Source: a virus (lineage: Duplodnaviria > Heunggongvirae > Uroviricota > Caudoviricetes). Taken from it: DNA of 43,454 nt. The notes under the pieces are model-generated. The model did not search any database. It saw only the letters and a program-made list of their open reading frames with translations, and had not been told where the DNA came from. Shown here in pieces: positions 1 through 43,454 of the stretch. The translations under genes and the position numbers were made by a program. Where the stretch lies: the IMG/VR virus record IMGVR_UViG_3300031760_000016, positions 1 through 43,454 of that record; one strand, written 5' to 3'. Within the stretch, counting starts at the first letter, position 1. Each line of letters starts with the position of its first letter.

Positions 1-2
1 TG

Positions 3-1244
3 AGTTTGATCAGGGACTATGAGGTCAAGCTGGACGAGTCGGACGGGTATGGGCTGATGCTTCCGTCTTTGGCAACGCGGTGGTCTGAGGAGTTGAAGCT
101 CGGGTACACCATGGGGCATGCGTGCTGTCGCTGTGCTTTTACGAAGGGCATGCTCTTTGCGTTTGACTTCATAGAGTTCGCTGAGAAGGTGGCCGGCAAT
201 TACATCGTCCATGACGCGTGGGGCAATGAAGTGGATGTTCGTGACGTGGAGGTGGTTCTCACTACGTCCATGCTCAAGCTTTGGAACAGCTACGACAGCA
301 TTGACCACTATTTACGGTGTTGCCAGGAAAACGAATATATGTTCGGCTTGACCAAGGTGGCACCTGAGAAGCTGGAAAACAGGCGTGCTTTGAACTATCA
401 GTTCATTCAGAGCTATCGTCTGACAGACGAGCAGATTGACGAATTGATCGGCCCCACGATCGACGAGATCCGTGACATTATCGCTGGTGATTATCGTAAA
501 GCCTTGCTGTATCTGGCAGGGACAAGCCTGGACGAAGACAACGTTCTGTCGTCCAGTGACTACAATCTGGCGATGATGATTGAACCAACACTGTACAATG
601 ACCCGTATATCCGCCGTAAGATTTGTCACACGATAAACAAGCGGATCGACGATGCGAAGATCGGCGTTATTGACGTTCACGGTAATTACTCGATGGTGTG
701 CGGTGATCCGTATGCGCTCTGTCAGTCGGTGTTTGGGCTGCCTGTGACCGGCTTGCTGAAGGCTGGAGAGATCTACAACAGGTATTGGGACGATGATGGC
801 GCGGAGGCATTGGCGTGCTTCCGCGCACCGATGAGCACGCACTCCAATATTAGGAAGCTGCGTGTTGCCAGAAACGATGAGGTGCGTCACTGGTATCAGT
901 ACATAACGACCGGGACAATGTTCAACGCGTGGGACTCGTGCTGTGCCGCGCTCAATGGAATGGATAAAGATGGCGACCTGGTGATGCTCACTGACAACAG
1001 GGTGTTGGTGGAGAACATCAGGCCGGTGCCCACGCTGTTCTGTGTGCAGCGTGCGGCAGAGAAGCACATAATCACAGAGGAACTGTTGCTGCGCTCCAAC
1101 ATTGCCAGCTTTGGCAACGATGTAGGCCGTGTGACCAACTGGGTGACGAGTATGTACGACGTTCAGTCGAGGTTTGAGCCCGGGTCGCAGGAGTTCGAAG
1201 AGTTGGAGTACAGGATTCAGTGCGGCCAACTTTATCAACAGAAT
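3..1244 (+). CDS. yonO: YonO-like single-subunit RNA polymerase, exon 1 (5'-truncated by window edge)
   Basis: Frame is open from the window start. Metal-binding DxDGD motif (NGMDKDGD, 963-977) is preceded by FRAPM, as in RdRP-like double-psi-barrel polymerases. It lies upstream of an SPbeta-like late gene cluster and ends at the intron 5' splice site (…QQN). Confidence 0.85.
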
Positions 1245-2288
1245 AATTAGCTTTATCTAACTGTTCTCGTTCCGAGTAATCGGTTCGCAAAAACACCTAT
1301 TGAATTGCCGGGACACCCCAAGAGCCATATGCGCTACAACGTGGCCATGAAATGGGCGAGCGTGAAAGCGGCGAAAGCAGAAAGAAGCATATGGATGGCA
1401 TACGGTTAAATCCTAAGTGCTGATAAACGGGCAATCGGCAGCCAAGCCTTGAACAGAGGAAGGTTCAACGACTATCCCGCAAGGGAGTACGCTGCAAGCG
1501 ATTGGCAGCGGAAGTGGTAGGCATCCGTATGGGTGAAGATATAGTCTGATCTCTGCCGAACAGGCAGAGGAGCATTATGCTCGCGATGGGGGTAGCGCCC
1601 TACATATATTGCAGTACATGGATTGTAAATGGGTGAGGTGGTTTTATACGGAAGATTTGACAGGTCGCAGATTTGGTCGATGGACAGTGATTAGTCGCGC
1701 AACGGAAATAACAAGACGTCCTGTGTGGAATTGTAAGTGCGATTGTGGCACAGAAAAGAAGGTACGCGGTAGCACCTTAATAAGTGGCGAGTCACAGTCG
1801 TGTGGTTGTCTTCAAAAGGAACAAGTGGGGGACAGGGCGAGAAAACATGGTGGCTTTGGCACGCGGCTATATGCCATACGGAACAGTATGAGGCAGAGAT
1901 GTAACAATCCAAATCATCATGCTTATTCCAATTACGGTGGTCGCGGGATCACGATTTGTGCAGAGTGGGAGGATTATGCCGCATTTAAAGAGTGGGCGAT
2001 TGGTGCCGGCTATGATGAGGATGCGGCTCGCGGTGAATACACACTTGATCGCATTGATGTCGATAAGGGGTATTCGCCAGATAACTGCAGATTCGTTGAT
2101 ATGAGGCAGCAAGCCAATAACCGTCGCGTGACGATAGTCGTAGAACACAATGGAGAAAAACATCCGTTGACTGAGTGGGCTCAGATTCTGGGTGTTGAAT
2201 ATACCACATTGTGGAGGCACTACAAACAAGGTACTTCTGTACTTAATTAAAGTGATAATACTGCAATATAGTATCGTAAACACATGTG
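1245..2288 (+). mobile_element. Group I intron (1044 nt) in the RNA polymerase gene
   Basis: Core motifs present: GAATTGCCGG (1302), GGCAATCGGCAGCC, CAACGACTA (1466-1474), AAGATATAGTC (1536-1546). P7 pairs GACTA/TAGTC. P1 has U1244·G1263 flanked by AGAA/TTCT. Terminal G is 2288. P10 pairs TTTATCTA (1252-1259) with exon TAGATAAA (2293-2300). Splicing gives in-frame QQN|TIDKTKG. Confidence 0.92.
1648..2250 (+). CDS. Intron-encoded HNH-type homing endonuclease (start uncertain: SD-backed ACG 1648, or upstream TTG 1609 / ATG 1618)
   Basis: DLTGRRFGRWTV..WNCKCDCG..SCGC N-terminus, YGGRGITIC, TLDRIDVDKGYSPDNCRF motif. The ORF lies downstream of P7/P9 inside the intron. Confidence 0.85.
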   Translation, partial: TEDLTGRRFGRWTVISRATEITRRPVWNCKCDCGTEKKVRGSTLISGESQSCGCLQKEQVGDRARKHGGFGTRLYAIRNSMRQRCNNPNHHAYSNYGGRGITICAEWEDYAAFKEWAIGAGYDEDAARGEYTLDRIDVDKGYSPDNCRFVDMRQQANNRRVTIVVEHNGEKHPLTEWAQILGVEYTTLWRHYKQGTSVLN

Positions 2289-3137
2289 ACTATAGATAAA
2301 ACCAAGGGAATCATCGCCAAGCCCATGCCCAGATGCTGGCATGACAGGATGGCTTTGCATCGCCCGGACAGTGACGACCCGGAAGAGCTGGCACGGTGGG
2401 AATTGAACTGCCGCATTGTAGCGGACAAGAAGCCGTACTTCATGCGGTACATCTACCCGCAGCTCATGAGGGATTACAACAATTACATAAACACCGCGAA
2501 CGAAAAGGCGTTGAGCGAGCACCGGCTGTCAATTGACGAGATGCTGGCCATGCCGCCTGATGAACTGACCGAGGAACAGCGCACGTGTCTCCGCTATTAC
2601 CAGGCGAAGATGCCGGTGGGGAATCACGACTGTGTGATGAACAGGATCTGCCGCAAGGTGGAGGCTGCGTTTGGTAACGGCATTGCGGAGCCTGATGAGC
2701 CGTTTGACTACACGGTCATGCGGAGTAACATTGGCTATTCGTCCTACACCTATTACGCGGTTGAGCGTTTGTTCAAGCAGTACCTTCAGAAATTGAAGAG
2801 GTTTGCGATGGACAAGAACAACATTGTATCCACGCAGGATGAACCGGTGGATTACCGCGCATCGCTGCTCGCGTTCTTTGTGCGTGAGGTGGCGCTGGTT
2901 TGTAACAACAGTTTCCAGATGGCTGACATCATCCTGGATCTGGCGTACCGGCGTAATGGCACCAAGCAGTTCGCCTGGGATATGGTTTCGCATGAGATCA
3001 TTTATAACCTGCTCATGAGTCGCGGGTGCAAATTGTCCTTTCCGCGTGCTGACCCGGATGGCGACATTGAATTTATGGGTGAGCGGTATTCGATGACGCA
3101 AATGGAGGTGGACGCTGATGGATATTATTCTGAATGA
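2289..3137 (+). CDS. yonO: YonO-like RNA polymerase, exon 2 (282 aa)
   Basis: Continues the frame of exon 1 after intron removal. No SD precedes the GTG at 2286, which is formed by the last three intron bases. Confidence 0.82.
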   Translation, partial: TIDKTKGIIAKPMPRCWHDRMALHRPDSDDPEELARWELNCRIVADKKPYFMRYIYPQLMRDYNNYINTANEKALSEHRLSIDEMLAMPPDELTEEQRTCLRYYQAKMPVGNHDCVMNRICRKVEAAFGNGIAEPDEPFDYTVMRSNIGYSSYTYYAVERLFKQYLQKLKRFAMDKNNIVSTQDEPVDYRASLLAFFVREVALVCNNSFQMADIILDLAYRRNGTKQFAWDMVSHEIIYNLLMSRGCKLSFPRADPDGDIEFMGERYSMTQMEVDADGYYSE

Positions 3138-3864
3138 GCGCAACTGGATGAATGAAGCGCTTGAGACGCTCTCGCTCGGAAAGAATCCGTACGAGACGAT
3201 TGGGCGGTATGCGCGTGTGATGCACGCGGACGGTGTGCCGAAGGACGTGATGGAGCGAAGGATCGAGGAGTTCCTGCTTCGCTGTGACTCACGGGTAAAC
3301 CTGGTCATATGGCAGGATGCCATCAAGAGGGCTATTGCCAGAGCCGGCAAGTACCCCATCGCTGAGGTCGATGGGGTATGGCTCACCGAGGGCGAGCTCA
3401 ACACGATCAGCAAGATTGAGAGCAAGATGCAGCGCAAACTGCTATTCACCCTGGTGTGTCTGGCAAAGTTCAAGATGGCGGTCAATCCGGACGCCGCGGG
3501 CTGGGTGAACTACGGCTACAAGGATATATGTAACCTTGCAAACATAACGATCAGTTCGAAGCGACGTGCGCTGCTGATCAACGACCTGTACCGGGCGGGG
3601 TATATTTCACTGAGCAAGCGGATCGACAACACAAGTATACATATTGACATTCTTGACGACAGTACGACCAACAGCCTGTTTGTGTCGGATTTCCGCAATC
3701 TTGGCAACCGTTATCTGATGCACTGCGGCGAGAAGTTCTTTGAGTGCCAGTCGTGCGGCATTGTCATCCACCGTACAGCCAATCATCAGACGTTCTGCAG
3801 GCAGTGTGCCGAGGACAGACACAGGCAATTGGCGAACGAGCAATACAAGCGGTCAATTGCGTAA
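3118..3864 (+). CDS. Uncharacterised 248-aa protein, probable winged-helix plus C-terminal Zn ribbon
   Basis: SD GGAGGTG upstream, and it overlaps the RNAP stop. Contains a helix-turn-helix/wing-like segment (YKDICNLANITISSKRRALLINDLYRAGYISL) and CQSC…CRQC. Confidence 0.7.
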   Translation: MDIILNERNWMNEALETLSLGKNPYETIGRYARVMHADGVPKDVMERRIEEFLLRCDSRVNLVIWQDAIKRAIARAGKYPIAEVDGVWLTEGELNTISKIESKMQRKLLFTLVCLAKFKMAVNPDAAGWVNYGYKDICNLANITISSKRRALLINDLYRAGYISLSKRIDNTSIHIDILDDSTTNSLFVSDFRNLGNRYLMHCGEKFFECQSCGIVIHRTANHQTFCRQCAEDRHRQLANEQYKRSIA

Positions 3865-3884
3865 TTTCAAAATTCTGCGTTTTG

Positions 3885-3985
3885 AGCACCTCCGAAAGCA
3901 CCGATACCTCCGAGGTTTCAAGGGGGCTGTCAGATTTCTTAATTATGGATAGAAAAGATGATAAAGTGGTGCATTTGGAGGTGTT
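3885..3985 (+). promoter_or_regulatory. Holin leader with anti-Shine-Dalgarno helix
   Basis: AGCACCTCCGAA (3885-3896) can form 12 contiguous pairs (2 G·U) with TTTGGAGGTGTT (3974-3985), which contains the holin SD. A second anti-SD copy, TACCTCCGA, lies at 3905-3913. Confidence 0.5.
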
Positions 3986-3989
3986 GTAC

Positions 3990-4187
3990 ATGACTGATTT
4001 TAAGCGTTGGTTTTCCGCAGCCGGTGTTCGTGCACTGAAGACGTTTGCTCAGAGTGCTGTTGCCGCCATTGGCACGACTGCTACTCTCGGTGGTGTTGAC
4101 TGGAGGCTTGTGGCTTCTACGGCTGCACTGGCTGCTATCCTGTCCCTGCTCACGAGCGTCGCCGGACTGCCTGAGCTGGAGAAATAA
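3990..4187 (+). CDS. Holin, phage r1t-like family (65 aa)
   Basis: SD GGAGGTG then ATG 3990. W..AAGVRALKTFAQ…VDW..V.S…L.S.LTS.AGLPE pattern with two hydrophobic segments. Confidence 0.85.
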   Translation: MTDFKRWFSAAGVRALKTFAQSAVAAIGTTATLGGVDWRLVASTAALAAILSLLTSVAGLPELEK

Positions 4188-4215
4188 GTACTTGTAGAAT
4201 GAAAGGATGATTGAC

Positions 4216-4371
4216 TTGATTCAGGTTTCCAAAGAAGAAATGAAGAAGCTGCGCGAGCGTTTCCCGCATATCCGTGCTACGCGCACTGTACATAAGTACT
4301 ACGTCGATGAGACCACCAAGGTGATGAATTTCCTGAAGAACGGCTGTGGCATGGAGCGCAAGAATGCTTGA
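4216..4371 (+). CDS. Small hypothetical protein (51 aa, LIQVSKEEMKKLRERFP…), absent from the ORF track
   Basis: SD GAAAGGA, TTG start; its TGA stop overlaps the start region of the next gene. Confidence 0.65.
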   Translation: MIQVSKEEMKKLRERFPHIRATRTVHKYYVDETTKVMNFLKNGCGMERKNA

Positions 4372-5554
4372 ACGCATGCCTGAAGAGACCGCCCTTCAAC
4401 ATCATAGGCGGTTGATCAGCGGGAAACTTATCGACGGTACACTGTCCGATATGGACTACTCTGAACTCGCTCCCTATGTCTACGGTAAGGAATACTCCGC
4501 GGATGTTGCCAGACGCATGATGTACGGATCTGCCCGTACCCTGCAGCTGGTAGACGCGGAGCGCGAGGAGTCTATTGAGGACACCGCTATCCTCAGCGAG
4601 CTTGAGCTCAAGAAGATCGAGCTGCGCAAGGAGCAGCAGAAGTTCTTTGATCAGCGCAACGCCTTCAATAAGCTGGTGCGTGATCAGGCCAGAGACGATG
4701 AACTCAAAGAGATCCTTGAACGGGCTGTTGCCTCGGGCAGCATGCCCGTTCTTGATTATACGCCGCATACGGTTGAGGCCACCGGCACGAGTTTGCTGGT
4801 CAGCCTCAACGACATCCACTATGGCGCTCAGTATGACAACTACTGGGGCAAGTATGATTCGGATGTATGCAAACGTATGTTCGGTTTGTATTTGGAGCGC
4901 ATCATTGAGATCGCTCAGACCCACAAAGCGGAGGACTGCTATGTGACCTGTAACGGCGATGCTATCAGCGGCGTGATCCACGCCAGCATTCGCCTGACCA
5001 ACAAGGAGAATGTGATCGAGCAGGTGACCGGAGTGTCAGAACTGATCGCACAGTTCCTTGCCAAGCTGAGTGCTTACTTTGGCAACGTGTATTTCACAAG
5101 CGTCGCCGGCAATCACTCCAGGCTTGATAAGAAGGATGACGCGGTGCTGCAGGAGCGGCTTGATGATTTGGTCGAGTGGTATTTGAAGGCGCGTATGGCG
5201 GCCTTTGAGAACGTGCATGTTGGCTACGGCAATAAGGTTGACTGCACGATGTACCTGCTGGACATCTATGGCAAGAACTACCTGGGCGTACATGGCGATT
5301 TTGAGGCCAGCGTGGGCGGTGTGACCAATCTGCAGGCAATGGTTGGTGTGCCGCTGTACGCCGTCCTGATGGGACACAGGCATCACAACAGCACAGATGT
5401 CGTGCAGGGGATACGCGTCGTTCAGAGCGGCAGCTTCCTTGGCACAGACAACTACTGCATAAGCAAACGTTTGTTCGGTATACCAGAACAGATCGTTTGC
5501 GTGGTTGACAACAAGGGTATACGCTGCCACTACGACGTTGAGTTGAAGCTGTGA
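4364..5554 (+). CDS. Calcineurin-like metallophosphoesterase (SPbeta YonJ-like) with N-terminal coiled coil
   Basis: Motifs DIHYG, NGD, GNH, HGD, GHRHH in the canonical order. Confidence 0.85.
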   Translation: MLERMPEETALQHHRRLISGKLIDGTLSDMDYSELAPYVYGKEYSADVARRMMYGSARTLQLVDAEREESIEDTAILSELELKKIELRKEQQKFFDQRNAFNKLVRDQARDDELKEILERAVASGSMPVLDYTPHTVEATGTSLLVSLNDIHYGAQYDNYWGKYDSDVCKRMFGLYLERIIEIAQTHKAEDCYVTCNGDAISGVIHASIRLTNKENVIEQVTGVSELIAQFLAKLSAYFGNVYFTSVAGNHSRLDKKDDAVLQERLDDLVEWYLKARMAAFENVHVGYGNKVDCTMYLLDIYGKNYLGVHGDFEASVGGVTNLQAMVGVPLYAVLMGHRHHNSTDVVQGIRVVQSGSFLGTDNYCISKRLFGIPEQIVCVVDNKGIRCHYDVELKL

Positions 5555-5565
5555 GGAGGTGATGG

Positions 5566-6585
5566 TTGGTGGCGCGAAAGACGAACAGGATTGTCATTAC
5601 AAGTCCGGAGAAGCTGGAGCAGGTGAATTCCGCGAACATGCGGCTGAAGAAGGACTTCTTGCAATACTTGAAATCGGTGAAGCGTTCGCCGGGGACCATT
5701 GCCGGTTATGACAGCGATCTTAACATAATCTTTACATACATACTTGACGAATTGGGCAATAAGGATTTCGCGAAATTGTCCAAGCGCGACATCATCAGTT
5801 TCCAGAACTGGCTGGTGGACAACGGTATATCCAGTGCGAGGATCCGCAGGCTGAAGAGTGCTATCAGCAGTTTGTCTAACTACATAGAAGCTGTTCTTGA
5901 CGACGACCCGGACTTTGCGGGCTACCGCTCCATCGTCCGTAAGATAGAGAATCCGCCGCTCGTGCCTGTGCGCGAGAAGACGGTTTGGACGGATGAGGAG
6001 TTGCAGCACCTGCTGGACGTGCTGACCGAGGAGGGCAAGTATGACCGTGCCTGTCTGGCAGCCTTGGCAATGTATGGCGGCCGGCGCAAGGCCGAACTGT
6101 GCCGTTTCAAGGTGAGCGATTTTGACGAGAAGCACGTGACCTGCAATGGTGCGTTGTACAAGAGTGACCCTATTTTGACGAAGGGCGACAAGTATTTGGA
6201 GTGCTTCACGCTGAAGAAGAAGTTTGATCCGTATCTGGAGCGCTGGATAGCTTACCGCAAGGAAAATGGTATTGAGAGCATATGGCTGTTTCCAAAGGCG
6301 GGAGAGCCAGAGGAGCATATTCAGGCATCGACGATCAGCAGCTGGGCTGACAGCTTCTCCGCCATTACTGGTAAGGACTGGTACGCGCATTCACTGCGGC
6401 ACTTCTTTGTGTCGGCGCTGTCAAGGGCTGGAATCCCAGACGGGATCGTCGTAGAGATCATGGGCTGGAGTTCGTCTGAAATGTTCAAGGTCTACAACGA
6501 CAACCCAAAGGACGACAGGATTGCCATGTATTTCAAGGACGGAGAGATTGATACGTCCAACACGCGGTCAATTGACCAAATATAA
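5566..6585 (+). CDS. Tyrosine recombinase (XerC/D-like)
   Basis: N-terminal SAM-like domain, GGRRKAEL (catalytic R), HSLRH, MGW, and Tyr in FKVY. Confidence 0.9.
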   Translation: MVARKTNRIVITSPEKLEQVNSANMRLKKDFLQYLKSVKRSPGTIAGYDSDLNIIFTYILDELGNKDFAKLSKRDIISFQNWLVDNGISSARIRRLKSAISSLSNYIEAVLDDDPDFAGYRSIVRKIENPPLVPVREKTVWTDEELQHLLDVLTEEGKYDRACLAALAMYGGRRKAELCRFKVSDFDEKHVTCNGALYKSDPILTKGDKYLECFTLKKKFDPYLERWIAYRKENGIESIWLFPKAGEPEEHIQASTISSWADSFSAITGKDWYAHSLRHFFVSALSRAGIPDGIVVEIMGWSSSEMFKVYNDNPKDDRIAMYFKDGEIDTSNTRSIDQI

Positions 6586-6611
6586 GAGGTTAAAGGGAGA
6601 AAGGGAATAAT

Positions 6612-6902
6612 ATGCTGAAGAAAAATGAAATGATTGAGCGGCTCGCTCAGAAGGGCTATACGAAGAAGAACGCTGGTATAATCATGGACGACGTCATGAT
6701 GGTGATTATGGAGGCTCTGGTTGAAGGTGAGGAAGTAATGCTTCATGGCTTCGGCACATTCTCTGTCAAAGAGGTTGCGTCGCGTAGCATGGTTGACCTG
6801 CAGAGTAAGGAGCGCATTGTCATCCCGGGTCACAAGGCACCCAAGTTTGTTCCCGGTGAGCTGCTGAAGCGCTCTGTGCGTGAAGGATTTATCCGCACGT
6901 AA
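6612..6902 (+). CDS. hup: Histone-like DNA-binding protein HU
   Basis: L.GFGTF, IP..KAPKF.PG..LK..V signature, 96 aa. Confidence 0.92.
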   Translation: MLKKNEMIERLAQKGYTKKNAGIIMDDVMMVIMEALVEGEEVMLHGFGTFSVKEVASRSMVDLQSKERIVIPGHKAPKFVPGELLKRSVREGFIRT

Positions 6903-7951
6903 TGCCTAGAGTCAGTAAAGTCAAAAAGATAACTTCGCGGCCAGGTGATGTAAAGCCTGACCGCGAAATGCCAAGTGCGTTCTTTTGTTCGCGATGCGGG
7001 AAGAAGTACAAGAAGCAAGTGGGCAATTTCCCGGCATCGAAGAGCCCGCTCAATAAGGGCAATGGCTACTATATGACCATTTGCAACCATTGCCTTGAAG
7101 ACTTGTTTGACCACTACAAAGCGGCGCTCGGCGGCGACGAAAAGGCTGCCATGCGCCGCATATGTTTGAAGCTGGATATTTACTGGAACGAAGAGATCTA
7201 TGGCCTTGTCAGCCGGACGAACACTAGCGCCTCACGTATAAAGTCGTACATCAGCAGGACGAACCTGGTGAAGTTTACAGGGAAGACGTATGACGATACG
7301 CTGGACGAAGAGAGCATATATCTGCGCCCTGTTAGCATCGAGGAGATGCGTGCCGTCGAGGACGATGAGGACGCGAAGAACGCTGGTCTGCCGACTACAT
7401 CTATAGATGTTGAGACGGTGCTGTTTTGGGGAAGCGGCTTTACTGAGGATAATTATCACGAGCTCAATAACAGGTATGAGTATTGGACGCGTGACTTGCA
7501 GAAGCCTCTGCCCACTGTTGAGGAAGCGCTGTATAAGCAGGTCTGTCTGCAGGAGTTCGTCATCAACCGCAATATTGCTGCCGGCAAGAGTTCACCACAA
7601 GACCAGAAGGCTCTGAGTGAACTGTTGGGCAACTTGAACATCAAGCCTAGCCAGAAGGCCAAGGAGGATGAATCCGCAGAGTTTGAGGAAACGCCGATGG
7701 GCGTGTGGATCAAGCGCTGGGAGGATAAGCTGCCCGTCCCTGAGTATCACGAGAAGGCGGGGGAGAAGTCCCTTATCAAGTACATTACCACTTGGTTCTA
7801 CGGGCATACAGCCAAGTCGCTCGGCATCCGCAATATGTATTCGCAGGTGTATGAGGATGAGATTGAGCGGTACAGGGTGACGAAGCCGGAGTTCGAGGAA
7901 GAGAGCGATGATGACATCCTCGCCGATCTGGTTGGCGGTGATGAAGAGTGA
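6902..7951 (+). CDS. Conserved phage protein (YonG-like position) with N-terminal Cys4 motif; candidate terminase small subunit
   Basis: CSRC…CNHC. Coupled to HU (TAATG overlap) and to terminase (GTGA overlap). Confidence 0.6.
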   Translation: MPRVSKVKKITSRPGDVKPDREMPSAFFCSRCGKKYKKQVGNFPASKSPLNKGNGYYMTICNHCLEDLFDHYKAALGGDEKAAMRRICLKLDIYWNEEIYGLVSRTNTSASRIKSYISRTNLVKFTGKTYDDTLDEESIYLRPVSIEEMRAVEDDEDAKNAGLPTTSIDVETVLFWGSGFTEDNYHELNNRYEYWTRDLQKPLPTVEEALYKQVCLQEFVINRNIAAGKSSPQDQKALSELLGNLNIKPSQKAKEDESAEFEETPMGVWIKRWEDKLPVPEYHEKAGEKSLIKYITTWFYGHTAKSLGIRNMYSQVYEDEIERYRVTKPEFEEESDDDILADLVGGDEE

Positions 7952-9702
7952 CTCGCCGTGAAACAATAATGCAAGGCGCGGCCATGTACGCTGCGTTCTA
8001 CAGGAAGAATCCGCATATTTTCGCGGAGCAGTATCTGAGGATCAGGCTCAAGCTTTTCCAGAAGATACTGCTCCTTATGATGAATATTTGCGTAAACTCG
8101 GTTTTTATAGGCAGCCGAGGTATTGGTAAGACATATCTAACTGCGCTGTTTTGCCACATACGTTGCATTCTGTATCCTGCCACCCACATTTGTATAGCGT
8201 CAGGTACGCGAGGGCAGTCCAATAATCTGCTTGAAAAGATTTGGATGGAGATACGCACGGCATCGCCAGCGTCAGCGGCAGAGATTAACGAGAAGGACAG
8301 TCACTTCTCTGGCAACAATGCCATTATTGTCTACAAGAATGGTTCGATCATTGAGGTTGTGACTGCAGGTGACTCTGCCCGTGGCCATCGAGCGCACATT
8401 CTGGTGCTGGATGAGTTCCGTCTGATTCCGCGTGAGATCATTGACACGATCCTGAGGAAGTTCCTGACGCTGCGGCGCATGCCTTTGTACGCCGATCTGA
8501 CCGAGGAGGAGCGTCGCAAGGAGTATGACAAGGAGAAGAATCAGATGATCTTTTGCTCATCTGCTTATTTCTCTGACAACTGGTCTTACGAGAAGTGCCT
8601 TGACACCTATAAGACCATGCTCGTCCCAGGCAGGCGTGATTTTGTGTGCGCGTTGCCGTATGAGCTGTCGATCAAAGAGGGACTGCTCGATCCTGACGTG
8701 GTTGAATCTGAGATGCTGGAAACCAGTTTCTCGGAGATCAAGCACCTCATGGAGTATGAGGCTGTGTTTTACAACAGTTCGGAGGGTGCTTTCTTTGATT
8801 ACAACGTGGTGTCTAAGAATCGCCACATCATGTATCCCATGTTGCCAGATGCACTGACTGCAAAGCTGCGCGTGGACAAGGATTTACGCATCATACCGAA
8901 GGTGGCTGGCGAGAAGCGCATCATTTCCGTTGATATCGCGCTGATGGCAAGCACAAAGTACAAAAATGACGCTACGGCGATACATATCACGAGGCTTTTG
9001 CCTACCAAGGCCGGCAGATATTCTGTCAACCTCGTCTATTCCACGTCCAGCGAAGGCTTGCGTACAGAGGAACAGGCGCTGCAGATCCGCAGGCTATATG
9101 AGGAATATGCTTGTGACTACATTGTGCTTGACGCGAAGAACGTTGGTCTGTCCGTGTACGATTGCCTGTCCAATGATATGGTGGATCCGGACAGCGGAGA
9201 GATCTTCCCGGCGCTCACGTGTTGCAACAACGACGAGTTGGCGGCCAGATGTGTTTCAAAGACAGCGCCGAAGGCTATTTGGGCGATCTTCGGCTCTACA
9301 AAGTTCAATTCAGAGGCGGCGCTGCTGCTGCGCGAGGGCTTCAAGTCAGGCCGCGTCCGCATGCTGGTCAATGAATATGATGGCGAGGACGCGCTGAAGA
9401 AGCTGCCGGGCTTTGAGAAGCTGCCGGAAGAGGACAAAATGCAGTTTTTAATGCCCTATATTAATACGACGTTGCTCATAAATGAGCTCGTAAACCTCAA
9501 ACATGAGGAAAGTAATGGCGTTATCAGGGTGTTTGAGAAGAGCACCATGCGTAAGGACAGGTACTCCAGCCTTAGCTACAATTATTATGTGGCGCTACAG
9601 CTGGAGAATGAGATGCGCAGGAACAACGCCAGGAACATAAACATGGGTGACGATGACTTCTTTGAGTATCGAGCGCCCAAAATTATGAACGGAAGGCGGT
9701 GA
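7948..9702 (+). CDS. terL: Terminase large subunit
   Basis: Walker A GSRGIGKT, Walker B ILVLDEF, RNase H-like SVDIA and KDRYSS. Confidence 0.92.
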   Translation: MTRRETIMQGAAMYAAFYRKNPHIFAEQYLRIRLKLFQKILLLMMNICVNSVFIGSRGIGKTYLTALFCHIRCILYPATHICIASGTRGQSNNLLEKIWMEIRTASPASAAEINEKDSHFSGNNAIIVYKNGSIIEVVTAGDSARGHRAHILVLDEFRLIPREIIDTILRKFLTLRRMPLYADLTEEERRKEYDKEKNQMIFCSSAYFSDNWSYEKCLDTYKTMLVPGRRDFVCALPYELSIKEGLLDPDVVESEMLETSFSEIKHLMEYEAVFYNSSEGAFFDYNVVSKNRHIMYPMLPDALTAKLRVDKDLRIIPKVAGEKRIISVDIALMASTKYKNDATAIHITRLLPTKAGRYSVNLVYSTSSEGLRTEEQALQIRRLYEEYACDYIVLDAKNVGLSVYDCLSNDMVDPDSGEIFPALTCCNNDELAARCVSKTAPKAIWAIFGSTKFNSEAALLLREGFKSGRVRMLVNEYDGEDALKKLPGFEKLPEEDKMQFLMPYINTTLLINELVNLKHEESNGVIRVFEKSTMRKDRYSSLSYNYYVALQLENEMRRNNARNINMGDDDFFEYRAPKIMNGRR

Positions 9703-9711
9703 TGACCGCAA

Positions 9712-10779
9712 GTGGAGAAGAAGATTGTTGAAACTCCGCGTGACCTGTCGTCATTGTCGCCGGACGATGTATGGCAGTTCAAAGCGCCTGAGAGGTTTGC
9801 AGCCATCAACAAGATGATTCTGAGAGACCTCAACGGCAATCCAACCGCTCCCAGTTTCTACCTGTATACACGTGACCAGATCGCCACGTATATCAAGGAT
9901 CCGTACCGCTACGAGAAGCAGCTTCGCAACGCTGTGATCTACATGTATGCGGCCAGCCCGCACTTCAGGCGGCTGATCCAGTATTTTGTGTCTCTGTCGG
10001 ATATGGCCTTCGTGGTTTCACCCTACAAGGTGGATACGGAGACTGCCAACGAAAAGACGCTGGGCAGGAACTACCATCGCGTGCTCAATCTGCTGGAGTC
10101 TATGGATTTGAAGAACGCGGGGGAGCACATGCTGACTGTCTGCCTGCGAGAGGACGTGTTCTACGGAACCATTCGCGAGACGAGCGACAGCGTGATTATT
10201 CAGCAGCTGCCGTCTAACTACTGCGCGATTTCCACAGTGGAAGACAACGTGCTGAATGTGACATTTGATTTTTCCTATTTTGACGCCAATTCTCAGTATC
10301 TGCCGTATTATCCTGAGGAATTTGCTACGAAATACCGCCTTTACCAGAAGGACATGGTGAACAGCAAATGGCAGGAACTGGATTCGCCCAACTCATTTGC
10401 CATCAAGGCGAATAAGGACATTCTCAACTACGCGGTACCGCCGTTTGTTGGCATCCTGCGCGAGCTCTTTGACCTTGAGGACTACAAGGGTCTGCGGGCT
10501 ACCAAGGAGACCATTGAGAATTACATGCTGCTTGTGATGCAGCTTGGTGTGGACGATGACGGCAACTGGACTATGGACTTGGATAAGGCCAAGAAGTTCT
10601 TTAACAATCTGACGAATGTGTTGCCAGAGGAGATTGGCGCGGTGCTGTCGCCAATGCCGATTAACAAGATCGGTTTTGAGCGGACGCATCCGGAAGCCGT
10701 GAGTACGGTTGGCGACGCGGAGCAGGAGCTGTTTACGGCAGCTGGTGTTTCGAGTCTGCTGTTCAATAACGCGAAGGCT
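9712..10779 (+). CDS. Portal protein, exon 1 (356 aa)
   Basis: Directly follows terminase. Coding-like sequence ends at …NNAKA, where intron motifs begin. Confidence 0.8.
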
Positions 10780-11752
10780 AAACAGTTGGTCGCTTGCGCC
10801 GTAAGGCGCTTGACAAACTACCTCTTGAATTGCTGGAAAACCCTTAGAGCCACATGTGCTACAGCATAGCGATGAGACGCGCAGGTGCGAATGCGGAAAA
10901 ACATGTGGATTGGGCGATCAGCAGCCAAGCTCTGATGAGGAGAAGGTTCAACGACTATCCCGGCGGGGAGTAGGACGAGAGTCCGAAGTGGGAGGCACCC
11001 TACATGGGTGAAGATATAGTCTGCTCTCTGCGGAAACGCAGAGGACGGCGATGGCCGTCTATTTTACGATGATGAAGAAAAGGAGTGCTATATGGTAAAG
11101 CCAAGAAAGGATTTAGTTGGAGAAGTGTTTTCACAATTAACAGTTATAGAGCAAGCTGAGGATTATGTTTCCACAGATGGCAAGCACCATGCTCAGTGGC
11201 TGTGCAGATGTAGTTGTGGGAAGATGTGCGTAGCTTCGGCTTCAAATTTGAGAACTGGTAATACCAAGTCATGCGGGCATATAGTTAAGGATCATAGTGT
11301 CAGGCATGGTGGGCGGCACACCAGGTTATATTCAATTTGGACGAATATGAAGGACAGATGTTATAATCCTAATACTGATACATATAACAGTTATGGTAGG
11401 CGCGGGATTACAGTATGTGAGGAATGGAAAAATGATTTTGGTGTTTTTCGCGATTGGGCGTTAGAGAATGGTTACGACGACTCATTGACGATCGATAGGA
11501 TTGATAATGATGGGAACTATTGTCCTGAGAATTGCAGGTGGGTTGACGCAAAGACGCAAGCAAATAATCGCAGGTCTAGTGTTTATGTAACTGTTGATGG
11601 TATCACTAGATCATTAGCCGCATGGGCAGACGAGCTGGGTAAATCAAGATCCATTTTCCATGCTAGGGCAAAGCTTTATCATACATCTGTTGAAGAACAA
11701 GTTGAATACCTGGCCAGAATGGCCAAACAATCATCGTAAAAAAAACATATGG
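10780..11752 (+). mobile_element. Group I intron (973 nt) in the portal gene
   Basis: GAATTGCTGG, GGCGATCAGCAGCC, CAACGACTA, AAGATATAGTC (11011-11021). P7 pairs GACTA 10953-57 with TAGTC 11017-21. P1 has U10779·G10788. Terminal G is 11752. Splicing gives in-frame NNAKA|SANALLLSIKADQ. Confidence 0.9.
11092..11739 (+). CDS. Intron-encoded HNH-type homing endonuclease
   Basis: SD AAGGAG and ATG. DLVGE.F..LTV, WLCRCSCG, TRLYSIW.NMK.RC, TIDRIDNDGNYCPENCRW. Confidence 0.9.
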   Translation: MVKPRKDLVGEVFSQLTVIEQAEDYVSTDGKHHAQWLCRCSCGKMCVASASNLRTGNTKSCGHIVKDHSVRHGGRHTRLYSIWTNMKDRCYNPNTDTYNSYGRRGITVCEEWKNDFGVFRDWALENGYDDSLTIDRIDNDGNYCPENCRWVDAKTQANNRRSSVYVTVDGITRSLAAWADELGKSRSIFHARAKLYHTSVEEQVEYLARMAKQSS

Positions 11753-12181
11753 TCTGCAAATGCGCTCCTTTTGTCCATCAAGGCTGATCAGGAGCTCACG
11801 TATAGCATCGTTAAGAGCATTGAGACGATGCTGAACAGGTTTATCCACCGGCATGGTTACGGCAAGTATTTCAAGGTGAATTTGCTGGACTGCTCAATCT
11901 ATACGCGCAAAGAGGTTGGGGACGCTCTTATCAAAGCAGCCACCTATGGACTGCCTACGATCAGCTATTATGCCGCGTCGCAGGGCATCAGCCAGATGCA
12001 GCTTGATGGGCTGAATTTCCTGGAGGACAAGATTCTGAACTTGAAGGAACGGCTGCGGCCGTTGCAGAGTTCCGCAACGCAGTCCTCAGTGGAGAGCACT
12101 GGCGAAGCTGGTCGCCCGGAGAGCGATGTGGGTGAGTTGACGGATGCCGGCGAGCAAACGAGGGAAAGGGGCGAGGAGTAA
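11753..12181 (+). CDS. Portal protein, exon 2 (142 aa; spliced product about 498 aa)
   Basis: In frame with exon 1 after splicing. GC and codon style return to those of exon 1. Confidence 0.8.
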   Translation, partial: SANALLLSIKADQELTYSIVKSIETMLNRFIHRHGYGKYFKVNLLDCSIYTRKEVGDALIKAATYGLPTISYYAASQGISQMQLDGLNFLEDKILNLKERLRPLQSSATQSSVESTGEAGRPESDVGELTDAGEQTRERGEE

Positions 12182-12354
12182 TGTTCCTCTACGTGATGAC
12201 GAAAGAAGCCAAGGATTTGCTGGAAAAGCACGGGTTTCTTCCTATTAAATATGATGCGCGGAACAGCGTGTGGTGCTTTGACTACAGCACTATGCATTTT
12301 GACGATTTCGCCCTGGATTTTCCGCATGTAATTTCTGACACATTGGTGTTCTGA
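12181..12354 (+). CDS. Small hypothetical protein (57 aa, MFLYVMTKEAKDLL…), absent from the ORF track
   Basis: TAATG overlap with the portal stop, upstream GAGGAG. Confidence 0.7.
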   Translation: MFLYVMTKEAKDLLEKHGFLPIKYDARNSVWCFDYSTMHFDDFALDFPHVISDTLVF

Positions 12355-12357
12355 TAA

Positions 12358-12386
12358 GGCAGCGATTGACCCGCTGCTCTTTTTAT
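12358..12386 (+). terminator. Probable intrinsic terminator/attenuator
   Basis: GGCAGCG-ATTGACC-CGCTGCT followed by CTTTTTAT. Confidence 0.55.
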
Positions 12387-12408
12387 GTACTTGGGAGGTG
12401 AGGAAGCG

Positions 12409-14019
12409 TTGAGCGAAATGCGCTTTTGGTATCCCGCGTCCATAACGGAGATCACCTCAATTAACGAGTCGTTTGATTCGTGCCTCCTGAGGATCTGTTA
12501 TGCGGGTAAGAATCGCAATCGCTCCATCATTTCCAAGGAATCCATTGAACGCGCTACCCCAACTATGGCCTACTGTCCGATCGTGGCTCACTATGATGTG
12601 GAGAAGGACACGATTGGTGGGCATGACGTTGGCTTCGTGGAGGACGGCGACGGTAATCTGAAGATGATCAATCTGACAGACGCTGTTGGCGTAATCCCTG
12701 AGAATCCGCAGTGGTGCTGGGAGAGCGTGACGGAGGAAGACGGGACTGAGCGGGAGTACCTGTGCACGCCTGCCATCCTTTGGAAACGCACGCCGTGCTA
12801 CGATAAGCTGAAGCGCGATGGTGTTGAGGGGCAGTCAATGGAGATCCGGGTTAAGGACGGCAAGATTGTTGACGGCGATTACGTAATTGACTCATTTGAC
12901 TTTACAGCCTTCTGCCTGCTTGGCGAAGATGTGGAGCCGTGCTTTGAGTCCGCGTCCGTTGAACTCTTCGCCAAAGACGAGCTGAAAGCCCGGTTCAGCG
13001 AAATGATGAGCGACTTTAAGAGAAGTTTCTCTGACGTCATGACCGCGGAAGCGGATGACATAAAAACTGATTTTTGTTCGAAAGGAGGAGAGGTCTCATT
13101 GAAAATTGATGAGCTGATGAGCAAGTACGGTCTGACCGCCGAGGACATTACGTTTGACACTGACGGCATGTCTGAGGAGGAGCTTGAGGCGAAGTTTGCT
13201 GAAATCCGCGACGCCAAGTTTGCTGACGATGACGCTGAAGCGGGCGACGAAGCGAATGATGCTGCTGATGGCGATTCCGATGGTGATCCGGCGGATAGTG
13301 ATGCTGGTGCAGACGAGACTGATGACGGCGATAAGCCTGAAGAAGATGATGACGAAGAAGTGCTCGCTGCTAAGAAGCAGTATTCACTGACCGGCGAACA
13401 GCTGTCCAGTGGTATTCGCGAGGCGCTGTGTACTGAGAAGATCACGGACGAATGGGGCGAGTTCTCCAGGTATGGATATGTGGATTACGACGCCCAGATC
13501 AGCGAGGTATATGCTTACGACTGGACGGATTGCAATCTGTACGGTTTTAAGTTCAGCATGAATGGCGACAACGTCATCATTGACTTTGCCAGCAAGAAAC
13601 GCAAGAAGTTTGCCTTCGTGGATTTTGATGAGGGCGAACAGATGTTTGATTACAGCGCTATGTCTGATTTTGCTAATCGGAAGTTTGGCGCTATGGCTGA
13701 CGAGGTCAATACTCTGCGTGAGTACAAGAAGTCCGTGGAGGACGCCGAGCGCAATGCTGCGCTTGAAGAGCTGTTTGCCAAGTTTGCTGATCTGAACGAC
13801 AACGAGGCGTTTAACGCGCTGCGTGGCAATTGCGAGGATATGTCCCTGGAAGATATTGAGGACAAGTGCTTCGCGATCCGCGGTCGTTCTGTCCAAGTCA
13901 AGTTCTCTCAGGATGCGCCGAAGCCCGTGCGGCTCCCTGTTGAACGAAATAAAAATAAAGATGCCGACGAGCCTTATGGCGGCGTTTTCCTGGAGTTCGG
14001 CATCGGAAATCGAAAGTAA
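12409..14019 (+). CDS. Prohead protease/scaffold protein (YonD-like position)
   Basis: SD GGAGGTG 8 nt before TTG 12409. Globular N-terminal domain, Asp/Glu-rich linker and C-terminal coiled coil. Located between portal and capsid. Confidence 0.7.
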   Translation: MSEMRFWYPASITEITSINESFDSCLLRICYAGKNRNRSIISKESIERATPTMAYCPIVAHYDVEKDTIGGHDVGFVEDGDGNLKMINLTDAVGVIPENPQWCWESVTEEDGTEREYLCTPAILWKRTPCYDKLKRDGVEGQSMEIRVKDGKIVDGDYVIDSFDFTAFCLLGEDVEPCFESASVELFAKDELKARFSEMMSDFKRSFSDVMTAEADDIKTDFCSKGGEVSLKIDELMSKYGLTAEDITFDTDGMSEEELEAKFAEIRDAKFADDDAEAGDEANDAADGDSDGDPADSDAGADETDDGDKPEEDDDEEVLAAKKQYSLTGEQLSSGIREALCTEKITDEWGEFSRYGYVDYDAQISEVYAYDWTDCNLYGFKFSMNGDNVIIDFASKKRKKFAFVDFDEGEQMFDYSAMSDFANRKFGAMADEVNTLREYKKSVEDAERNAALEELFAKFADLNDNEAFNALRGNCEDMSLEDIEDKCFAIRGRSVQVKFSQDAPKPVRLPVERNKNKDADEPYGGVFLEFGIGNRK

Positions 14020-14034
14020 TTGGAGGTAAGAAGT

Positions 14035-14553
14035 ATGGCAATTGTTGAAAAGTATGCCGTGGTTCGTACTGATAACATGATGGGTACCGATGTCGGCACC
14101 TACCTGGATTCTGTGCGTTTCTACGATGCCAATGACAAGGAAGCTGAAATCGAGAACGGCAACGTTGTTAAGGTTGGCGATCTGCTGGAAGGTGAGCGCG
14201 AGCTGCACAAGGCTACCGCCCCCGCCAAGAACACTCCCATCAAGGAGATCGGTCTGGTGGCCACTCCCGAACTGATGTATGACGAGCGCAAGCACAACCT
14301 GGACGAGTTCATCAACGAGGCCGGCACCAACGCTCGTATTTACTATCTGCACACCGGCGATGAGTTTGGCGTGACCGCTAAGGGTCTGGATGTCGATCCT
14401 GAAACCGCCAAGGTTGGCGATGTTGTGGAACTGCAGGCTGGCACCAAGCTGAAGGTTGTTGCTTCTGCGACTTCTGGCTCTACCCAGATCGGTAAGATCA
14501 TCGCGATTGAGACTGCGGGTCGTTACACCTACTACGTCACCCGCGTGGCTTAA
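14035..14553 (+). CDS. Capsid-associated/decoration protein (YonC-like position)
   Basis: SD GGAGGT, strongly biased codons, immediately upstream of the major capsid gene. Confidence 0.6.
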   Translation: MAIVEKYAVVRTDNMMGTDVGTYLDSVRFYDANDKEAEIENGNVVKVGDLLEGERELHKATAPAKNTPIKEIGLVATPELMYDERKHNLDEFINEAGTNARIYYLHTGDEFGVTAKGLDVDPETAKVGDVVELQAGTKLKVVASATSGSTQIGKIIAIETAGRYTYYVTRVA

Positions 14554-14584
14554 TCATGATTTTTTGAGATAGGAGGCAAAAGCA

Positions 14585-15598
14585 ATGGCTGAAATTAAAG
14601 ATATCGTGCAGGTTGCTATTGATGCTTATCATGGCAATACTGTTAAGTATTCTCATAACGAGTCCATGGATCTGCTCCGCGAAGCTCTGATCGCGGCCAA
14701 CAACGGTTCCACCAAGCTGGACTACAAGAATATCCGTGATGGCAAGTGCAACGGTCTGTTCACTCTGGTTGAAGAGATCCTGGTTCGCACCGTCGAAGAG
14801 GGTTTGACCTCTTCTGATTACTTCAACGCGCTGGTTGACTATCGCAACCTGGCTCTGGGCGACCAGAACATCTTCCTGGTTGAGGATGACGACCTGTTTG
14901 TCGTGGCTGAGGCTGCTGAAGGTACCCAGGGTATCCGTCGTCAGCGTCTGGCTGGCCAGTCCGAGATCAAGATTCCCACTTCTCTGAAGGTCGTGAAGAT
15001 CTACGAGGAGCTGAATCGTGTTCTGTCTGGCGCTGTTGACTTCAATGTGTTCATCCGCAAGGTGGGCGAGTCCTTCCAGCGCAAGCTGCTGGACGACATC
15101 TATACCGTGTGGACTGGCGCGACCGCTGATGATTTCGGCGGCGAGACCTACTTCCCGGCGGCTGGTAACTATGATGAGGACGCTATGCTTGAGCTGATCG
15201 CTCATGTTGAAGCGGCTTCCGGCGGCAAGCCTGTTACCATTCTGGGCACCAAGGTTGCTCTGCGCAATCTGGCTCCGGCTGTCCAGGGTAACAGCTCCAA
15301 GGAAGACCTGTATAACCTTGGATTTTACGGTCGTTTCTACGGGTCCAATGTTATCGCTCTGCCGCAGCGCCACAAGGTTGGTACCACTGAGTTCGTGAAC
15401 AGCGACAAGGTGATCACCATCCTGGCCGGCAGCGAGCGTCCGATCAAGGTTGTCAACGAAGGCACCGCCACCATGCTGATGGGTGATCCCACCACCAACA
15501 AGGACTTCACTCAGGAGTACTTTGTTGCGCAGCGCTATGGTGTTGGCATCGTGACTGCTGGCGGCAACGCTGGTATCGGCCGTTACACCCTGCTGTAA
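14585..15598 (+). CDS. Major capsid protein
   Basis: 337 aa, SD AGGAGG, very high codon bias, position in the head module. Confidence 0.8.
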   Translation: MAEIKDIVQVAIDAYHGNTVKYSHNESMDLLREALIAANNGSTKLDYKNIRDGKCNGLFTLVEEILVRTVEEGLTSSDYFNALVDYRNLALGDQNIFLVEDDDLFVVAEAAEGTQGIRRQRLAGQSEIKIPTSLKVVKIYEELNRVLSGAVDFNVFIRKVGESFQRKLLDDIYTVWTGATADDFGGETYFPAAGNYDEDAMLELIAHVEAASGGKPVTILGTKVALRNLAPAVQGNSSKEDLYNLGFYGRFYGSNVIALPQRHKVGTTEFVNSDKVITILAGSERPIKVVNEGTATMLMGDPTTNKDFTQEYFVAQRYGVGIVTAGGNAGIGRYTLL

Positions 15599-15613
15599 TC
15601 GCAATGATATATA

Positions 15614-15650
15614 GGGCGACAGATGATTTATTCATCGTCGCCCATTATTC
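15614..15650 (+). terminator. Stem-loop after the capsid gene (weak terminator or stabiliser)
   Basis: GGGCGAC-A-GATGA-TTTAT-TCATC-GTCGCCC, then ATTATTC. Confidence 0.5.
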
Positions 15651-15671
15651 AAAGAATGAAAGGATGATTAT

Positions 15672-16259
15672 ATGCCGAGAAACACAGGCAAGACTGTCCA
15701 GAAGGCGCCGGTGAAGGAACCGGTTGCTGTGGTGGCCGATGAAAACAAGAGCGTCGTGGAAGAGACCACGATACAGGCTAAGGCTGAAAAGGCCAGGACT
15801 CCCTATCGCGTAAAGCAGACGCTTCCGGCGGATATGGTTATCACCGTCCGTAACGGGTTTAACGGAAAGCTTATTTATAAGAGCCAGAAAACAGGCGAGC
15901 GATTCGTGTGGGAGGAGTTTGGTGATGAGCAGGACATGGAACTGCAGGAACTGAAGAATGCGAGAAACTCCAAGAAGGGTTTCTTTGAGAACAACTGGTT
16001 CCTGATCGATGATCCCGCCGTCATTGAATATCTGGGCGTTGACCGCTTCTACAAAAATGCCCTGACTTATGATGACTTTGACACCCTCTTTGAGATGTCT
16101 GCTGAAGAAATCCGGGAGCGAGTAGATAAGCTGTCCGGCGGGCAGAAGGCTTCTGTGGTTTATCGGGCTAAGCAGCTGATCAAAGAAGGCGTGATTGACT
16201 CAATTAAGGTGATTGACGCTCTTGAGAAGAGCCTTGGCGTCGAGCTGATCGAGCGGTAA
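15672..16259 (+). CDS. Hypothetical virion-module protein
   Basis: SD AAGGA, 195-aa ORF, co-oriented. Confidence 0.7.
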   Translation: MPRNTGKTVQKAPVKEPVAVVADENKSVVEETTIQAKAEKARTPYRVKQTLPADMVITVRNGFNGKLIYKSQKTGERFVWEEFGDEQDMELQELKNARNSKKGFFENNWFLIDDPAVIEYLGVDRFYKNALTYDDFDTLFEMSAEEIRERVDKLSGGQKASVVYRAKQLIKEGVIDSIKVIDALEKSLGVELIER

Positions 16260-16271
16260 GGAGGCACAGCG

Positions 16272-16724
16272 ATGATTCTTCCGTACGATGCATTCACTGA
16301 GGCTTTCCTTGATAAGGTCACGGAGTATAAGTTCTGTCGCTTGCCACAGGAAAACCGACAGGCCATCGTAGACGGTTATATGAAACGCGCTTGCGCTCAA
16401 TTTAGTGAGGTGTGCATGTACAACATTTCGGAGGGAGACGACGTTGAACGTACATACACAATTGGTGACAATGCTACACCCGCAGAGATTGATGAGATCA
16501 TTGACATTGTCACAGAGGGGATGCTGGTGCAGTGGTTCAAGCCATATTTCTTCAAGCAGGAAAACTTGGAGAACATGCTTGCGACCGCTGATTACACAAG
16601 GTATTCGCCTGCTGAATTGACCTACCGTATTACGAACGCGTATAAAACATGCAACAAGGAGTTCGTTGCCAGGATGCGGGAGTATTCGTATCGTCATGGC
16701 GACCTGACCAACCTGTACATATGA
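16272..16724 (+). CDS. Putative head-tail connector/adaptor
   Basis: SD GGAGG, helical 150-aa protein; function inferred from position only. Confidence 0.55.
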   Translation: MILPYDAFTEAFLDKVTEYKFCRLPQENRQAIVDGYMKRACAQFSEVCMYNISEGDDVERTYTIGDNATPAEIDEIIDIVTEGMLVQWFKPYFFKQENLENMLATADYTRYSPAELTYRITNAYKTCNKEFVARMREYSYRHGDLTNLYI

Positions 16725-17053
16725 TGACGCGTTATGGCATTGAGGTGAGCGACGTGATGTTCTCCAAACGGCTGGGTGGACTGGTGAACCAGTTCTACAA
16801 GATCCTGCCGATCAAAGAAAATGGAGAACCAACGCTCCAGAAATATATGGAAAGTCTCCAAAGAGAAATGGTGGGGCTCTATGAGTTGATGACTGCGTTG
16901 GATGATGATCCGCAGTATTTGAGCCTGCTATCTATTTTGCAATATATGATTGACCACGATTGTGACGTAGCTACCGTCAAGACCGAGGTGTTCAAGTCAA
17001 TCAGTATTCTGAAGCGGCTACAGAAGAGATTCGAGCCGGGCAGGAGGTGTTGA
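16721..17053 (+). CDS. Hypothetical protein (alternative start 16754/16757)
   Basis: ATGA overlap with the previous gene; an SD GAGGTG also precedes 16754/16757. Confidence 0.65.
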   Translation: MMTRYGIEVSDVMFSKRLGGLVNQFYKILPIKENGEPTLQKYMESLQREMVGLYELMTALDDDPQYLSLLSILQYMIDHDCDVATVKTEVFKSISILKRLQKRFEPGRRC

Positions 17054-17054
17054 C

Positions 17055-17855
17055 ATGGGTGCCTGGGATAATTATGACGTGATGCACAACACGTTCGGGA
17101 ATAATCTGCGTGACATGTGGGTGGGTCACACACGAGAAAATGTTGCAAGGATGTTTATGGACTCACCGTCCTGCCGCACAGTAAAAATAAATGGAATTGC
17201 GCAGGACGTGGTGATTGTCCGAAAAAACAAGACAGAAATGGATCAGAAGATAATCATGTCCATTCCGGGGGAACATTTGGAGCATGGCGGTATTGTGGAC
17301 TTTGCGAACAACAAATGGCTTATCACCATGCTGGATGCGGACAATCAGATTTATGATCGCGGTATTATGCAGCAGTGTAACCACATCCTACGCTGGATCG
17401 GCAAAGACGGCCAGCTAAAACAAAAGTGGTGTTTTGTGGCTGACGGTACCAAGTATTTGATTGGTGAGCGTTCTGAGGAAATTATGACGGTTGGCGATGC
17501 GCGTATTGCCGTCACGGTCGGAAAAGACGAAGATACGGTTGAACTGGCACGCGGTCTGCGTTTCTTGATTGATGACACAGATTCTGAGGCGTGCTTGGCT
17601 TACCAGATTACGAAGCCCAACAAGATGTTCAATGTGTATAACGGCAAGGGCGTCTTCCGCTTTATCATGACGGAGGTCAACCTTGAGGACGGTGACAATA
17701 AGGTGCTGCGAATTGCCAATTACGCTGACTGGCACCCACCGGTAAAGACGGACGGTGACCATGTTGACAGCAATCTCAGCATCGCCCATATTACGCATGT
17801 AGCCAAGGATGCAGCTGACATGCCACCCGCTGATGAAAAGGAGGGATGGCTGTAA
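17055..17855 (+). CDS. Putative head closure/neck protein
   Basis: SD AGGAGGTG, beta-rich; function inferred from position. Confidence 0.55.
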   Translation: MGAWDNYDVMHNTFGNNLRDMWVGHTRENVARMFMDSPSCRTVKINGIAQDVVIVRKNKTEMDQKIIMSIPGEHLEHGGIVDFANNKWLITMLDADNQIYDRGIMQQCNHILRWIGKDGQLKQKWCFVADGTKYLIGERSEEIMTVGDARIAVTVGKDEDTVELARGLRFLIDDTDSEACLAYQITKPNKMFNVYNGKGVFRFIMTEVNLEDGDNKVLRIANYADWHPPVKTDGDHVDSNLSIAHITHVAKDAADMPPADEKEGWL

Positions 17856-18355
17856 TGGATCTGGTGGAATTCTATGATTATAAAAATCTGCTGATGAAGG
17901 ATCTGTGCTGCAATGAAAATGTGGTGAAGCTGGTGACCGGAAATGACGCGGCACCTGTGCCGAACCACAAGCTGCCGTACACACAAATCTTCCCGTATGA
18001 ATATGTGGATGCTACGGTTGACGAGGCAAAGACATACATATGCTTTGACGTTGACATCGTCAGCGTTCCCAACAAAACCTATTATATCCCTGTGCTTTAT
18101 ATCTGGATATTCACGCATAAGAGCCTGCTGCGCATGCCTAACGGCACGCTGCTGCTTGACAGGCTCAGCGCCGAGATCAACCTGATGCTGAATGGCAGCA
18201 GGTATTTTGGCCTTGGCGAGCTAAAGCTGGATTCCGTGAACCGGTTTTATCCGATCCACGATTATTCCGGACGAGCCCTGGTTTATTATGCGCGAGACTG
18301 GAACAGGCTGACGGCAAATAAGAGCATACCGAGTAACAGAAAGCTTGGCAGGTAA
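17855..18355 (+). CDS. Putative tail terminator/completion protein
   Basis: TAATG overlap, SD AAGGAGGG; function inferred from position. Confidence 0.5.
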   Translation: MDLVEFYDYKNLLMKDLCCNENVVKLVTGNDAAPVPNHKLPYTQIFPYEYVDATVDEAKTYICFDVDIVSVPNKTYYIPVLYIWIFTHKSLLRMPNGTLLLDRLSAEINLMLNGSRYFGLGELKLDSVNRFYPIHDYSGRALVYYARDWNRLTANKSIPSNRKLGR

Positions 18356-18357
18356 TT

Positions 18358-19071
18358 ATGGCTGGTCTGCTGTATGCAAGGGATATAAGGGTTAATGATG
18401 CGATTAGCATTCACGTCCCATTGGTTGGCGAGATACTTGACGCGGAGGATCAGTATTTTGAGATCATCTCCACGGTGATTGCCACGCCATATGACATGAT
18501 GGTGCAGCTTGATGACGCGGGTATTGATTTTACAAAGATTACTGCGTTTGAGCTGTTCTGTCTGGTTTTTAGCAATATACAGAGCGTTGACACAAGCCTT
18601 GTGTTCGGTGATTTGGATTTATCTGTGATGCAACCGGCGCTTAGTCCTGATACTAAGGAACTCGTTCTGGTGGATACCGAGAGGAATATCGCCATAGATC
18701 GTGCTGTACATGAACAGATTTGCCAAATAATCCGTAAGCTGCTGTATATACCAAAGGTAGAAAAGAAGCCCGCGAATGATGAGGCCAAGCGTTATATGCT
18801 CCAACGCGCCAGAAAGAGACTGGAGCGCCGCAAAAGGCAGGAGCAGGATAACAAGTCTCAGATTGAGGACATAATTATCGCGCTTGTGAACACCGAGCAG
18901 TTCTCGTATAACTATGAGACTGTGCGTGATCTGACTGTTTATCAGTTCTATTCCAGCCTTCAGCAGATATCCCACAAAATAAAGTTTGACAACACAATGA
19001 GTGGATATTATGCGGGCAACGTAAAATTCGAAGATCTGAAGCCTGAGGATAGAACCTGGCTTAGATCATAA
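18358..19071 (+). CDS. Hypothetical tail-module protein
   Basis: 237-aa ORF abutting its neighbours. Confidence 0.65.
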   Translation: MAGLLYARDIRVNDAISIHVPLVGEILDAEDQYFEIISTVIATPYDMMVQLDDAGIDFTKITAFELFCLVFSNIQSVDTSLVFGDLDLSVMQPALSPDTKELVLVDTERNIAIDRAVHEQICQIIRKLLYIPKVEKKPANDEAKRYMLQRARKRLERRKRQEQDNKSQIEDIIIALVNTEQFSYNYETVRDLTVYQFYSSLQQISHKIKFDNTMSGYYAGNVKFEDLKPEDRTWLRS

Positions 19072-19254
19072 TAAATGGGTGTGATTTGATTGGACGTTTT
19101 TCAGTATGTGCTTAATAAGCTGGCTGGCGAAGTCGAAGATATCGCTGAACTCAGTTTTGACGATACTGACTTTATTGACTTCTTGCCCATAAGCCTACTC
19201 GATGTCCTCACACTCGCGGACATCGATCCAAAATTGTTAGGAGGAATGAAAGAG

Positions 19255-20061
19255 ATGTTTAGTGTTGCTGATATTACTATCACTAGCCTGGATGTTATCA
19301 CCGCTTATTCTCTGGCGGGCGCTCCCCGTTTCGTCCTGGACGAGCTGCAGGATGCGACTATCGCGAATACCCAGGAGCGCGAGGATATTACCGGTAAGGG
19401 CGGCCGCAAGCTGAATACCCTGAAGCGCAACAAGGCTGTTACCATTTCCGGTACTAATGGCCTGCTGTCCGGCGGCCTGCTGGAGGCTCAGACCGGCTCT
19501 CAGTTCGAGAGCAAGACCGCTGCGCCCGTGGCGTGGTCCGAGTCCCTGGTGATCAATGGCGGCAAGGCCACCACCACCTATAAGGCCACTGGCACCGCTG
19601 GCGCTGAGATCGAGGCTCTGTATATCAAGACCTCTGACGGCCGTGCTTCCACCAAGCTGGAGCAGGATGCTACTGCTGCTGCCGGCAAGTTCGCCTATGC
19701 GCCTGAGACCAAGGAGCTGTCCTTCCAGGAGAGCGCCTATCCCGATGGCACTGAGATCGCCGTGTTCTATACTCGTAAGGTTGCCGGCGATGTGCTGAAC
19801 AACGATTCTGAGAAGTACTCCGAGAAGCTGCGCCTGGTCGTGGATGCTACCGGTGAGGACAAGTGCGCGAATGTGTACCATGTCCAGATCGAGATTCCGA
19901 AGGCCGACTTCTCCGGCGACTTCGATATCGCGATGGGCGACAGCCAGTCTGTGCATGCCTTTGAGGCTGAGTCCCTGGCTGGTGTCGGCTGCGGCGCTGC
20001 TGCGAAGGGCTACCTGTGGACTTACACCGTCTTCGGTGCGAACGCTGAGGACGCGGCCTAA
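19255..20061 (+). CDS. Major tail (tube) protein; frame also open upstream to TTG 19090
   Basis: SD AGGAGG before ATG 19255, very high codon bias like the capsid gene, beta-rich sequence. Confidence 0.7.
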   Translation: MFSVADITITSLDVITAYSLAGAPRFVLDELQDATIANTQEREDITGKGGRKLNTLKRNKAVTISGTNGLLSGGLLEAQTGSQFESKTAAPVAWSESLVINGGKATTTYKATGTAGAEIEALYIKTSDGRASTKLEQDATAAAGKFAYAPETKELSFQESAYPDGTEIAVFYTRKVAGDVLNNDSEKYSEKLRLVVDATGEDKCANVYHVQIEIPKADFSGDFDIAMGDSQSVHAFEAESLAGVGCGAAAKGYLWTYTVFGANAEDAA

Positions 20062-20073
20062 TCGAGGCTGAAA

Positions 20074-20265
20074 ATGCCCAAGGTAACTAGGGTGTGCAAG
20101 GCGTGTGGTAAAACCTACGAGGCGTGCCACACGCCTAATCCTAATCAGGTGTTCCGGTGGTTTGACATTGCCTGCAGCCAGGAATGCGCAATGGAGTATC
20201 TGAGAAGGGTTGAGGAGGCCAGGGCGGCTGAACAGATCGCTAGGGCTGAAAACAAAGACAATTAA
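20074..20265 (+). CDS. Small Cys4 Zn-finger-like protein
   Basis: CKAC…CSQEC, 63 aa. Confidence 0.65.
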   Translation: MPKVTRVCKACGKTYEACHTPNPNQVFRWFDIACSQECAMEYLRRVEEARAAEQIARAENKDN

Positions 20266-20273
20266 ATAGGGAG

Positions 20274-20318
20274 GAGGGTTATGTATGCGTTGCTGTCATA
20301 GATGCCCTCTTTTCTTTT
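20274..20318 (+). terminator. Possible intrinsic terminator
   Basis: Interrupted stem GAGGGT/GCCCTC plus TATG/CATA, followed by TTTTCTTTT. Confidence 0.45.
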
Positions 20319-20345
20319 ACGCATCAGGACGGAAGTGATACGGGA

Positions 20346-20822
20346 GTGGGACGGTCAAAATACAATGTGGACGATGATACCAGCAAGAGAACGTGCAATG
20401 GCATCGTGTTCGACAGCGTGATGGAGATGAAATACTATCGTGACGTGGTTTTGCCCCAAGTGGAGAGCGGCGGTATAACAAATTTCGAACTGCAGAAATC
20501 ATACGAGCTGCAACCAAAATTCACGCATGATGGTCAGTCGGTCCGCGCAATTACATATGTGGCGGATTTTTATTTGGAGCATGCAGATGGATCTGTTGTG
20601 GTTATTGACATAAAGGGCATGGCGGATTCGAAGGCGGTGCTGAAGAGGAAGCTATTTTGGTATAACTACCCGGACGTTGATTATCGGTGGATAACGTATG
20701 TGAAGAAGTACGGCGGCTGGGTGAACTGGGACGATGTACAGAAACTGAGAAAAGCTGATCGGATGAAAAGGAAAGAATTGGAGGAAATGAAAAATGGCGA
20801 AGAGCAAGAAGCTAACGTTTAA
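20346..20822 (+). CDS. DUF1064-like PD-(D/E)xK nuclease
   Basis: SKYN…GIVFDS..E..YY…LQ..YELQPKF…ITYVADF…VIDIKG. Confidence 0.75.
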   Translation: MGRSKYNVDDDTSKRTCNGIVFDSVMEMKYYRDVVLPQVESGGITNFELQKSYELQPKFTHDGQSVRAITYVADFYLEHADGSVVVIDIKGMADSKAVLKRKLFWYNYPDVDYRWITYVKKYGGWVNWDDVQKLRKADRMKRKELEEMKNGEEQEANV

Positions 20823-21420
20823 TATGATCGCGACTGATATGGAGAAGCCTGAGGTTGTGCATATGGAGATACAGGGCAAAAATAAGGTGCACGCGTTTGA
20901 CGTAAAGAAGATGCTGACCATGCAGGAGTCTGTGTCGTTCGTGGATGACGTGTATAACCTGTGCGTCAATGTTGACAATGGTGTGTACCGTGCGGATCTC
21001 CTTGATTTTGCGATGAGGGTATTCACGCTTGTTTATTATGCGGGCATTTCCGCGCCTGAAAATCTTGAGGCTGCGCAGATCGTAATCTACATCACCAGCA
21101 TTTATGATGATGTGCTGGCCGTGATTTGCCCGGATCAGTACAAGGCACTTTATCGCGCTGTTCTGGATAAGATCGGTTTTGCCAAACGTATGATGTGCGC
21201 GACTCAGTCCTCCAGACTTGGAGATCTCATCATGAAGATGGACGCGGTGCTGTCTGATGGAAATAAGGCGATGGAGACCATTACAAGCCCTGACTTCCTG
21301 GAGAAGATGAACGGCATTCTGGAGCTTGCGAATGAGCAGCAGGATGATGCGGGCGTGGTTAATGAAGAACCAGAGAACGTGGTAGCGCTCTTTGGCAACG
21401 AAACAACCGATGACGAGTAA
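20794..21420 (+). CDS. Putative tail assembly chaperone, paralogue 1
   Basis: SD GGAGG, helical, similar to the next two ORFs. Confidence 0.55.
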   Translation: MAKSKKLTFNMIATDMEKPEVVHMEIQGKNKVHAFDVKKMLTMQESVSFVDDVYNLCVNVDNGVYRADLLDFAMRVFTLVYYAGISAPENLEAAQIVIYITSIYDDVLAVICPDQYKALYRAVLDKIGFAKRMMCATQSSRLGDLIMKMDAVLSDGNKAMETITSPDFLEKMNGILELANEQQDDAGVVNEEPENVVALFGNETTDDE

Positions 21421-21439
21421 TGGATAGCGGAGGTGTAGG

Positions 21440-21928
21440 ATGGCTAAGGCAAAGAAAGTGACGTTTAGCATGCTTGAAAAGCATGTGGATGATATCCCGA
21501 TGAGGGAGTTCGTTATTGAGGACGGGGTTGCGTTGCAGGTTAAGCACGTCCTTGGATTTAAGGAGGCGATGGATTTTGTTAGAGCAGCCTCTGAGGAGTG
21601 TTTTGATAAGAATGGGAATTACATGCCTGAGGTTGTTGAATTCATCATCAGGATGAACACGCTGATCTATTACGCGGGATTGCCCGCGCCAACAAATTAT
21701 GAGAAGGCGTATCGCGCCGTAATGCTATGGGACGGATACGAGGAATTGATGGACTACATCAATAGTGAACAGTATGATGGTCTTACTGCGGCTATTTACG
21801 CCAGGATTGCGTATATCAGAAACACGGTGATTCAGACGAAGACAAGTCAGGTCAACGAGATCATTATGCGTTTGAACGATGCGTTGGGCGTTACTGATGC
21901 TGGTGACGGAGGATCGGGCGATGAATGA
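21440..21928 (+). CDS. Putative tail assembly chaperone, paralogue 2
   Basis: SD GGAGGTG; starts MAKAKKVTFSM versus MAKSKKLTFNM in paralogue 1. Confidence 0.55.
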   Translation: MAKAKKVTFSMLEKHVDDIPMREFVIEDGVALQVKHVLGFKEAMDFVRAASEECFDKNGNYMPEVVEFIIRMNTLIYYAGLPAPTNYEKAYRAVMLWDGYEELMDYINSEQYDGLTAAIYARIAYIRNTVIQTKTSQVNEIIMRLNDALGVTDAGDGGSGDE

Positions 21929-22310
21929 TGTTGAGGGTTATTTGAGTAGTGACCAGGTTATGAAGGTAGGACTGCGAGGATACAAGGAGAGCACGAAGGT
22001 CAACTGGCACGGTGTGATCATTGACGTGGACTATTTTCTGACCATTGAAGAGGAGGGATTGATCATTGGGTCAATCCTTAATTGTTGTGCGCGTGAAGAT
22101 GAAGCCGGCGACGAATACATAGAGCCGCAGCTGGTGGATCAGGCGATCCGAACACATATCATTGCTGCATATGCGCATGTTGCCATTCCAAATGATCTGG
22201 AGAAGCAGCACAGATTGGTGTACTGCAGCGATCTGTACGACGTGGTGCTGAAAAATGCTAACCAGGCACAGATCAATAATATTATAGCTGTTGTGAAGAG
22301 TTATATGTGA
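21921..22310 (+). CDS. Putative tail assembly chaperone, paralogue 3
   Basis: SD GGAGG then ATG 21921; shares the helical core pattern. Confidence 0.5.
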   Translation: MNDVEGYLSSDQVMKVGLRGYKESTKVNWHGVIIDVDYFLTIEEEGLIIGSILNCCAREDEAGDEYIEPQLVDQAIRTHIIAAYAHVAIPNDLEKQHRLVYCSDLYDVVLKNANQAQINNIIAVVKSYM

Positions 22311-22326
22311 ATAAGGAGGTGGGCTC

Positions 22327-22887
22327 TTGGACGGCATGATGGAATACTTCCACAAATATGTACAGGAAACGCTTAAGACTATCCATGTCGATGCACAGAA
22401 AACTGCCGAGGACGCTCACAAAGAGGTCGTTCAAGAGCTTATCCCCGAATTTGCCAAAGAAATAAAGAAGATATATGCTGAGCGAGACGTTGAAGGGTTT
22501 GGTTCTGGCGCAGTTGCCGAGTGGTATGGTGCATATAAGCCCAGGCAGTACCATCGCAAAGAAAGCCTGTACAACCTTATGGAGATTGACGAAGATGCGG
22601 CGAACATGAGAGTTGGATGGGGTTTTTCTGATGCCAATATGACCAAGGACAGAAAGGGTGGAAGCCTGTTTGAAAAAGTGTTCGTTCAGGGATGGCATGG
22701 TGGATCTCCAGACCCGGATACCGGTGAAATGATTTATCCGTTTGGTCATCTTCCTGCTGTACAGACGGAATCCGCATTGAGTATCTTTAACAGGATGGAA
22801 GTGGAAGTTGAACAAAATTACAGGGATAAAATCGTGGAATTAACTCAGCAAAGATTTGCACAGAAATGGCATGAACTGCATGGATAG
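22327..22887 (+). CDS. Hypothetical tail-module protein
   Basis: SD AAGGAGGTG, TTG start, directly upstream of the TMP. Confidence 0.6.
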   Translation: MDGMMEYFHKYVQETLKTIHVDAQKTAEDAHKEVVQELIPEFAKEIKKIYAERDVEGFGSGAVAEWYGAYKPRQYHRKESLYNLMEIDEDAANMRVGWGFSDANMTKDRKGGSLFEKVFVQGWHGGSPDPDTGEMIYPFGHLPAVQTESALSIFNRMEVEVEQNYRDKIVELTQQRFAQKWHELHG

Positions 22888-22901
22888 CGGAGGTGATGTA
22901 G

Positions 22902-25900
22902 ATGGCCAAGAAAAACGGTATTTCGGGCAGTGCAGATTTTAGTACTCAAATAAATGTTGCACTTAATGTGGATGGAGCGGCCATGGCTGCTGCCGAGGCT
23001 TCCATACAGAAATTCCAAAAAGCTATTGTTGATTTGGGTAACACTATGTCAGCGATGGCCAGGGGAAACGATATAAATAAATACTGGAACACCTATGCTT
23101 CTAGCATTGAGGGAGTCAGTGAAGCATATAAACGCTTTACTCGCGCATGGGGTGAAGCGGATCGCGCTACTGCTGCCTCGGATTTTATTAAAAGTCTCCA
23201 CTCTTTCAAAGCGCTTGGAAACGATACCACTGTATTTTTGGAAAAATACGGCGAAGGGTTCAGAGAAGCAGCGCATGAGGCCAGTGGACTAGCAAAGAGT
23301 ACCGTCGAAGCATTTTCAATTACTAATCTTAAATCTGCATTCGAGTCCTTTGACAGAATGAAAGAAATGGGCTTGGAACTCGAAGATGTATTTGACAAAC
23401 TGAATTCAAAAGATACGAATGAGCTACAGCGATCACTAGATATTCTGTCTACTAAGTTTGCTAAGGCGCAGGAAGACTTAAGGCAAGCCAGAGAAGAACT
23501 GCAAGGCTTTGAGAGTGGTGCTGGTATTGACGTCCTAAATGATAAGATTGAGCAGCTTGAAAGCAAACTAAGCTACCTGGTCGATACCATGAAGGAAGAG
23601 TTTAGAGATTTCCTGTCAGCCAACAATTTTGCCGGCCACGATTTGTATGAAGAAGGTCGCTTCCATGATTACTTTGAGTCTATCGAGGAAGGTTACACTA
23701 CAGCGAAGGAAGCAATCGCTGGTTTCAAACAGGAGTACGACTACCTGTTAAAGGAAAATGCAGAGAATTCTTCTGGTATGAGAAGCGTCGGGCGGGAAAT
23801 TGATGAAAATGCTGAAGCGTTGATTCGCCATGGAGAAGCGCTCTCGAACATAGCGTCGCAAAGTGAAACCGTTAATGACGTGATTGAGAATCTTGCCGAA
23901 CTTGCCAACAGAAGCGGCGAGGCAGGAGAAGGAATAAATAACATTTATGATTCCATAACGAATGTGGTAAGCGGCTTGAGCAACCTTAATTCTCTCAGTG
24001 AGGACAAGGTTATTGGCATTTCAAACATGCTTTCGCAAATTGCCAGGCTTGGTAATGCGCAGGGGACTGGTAATAGTGTTAAGAATATTGCAGCCGCTCT
24101 TAATTCGTTGAGCGGAATAGGAAACGTAAGCAATCTTGCTATATTGTCCAGTTTGGACTTTACTGGATTTAAGAGTTTCGAGGGGCTGAAGGTCAGCAAG
24201 GCAGCGCTTACAAATCTGGCGACCTATTTACCACCAATTTCAAATGTTAATGTTGCAGTGCTTGAGCGGCTTGCCGGCATAGATTGGAGTAAGCTGAAAA
24301 CGCTTCGTGTTAATTCGAATGCGATTGAGGAGCTCAAAAAGTTTACAGATACAGCGAGTGGGGAAACCGGCGCTGAAAACGCTGCGACTGGTGTTGGCAG
24401 CATTGAAGAGAAGGCGAAAAATGCTGAGAGTGCCCTAAAAGGAATCAATGATACGGTAACTGGCATTCGGGATTCTTTCGTCAACCTCAAGGAAGCCGTA
24501 GTTGAGTCACTGAATTTTGATAAGCCTACACGGGATATACAAAGCCTCAGGGACGAAGTGGCCAAGCTTTCAACTAACATTGATGCGATGACGACCAGCT
24601 ATGAGCGTATGCAGCGCGTCAGGCTGTCCGCAGAACAGAAGGCAAATGTTGCTGGTGAGGCGAGTATCCTTGACAGCGAGAAGCGTGCTGCCAAGAAAGC
24701 TTATGACGCTTTGCTCGGTGGAAATTATGATCCTGCTGTCGTTGCAGAACTGACGGCTAGGTACCGTGAATTCGTCAGCGCGATTTCTGATGTTGAAGCC
24801 AAGCATAAGACGCTGGGCGCACAGGGTCAGGAAGTCATTTCTATGATTACAGCTCAGGGTGCGGCGTTCCGTAATGATGTGGCTGCACTTGGTGAACTTG
24901 CCAAAGAGTCACAGGAGGCAGAGGCGGCGCAGGAAAAGCTTGCCGGTGCTGCGAAGAAGCAAGAGGATCAGCTGAAAGCCAATAATCTGAAGGAATACGT
25001 CAAAGACCTGGCTTCCATCAGAAAAGAAGTCAATTCGATGCAGAATGACCTGATGGCGCTGGTCAATTCTGGTGGCAAGTATGAAGGACTTGAGCAGGCG
25101 ATCGAGGATTCTTTGAGGCTTGACAGACTTCTGACTGACAAGGAGCAGCGTTCGAAGCTTGGGCAGACTGGCAGCCTGGATTACCTCCGCAAGCAAGTTG
25201 CGGTGTTGAAGGAAAACACCGACGGTATGATGGCTTTGGCTAAAGCTGAGGCAGAGGCTGCTGATGAAGCAAAGAAGCTGGAGAAAACCAATGCAGCGGA
25301 AAGCATGAAGAAAATGCTTTCTGAGCTCAATAAGATACAGACCGAAGCAAAGAATGGTCTTTCGTCTCTTTCAGACAGCAAGTACGACGAAGAAGCGGTG
25401 CTTGGGATCCGCCAGCACTACCAGGAACTTGTTGACAAAATAGCTGAGTACCGCACAGGCCAGAAGGAAGTTACTGAGGATGTCGTAACCAATCTGCGGA
25501 GCGAGGCAAACGCAATACAAGATTCGATCGACGCTCTGAAGCGAAAGACTTCAGCTGCCCAGGAAAACGCTCGCGTAGAACAGACTGGCGCTAAACAGAC
25601 AGAGTTAAGTGCTCGGAGAGAAGCTACGCTTTTAAAGCAGGCGGAGGGACTGCGCGGACGAATTTCTGCATACATACAGGGCAACACGAAAGCCTATTCG
25701 ATGTATGGAGAACAGCTCAATCAGCTATTGAGTGAGCTGAATCAGAATGCGTCAATTACACCTGAGAAACTTTCTCAGATTGCAACTGAGTTCGCTAAAA
25801 TACAAAACGCAGCGAAGCTTGCTGGTGCAACCGGCAAGACTTTTTTTGACTCTCTGAAAGATATTTGGAAGCGTTACAGCGGCTGGACACTCGTTACGAA

Positions 25901-28900
25901 GGCGATGATGTCCGTGCTGAATACGTTCAAGAAAATGATCAGCAACGTCAAAGAACTTGATGCAGCTATGACGGAGTTGAAGAAGGTTACAGATCTGACA
26001 GCTGCAGGTTATCAGCGATTCTTCAACACAGCCGCTAAAACTGCGAAGGAAATTGGCGCGACGATCACTGATACAATTAACGCGACGGCAGATTTTGCCA
26101 GGCTTGGATACGGTGTAGAAGAGGCCGCCTCGCTTGCGAAGGCCGCACTTGTCTACAAAAACGTCGGGGATGGCATAAACAGTATAAATGATGCGTCGGA
26201 ATCGCTGATCTCCACGCTTAAGGCGTTTGGTGATGAAGCGTATGACGCGATGCAGGTCGTTGACATGTTCAACGAGGTTGGTAATAATTTCGCGATCAGC
26301 AGTACCGGCGTAGGCGAGGCTCTTCTGCGCTCTGCGGCTGCTTTGGCTGGCGCTGGGAATACGCTTGAAGAGAGCATTGGCTTGATTACTGCGACGAATG
26401 CGATCATTCAGAATCCTGAGTCTGTTGGTACGTCGATGAAAACCATGACCATGTACCTAAGAGCGGCCAAAACAGAACTGGAAGACGCGGGTGAGTCAAG
26501 TGAAGGATGCGCTGAATCAGTCTCCAAACTGAGATCTGAGTTGATGTCTTTGACAAAGGTTGACATAATGAAGAGTGAAAATGAGTTTAAGTCTACCTAT
26601 CAAATCATCAAGGAACTTTCAGAGAAATGGGGAGAGATGACTGATGTTACTCGTGCCAATGTCACTAATCTGCTTGGTGGCAAGAGAAATGCAAACGTCA
26701 TTCAGGCGTTGATGACTAATTTCCAGGATGCCGAGAAAGCCGCCGAAACAGCGGCGAATTCTATGGGATCTGCATTTTTAGAGAACCAGAAATACCTTGA
26801 TAGTATTCAAGGACGCATAGATATAGTAAAGGCTAAATTCGAAGAGCTTTCACAAAGTGTGATAAGCAGTGACATTGTGAAATTCGTGATCAGTTTGAGT
26901 GGTGGCTTGATTGATGTCTTCAATGCTTTGAGTAAAGTCAATTTGCTTTTGCCCACTTTAACTCTAGCAGTTACCCATCTTATCGGATTTGGCTTGGCGA
27001 AGGATGTACAAAAAATAGTCAATGGGGTAGTTAGCAGTCTGAATGTGACGGGTGTTGACTCTTCAAGGATTATTTCCGATATGACGGTTGCAGTCGCTGG
27101 TTTGTCTGCGCAGCAGCAAAAACTAACTATAGATATGGTGAATAATGCTGCTGCGTCTGGTTTGCTTAGCAAAGAATATGCGACTCAGATCGTTGATGCG
27201 TTGCAGTTAACGACAGCGAATACAGGTCTTGCAGCATCGGCACATGGTGTTGCGGCTGGCCTTAAAGCTGCCTGGACTGCAATTCCTGTGATTGGTAAGG
27301 TAGCAATGGTGGTGTCTGTAGCGATAGCAGCGTTGCAGCACTTCATGTCAAAGTCAAAAGAAGCGCATGATAATGCAATTGATACCGCTGATGGAATTGT
27401 TAGTTCGTATGATACTGCTCAAAAGTCTTTTGACAGGAACATGAAGACAATAGACGGCTTAAAAGAAAGATTTTATGAGTTGTCAAAAGGTGTAGACGAT
27501 AATGGCAATAATATCAATTTAACTGCTGATGAGTACGCCGAATTCATGGGGATTATTGATCAACTTGTTGATATTTCTCCTAGTATTGTGCTTGCATACG
27601 ACAGTCAGGGCAACAAGGTATTGGAATATAAAGACGCCATAAGGCAAGCGGCAGATGAGCAGGAACGTCTAAACGAAGCAAATCGTAAGGCATATATAGC
27701 TGGGGGCCCTGACATAATTAAAGGAGGTCGTACTAAGTCACAAGACTATGAAGCAGATTTGTTGCTCATGGGTCAGTATGTGGAAGATGCGTTTAGTGTT
27801 GGGTTTGATTCTGTTCAGGATGAAAAATATGAAAAGGCGTATGCCTTATATGAACTGCTAAACGATCAACTTGGTATTCTTAAGAGTATTTCGTCTTACG
27901 ATGAATGGATCCTATATGACGGTCAACTTCCTGTGAAAGACATAGAAGCGATGCGGACGCTGTACGAGAACGCAGAACATTTCTATGCTCTCGCACAAGA
28001 AAGTGGATTGTTTGATCCACGGGAATTGGAAGCATTAAACAATGCAATTAACAATATGAGCTCTGTTTATGCTGCCATGGCGTCCGAGGAAGAAGTAGTT
28101 ATATCATACATGATGGAGCGATTCAGGGATCAATCATGGTTCAAAGACTTGCCCTTGGATGCCATAAAGCAACTGCGAGATAGCTTAGCAGATGTAATTG
28201 ACCTGACCGATGATTCTGTAACACCTGAACGCATGATCGCAGATCTTTTGGAGTATGGCAGGCAGTTTGCTGAATTGTTTACAAATGACGATGTAAAGTC
28301 TGTGGCTAATGCTGGTAACGCACTGAAAGATATAGACAAAACAACGAAAGACGGGAGACAGGCTATCGAGACCTACAATACAATGGTTGATCAGCTGATT
28401 AGCTCACTGCGTGAGGCTGGCGAAACAGGTGATCTTGAGGGTCTCAAAAATTACCTGTTGAGTCTTACAAATGCAGCGCAGGAAAGTGTGCCGTCGCTCG
28501 AAGAGGAGTCACGTGAAATCATGAGTTTGTCTGATACTCTGAAGTATCTAAGTGACTCATACGCTATTCTTTCAAAAGTTAGATCTGAGATGGATGCAAA
28601 TGGTGGTATTAGTAATGACACTCTGTCATCCATGATTTCAGCATTATCCGATGGCGAAGACATTAATAAATACATCAGTGTAGAAAATGGCCTGTTAAAG
28701 GTGAATATAGAAGCGTGGGAAGCAAGGTCTGTCGCAAAGACAGAGGATAGCATTAGTATCATGCAACAAGAGAATGATGAACTTATGCGTGAAAATGAAT
28801 TGCTTCTCGAAAGAGCTGATAGAGGTCAAACACAGCTTTATGATCAGTATGACAAAAACGCTGAGAAGATAAAGAAGAATTCACAGCAGATAATTATCTA

Positions 28901-31900
28901 CAGAGCTGCTCTTGACGCGGCATCAACGAGCACTGATGATGCTACGGAAAAGGTGCGAACCCTATCAGATGCTTTCACGCTTCTGAACTCCGCCTACTCG
29001 TTTGCCGAGAAAACAGGTAGCGGCCAGGTTGACGCGATCAAAAACGCGATGGAACTGGTTGACGAACTTGTGAAGGCCAACCCGGAAGGCGAGTTACAGA
29101 GCTGGGTGGATCTCGTAGAAAGCTTCAACGCTGAAACCGGTGAGATTACCTGGAAGACTGAATACGTTGAGGAATACACAGAGGCGCTGTTCAGCAACTC
29201 TGAAGCAGTCGCCAAGCTGGAGGAACAGTTCCCGGGCATCACAAGCTGGTTGATAGATTGGTCGAATAACGCAGAAGAGGCAGCTAAACAGACTTTCACT
29301 TTGAGTGATGCATTCTCCGCGGTTCAGAGCGTATCTGACTTCCTGACCGAACTCGCCAACGGTGAGTCTGACATAACCCAGCAGATCAGTGACGCTCAGT
29401 CCATGGCGGAGCAGCTGAACAAGCTGAACGCAGATATGGAGGGCTGGACCGATGTAGACTGGTCGTATTTTGCGTCCGGCTTTGGGGCGGACGGGATCAA
29501 CTGGAATACGGAAGCTATGCGCAAACTGTCCGATGCAATTGTTGATGCACAGTTTGCAAACAATGAATTCGTACAGTCGCATCCGGAACTCCTGCAATCT
29601 TTGAAGGATCAGGCTGCTGCTGTGTTTGAACTCAAGGACAGCTATGCCGGCTTCTCTGAGGCTATCAAGCAGTACAATGATTCACAGGACGTGCTGCTGA
29701 AAGCGCAGCAGGAAATGGCGAATGGCGGATTGAGCGCTGACACCATTTCTTCCATTGAAGGTATGCTGGAAGAGCATGAGAAACTTACGGACTATCTCTA
29801 TGTGGAGAACAATGCGGTTAAGCTGAACGCGGAAGCGTGGGAAAAACGTCAGCAGTCTGTTGCTAATAGTGATATTAAGATCCTTGAGGCGCGTAAGGCT
29901 GCTCTTGTAGAAGAATTGCGTGAAGCTAATGAGGACTACAAGGCAACGCTTAGTGCCGGAGATATCGATGGTGCTTTAGGCCAACTGAGCGTGATAGATG
30001 GTATCGTAGAAAAGATAGGCGAAGTTGTAAGCCAGATTGATATTTATAAGGCAGCATGGAAAGACGCGACCACAGAGACCACTACCGAACTACTCGACTT
30101 TAGTAACGCACTCAGCTTTGTAAAGACGGGAGCCAGTTTCCTGACAAGTATGGCTGGCGGTACCGACATTCTGTCCGGACTTGAGTCCGTAAAGCAGCTT
30201 GTTGGCGCGTACAACGATTTGACTGATGCCGGTGTTGATTGGCATACCATAATTACCGGCATAGATGCAGAAACAGGCAACCTTACGTATAACAATGAGC
30301 GCGTTAGAGAGATGATCAATGGCATCATAGACGGCATGGCGGATGCTGAGGGCTTCTCAGCTGAGGTCAGAGCGGAAATGCATGAGTATATTGAGACTGT
30401 TGTTCAGGAGAAGTCTGCGTTTGAAGAATTGCAGGATGCGATGAACGGCGTATCCAGCGCCTCAAGCCTGATTTCAACAGCTCAGAACGAATTGACGCAG
30501 AGTGGCACCAATTCGCTTGACACCTTGTCGCAGTTGATGAACCTGTTTGGCGAAGACTGGGCATCATACGTTGATTTCGACGAAGGCATCAACATAAAGA
30601 TTGACGCAATCAGACAGCACTATGTCGATTCAATCAACGCGATGAAGGATGTTTCACCTGAGCTGCGGGAAGAACTGATAAAGGCGTTGGACGTTGAGGT
30701 CGAGGAACAGACGCTTGCCGATAAGATCAGCAAACTGATCAGCGACTCCAACACTGTCAGTTCCGCAAAGGCCGGCTATGGCAGCCAGATCACGTATGAG
30801 CAGTATCAACAGCTCACGGAGATCAGCAAGGAGTATGCCTACGCGGTAGAATTCAGCAATGGTATTCTTACACTCAATAAACAGAAGTTTGACGAGGTTA
30901 CGGAATCTATTCTGCAGACAAATCTGGCACAGATTGAGGCTGAGAAACAAGCGATCCTGACCAGCGACCGTTATAAGGAGCTCGCGAGCAAGGTTGGAGA
31001 ACTCAATGCCGAAGAACAAGCTGAGTTTGACAAGCTGAATGCAGACGCCATGGCATTTGAGGTTCTGGAGGGTCAGATTAAGAATGCCACTGCTGCCTAT
31101 CAGAAGTTCCTGGCTGCAAGTGACAATGCCAATAGTGATCAGTATGATGCAGCTACGAAGGCCGCTGAGGTGATTCGTAACACACTCTACAATACCGAGA
31201 GCGAAATCTATGGCATGGTTGGCCGTGAGCAGTTTACCGAGGCAGTACACTTCCTTATTGACCCAGAGATTGAGATAAACACACAGGAGTTTGACGAAGC
31301 GTTTAAGCGTGTTGAACGCTACCTGAAGGAAGGTGGCGAAGGCGTACAGAATTTCCTGGACGATCTGCAATCACATGGCTTTATTGATGAAAACAATGCA
31401 CTGACTGGTGACGTTGAAGAGATGGCCAAGGAGTTGGGTATCCAGGTTGATTACATCTATGCTCTGTTTGACCAGCTCAATCAGTATCTCACTGAGGAAA
31501 ATAAGGTCAGGATGCAGAATGGCGAGATTCTAAATGCTGATGAGCTGAAGAAGGGTGCAGATGCGCTCAACGAGGCAGCAGATGCTGCTGAAGGCGCAAC
31601 TGGCGCAATGAACGACACAAGCGACCAGGCCGACGATGTGCAGTCCAACTTGGAGAATGTCGCGACTCAAGTGAGTGACCTATCCGATCAGATTGACAAC
31701 TTGTCAGATAAGGAAGTTACAGTCGATCTTTCGCCCACTGAAAAGGCATTCGGTCGTGTATCTTCGGTTGTGACACAGCTTATGACGAAGCTTGATAACA
31801 TGGCCAAGAAGGTCATTGACATCAAGGTGAATTATACTGCTGGCTCCGTCCCGAGACTGAGTGGTGTGGCCGGCGTCTCCGGTTACAGTGCGGCTCCCGG

Positions 31901-34900
31901 AACGCTCGGAGCGCCTGGCGGACGCACTCTGGTTGGTGAGCTCGGACGTGAGATAGTTGTCGACCCGGAGACAAATACGTGGTATACAGTCGGTGACGGT
32001 GGTGCTGAGTTTGTCAGCCTGCCTGCGGGTGCACTGGTGTTCAACGCTGAACAGACAAAGCGGTTGTTCGCTGCTGGAAGGATCCCCGGACGCGCTGGTG
32101 ACGCAATGCTGTCAGGTAACGCTGCTGCGTCAATTAGAGCTGAGACTGGCAATGTTGGCGGCATAAAGGCTTCAAGTGGAAATGTTAGTATTACAACGGC
32201 GAAATCCAGTAAGTCAAGCAGCAGTAAGAGCAAATCATCGTCAAAGTCCAAGAGCAAAAGCAAGAAGAAGGTTTCAACCGCTTCGCTTGATGATTTACTC
32301 AAGGCGTATGAGGCTATTAACGCTGAAACAGAACATCTGATTGAGCATCAGGACGAGCTGTACGACCAGTCTGAACGAAATTATGATTTCAGCAGCATGA
32401 ATGACGCTCTAACAGAGCAGGCCAGGCTGTATAGGAAGATCATGGATGACAGTCAGGCCGGCATCAATGAAATGCTGAAGAACGGTGCGAAGGATACGGA
32501 CGAGCAGCTCCAGAAGATGGAGAAGTCATACTGGAACGCTGCAAACAGTTTCCAGGAGACGCTCAACAAGATCAACGATCTGTATGTTGACGCGCTGAAC
32601 GACCATATTGACGACATGCAGTCGGCGTTTGACACTCTGGTAAAGGCGGCAGACGAGTACAACGAGAATGGCACCATTACGGTGGACACATTCCAGTCGC
32701 TGTTGTCCAACGGCATTGAGTATCTTGACGTTCTCGATCTTGTGGACGGAAAGTACGTCGTCAATACGGATCGTGTAAACGAGCTGATTGCGGCTGAGAA
32801 GGAACAGCTCGCCATAGAATCGGCGATGAGCTATATGGATCGCGTGAGACAGGCGTTGACCGATGGAAACACCGGTGCGCTGGAAAAACTGTTGACCGCG
32901 AACATGGATCTCGTGAAGACCAAGCGCGAACTGATTGACACATCTCTTGAAGAGCTGAAGACTCTCGGGCTGACCGATGAGCAGTTTGAGCGGCTTTCTG
33001 GCAATATCAACAAGATTTTCGAGATCGGCCAGCATGTCGTGTCTGATATTGGCGCGAAGGTTGAAGAGGAAATTGAGACAATCACAGACCGTATTGAAAA
33101 ACTGAATGACCAACTGGATAAGATGCAGACCTCGTATGGTGATATCTCCGAAGCGCTGAAAGCCTACAATGAAAACGGAGAAATCACGTTGGATATGTTC
33201 CAGTCAATGCTGTCAAATGGCATTGAATATATGAGGGTTCTGGATTATATTGACGGCAAGTACGTCGTTAATACAGAACGCGTTCAGGAATTGGTCAAGG
33301 CGCAGAAGGAACAGCTTGCTGTTGAATCGGCACTGAACTATATAGATCAGGTCAGACAGGCTCTGACCGATGGTAACACAGAATCTCTGGAACGACTGAT
33401 AGATGTTACTGGTGATTACGCTTCTGTGTCACGTGACGTGATCTGGACTGCGATGGGTCAGGTCAAGGCTCTTGGCCTTACCGACGACCAGACTCAGAAA
33501 ATGTTTGACAACGTGTACGCGATGTTGGATGCTGCGGATCGCGTGATTACAGATCTATCCAAAGAGACAAAGGAAGCTAAGGAAGAGGCTGAAGAAGCTG
33601 AAGAGGAAGCTGTGGATCTTAGCGCTGTGCTTGATGATCTTCAGTCTGCCTATAGCACGCTAAACAAGGTCGCAGAGGAATACAATGAGAATGGCGTCAT
33701 CACCGTTGACACGTTCCAGTCGTTGCTTTCTGGCGGGCTGCAGTATTTGAGCGTACTGGATCTGATAGATGGAAAGTACGTTGTCAATACGGAACGGATG
33801 CAGGAGCTGCTTACCGCAGAGCGTGAGCAGCTTATGGTCGATACGGCGCTGAACTATCTGTCAGAGATCAAACAATCTCTGATTGATGGAAACACAGAGA
33901 AGCTGCAGTCACTGATTGACGCAAATGACGCTGTGGCGAGTTCGTCACGCGCTGCTGTACGTGCTGCTCTTGAAGAGCTGAGAGCGTACGGTTTGACCGA
34001 AGACCAGGTTGAAGCACTTTCTGGCCGCCTTGAGATGCTGTTCGATGTTACGGATAAGACCGTATTTGAGCTGGAAAAGGTGGAGGAAGAAGCCGAGGAG
34101 GTCGTTGACATCCTGAAGCTGCTCAACGACAGCATTGACGGAATCCAGTCGGCGTTTGATGATCTGCAGAGTGCCATTACGGAATACAATGAATACGGTG
34201 AAATAACCATTGATACATTCCAGAAGCTGGCACAGAACGGCCTTCAGTACATGGCGATGCTTGACGAGCAAAACGGCGCGTATTACCTGAATACCGACGC
34301 TGTTGAGGCGATGATCGCTGCTGAGAAGGAGCAGCTTGCCGTTGAGACAGCGATGAATTACATCAAACAGGTCAAGACGGCTGCTGAAAGCGGCGATGCG
34401 GCTACGCTCGCCATCCTCACAGGAATCACCAATCAGTTCACCAACGCTACCTGGGGCGCGGTTGCCGCAGAGGCAGCTTTGTTGTCCACGATGGGACTGA
34501 CGCCTGACCAGCTTGGCGCTGTGTTTAGCAACATTGCAAAATTCCAGAATATCTCCAGGGCAACGGGCGGACATATCACGCGGTATAAGCGTGCGTCGTC
34601 TGATGTGGCAAAGTCTTCGTCCAGCACTGCCGATCATTTCAAGGATCAGCAGGATGCGATGGAGGATATCATTGGCTTAGTCCAAGAACTTATCAAGTAT
34701 GAGACAAAGCAGAAGATCCAGGCGATTGAGGATGAGATAGCTGCATACCAGGAGATCATCAATCTCAAGAAAGAATCCCTCCGTAGCAGCAAGGATGAGG
34801 ACGATTACCAGAAGAATATTGCCAAGAAGACCAAGGAGATCGCACGCGTCCAGGCGAAGATCGATCAGCTGTCTCTGGACAACAGCCGTGAGGCTCGCGC

Positions 34901-36524
34901 AGAGCGCAACAAGCTGATTGAAGAACTGAACCAGATGCAGGAGGAACTTGGCGAGATTCAGGTGGATCATTCCATTGACGCACAGGAGGACGCGCTGGAC
35001 AAGCTGGCCAAGGAGTACGACGAGAGCCGTCAGGGCGAGATCAAGTCCTTGGAGGACAGTATTTCTTCCACTGAAAAATTGTATCAGCTTGCAATTCAGC
35101 GCATTGACACCCAGTGGGACACGCTGTTCCAGGACATTATTAAATGGAACTATGATGCCGGCACCCGTATAGAGGAGGACATCGTAAAGGCGTGGGAGCT
35201 TGCAACCCAGGCGGTTCAGGATTATGGCTCATGGGTTGATGCATACTCCAATGTTACACTGAACGTCAATACTTCCAGTGGTGGTTCTGGCGGCAGTTAT
35301 GACAGCGGGTATGACGACTGGGATTACGGCGGGATTGATATAAGCGACTTCGGCGATAGCGAGGATGATTTCTCAAAGCAGCTTGAAGCCGAACTTGAAA
35401 AGCTGAAGAAACAGCAAGAGGAGGCAGAAGCTGCCAAGAAGCTTGCCGAAGAAGCTAAGAAAGTTGAAGACGCGAAGCAAAAAGCAGCCGATGCCGAAGC
35501 AGAGCTCAAGAAAGCACAAGATGCAAAGGAGAAGGCAGAAGCCGAGCGGAAAGCAGCCGAGGCTGCCGCAGATCAAAGAGCTGCCGAGGAAGCTCGGAAG
35601 AAAGCTGAAGAAGAACAGAAGGCTGCAGATGAAGCGCGTAAGCGTGCGGAAGCCGCAGCTGCTGTTCAGCGGGCGGCTGAAGAAGCGCAGAGAAAAGCAG
35701 AACAGGAAGCTGCTGACGCTGCCGCCAGAAAAGCCGCCGAGGAAGCAGAGCGTAAACGTAAAGAAGAAGAAGCAGCGCAGGCAGCAGCCAAGCAAAACCA
35801 GGCGTCATCACAGACCGTTCAACCGCAGGCTGAGGAGCAGGTGAATGCTGTGACCATCAAGAGCGGCCATTATTATATGTATGCTACCAACAAGAATAGG
35901 AAAGCCGAGAATCGTTTGAAGAGCGGTGGCAAAGAAGTCAAGGCTTATGCCGGCGATTACTACGAGATCATCGGAGAGGATGGCAAATGGTATAAGGTTA
36001 AGCTTGACAGCAGCATAAATGGCGGTGTTGGCTATATTGGCAAATATGATGTCAGCAGTGGAAAGGCTTTGACCAAGACGTCCATGGTTGCACGCAGTCT
36101 TATCAAGAAGTACCATACTGGTGGTGTCGTTGGCGATGATGATTTTGGTGATGATGAGGTTCTTGCTGTCCTCCAGAAGGGCGAACTTGTCCTGACGAAG
36201 AAAATGAAACAGGGCGTGTACCAGATCGTGGACTTCGCCAAAGAACTGTCCAAGCGCCTTGGCGTTGCGATTGGTTCTGTCAGCTCTGTGCCGCGATTCA
36301 GCACATCCCTGCCGGAACTGGCTGCCGCTACCGGTGGTGTGAGCGGAAATCAGATCATATTCAACCCTGCCATCAGTGTTTCAATTGAAGGTGCTGGAAG
36401 TCTGGATGCTCAGACGGCCAATATGTACGGCCAGCAGATTGCTGACGTGGCTATTGACAGGATGTACAACACATTCCAGCAGCGTGGACTTGGAGGAATA
36501 TTTGGAACAAAACTGAAGAAATGA
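22902..36524 (+). CDS. Giant tape measure protein (4540 aa)
   Basis: TP901-type tape-measure core (ELDAAMTELKKVTD…FAISSTGVGEALLRSAAAL, about 25950-26830), long coiled coils, hydrophobic segments, C-terminal YHTGG…LQKGELVL motif. Confidence 0.9.
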   Translation: MAKKNGISGSADFSTQINVALNVDGAAMAAAEASIQKFQKAIVDLGNTMSAMARGNDINKYWNTYASSIEGVSEAYKRFTRAWGEADRATAASDFIKSLHSFKALGNDTTVFLEKYGEGFREAAHEASGLAKSTVEAFSITNLKSAFESFDRMKEMGLELEDVFDKLNSKDTNELQRSLDILSTKFAKAQEDLRQAREELQGFESGAGIDVLNDKIEQLESKLSYLVDTMKEEFRDFLSANNFAGHDLYEEGRFHDYFESIEEGYTTAKEAIAGFKQEYDYLLKENAENSSGMRSVGREIDENAEALIRHGEALSNIASQSETVNDVIENLAELANRSGEAGEGINNIYDSITNVVSGLSNLNSLSEDKVIGISNMLSQIARLGNAQGTGNSVKNIAAALNSLSGIGNVSNLAILSSLDFTGFKSFEGLKVSKAALTNLATYLPPISNVNVAVLERLAGIDWSKLKTLRVNSNAIEELKKFTDTASGETGAENAATGVGSIEEKAKNAESALKGINDTVTGIRDSFVNLKEAVVESLNFDKPTRDIQSLRDEVAKLSTNIDAMTTSYERMQRVRLSAEQKANVAGEASILDSEKRAAKKAYDALLGGNYDPAVVAELTARYREFVSAISDVEAKHKTLGAQGQEVISMITAQGAAFRNDVAALGELAKESQEAEAAQEKLAGAAKKQEDQLKANNLKEYVKDLASIRKEVNSMQNDLMALVNSGGKYEGLEQAIEDSLRLDRLLTDKEQRSKLGQTGSLDYLRKQVAVLKENTDGMMALAKAEAEAADEAKKLEKTNAAESMKKMLSELNKIQTEAKNGLSSLSDSKYDEEAVLGIRQHYQELVDKIAEYRTGQKEVTEDVVTNLRSEANAIQDSIDALKRKTSAAQENARVEQTGAKQTELSARREATLLKQAEGLRGRISAYIQGNTKAYSMYGEQLNQLLSELNQNASITPEKLSQIATEFAKIQNAAKLAGATGKTFFDSLKDIWKRYSGWTLVTKAMMSVLNTFKKMISNVKELDAAMTELKKVTDLTAAGYQRFFNTAAKTAKEIGATITDTINATADFARLGYGVEEAASLAKAALVYKNVGDGINSINDASESLISTLKAFGDEAYDAMQVVDMFNEVGNNFAISSTGVGEALLRSAAALAGAGNTLEESIGLITATNAIIQNPESVGTSMKTMTMYLRAAKTELEDAGESSEGCAESVSKLRSELMSLTKVDIMKSENEFKSTYQIIKELSEKWGEMTDVTRANVTNLLGGKRNANVIQALMTNFQDAEKAAETAANSMGSAFLENQKYLDSIQGRIDIVKAKFEELSQSVISSDIVKFVISLSGGLIDVFNALSKVNLLLPTLTLAVTHLIGFGLAKDVQKIVNGVVSSLNVTGVDSSRIISDMTVAVAGLSAQQQKLTIDMVNNAAASGLLSKEYATQIVDALQLTTANTGLAASAHGVAAGLKAAWTAIPVIGKVAMVVSVAIAALQHFMSKSKEAHDNAIDTADGIVSSYDTAQKSFDRNMKTIDGLKERFYELSKGVDDNGNNINLTADEYAEFMGIIDQLVDISPSIVLAYDSQGNKVLEYKDAIRQAADEQERLNEANRKAYIAGGPDIIKGGRTKSQDYEADLLLMGQYVEDAFSVGFDSVQDEKYEKAYALYELLNDQLGILKSISSYDEWILYDGQLPVKDIEAMRTLYENAEHFYALAQESGLFDPRELEALNNAINNMSSVYAAMASEEEVVISYMMERFRDQSWFKDLPLDAIKQLRDSLADVIDLTDDSVTPERMIADLLEYGRQFAELFTNDDVKSVANAGNALKDIDKTTKDGRQAIETYNTMVDQLISSLREAGETGDLEGLKNYLLSLTNAAQESVPSLEEESREIMSLSDTLKYLSDSYAILSKVRSEMDANGGISNDTLSSMISALSDGEDINKYISVENGLLKVNIEAWEARSVAKTEDSISIMQQENDELMRENELLLERADRGQTQLYDQYDKNAEKIKKNSQQIIIYRAALDAASTSTDDATEKVRTLSDAFTLLNSAYSFAEKTGSGQVDAIKNAMELVDELVKANPEGELQSWVDLVESFNAETGEITWKTEYVEEYTEALFSNSEAVAKLEEQFPGITSWLIDWSNNAEEAAKQTFTLSDAFSAVQSVSDFLTELANGESDITQQISDAQSMAEQLNKLNADMEGWTDVDWSYFASGFGADGINWNTEAMRKLSDAIVDAQFANNEFVQSHPELLQSLKDQAAAVFELKDSYAGFSEAIKQYNDSQDVLLKAQQEMANGGLSADTISSIEGMLEEHEKLTDYLYVENNAVKLNAEAWEKRQQSVANSDIKILEARKAALVEELREANEDYKATLSAGDIDGALGQLSVIDGIVEKIGEVVSQIDIYKAAWKDATTETTTELLDFSNALSFVKTGASFLTSMAGGTDILSGLESVKQLVGAYNDLTDAGVDWHTIITGIDAETGNLTYNNERVREMINGIIDGMADAEGFSAEVRAEMHEYIETVVQEKSAFEELQDAMNGVSSASSLISTAQNELTQSGTNSLDTLSQLMNLFGEDWASYVDFDEGINIKIDAIRQHYVDSINAMKDVSPELREELIKALDVEVEEQTLADKISKLISDSNTVSSAKAGYGSQITYEQYQQLTEISKEYAYAVEFSNGILTLNKQKFDEVTESILQTNLAQIEAEKQAILTSDRYKELASKVGELNAEEQAEFDKLNADAMAFEVLEGQIKNATAAYQKFLAASDNANSDQYDAATKAAEVIRNTLYNTESEIYGMVGREQFTEAVHFLIDPEIEINTQEFDEAFKRVERYLKEGGEGVQNFLDDLQSHGFIDENNALTGDVEEMAKELGIQVDYIYALFDQLNQYLTEENKVRMQNGEILNADELKKGADALNEAADAAEGATGAMNDTSDQADDVQSNLENVATQVSDLSDQIDNLSDKEVTVDLSPTEKAFGRVSSVVTQLMTKLDNMAKKVIDIKVNYTAGSVPRLSGVAGVSGYSAAPGTLGAPGGRTLVGELGREIVVDPETNTWYTVGDGGAEFVSLPAGALVFNAEQTKRLFAAGRIPGRAGDAMLSGNAAASIRAETGNVGGIKASSGNVSITTAKSSKSSSSKSKSSSKSKSKSKKKVSTASLDDLLKAYEAINAETEHLIEHQDELYDQSERNYDFSSMNDALTEQARLYRKIMDDSQAGINEMLKNGAKDTDEQLQKMEKSYWNAANSFQETLNKINDLYVDALNDHIDDMQSAFDTLVKAADEYNENGTITVDTFQSLLSNGIEYLDVLDLVDGKYVVNTDRVNELIAAEKEQLAIESAMSYMDRVRQALTDGNTGALEKLLTANMDLVKTKRELIDTSLEELKTLGLTDEQFERLSGNINKIFEIGQHVVSDIGAKVEEEIETITDRIEKLNDQLDKMQTSYGDISEALKAYNENGEITLDMFQSMLSNGIEYMRVLDYIDGKYVVNTERVQELVKAQKEQLAVESALNYIDQVRQALTDGNTESLERLIDVTGDYASVSRDVIWTAMGQVKALGLTDDQTQKMFDNVYAMLDAADRVITDLSKETKEAKEEAEEAEEEAVDLSAVLDDLQSAYSTLNKVAEEYNENGVITVDTFQSLLSGGLQYLSVLDLIDGKYVVNTERMQELLTAEREQLMVDTALNYLSEIKQSLIDGNTEKLQSLIDANDAVASSSRAAVRAALEELRAYGLTEDQVEALSGRLEMLFDVTDKTVFELEKVEEEAEEVVDILKLLNDSIDGIQSAFDDLQSAITEYNEYGEITIDTFQKLAQNGLQYMAMLDEQNGAYYLNTDAVEAMIAAEKEQLAVETAMNYIKQVKTAAESGDAATLAILTGITNQFTNATWGAVAAEAALLSTMGLTPDQLGAVFSNIAKFQNISRATGGHITRYKRASSDVAKSSSSTADHFKDQQDAMEDIIGLVQELIKYETKQKIQAIEDEIAAYQEIINLKKESLRSSKDEDDYQKNIAKKTKEIARVQAKIDQLSLDNSREARAERNKLIEELNQMQEELGEIQVDHSIDAQEDALDKLAKEYDESRQGEIKSLEDSISSTEKLYQLAIQRIDTQWDTLFQDIIKWNYDAGTRIEEDIVKAWELATQAVQDYGSWVDAYSNVTLNVNTSSGGSGGSYDSGYDDWDYGGIDISDFGDSEDDFSKQLEAELEKLKKQQEEAEAAKKLAEEAKKVEDAKQKAADAEAELKKAQDAKEKAEAERKAAEAAADQRAAEEARKKAEEEQKAADEARKRAEAAAAVQRAAEEAQRKAEQEAADAAARKAAEEAERKRKEEEAAQAAAKQNQASSQTVQPQAEEQVNAVTIKSGHYYMYATNKNRKAENRLKSGGKEVKAYAGDYYEIIGEDGKWYKVKLDSSINGGVGYIGKYDVSSGKALTKTSMVARSLIKKYHTGGVVGDDDFGDDEVLAVLQKGELVLTKKMKQGVYQIVDFAKELSKRLGVAIGSVSSVPRFSTSLPELAAATGGVSGNQIIFNPAISVSIEGAGSLDAQTANMYGQQIADVAIDRMYNTFQQRGLGGIFGTKLKK
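28527..31000 (+). repeat. Seven degenerate 99-149-aa modules in the TMP
   Basis: Module starts at 28527, 28962, 29301, 29652, 30099, 30429, 30726 with a recurring LSD(A)…G…(E)NG.L..N.E pattern. Confidence 0.6.
32590..34600 (+). repeat. Four tandem ~170-aa repeats in the TMP
   Basis: YNENG.IT.D.FQ.L…G.Y..NT…EQL anchors at 32658, 33165, 33681, 34185 (spacing 507, 516, 504 nt). Confidence 0.92.
35380..35800 (+). repeat. Ala/Glu/Lys/Arg low-complexity helical linker
   Basis: Repeated AAEEA/RKAEE units. Confidence 0.85.
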
Positions 36525-36527
36525 AAA

Positions 36528-36553
36528 CTGCCCGCGTGAAATATCGCGGGCAG
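36528..36553. terminator. Perfect 9-bp stem-loop after the TMP
   Basis: CTGCCCGCG-TGAAATAT-CGCGGGCAG. The better U-tract is on the minus strand (TTTTCATTT). Confidence 0.55.
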
Positions 36554-36581
36554 ATTATAAAGAAGGAGGTGAGCGTCTAAA

Positions 36582-39500
36582 TTGGTTGTAGAGTTTTCAA
36601 AATTGAATTTGAGCGAACGCCCATTGCTGACAGTGACAAATGCCAGTGGCGTTACGCTTGGCGTTATCGCGTGTCCAACTGACCTGACCTTTGGTCTGAA
36701 ATACAATGAGACTTCAACGATGAATTTCACGGTCCCGTACATGATCGACGGAGAAGTTGTACCAATTTATGAAAAACTTGCCAGTCGCCAGGTCATATCA
36801 TTTCCAGGCATTGGGCAGTTCATCATTGTGAATCCTTCAGAGGTTGACGACGGCATCCAGCGATACATGAACTGCGAAGCGTATTCACTTGAGTATGAAT
36901 TCACCTACAAGAAAATCACAATCCAGAATGGGACTTATAAGTTCTGGGATGAAACTTCGCCGGATGAGACCGTGCTTGGAATGATCATGGAACTGATGCC
37001 GTCGTGGTCGGTACGCACCGTTCCGAGCTCTATAGCGAATAAGTACCGCACCTTCGAAATTGAGAATGAGAATCTGTACAACTTTATGAAGGGCACTCTC
37101 CAGCTTACCTACGAGTGCATTTTTGAGTTTGACACAGTGAATCGGACGGTGAGCGTGCGCGATACACAGGGATCCCCGGTGAGCAAGCCTGTGTTCCTGT
37201 CTAACAAGAACCTGGTCAGTGAACTGGAGATTTCTGAAAACACCGAAGACATTGTTACCAGGCTGGATGTGAACGGCGCTGAGGGCGTGGACATTCGCGA
37301 CGTTAATCCGACCGGTACAAACAGGATGATTGACCTCAGCCATTATATGACGGAGGATAATTTTACGCCTGAGCTGATTGCAAAATACAACGTGTGGAAG
37401 CAACATTGCGAGGACGTGAGTGAGGAGTATTTCAACCTGTCTGTGCAGTATGCGCTGAAAGTGTCTCAGCTGACGACTGAACAGGCGAAGCTGGCTGATT
37501 ACAAGGAAATCCTTGACACCTATACTACGCTTCAGGGCGTGTCGGCACAGGCTGCCGCGCAGAGCATTAAAGGCGCGAAAGAGGCGTTGGTGAAATACAC
37601 AAATCTGGTCGCTGATGCCGCAGAAGAAATGGCGCGAAAGCAGACGGCTGTCGATGCCATTGACGCGGAGCGTGAACAGCTCTTTGCAAGAATCACGGAA
37701 ATGGTGAATGATTGCAGGTTTGATACAATCTATGATTCTGAGACGGGGGAGAGCTCAGACCGCTTTACCGCTGAGGAATATAAAATGCTTGACCGCTATA
37801 TCATTGACGGCGAGATTGAAGACAGCACGTTCGTGGTGGAAGAAGTTGAGTCGTATGACAGCCAGGATCAGAGCGCAAATTTTGATTCCCTCGTAATTGG
37901 TATCACTGGAGCAGAGGTTACGGCGTACGCGGAAGACCTGTATATGATCAGAGGCGGCAAAATGACGATGGTCGCTGACGGTTCATATGCGGACATTGTT
38001 ACAGCAGTCATTGACTGGAAGGATGACGATACGTTTATTGCAACCGCGCATTTGAGCAAGGGCAAGATCGCCGGCTCAACTATTGATGAGGGCTGCATTA
38101 CTTTCACAGGCCACGGTTCAGCCATATCATCGACTGAGACAACGGTGGACATGACCGTGACGGATGCGTACAGGTACTTCACATATACGCCCAGCGAATT
38201 CCAGCGCAGGAGTGTTGCGTGGGAGCTGTACAACTACGGCAAGGACGTCCTTTCCAAGCTGTGCAGGCCGAGCTATACGTTCAACGTAAGTAGCGCAAAT
38301 TTCCTGGCGCTTGAGGACTTTGTTTCATTTAAGAATAAGTTGGAATTGGGGCAGGGGGTCTACCTCGATACAGCCATGGACGGAGTGCTGGAACCGATCT
38401 GCATTGGTGTTTCGTTTGAATGGTTCAAACCTGCTTCGTTGCAGCTTGAGTTCAGCGACAGCTATGTGAGCGGTGACAAGACGTTCCGGCTTGTGGATCT
38501 GCTCGAGAAGAGCATCACGATGGGCAAGACCGTGGACAGTTCGAAGTACGCATACTCTGCGTTCATTGACAGTGGTGCGAGCTCAAACCTGCGCAGTCTG
38601 CAAGAATCAGCACTTGACGTTTCCAAGAATGCCATCATGTCCTCAAGTGGGCAGACGATCACTTGGGATGGATCGGGCATGAGGTTCAGAAAACGGACGG
38701 GTAGTGTGACGGTGCAGTACGACTCTGGCAACACGGATAAAACCCCGGAGGAAATAGCGGCTGATGCTGCCTACGCTGATCAGTACGTCGGGGATATTGC
38801 CGGCGGCACAGTCGGCGATGACTCTGAGTACGACAACGAACAGATCTGGATAAACAACAACAGCATCGTCATGACAGCGGATGGCTGGCAGACGGCTGAG
38901 ATGGCCATCGGCAAATTCTACGATTCAACGCTCGGTGAGTGCTGGGGTATTGCGGCACCTAAGATCGTCGGCACATTAATCGCCGGCAGCTCGCTCATCA
39001 TCCAGAGTGAAAAGAAGGATGGTGGGATCGCTGAGTTTATCGTTGATGAGGATGGGTGCAGGCTATACAATAGCTTTATGACGATCGCAAATAGTACACG
39101 CGAAATCTTGTTGAACCCTGATATTGGCATTGCCATTGGCACGCCGGGGATTTACACCGTCGACGAAGAGACGGGTGATATGGTCTTTGACACAGACCAC
39201 GCAAATTTCTGGGTTGACGAAGACGGAAACGTGTATTTGCGGGGTGCTATTACGGCGACGGCATTGACGATTGTTGGGAGCGATTCCTCTGAGACGTCGA
39301 TGGATGACTATCTGTCGAATGCTCTCAGTAATTATGACGACGGGAACAGCGTTAATGAGGCATTGGCACAACTGCAAAACATCCTGAACTCTGCGGGTGG
39401 TGACATTGATCAGATCAGCGGTTTGATCAACGAGCTGAACAATGAATTGCAGGCGACGTCCAGTCAGGCGACACATATTTTCTATGGGAACGACGATAAA

Positions 39501-41420
39501 TCGACGGCGAACGTCGGAGATATCTGGTATGATACCGCGAATGGGTATGTTTACAGGTTCGTGGATTACTGGACGGAGCTACACAATCAGAACACAAAAG
39601 ACTGGTTTGACGCCATAGCCAACGAGGATGCGATTGCTGACGAGAAGATAGCAGTTGTGCGCGGTGAAAATGAGCCGTCCAGTAAATCCGTAGGTGATAT
39701 TTGGGACGACGGCGAAGCTACCACCCCTAAAGTGTGGGACGGTCAGAGCTGGTCAGATTCGGTAGACAGGTGCTTCGAGGAATTCATTGCTGCGATGACG
39801 GACTATTCTTCTGACATCATAAAGATGTACATAGATAAAACAAGTCCGGATGATGCTGAAGATGGCGACGTTTGGTATGATACGTCTGCAAAAGTCTTGA
39901 AGGTTATCAGTTCTCCGTATGCTTTGATAGAAAACAAGGCTCTTGCGCTTATACTGAAATACGTTGATAGAGATATGTTTGAACAAAACGGTGTTTCAAC
40001 GCGGCGGTTTTACGTTATGCCAACAAGACCTTCAAGCTATTTGGGTTCGATTTGGATTGATCCAGAAGATGTGGGATCGCTGTCAAGGGTTGTAACTTTT
40101 AGCAGAGCAAGATATTGGGACTCCATAGATGAGGAGTATAAATACTATAATCCAGCATGGAGGGGTATACTATCAGCAAGTGATGAGTTGGCAAATGCAT
40201 ACAGGAGTATGACTGTAGAGGAAAGAACCGAAGTGGATGAGTCTGTCAGTGATCTTGTTACGCTGTTTGGCTCTGGTATGAATATCGTTTATTACGTGAA
40301 TAATATTAACTCCGATGAGAGTGATAGTATTCCTGACGGCAGTATTGTGTGCGAGTGGAGCAATATTGGTGAGGATCGCATATATCGAAAACTCAGTAAA
40401 TGGCAGGAAAACTCCGATGAAGGCGTGGCGAATACAGCAAATGTCATCCGTGCGAACATGGATACGTCAAGAGGGTATGTAAATGTTTATCCCAGATCTC
40501 AGCAACCGTCTTCTGCGAGCAATGGAGACGTCGTGTACGATACAGGCGATGATAGCTTGTATATTTGGATCAATGGCGAGTTTGTAAAGCAGTATGGCAG
40601 GGTGGCAGACGATCTGTCTTACATCAGAAATGTCATCACGGAAACTGGCGCGACGGTGTATTACTGCGATTCCGACCCGAAACAGGGCAATACTCTGGTC
40701 ATAGGGGATATTTGGTACAATATAAGCAATAAACGCGTGAAAAGATATGACAGGGAGAACGATTGGCAGGATATCACATCATCAGTTCAGTCTGAGGCTA
40801 TTGGAGCGGCAACGCAGGCAAAGAGCGCGGCGGATAATGTTGCGAACGGAAGCAGCGGTATGTCGTTTACGATAGGCAATAACTCAAGCGCAATCGTGCA
40901 GATAAACAGCAATGTGGGCTTTAAGGCTGCGACGGATGACGGAGCATATTTCCAGGTCGGTCGAGTTGAGGTGCTTGACGAGTACCATACGACCACATAT
41001 GAGTACCGAATGGGATTCTATGAATCCAACGGTGACCCACTGTTTTACTATAGCGATGGCAAGATGCGTTTTCCTGGTGAAGATCGTATCAGCCTTGGTT
41101 TGTTGGACGGCAATGGCTTGTCCGCAGGTGATAACACAGATGGGTGTGCCCCTGGGTGCGGATATTATATGGAAAATGGACATCGTGTATTTGTCGCTGT
41201 GAATGTAAAGTCTACATCACGGATCTCTGCGCCTGCAAGGGTTAATTCCGCGCCCATTCCGAGCGCGTATCGGCCACCCAGAAGGCGATATGCAACTGGG
41301 ATATGTTCTGGAAATGGTGATTCTATCAGGGGGTACGTTGATACTTCGGGGTACATTTACATCACTTACTCGTCAAGTACGTTTGATTGGTGTGACCTGG
41401 TAATCGATTACGTTATATAG
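36582..41420 (+). CDS. Large tail tip protein (prophage tail endopeptidase/Tal-like N-terminus, repeats, C-terminal receptor-binding-like domain)
   Basis: SD AGGAGGTG and TTG. N-terminal pattern typical of siphophage tail-tip proteins (SLEYEF…CIFEFDTVNRTV…VTRL.V.G). C-terminus has P..YRP…G.I. Confidence 0.75.
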   Translation: MVVEFSKLNLSERPLLTVTNASGVTLGVIACPTDLTFGLKYNETSTMNFTVPYMIDGEVVPIYEKLASRQVISFPGIGQFIIVNPSEVDDGIQRYMNCEAYSLEYEFTYKKITIQNGTYKFWDETSPDETVLGMIMELMPSWSVRTVPSSIANKYRTFEIENENLYNFMKGTLQLTYECIFEFDTVNRTVSVRDTQGSPVSKPVFLSNKNLVSELEISENTEDIVTRLDVNGAEGVDIRDVNPTGTNRMIDLSHYMTEDNFTPELIAKYNVWKQHCEDVSEEYFNLSVQYALKVSQLTTEQAKLADYKEILDTYTTLQGVSAQAAAQSIKGAKEALVKYTNLVADAAEEMARKQTAVDAIDAEREQLFARITEMVNDCRFDTIYDSETGESSDRFTAEEYKMLDRYIIDGEIEDSTFVVEEVESYDSQDQSANFDSLVIGITGAEVTAYAEDLYMIRGGKMTMVADGSYADIVTAVIDWKDDDTFIATAHLSKGKIAGSTIDEGCITFTGHGSAISSTETTVDMTVTDAYRYFTYTPSEFQRRSVAWELYNYGKDVLSKLCRPSYTFNVSSANFLALEDFVSFKNKLELGQGVYLDTAMDGVLEPICIGVSFEWFKPASLQLEFSDSYVSGDKTFRLVDLLEKSITMGKTVDSSKYAYSAFIDSGASSNLRSLQESALDVSKNAIMSSSGQTITWDGSGMRFRKRTGSVTVQYDSGNTDKTPEEIAADAAYADQYVGDIAGGTVGDDSEYDNEQIWINNNSIVMTADGWQTAEMAIGKFYDSTLGECWGIAAPKIVGTLIAGSSLIIQSEKKDGGIAEFIVDEDGCRLYNSFMTIANSTREILLNPDIGIAIGTPGIYTVDEETGDMVFDTDHANFWVDEDGNVYLRGAITATALTIVGSDSSETSMDDYLSNALSNYDDGNSVNEALAQLQNILNSAGGDIDQISGLINELNNELQATSSQATHIFYGNDDKSTANVGDIWYDTANGYVYRFVDYWTELHNQNTKDWFDAIANEDAIADEKIAVVRGENEPSSKSVGDIWDDGEATTPKVWDGQSWSDSVDRCFEEFIAAMTDYSSDIIKMYIDKTSPDDAEDGDVWYDTSAKVLKVISSPYALIENKALALILKYVDRDMFEQNGVSTRRFYVMPTRPSSYLGSIWIDPEDVGSLSRVVTFSRARYWDSIDEEYKYYNPAWRGILSASDELANAYRSMTVEERTEVDESVSDLVTLFGSGMNIVYYVNNINSDESDSIPDGSIVCEWSNIGEDRIYRKLSKWQENSDEGVANTANVIRANMDTSRGYVNVYPRSQQPSSASNGDVVYDTGDDSLYIWINGEFVKQYGRVADDLSYIRNVITETGATVYYCDSDPKQGNTLVIGDIWYNISNKRVKRYDRENDWQDITSSVQSEAIGAATQAKSAADNVANGSSGMSFTIGNNSSAIVQINSNVGFKAATDDGAYFQVGRVEVLDEYHTTTYEYRMGFYESNGDPLFYYSDGKMRFPGEDRISLGLLDGNGLSAGDNTDGCAPGCGYYMENGHRVFVAVNVKSTSRISAPARVNSAPIPSAYRPPRRRYATGICSGNGDSIRGYVDTSGYIYITYSSSTFDWCDLVIDYVI
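39500..40780 (+). repeat. Seven ~60-aa P…GDxWxD modules in the tail tip protein
   Basis: Gly anchors at 39516, 39693, 39864, 40044, 40338, 40524, 40704. Confidence 0.75.
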
Positions 41421-41439
41421 GAAGAGAAAGGGGCAAAAT

Positions 41440-41805
41440 ATGAAGCAATATCAAATCAACAAGGCGTATAAAACACTGCTGAAGCTGACGGATTTTAAAT
41501 TGCCCGTCCGTGCCGCGCGTGACATTTACATGCTCGCCAGACAGCTTGAACCGTCATACAGCTTCGAGCTTCAGCAGGAGAGGAAGCTGGCGGAACAGCA
41601 TGGTGCGCAGTACGACAAAAATGGTATGCCGTTGTTCGCAACCAAGGATGACGCAAAGGCTTTTCAGAGCGAACTGTCTGAAATGATAAATCTTGAGGTT
41701 GAGTTGGACTTCAAGCCCATTTCGATCAGTTGCGATATTTTCGGTGACCAGCTGATTACTGCGGCTGAGATTGCGTCCCTGGAGGGGTTTGTTGATTTTG
41801 AATAG
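41440..41805 (+). CDS. Small phage protein (DUF1617-like appearance)
   Basis: 121-aa helical protein; family resemblance is tentative. Confidence 0.6.
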   Translation: MKQYQINKAYKTLLKLTDFKLPVRAARDIYMLARQLEPSYSFELQQERKLAEQHGAQYDKNGMPLFATKDDAKAFQSELSEMINLEVELDFKPISISCDIFGDQLITAAEIASLEGFVDFE

Positions 41806-41823
41806 CTGGATTGGGGGTGAAAT

Positions 41824-42630
41824 ATGTCGTTTAAAGCATATGAATTTATTTATGACGGAGTTTCCAGCTATAGTTATGATCTGATGCTGTATGATATTGG
41901 ATCTACAACAAGCGGCGAGGCTAATCTCGCCGGTGCGGTTGGCATCGTAGAAGATATAATCGGTTCCAGGTGGAAGCCTTATTTTTATGGTATTCAGTTC
42001 AAAAACAAGTTATCATTCAATATGGTCTTTGGGCTGAAAAACGACAGGCTTGACATGCATAGTTATTTAAACAGGGTTGAGATACATGAAATTGCGACAT
42101 GGCTTACCGGCCATACATGTTACAAGCCGTTGAGAATACTGCAGGATGACTTGATTGACGTGTGGTATAATTGTATGTTCACCAATCTTGAATTGATCGG
42201 GAGCGGCGGTGAACAATATGGATTTAAAGCGACCGTGACTTGTGACGGCCCGTATGCCTATCGGATTGAGCCCAATATCGTAAAGAACCTGCAGTCCACA
42301 AGCGCCTCAGAATTCAGCATAAACAATTTGAGCGCATTGCATGTTCCAGCATTTCCCAAGCTGATAATATCACAGAATACAGGGACGACATTATCGATTG
42401 AGAACATCACCTCTGGAAATATATTTGAAATTTCAAATATCCCCAATGGAGTAACTGATATTGTAGTTGACTGTGATAAGTGTGTTATTTCAGCAACAAA
42501 CGGTGCCAACCTCTACCCAAACTGCAACTTGCAATGGGTGAAAATTGAGCCTGGGTATAATGAATTTTCAGCGCTTGGAGATTGCAGGCTCGAAGTAAAC
42601 TATTCTTTCCCTGTCAATGTTGGCGCTTAA
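41824..42630 (+). CDS. Distal tail protein (Dit)-like
   Basis: F.YDG.SS..Y.L…WLTG..YK.L…CD.PYAY…I.VDC…I.PGYN pattern typical of siphophage Dit proteins. Confidence 0.75.
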   Translation: MSFKAYEFIYDGVSSYSYDLMLYDIGSTTSGEANLAGAVGIVEDIIGSRWKPYFYGIQFKNKLSFNMVFGLKNDRLDMHSYLNRVEIHEIATWLTGHTCYKPLRILQDDLIDVWYNCMFTNLELIGSGGEQYGFKATVTCDGPYAYRIEPNIVKNLQSTSASEFSINNLSALHVPAFPKLIISQNTGTTLSIENITSGNIFEISNIPNGVTDIVVDCDKCVISATNGANLYPNCNLQWVKIEPGYNEFSALGDCRLEVNYSFPVNVGA

Positions 42631-42653
42631 AAGCAGTGTAGGAGGAAATTGGT

Positions 42654-43052
42654 ATGAATAGTCTTGTAGTTAATACACTGCCCGATATAGAAATGTATGG
42701 CGGGGATACAACACCCTGGGACGCGCCTTTGATCAAACCCAGCGGCGCTGACTATAAACTCAGCGACCTCAGCGGAATAGATGTTACGTTGTATATTGCG
42801 CCGTTTCATTCTGTGATAAGCGCTGATGGGGTAGTGCCGAGCGGTGCTGTAATTACAAAAACGGCAACTCTCGCATCGAAGGGAGCGCACTTTGCCGTCG
42901 CCCAATTTGAATTCTCGCAATCCGATACAATTTCTCTTCGCGGCAAGTACGTGTATCAAATAGAGGTAACCAATGGCCAGGACACAAGGATAAGTCAGGG
43001 GTACCTGTATATAAAGCCAAATCTTAGAATTATCAGTGGTGATTCTGCATGA
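42654..43052 (+). CDS. Baseplate upper protein (BppU) N-terminal-like domain protein
   Basis: GDT..W…DT..L.GKYVYQIEV…G.L.I pattern. Confidence 0.6.
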   Translation: MNSLVVNTLPDIEMYGGDTTPWDAPLIKPSGADYKLSDLSGIDVTLYIAPFHSVISADGVVPSGAVITKTATLASKGAHFAVAQFEFSQSDTISLRGKYVYQIEVTNGQDTRISQGYLYIKPNLRIISGDSA

Positions 43053-43282
43053 GAACTATTCCGCTTTCTTTTAGTTTGGCTGATAGTTTGGACATTGCTG
43101 TTGTTGTGGATGAAACAATGATAAGCAATTCCATATTTGGAGATTTGAGCGTTGATGATCCTATGATATTAAGCTCAATAGATGGGATCAAGCTCTCATC
43201 CATGAATGGCGATGCCGGGCATGTGATGACAACAACGCGAGACAAAGATCGGTTGTATTTTCTTGGATCATATATAGCTTAA
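43049..43282 (+). CDS. Small acidic hypothetical protein (77 aa)
   Basis: ATGA overlap with the previous gene. Confidence 0.6.
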   Translation: MRTIPLSFSLADSLDIAVVVDETMISNSIFGDLSVDDPMILSSIDGIKLSSMNGDAGHVMTTTRDKDRLYFLGSYIA

Positions 43283-43293
43283 GGAGGTAGTAT

Positions 43294-43454
43294 ATGAGCA
43301 AATCTCAGTATTTGGGCTTGGAATTGACTGGGATGACTGAGCCCGATTCTTCGCAAACTTTTCTTAACTGGCGCACCAATATGAATGGCGAGGGCTCGAA
43401 ATCCAATATGAACATCATTGATAAGGCTCTCATGGACATGAACTCACAGAAGGC
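43294..43454 (+). CDS. Probable tail fibre/minor structural protein, 3'-truncated
   Basis: SD AAGGAGGT and ATG; the frame (MSKSQYLGLEL…SNMNIIDKAL) runs off the window. Confidence 0.55.
   Translation, partial: MSKSQYLGLELTGMTEPDSSQTFLNWRTNMNGEGSKSNMNIIDKALMDMNSQK

Follow-up and report, generated by a model that had tools for sequence, protein, structure and literature searches.

We found that positions 1245 to 2288 of the window, the whole 43,454-nt stretch of phage DNA that was analysed, very probably (about 0.9) form a mobile group I intron of type IA that interrupts the coding sequence of a YonO-family RNA polymerase, that is predicted to be spliced out of the mRNA and that would act as a selfish, phenotypically near-neutral element. 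The intron is 1,044 nt long and lies on the plus strand, as do its parts and the two exons. It separates exon 1 (3–1244; 414 codons, truncated at its 5′ side by the contig end) from exon 2 (2289–3137; 282 codons and a stop, coding 2289–3134), and the reading frames have the same layout, with an open frame from the contig end to 1250, a separate ORF at 1609–2250 and a second frame from 2286 to 3137. The intron boundaries are supported by a match to the Rfam model RF00028, by U1244 and G2288 at the two splice sites, by the P1 and P10 pairings and by collinearity with intron-less homologues. Exon 1 was identified by tblastn, Pfam and PHROG, and exon 2 by a PHROG profile and by alignment to residues 593–822 of the polymerase of Enterocloster phage PMBT24. 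An earlier note on this DNA had proposed such an intron and had suggested, in addition, that late expression of the phage is gated by its splicing; the structural part of that proposal is borne out by the evidence below and the regulatory part is not.

The earlier note had described a full group I core and had called for a covariance-model search. A scan with all Rfam models matched RF00028 at 1243–1569 with a score of 73.2 bits (E 7.8e-17; the gathering score is 50), and positions 1–253 of the model are fully covered; a second RF00028 match within the window lies at 10769–11043. The ribozyme core (1268–1569) comprises P2, P3 to P9, an enlarged P5 arm and P7.1/P7.2 according to the cmscan alignment and RNAalifold, including P7 (1470–1475 with 1541–1546, from the cmscan alignment) and P9 (1551–1569, from the cmscan alignment and the minimum free energy fold). 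The predicted P7.1/P7.2 elements identify the intron type as IA. When we computed the consensus of four related introns with RNAalifold (the polymerase intron, those in the portal and DnaB genes of this phage and an unannotated one from Enterocloster phage CB473P1), P4 to P9 were recovered and 19 of the 63 pairs carried compensatory double changes.

An unconstrained minimum free energy fold of the intron, calculated with the ORF loop deleted, recovered P1 as AGAAUA/UGUUCU plus UUAG/CUAA, together with P2, the large P5 arm, P6, P7.1/P7.2, P8, P9, a P9.1 hairpin and the helix that closes off the ORF. In the P1 hairpin (1240–1267), positions 1240–1250 pair with the internal guide sequence at 1257–1267, which puts the U1244·G1263 pair at the 5′ splice site, as had been proposed. 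The 8-bp P10 that had also been proposed was recovered by a repeat search as eight perfect base pairs between 1252–1259 and 2293–2300, inside 13 nt of 85% complementarity (1247–1259 with 2293–2305). P10 begins 4 nt into exon 2 instead of at the splice site, an offset that counts against the intron model. The ORF-closing helix pairs 1605–1616 with 2259–2270 over 12 bp; an inverted-repeat search found it independently of the fold, at 100% complementarity over 12 nt, and it is extended by a flanking 6-bp helix (1583–1588 with 2272–2277). This helix loops out the ORF and returns the 3′ end of the intron to the core.

Collinearity of the protein helps to fix the splice junction. Position 1244 joined to 2289 is the sole collinear in-frame junction that has a U before the 5′ splice site and a G before the 3′ splice site, and the terminal (omega) G2288 is the only G that yields it. 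The joined exons read ...RIQCGQLYQQN|TIDKTKGIIAKPMP..., and the uninterrupted 831-aa protein of PMBT24 aligns with them over 662 residues (E 2e-167) and shows no gap where the exons meet; there it reads ...RILCGQLFQQN ELDKLKGIIAKDMP.... The homologue alignment named as a check in the earlier note gave the same result on a larger scale: 80 out of 80 IMG/VR homologues align across the junction in one HSP free of gaps, and the motif CGQL[FY]QQNxIDKxKGI is kept throughout, which upholds the proposed junction QQN|TIDKTKG. The profile phrog_35857 is likewise collinear over both exons, with residues 345–414 of exon 1 corresponding to 3–72 and residues 2–274 of exon 2 to 74–345. At the nucleotide level, the predicted ligated-exon sequence is ...CAACAGAAU|ACUAUAGAU..., and an intron-less homologous allele (L013) reads CGQLYQQNAIDK around the target site. 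An intein or a frameshift is ruled out, as the insert has a ribozyme core and, close to the junction, stop codons in every frame.

Group I chemistry suggests the following course of events. A ribosome translating exon 1 on the pre-mRNA would halt at the in-frame TAG at 1248–1250, the second codon of the intron; an mRNA that stays unspliced would thus be truncated, as had been noted before, and its product would lack the 282 residues of exon 2. The intron would fold, P1 would offer the U1244·G1263 pair and free guanosine would attack after U1244. P10 (1252–1259 with 2293–2300) and the terminal G2288 would then place exon 2, and ligation of the exons would yield CAG-AAU|ACU-AUA, restoring the invariant motif CGQLYQQN|TIDKTKGI.

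Several comparisons agree with the earlier assignment of the host gene to the YonO type. By tblastn, exon 1 is 26% identical to SPbeta yonO over 380 aa (E 3e-23), 44% identical to its counterpart in PMBT24 and 44–46% identical to proteins of Clostridium phage c-st and of Enterocloster phages; by blastp, the polymerase matches SPbeta YonO at E 2.8e-28. Exon 1 also matches the Pfam RdRP family PF05183 (31.6 bits, cut-off 23.8) and the PHROG profiles phrog_25339 and phrog_8308. The catalytic Asp triad (D-K-D-G-D, 963–977) is intact and aligns with CDFDGD in PMBT24 and FDNDGD in SPbeta YonO. Forrest et al. (2017, PMC5467207) showed for YonO that the Asp triad is essential and catalytic and that the enzyme transcribes the late operon of SPbeta.

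About 180–220 N-terminal codons of the polymerase are absent because the window begins at base 1 of its contig, a 107,454-bp IMG/VR phage contig rated 91% complete. When we searched for the missing N-terminus, we found no terminal repeat, and the far end of the contig is a tandem array; circular permutation was rejected as its source on these grounds. The earlier note had overlooked the missing codons, as well as the endonuclease ORF and the ORF-closing helix.

As a proxy for the truncated polymerase, we used a structure model of L013, a 916-aa intron-less homologue that is 52% identical to it, built from a 35-sequence alignment (pLDDT 87.2, pTM 0.80). The best PDB matches of the model were QDE-1 (7y7t, E 2e-17, TM 0.51) and RDR2 (E about 1e-17, TM about 0.5), followed by gp62 of phage P74 and gp64 of P32, gp66 of crAss and the beta′ subunit of bacterial multi-subunit RNA polymerase. 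Taken together, the YonO homology, the aligned triad and the predicted fold of the homologue support a single-subunit RNA polymerase of the YonO/QDE-1 type, with two double-psi beta-barrels in one chain. In the model, a long helix (residues 620–643) has the interrupted motif at its C-terminal end, about 90 residues past the Asp triad, and we infer that this helix is bridge-helix-like. Downstream of the polymerase gene follow the genes for packaging and structure, with the terminase at 7948 and the portal at 9712, and this synteny is the one indication that the enzyme may be DNA-dependent and may transcribe late genes.

Inside the intron, the ORF at 1609–2250 (213 codons, with candidate starts at TTG 1609, ATG 1618 or later) would encode an HNH-type homing endonuclease. 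Its PHROG matches are annotated as HNH endonuclease (phrog_374, E 1.7e-67; phrog_3377, E 6.8e-47), while it has no Pfam match at E ≤ 0.1, no NCBIfam match and no PDB sequence match. The product is 42% identical to that of the ORF in the portal intron. Both of these ORFs, like three IMG/VR relatives, have Arg (LDRID) in place of the catalytic His of the D-H dyad; in the same alignment, the dyad is kept in the ORFs of the yonO introns of CB473P1 and of an IMG/VR relative, L015. Because the Arg is conserved across the subfamily, it is a variant and not a sign of decay. With this D-R-I-D variant, the product is best called a putative nuclease, and the present-day mobility of the intron is likewise putative. 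Relatives of the endonuclease were found at 11 IMG/VR loci (at most 50% identity), and 0 of the 11 lie inside a yonO gene. The HNH-type product would presumably cut or nick intron-less alleles of co-infecting relatives at the conserved site and thereby spread the intron by homing.

The same cleavage could also serve as a competitive weapon, in which the endonuclease disrupts the intron-less polymerase gene of co-infecting related phages and gives its carrier an advantage. Such a function has a precedent in PhiPA3, where a group I intron with a homing endonuclease interrupts an RNA polymerase subunit gene and interference competition was shown experimentally (PMC12908238); subunit genes of phage RNA polymerases are thus already known to harbour group I introns. 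Both cases join a mobile group I intron and its endonuclease to a phage-encoded RNA polymerase of the two-barrel superfamily. They differ in that the PhiPA3 enzyme is a multi-subunit polymerase of a nucleus-forming Pseudomonas phage and in that its competitive function is experimental, whereas here such a function would be read from the sequence. The target motif is invariant across relatives, most relatives are intron-less and many related phages share the same rumen or gut habitat, all of which suits this reading. However, the canonical catalytic His is an Arg, endonuclease activity and target site are putative, and an advantage in competition would add to selfish homing and not replace it. 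We therefore regard a competitive function as possible but unlikely.

The preferred reading, an optional selfish element, draws further on the other introns of this phage. RF00028 gave three matches above the cut-off and two weaker ones across the whole genome, and the interrupted genes are those for the RNA polymerase, the portal, a DnaB-like helicase and the large subunit of ribonucleotide reductase (RNR), the last of which is interrupted by sequence containing a LAGLIDADG ORF. The phage consequently has at least four group I introns, the polymerase intron included. Counted per alignment column, the core of the polymerase intron shares about 69% identity with its paralogues elsewhere in this phage. 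It shares 79% identity with an unannotated intron from the packaging region of the CB457/CB473 Enterocloster phages. The latter intron adjoins an I-TevI-like gene. By blastn, the core has no similarity to the yonO introns of the CB473 phages; each CB473 record gave a single match, in another gene.

We then surveyed the target site in relatives by scanning IMG/VR DNA for the motif IxCGQx[FY]QQN, which returned at least 110 evaluable alleles. Among the matches listed, 100 of 110 alleles are uninterrupted, five are split after xI, five are split after xID and none is split directly after QQN. Introns at this hotspot, 5–9 nt from the site described here, thus occur in about one allele in 11 (~9%) among the matches listed. 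As QQN|T is absent among the relatives listed, it represents an additional site within a known hotspot. The same intron at the same site was not found in IMG/VR outside its own lineage, and the N|T insertion point, which is not seen in relatives, is the only particular feature of the polymerase intron that our comparisons bring out.

Sequenced isolates carry comparable insertions in the same gene family. The yonO genes of Bacillus phages vB_BsuS-Goe14 and Goe11 (annotated as yonO_1/yonO_2), CB473P1, CB473P3 and c-st are all interrupted, and in Goe14, CB473P1 and CB473P3 the interrupted motif is QQNxIDK, as here. CB473P1 and CB473P3 are split after ...NELD, and Goe14 is split at TID|FAK by an insertion with a GIY-YIG-type ORF. 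The Asp triad is a second intron site in relatives, with splits inside DxD|GD in CB473P3 and c-st. In the IMG/VR relative L015, the split falls within the Ile codon, AU|A. The insertions of the isolates have an ACGACUA...AUAGUC P7, a U before the 5′ site and a G before the 3′ site, and most contain endonuclease ORFs. They differ from the polymerase intron in their insertion points, which are 9 nt downstream (after xID) or inside DxD|GD, and in their ORFs, which stand earlier in the intron and are of the canonical HNH (phrog_99) or GIY-YIG type. The P7 hallmarks of group I introns are visible by eye in the insertions of CB473P1, CB473P3, c-st, Goe14 and L015, and none of those in the isolates is annotated as an intron. 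On these five sets of insertions RF00028 gave no hit at its gathering score and none at E ≤ 1, which we treat as a limit of the model's sensitivity and not as evidence against introns. The earlier note knew of no described case in a YonO gene. That stands as far as publications go, since no account of a yonO intron turned up in the literature searched, but the occurrence itself is not new, as the unannotated introns of Goe14, CB473P1, CB473P3 and c-st demonstrate.

We conclude that the polymerase intron is best read as an unremarkable selfish element, one of a kind that this gene family often contains and that goes unannotated. Paralogous introns in the same phage, mostly uninterrupted alleles in relatives and a homing-endonuclease gene of its own mark it as an optional selfish element.

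These findings bear directly on the suggestion that the intron is a regulatory gate, in which splicing is tuned to host physiology (GTP, Mg2+ or translation state) and times the polymerase and hence late transcription. The unspliced mRNA yields no full polymerase, with the stop at 1248–1250 costing 282 residues, and the in vivo splicing of T4 introns reportedly depends on translation and growth state. SPbeta YonO transcribes a late operon (PMC5467207), and the polymerase gene here lies just upstream of the terminase and the portal. Against this, no regulatory feature was found in the sequence, and the intron is absent in 100 of 110 alleles among the matches listed and in all 80 of the closest full-length relatives. 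Since most relatives lack the intron, late expression in this phage group is independent of it. Moreover, similar introns occur in two replication genes and in the portal gene, which itself belongs to the late genes, a pattern that fits the random invasion of conserved sites better than a dedicated switch. An intron that is optional in its family, brings a mobility gene with it and has counterparts in further essential genes of the same phage, and that shows no regulatory feature, gives the suggestion of gated late expression no foothold, and we hold it to be very improbable.

We give equally little credence to the joint reading, in which splicing would be rate-limiting and host-state-sensitive and would license the late programme while the endonuclease disables the polymerase gene of competitors. 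If it were true, the different insertion points that cluster within 9 nt at a single helix motif would be the traces of an arms race over the target.

Least credible of all is that the insertion is dead, with no splicing and with a polymerase that is either a pseudogene or two assembling polypeptides: GTG 2286–2288 could start an ORF MTIDK..., the annotation of c-st lists the two halves of YonO, N- and C-terminal, as distinct genes and splicing itself is a prediction here, but the ribozyme is intact in all its core helices, its U·G pair, its terminal G and P10, no Shine-Dalgarno-like sequence precedes GTG 2286, both exons are open and conserved, a split at this point would break the invariant helix motif and the c-st 'halves' flank sequence with group I hallmarks.

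The intron-containing allele is present in two bovine-gut metagenomes from separate studies, in one of which a 47-kb contig carries a ~98% variant of it. Read depth in the bovine-gut metagenomes rises several-fold over 1418–1491, in the conserved intron core, which is common to many other introns in the same samples. The 1244-to-2289 joint that would mark an intron-less DNA allele is not listed in the two DNA metagenomes; these are contig data, from which absence of such an allele does not follow. One metatranscriptome with a small share of the phage contains a 151-nt exon-1 contig at a depth of 2 and no junction contig, together with pieces of conserved intron core that belong to other introns. 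A search of RNA runs listed none that contains the polymerase gene.

The intron also resembles the classical phage group I introns, namely those of T4 td, nrdB and nrdD, of the SPO1 and SP82 DNA polymerase genes (with the HNH nickases I-HmuI/II), of Twort and of SPbeta bnrdE and bnrdF (PMC8270828; PMC12908238). It shares with them a predicted IA core that includes P7.1/P7.2, an in-frame stop early on, an endonuclease ORF that is looped out of a peripheral helix, insertion into the most conserved codons of an essential gene, occurrence with several others per genome and neighbouring alternative sites in relatives. It differs from them in its host gene, which is a YonO-type RNA polymerase whereas theirs serve DNA metabolism, and in its endonuclease, a D-R-I-D variant that has no Pfam match.

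Our results leave knowledge of group I introns unchanged, and the suggested regulatory role is without support; they matter for annotation, for work on the enzyme and for the biology of mobile elements. In public phage genomes, genes of the YonO family frequently appear as two or three "hypothetical" ORFs, since their introns are overlooked and the AT-rich ones escape RF00028. The two places that the introns mark, the Asp triad and the end of the QQNxIDKxKG helix, are the most constrained of this little-studied enzyme, which makes them useful for structure-function work on YonO-type polymerases. With several different introns and endonuclease types within 9 nt, the helix motif offers a convenient natural system for studying homing-site competition.

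Compared with SPbeta YonO, the polymerase has the same single-chain two-barrel type, the same DxDGD triad and the same position beside late and packaging genes. However, it is only 26% identical to that enzyme, SPbeta yonO is uninterrupted, and the polymerase is closer to Clostridia phage proteins of about 830–920 aa than to SPbeta YonO. The Cys-rich C-terminal tail of YonO may perhaps correspond to a separate downstream gene here.

The portal protein gene of the source phage is interrupted by a second group I intron, which extends from window position 10769 to approximately 11760 and whose core (10769-11043) is recognized by the Rfam group I intron model RF00028 (85.8 bits). The split is visible on the profile phrog_2739, where 9712-10866 corresponds to profile positions 48-357 and 11660-12178 to positions 359-497. 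The portal intron carries an HNH-type ORF (11092-11739) that is paralogous to the ORF of the polymerase intron (42% identity), the group I intron within the YonO-family RNA polymerase gene. Outside the window, the same genome contains further group I matches at contig positions 72979-73258, 65440-65628 and 64723-64861, all on the minus strand; one of them (82.2 bits) falls within a DnaB-like helicase gene.

Related sequences are found in published phages. In the packaging-gene region of the Enterocloster phages CB457 and CB473, we found an unannotated intron core that shares 79% identity with that of the polymerase intron (OP172755.1 8426-8685; locus L112, 2501-2760); it adjoins a gene annotated 'intron-associated endonuclease 1'. 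The yonO genes of four phages are themselves split by unannotated sequences with group I P7 hallmarks: once in CB473P1 (L003, 2026-3152), c-st (L005, 5000-5316) and Goe14 (L011, 4153-5442), and twice in CB473P3 (L004, 2345-2771 and 3060-3524). An RF00028 scan of these interruptions returned no match, even at E<=1; the model is insensitive to such AT-rich introns with large insertions.

In two bovine-gut metagenomes containing the polymerase intron, many related group I introns are present alongside it. Summed contig depth over its conserved P6-P7 core (window 1418-1491) exceeds the depth on either side by a factor of about 5-15, and the assemblies are interrupted at 1461-1467.

Within the polymerase intron, a variant with approximately 98% identity from run X2 replaces ATG 1618 with ATA and GTG 1633 with GTA (window 1618-1635). 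Because both codons are altered, neither is likely to be the endonuclease's start codon; TTG 1609, which lies within the 12-bp helix that closes the ORF loop, or a later TTG is a possible start. A 14-nt segment of the endonuclease ORF (2133-2146) is 93% complementary to 1463-1476, the region of the P7 5′ strand (GTTCAACGACTATC), and the sequence of that strand recurs as a repeat at the start of exon 2 (G|ACUAUA). The complementarity and the repeat may reflect either chance or an alternative pairing.

The polymerase stop codon is overlapped by a plus-strand gene of 248 aa (3118-3864; phrog_30716, unknown function), whose Cys-rich C-terminus has weak similarity to the C-terminal tail of SPbeta YonO (E 0.009, 32 aa). 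Its c-st counterpart is annotated 'YonO-homolog (C-ter only)'. In the source phage's clade, the YonO tail may form a subunit of its own. Downstream of the c-st yonO region, there is also a RAGATH-18 RNA match (64.3 bits; L005, 9293-9353).

Follow-up and report, generated by a model that had tools for sequence, protein, structure and literature searches.

Leaders that lock a gene by masking its SD have their precedent in phage T4, in genes e, soc, 49 and I-TevI (PMC3014915). In gene e, the SD is sequestered within a helix of the long early and middle transcripts. The late promoter is placed between the 5′ strand of this helix and the ribosome site, and the late RNA is made without the inhibitory strand. 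The other system of relevance is the late operon of SPbeta, in which transcription starts upstream of yonK from a promoter, P_YonO, that the authors did not define in sequence (Forrest et al. 2017, PMC5467207). The literature that we searched contained no defined YonO promoter after 2017.

The locus described here resembles both systems. As in T4 gene e, the SD is predicted to be sequestered in a helix of the long transcript, a candidate promoter motif likewise lies between the 5′ strand of this helix and the ribosome site, and the target is a lysis gene that would be harmful if expressed early. As in SPbeta, the putative start of the late operon falls after the yonO module and before yonK, and both have the order yonK, yonJ, HU, yonG and terminase. 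At a probability of about 0.55, we consider it plausible that the leader serves as a combined boundary and switch, which would put a T4 gene-e-type lock on a holin in a new phage lineage.

There are also clear differences. The host of T4 is E. coli, whereas here it is a Firmicute-type gut bacterium, and the gene behind the leader encodes a holin rather than the endolysin of T4 gene e. The late polymerase is probably a phage enzyme of the YonO type, in contrast to the host polymerase with gp55 that serves T4. The anti-SD is duplicated, and the predicted loop of about 60 nt contains the remnant of a terminator-like hairpin together with the promoter-like motif. Unlike the present locus, SPbeta produces more than 1 kb of non-coding RNA between the start site and yonK, and no holin follows.

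Genomic setting of the leader

The window, that is, the whole stretch of DNA analysed here, corresponds to positions 1–43,454 of an IMG/VR virus record 107,454 nt in length. The sequencing runs that carry this phage are bovine gut metagenomes. Long ORFs, including structural, tail and lysis genes, occupy the + strand to about 55 kb and the − strand beyond. Close relatives by DNA or by single protein were found neither in the phage collection nor in IMG/VR. The features around the leader, in window coordinates, are:

2286–3137: exon 2 of the RNA polymerase gene, its 3′ end overlapped by the 248-aa gene
3118–3864, + strand: 248-aa gene (phrog_30716), the last of the RNA-polymerase module
3885–3903, + strand: anti-SD arm, assigned by sequence, MFE and centroid folds, duplex energy, and shuffle and genome-wide controls
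3885–3929, + strand: weakened local hairpin, a competitor of the long-range helix and the counterpart of the strong terminator-like hairpin of relatives
3906–3913, + strand: second ACCTCCGA copy, a predicted back-up anti-SD that pairs with the SD in leaders lacking the first arm
3923–3956, + strand: promoter-like motif with upstream box GCTGTCAG and core TTAATTATGGATAGAAAA, conserved in more than 50 relatives
3967–3985, + strand: SD arm, with the SD GGAGG at 3977–3981
3990–4187, + strand: holin of 65 aa, r1t family (PF16945 and phrog_443 holin)
4207–4371: yonK-like small gene, directly after the holin
4346–5554: yonJ-like phosphoesterase gene, after the yonK-like gene

The operon upstream of the leader encodes a YonO-type RNA polymerase (PF05183; phrog_25339, phrog_8308 and phrog_35857). 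Its gene is interrupted by a group I intron bearing an HNH endonuclease ORF and is followed by the conserved 248-aa partner gene, in line with the RNA polymerase operon of the preliminary description. The stop codon of the 248-aa gene is 20 nt ahead of the anti-SD arm. Homologues of its product, with 35–52% identity, are found in all loci between the YonO-type polymerase and the hairpin-plus-motif element described below. Because it is always encoded between this polymerase and the motif, the 248-aa protein is a candidate specificity factor. Four cysteines (C210, C213, C227 and C230) and a DFRNLG block are invariant in the protein of the window and of all relatives.

A spacer of 125 nt separates the RNA-polymerase module from the first late gene. 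That gene, which begins with the ATG at 3990–3992 and is the first past the promoter-like motif, had been taken for a holin from the start, and the profile match to PF16945 bears this out (54.5 bits against a curated cut-off of 26.9, E 1.3e-14). The yonJ-like gene is followed, in order, by a tyrosine recombinase, HU, a 349-aa gene (6902–7951) and the large terminase. An Rfam scan of the window returned two group I introns only and no known leader RNA. A minus-strand reading of the region was discarded; the ORF at 3764–3991 is without support, and the ACCTCCGA copies, which read GGAGG on that strand, lie more than 40 nt from any − strand start.

Two endolysin-like genes, with the domain compositions PG_binding_1+SH3_3 and GH25+SH3_3, are located about 50 kb downstream of the holin (genome 52331–55348; L103:11332–14349). 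Between them, at 53386–53844, is an ORF of 152 aa whose product has a membrane helix at its N terminus as well as a coiled coil and may be a second holin-like protein.

The predicted helix over the holin SD

Positions 3885–3896 read AGCACCTCCGAA and positions 3974–3985 read TTTGGAGGTGTT. As RNA, these two segments form 12 contiguous pairs, 10 Watson–Crick and two G–U, spanning the SD GGAGG at 3977–3981, so that the 12-base pairing over the whole holin SD is present as first described. The helix is longer than first noted. Beyond a 1×1 A/A mismatch (3897/3973), GCACCG at 3898–3903 pairs with TGGTGC at 3967–3972. This brings the helix to 18 pairs, with a duplex energy of −30.2 kcal/mol, compared with −16.5 kcal/mol for the competing local hairpin. 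Both predicted folds of 3865–4010, MFE and centroid, contain it (−42.8 kcal/mol, z −2.63). The predicted cost of freeing the SD arm is 19.8 kcal/mol, and the fold is the same at 39 °C.

The second ACCTCCGA copy at 3906–3913, with its own ACCT/AGGT mini-hairpin, was likewise confirmed in the sequence: ACCT (3906–3909) is able to pair with AGGT (3913–3916) across a 3-nt loop. In leaders that begin at 3897 or 3905, this copy is predicted to replace the first arm at the SD (probability that the SD is unpaired, 0.01–0.05).

Folding of leaders with different starts predicts that the SD is closed in long RNA and open in short RNA, as had been proposed. The probability that the SD is unpaired is 0.00–0.02 for starts at 3700–3880, stays at 0.01–0.05 for a start at 3905, and is 0.6–0.9 for starts at 3930–3960, the SD being open from starts at or beyond 3930. 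The short leader itself, 3920–4010, is not more structured than shuffled sequences (z +1.5). In silico, then, the long leader carries a stable helix over the SD of the kind known from T4 gene e.

An 18-bp helix over the SD is unlikely to have arisen by chance. Only one of 3000 dinucleotide shuffles of 3865–3960 attained −30.2 kcal/mol against the fixed SD region. Among genomic windows of 96 nt, 14 of 4468 did so, including windows that contain the reverse complement of the region itself. When the upstream 96 nt were paired with the SD region for all 116 SD-bearing gene starts of the 107-kb genome, the holin start came out strongest (z −5.25). The runner-up is a − strand start at genome position 104347 (−25.5 kcal/mol, z −4.0), which may have a leader structure of its own.

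A paralogue within the same genome provides a further comparison. Copy b, at genome 92421–92514 on the − strand, is 75% identical to 3867–3947 and is not upstream of the holin. Its flanking blocks are kept and both ACCTCCGA copies are missing. The duplex of copy b with the holin SD region reaches −17.1 kcal/mol, which is the genomic background level. Its local hairpin is the stronger of the two, at −25.1 kcal/mol versus −17.6 kcal/mol for the holin-linked copy. Since copy b has neither ACCTCCGA element and pairs at background level, the anti-SD sequences are specific to the holin-linked copy.

The surroundings of copy b have features of their own. About 400 nt after it, to position 92031, are without a convincing ORF before the next − strand gene, reminiscent of the unannotated non-coding RNA that follows P_YonO in SPbeta. 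Just upstream, at about genome 92540–92560 on the − strand, a strong SD, AAGGAGG, stands 7 nt before an ATG with an immediate TAA, a start-stop mini-ORF. About 240 nt upstream of this second copy of the boundary element, a match to the self-cleaving Twister-P1 ribozyme was found (genome 92749–92817, − strand; L002:1823–1891), scoring 59.1 bits against a gathering threshold of 67.2 (E 4e-12).

The boundary element and its promoter-like motif

Syntenic loci in public assemblies were reached through homologues of the 248-aa protein, whose alignment led to 80 IMG/VR loci; exact scans of IMG/VR for two conserved blocks of the element gave no match. The study set consists of 56 distinct loci, five further distinct spacers having been excluded as they contained no locatable motif. 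In most of these relatives, the spacer opens with a strong GC hairpin just after the stop codon, as expected of an intrinsic terminator placed right before a promoter. The z-score of the hairpin is below −2 in 45 of the 56 loci; the sequence varies, while the structure, its GC-richness and its position directly after the stop codon are kept. At least five T within the 9 nt after the hairpin occur in 10 of the 56.

The hairpin of the window is different. The 70-nt region upstream of the motif, which holds the hairpin, folds at −17.4 kcal/mol with a z-score of −0.5, compared with medians of −24.7 kcal/mol and −4.3 for the same region in the 56 relatives. A terminator consensus scan of 3865–3990 returned no site, in agreement with the preliminary description, which saw no terminator after 3864. 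The hairpin has no U-run and is followed by CAGATTTCT, so this spacer lacks the combination of a stable GC-rich hairpin and a U-run that marks an intrinsic terminator. In a further departure from a terminator before a promoter, the 5′ arm of this weak hairpin finds its better partner in the SD. Because the hairpin is weakened and without a U-run, read-through is likelier here than in the relatives.

The hairpin is followed, 16–18 nt downstream in more than 50 distinct relatives, by a motif of about 25 nt, again located after the YonO module. It consists of TGTCAG, TGCAG or TTGATG, a gap of 8–9 nt, and cTAT(A/T)ATG.A.GG.AA; the core stretch in the window is TTAATTATGGATAG. The motif occupies 3923–3956 and is thus positioned in the loop of the long-range helix, 3′ of both anti-SD segments and 5′ of the SD arm. 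We infer a start site at about 3940–3960. A set of 28 non-redundant relatives, without the window's own copies, gave a position matrix that was run over both strands of the 107-kb genome. The best match is 3923–3956 (23.5 bits), and copy b shares third place. A − strand match at genome 53970, also among the top three, is probably spurious, since it is antisense within the start of a + strand gene and no − strand gene comes after it.

A sigma-70 scan of 3000–5000 found no promoter, and a reading of the motif as a −35/−10 pair was rejected because the box spacing of 8–9 nt does not fit. The first gene after the motif is a yonK homologue in 38 of the 56 loci, and the motif therefore occupies the position of P_YonO. 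The window and more than 50 relatives share this placement after the yonO module and at the head of a yonK-led late block. From this position, the YonO-type polymerase would be the enzyme that uses the motif. The core also resembles a sigma-A −10 box (TATAAT-like), which makes the host polymerase with a phage factor an alternative.

The likeness to the mapped P_YonO region of SPbeta is weak. The published primer-extension primers bracket its start to a 190-nt stretch (L010 7605–7796). Within it is TCATTTATGAGGGT, a look-alike of the motif core that is kept in Bacillus phage BUCT082. This sequence, with its ATG at L010 7713, scores poorly with the matrix from the gut-phage relatives, at rank 1582 of 268,766. 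The matrix is not discriminating in the AT-rich SPbeta sequence. A better SPbeta site, of matrix rank 14, is located just upstream of the primer-extension stretch and outside it. An exact scan of the genome contigs for the SPbeta start site (168 genome position 2225998) gave no match.

Two bovine-gut metatranscriptome libraries from different studies contain the region as assembled contigs. In library one, a 3499-nt RNA contig (depth 9.8) begins at 3974, and a 252-nt contig (depth 2.6) spans 3672–3923, running through the 5′ arm at 3885–3903 and ending at 3923. In library two, a 744-nt contig (depth 4.4) begins at 3960. Neither library has an RNA contig over 3924–3959, a gap from which the absence of read-through RNA cannot be concluded, and the polymerase genes are nearly uncovered in either. 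The contigs of two DNA runs bridge the whole region. RNA libraries may contain DNA; the uneven cover makes it likely that the contigs are RNA-derived. Contig starts 5–30 nt past the predicted start site are what is expected from short-read assembly of a transcript. As a weak but independent hint, the contigs suggest a start of late RNA somewhere in 3924–3960, with most of the upstream RNA ending close to the hairpin. The start site that the preliminary description placed between the two arms is therefore supported in part: the hairpin and motif conserved in more than 50 relatives, the top matrix match at 3923–3956 and the contig starts at 3960 and 3974 all point to it, whereas assembled contigs cannot prove 5′ ends.

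A holin occupies the first slot behind the motif in eight of the 56 loci. Two of these holins are of the r1t type (PF16945), and the other six belong to an unrelated type with matches to the LL-H holin family (PF09682), namely L007 (3874–4266), L022 (2384–2767), L033, L064, L014 and L021. The match of L007 is above the PF09682 cut-off and that of L022 is below it. The slot immediately after the motif has been filled from two different holin families.

The window is the extreme of the 56 loci, with a pairing z-score of −5.16 and predicted probabilities of an unpaired SD of 0.01 in the long and 0.70 in the short leader. Predicted opening from long to short leader is also seen in L007 (0.12 to 0.78), L064 (0.42 to 0.99) and L033 (0.29 to 0.58), through differing sequences; ATCGCTCCGTT pairs with AACGGAGGGAT in L007, and GACCCCCT with AGGGGGTC in L033. 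L022 has a 9-bp pairing (z −3.99) between the upstream box of the promoter and the sequence just 5′ of the SD, not over it, and its predicted SD accessibility is unchanged despite this pairing. No masking is predicted for L014 and L021. L003, the closest relative with the same holin, has 9 of 10 positions complementary and keeps a strong local hairpin; no masking is predicted for it (0.71 long, 0.71 short).

As a group, the eight holin-first loci have stronger pairing z-scores than the 38 yonK-first loci (Mann–Whitney p 0.018; 0.047 without the window) and greater predicted opening (p 0.043; 0.10 without the window). Weak hairpins are found in five of the eight holin-first loci versus three of the 48 others (Fisher p 0.0007, for loci that are not independent). 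The loci are phylogenetically related, the p-values therefore overstate independence, and the group statistics are marginal. The pattern fits, without proving it, the idea that terminator hairpins were turned into anti-SDs more than once, in loci where the promoter is followed by a holin. Conservation of the pairing, the absence of which would count against the lock according to the preliminary description, is weak, with no more than a trend among the holin-first relatives and no predicted masking in L003. In one relative, L020, a tRNA-like sequence, noticed by eye about 120–200 nt after the stop of the 248-aa homologue, appears to come directly after the motif and before the yonK-like gene.

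Rival readings and the proposed switch

The main rival is that the pairing is a by-product without function. The 5′ arm would be that of a decaying ancestral terminator, its C-rich match to the SD would be fortuitous, upstream RNA would end at the hairpin, and the helix would rarely or never form in vivo. C-rich arms are indeed general among the relatives, and any such arm is by its nature complementary to a strong SD, which counts against a lock. The local hairpin, forming first during transcription, could also trap the 5′ arm. The upstream RNA contig ends at 3923 with none bridging to 3960, masking is absent in L003, L014 and L021, and equal duplex energy is attained in those 14 of 4468 genomic windows. 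Against a fortuitous match stand the 6 bp of pairing that continue beyond the 12 flanking the SD, the presence of the anti-SD octamer in two copies, and the absence of both from copy b in the same genome. Moreover, the holin start ranks first of 116, a holin is the gene for which a lock is most sensible, and the weakened hairpin without a U-run makes read-through likelier than in the relatives. On balance we regard the by-product reading as unlikely, although it deserves to be taken seriously.

The helix might instead be a processing or decay signal, for example a site for a double-strand-specific RNase, that separates or destroys read-through RNA rather than mainly blocking ribosomes. A nearly perfect duplex of 18 bp is sufficiently long for RNase III-type enzymes, and the RNA contigs break on either side of the loop, at 3923 and at 3960/3974. 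The upstream contig, however, is intact through the 5′ arm to 3923, and the conserved promoter-like motif is a simpler account of where the downstream contigs start, which leaves processing improbable. Least probable of all, and hardly credible, is a dual-start holin/antiholin in which the ATG at 3945, sharing its frame with the holin ATG at 3990, begins a longer isoform and the structure tunes the balance between the two forms. The stretch from 3945 to 3990 contains no stop codon in this frame, a start at 3945 would lengthen the protein by 15 residues (MDRKDDKVVHLEVLY), and the RNA would be leaderless if transcription began at this ATG. Yet no SD precedes 3945, and the ATG belongs to a non-coding motif that is kept in relatives whatever gene follows. 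In these relatives it opens ORFs of 1–18 codons, the frame in L003 stopping after eight. The dual start was rejected as the main reading, the frame not being kept in relatives.

The switch that we favour can be set out as follows. Comparison shows the ancestral layout, in which the stop codon of the 248-aa gene is immediately followed by a terminator-like hairpin and the motif, 16–18 nt on, heads a block of yonK, yonJ, integrase, HU and terminase. Sequence and folding show what differs here: the holin is first after the motif, and the hairpin has been weakened, with its 5′ arm and its loop each carrying ACCTCCGA. In a long read-through RNA, the 5′ arm is predicted to pair over 18 bp with the holin SD region, and the SD would essentially never be free. 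A short RNA that starts from the motif, at about 3940–3960, would lack both anti-SD segments, leaving its SD open. Holin synthesis, and hence the lysis clock, would begin only when the late promoter fires, most likely through the YonO-type polymerase. The weak hairpin and the anti-SD would together form two layers against early leak.

A broader and more tentative proposal, which we put somewhat below even odds, is that the hairpin and the motif of about 25 nt represent the promoter class of YonO-type single-chain two-barrel RNA polymerases, maybe read together with the 248-aa zinc-ribbon protein. In holin-first phages, the terminator hairpin may have been rebuilt as an anti-SD, wiring the lysis clock to the switch from host to phage polymerase. 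The conserved and precisely placed candidate YonO-type promoter is the most valuable by-product of this analysis and offers a short DNA template and clear mutations for testing. If the lock is real, the T4 strategy of concealing a lysis gene's ribosome site in long early transcripts and uncovering it in late ones arose independently, and it would operate in a large Firmicutes gut phage, on a holin, tied to a phage-encoded non-canonical polymerase.
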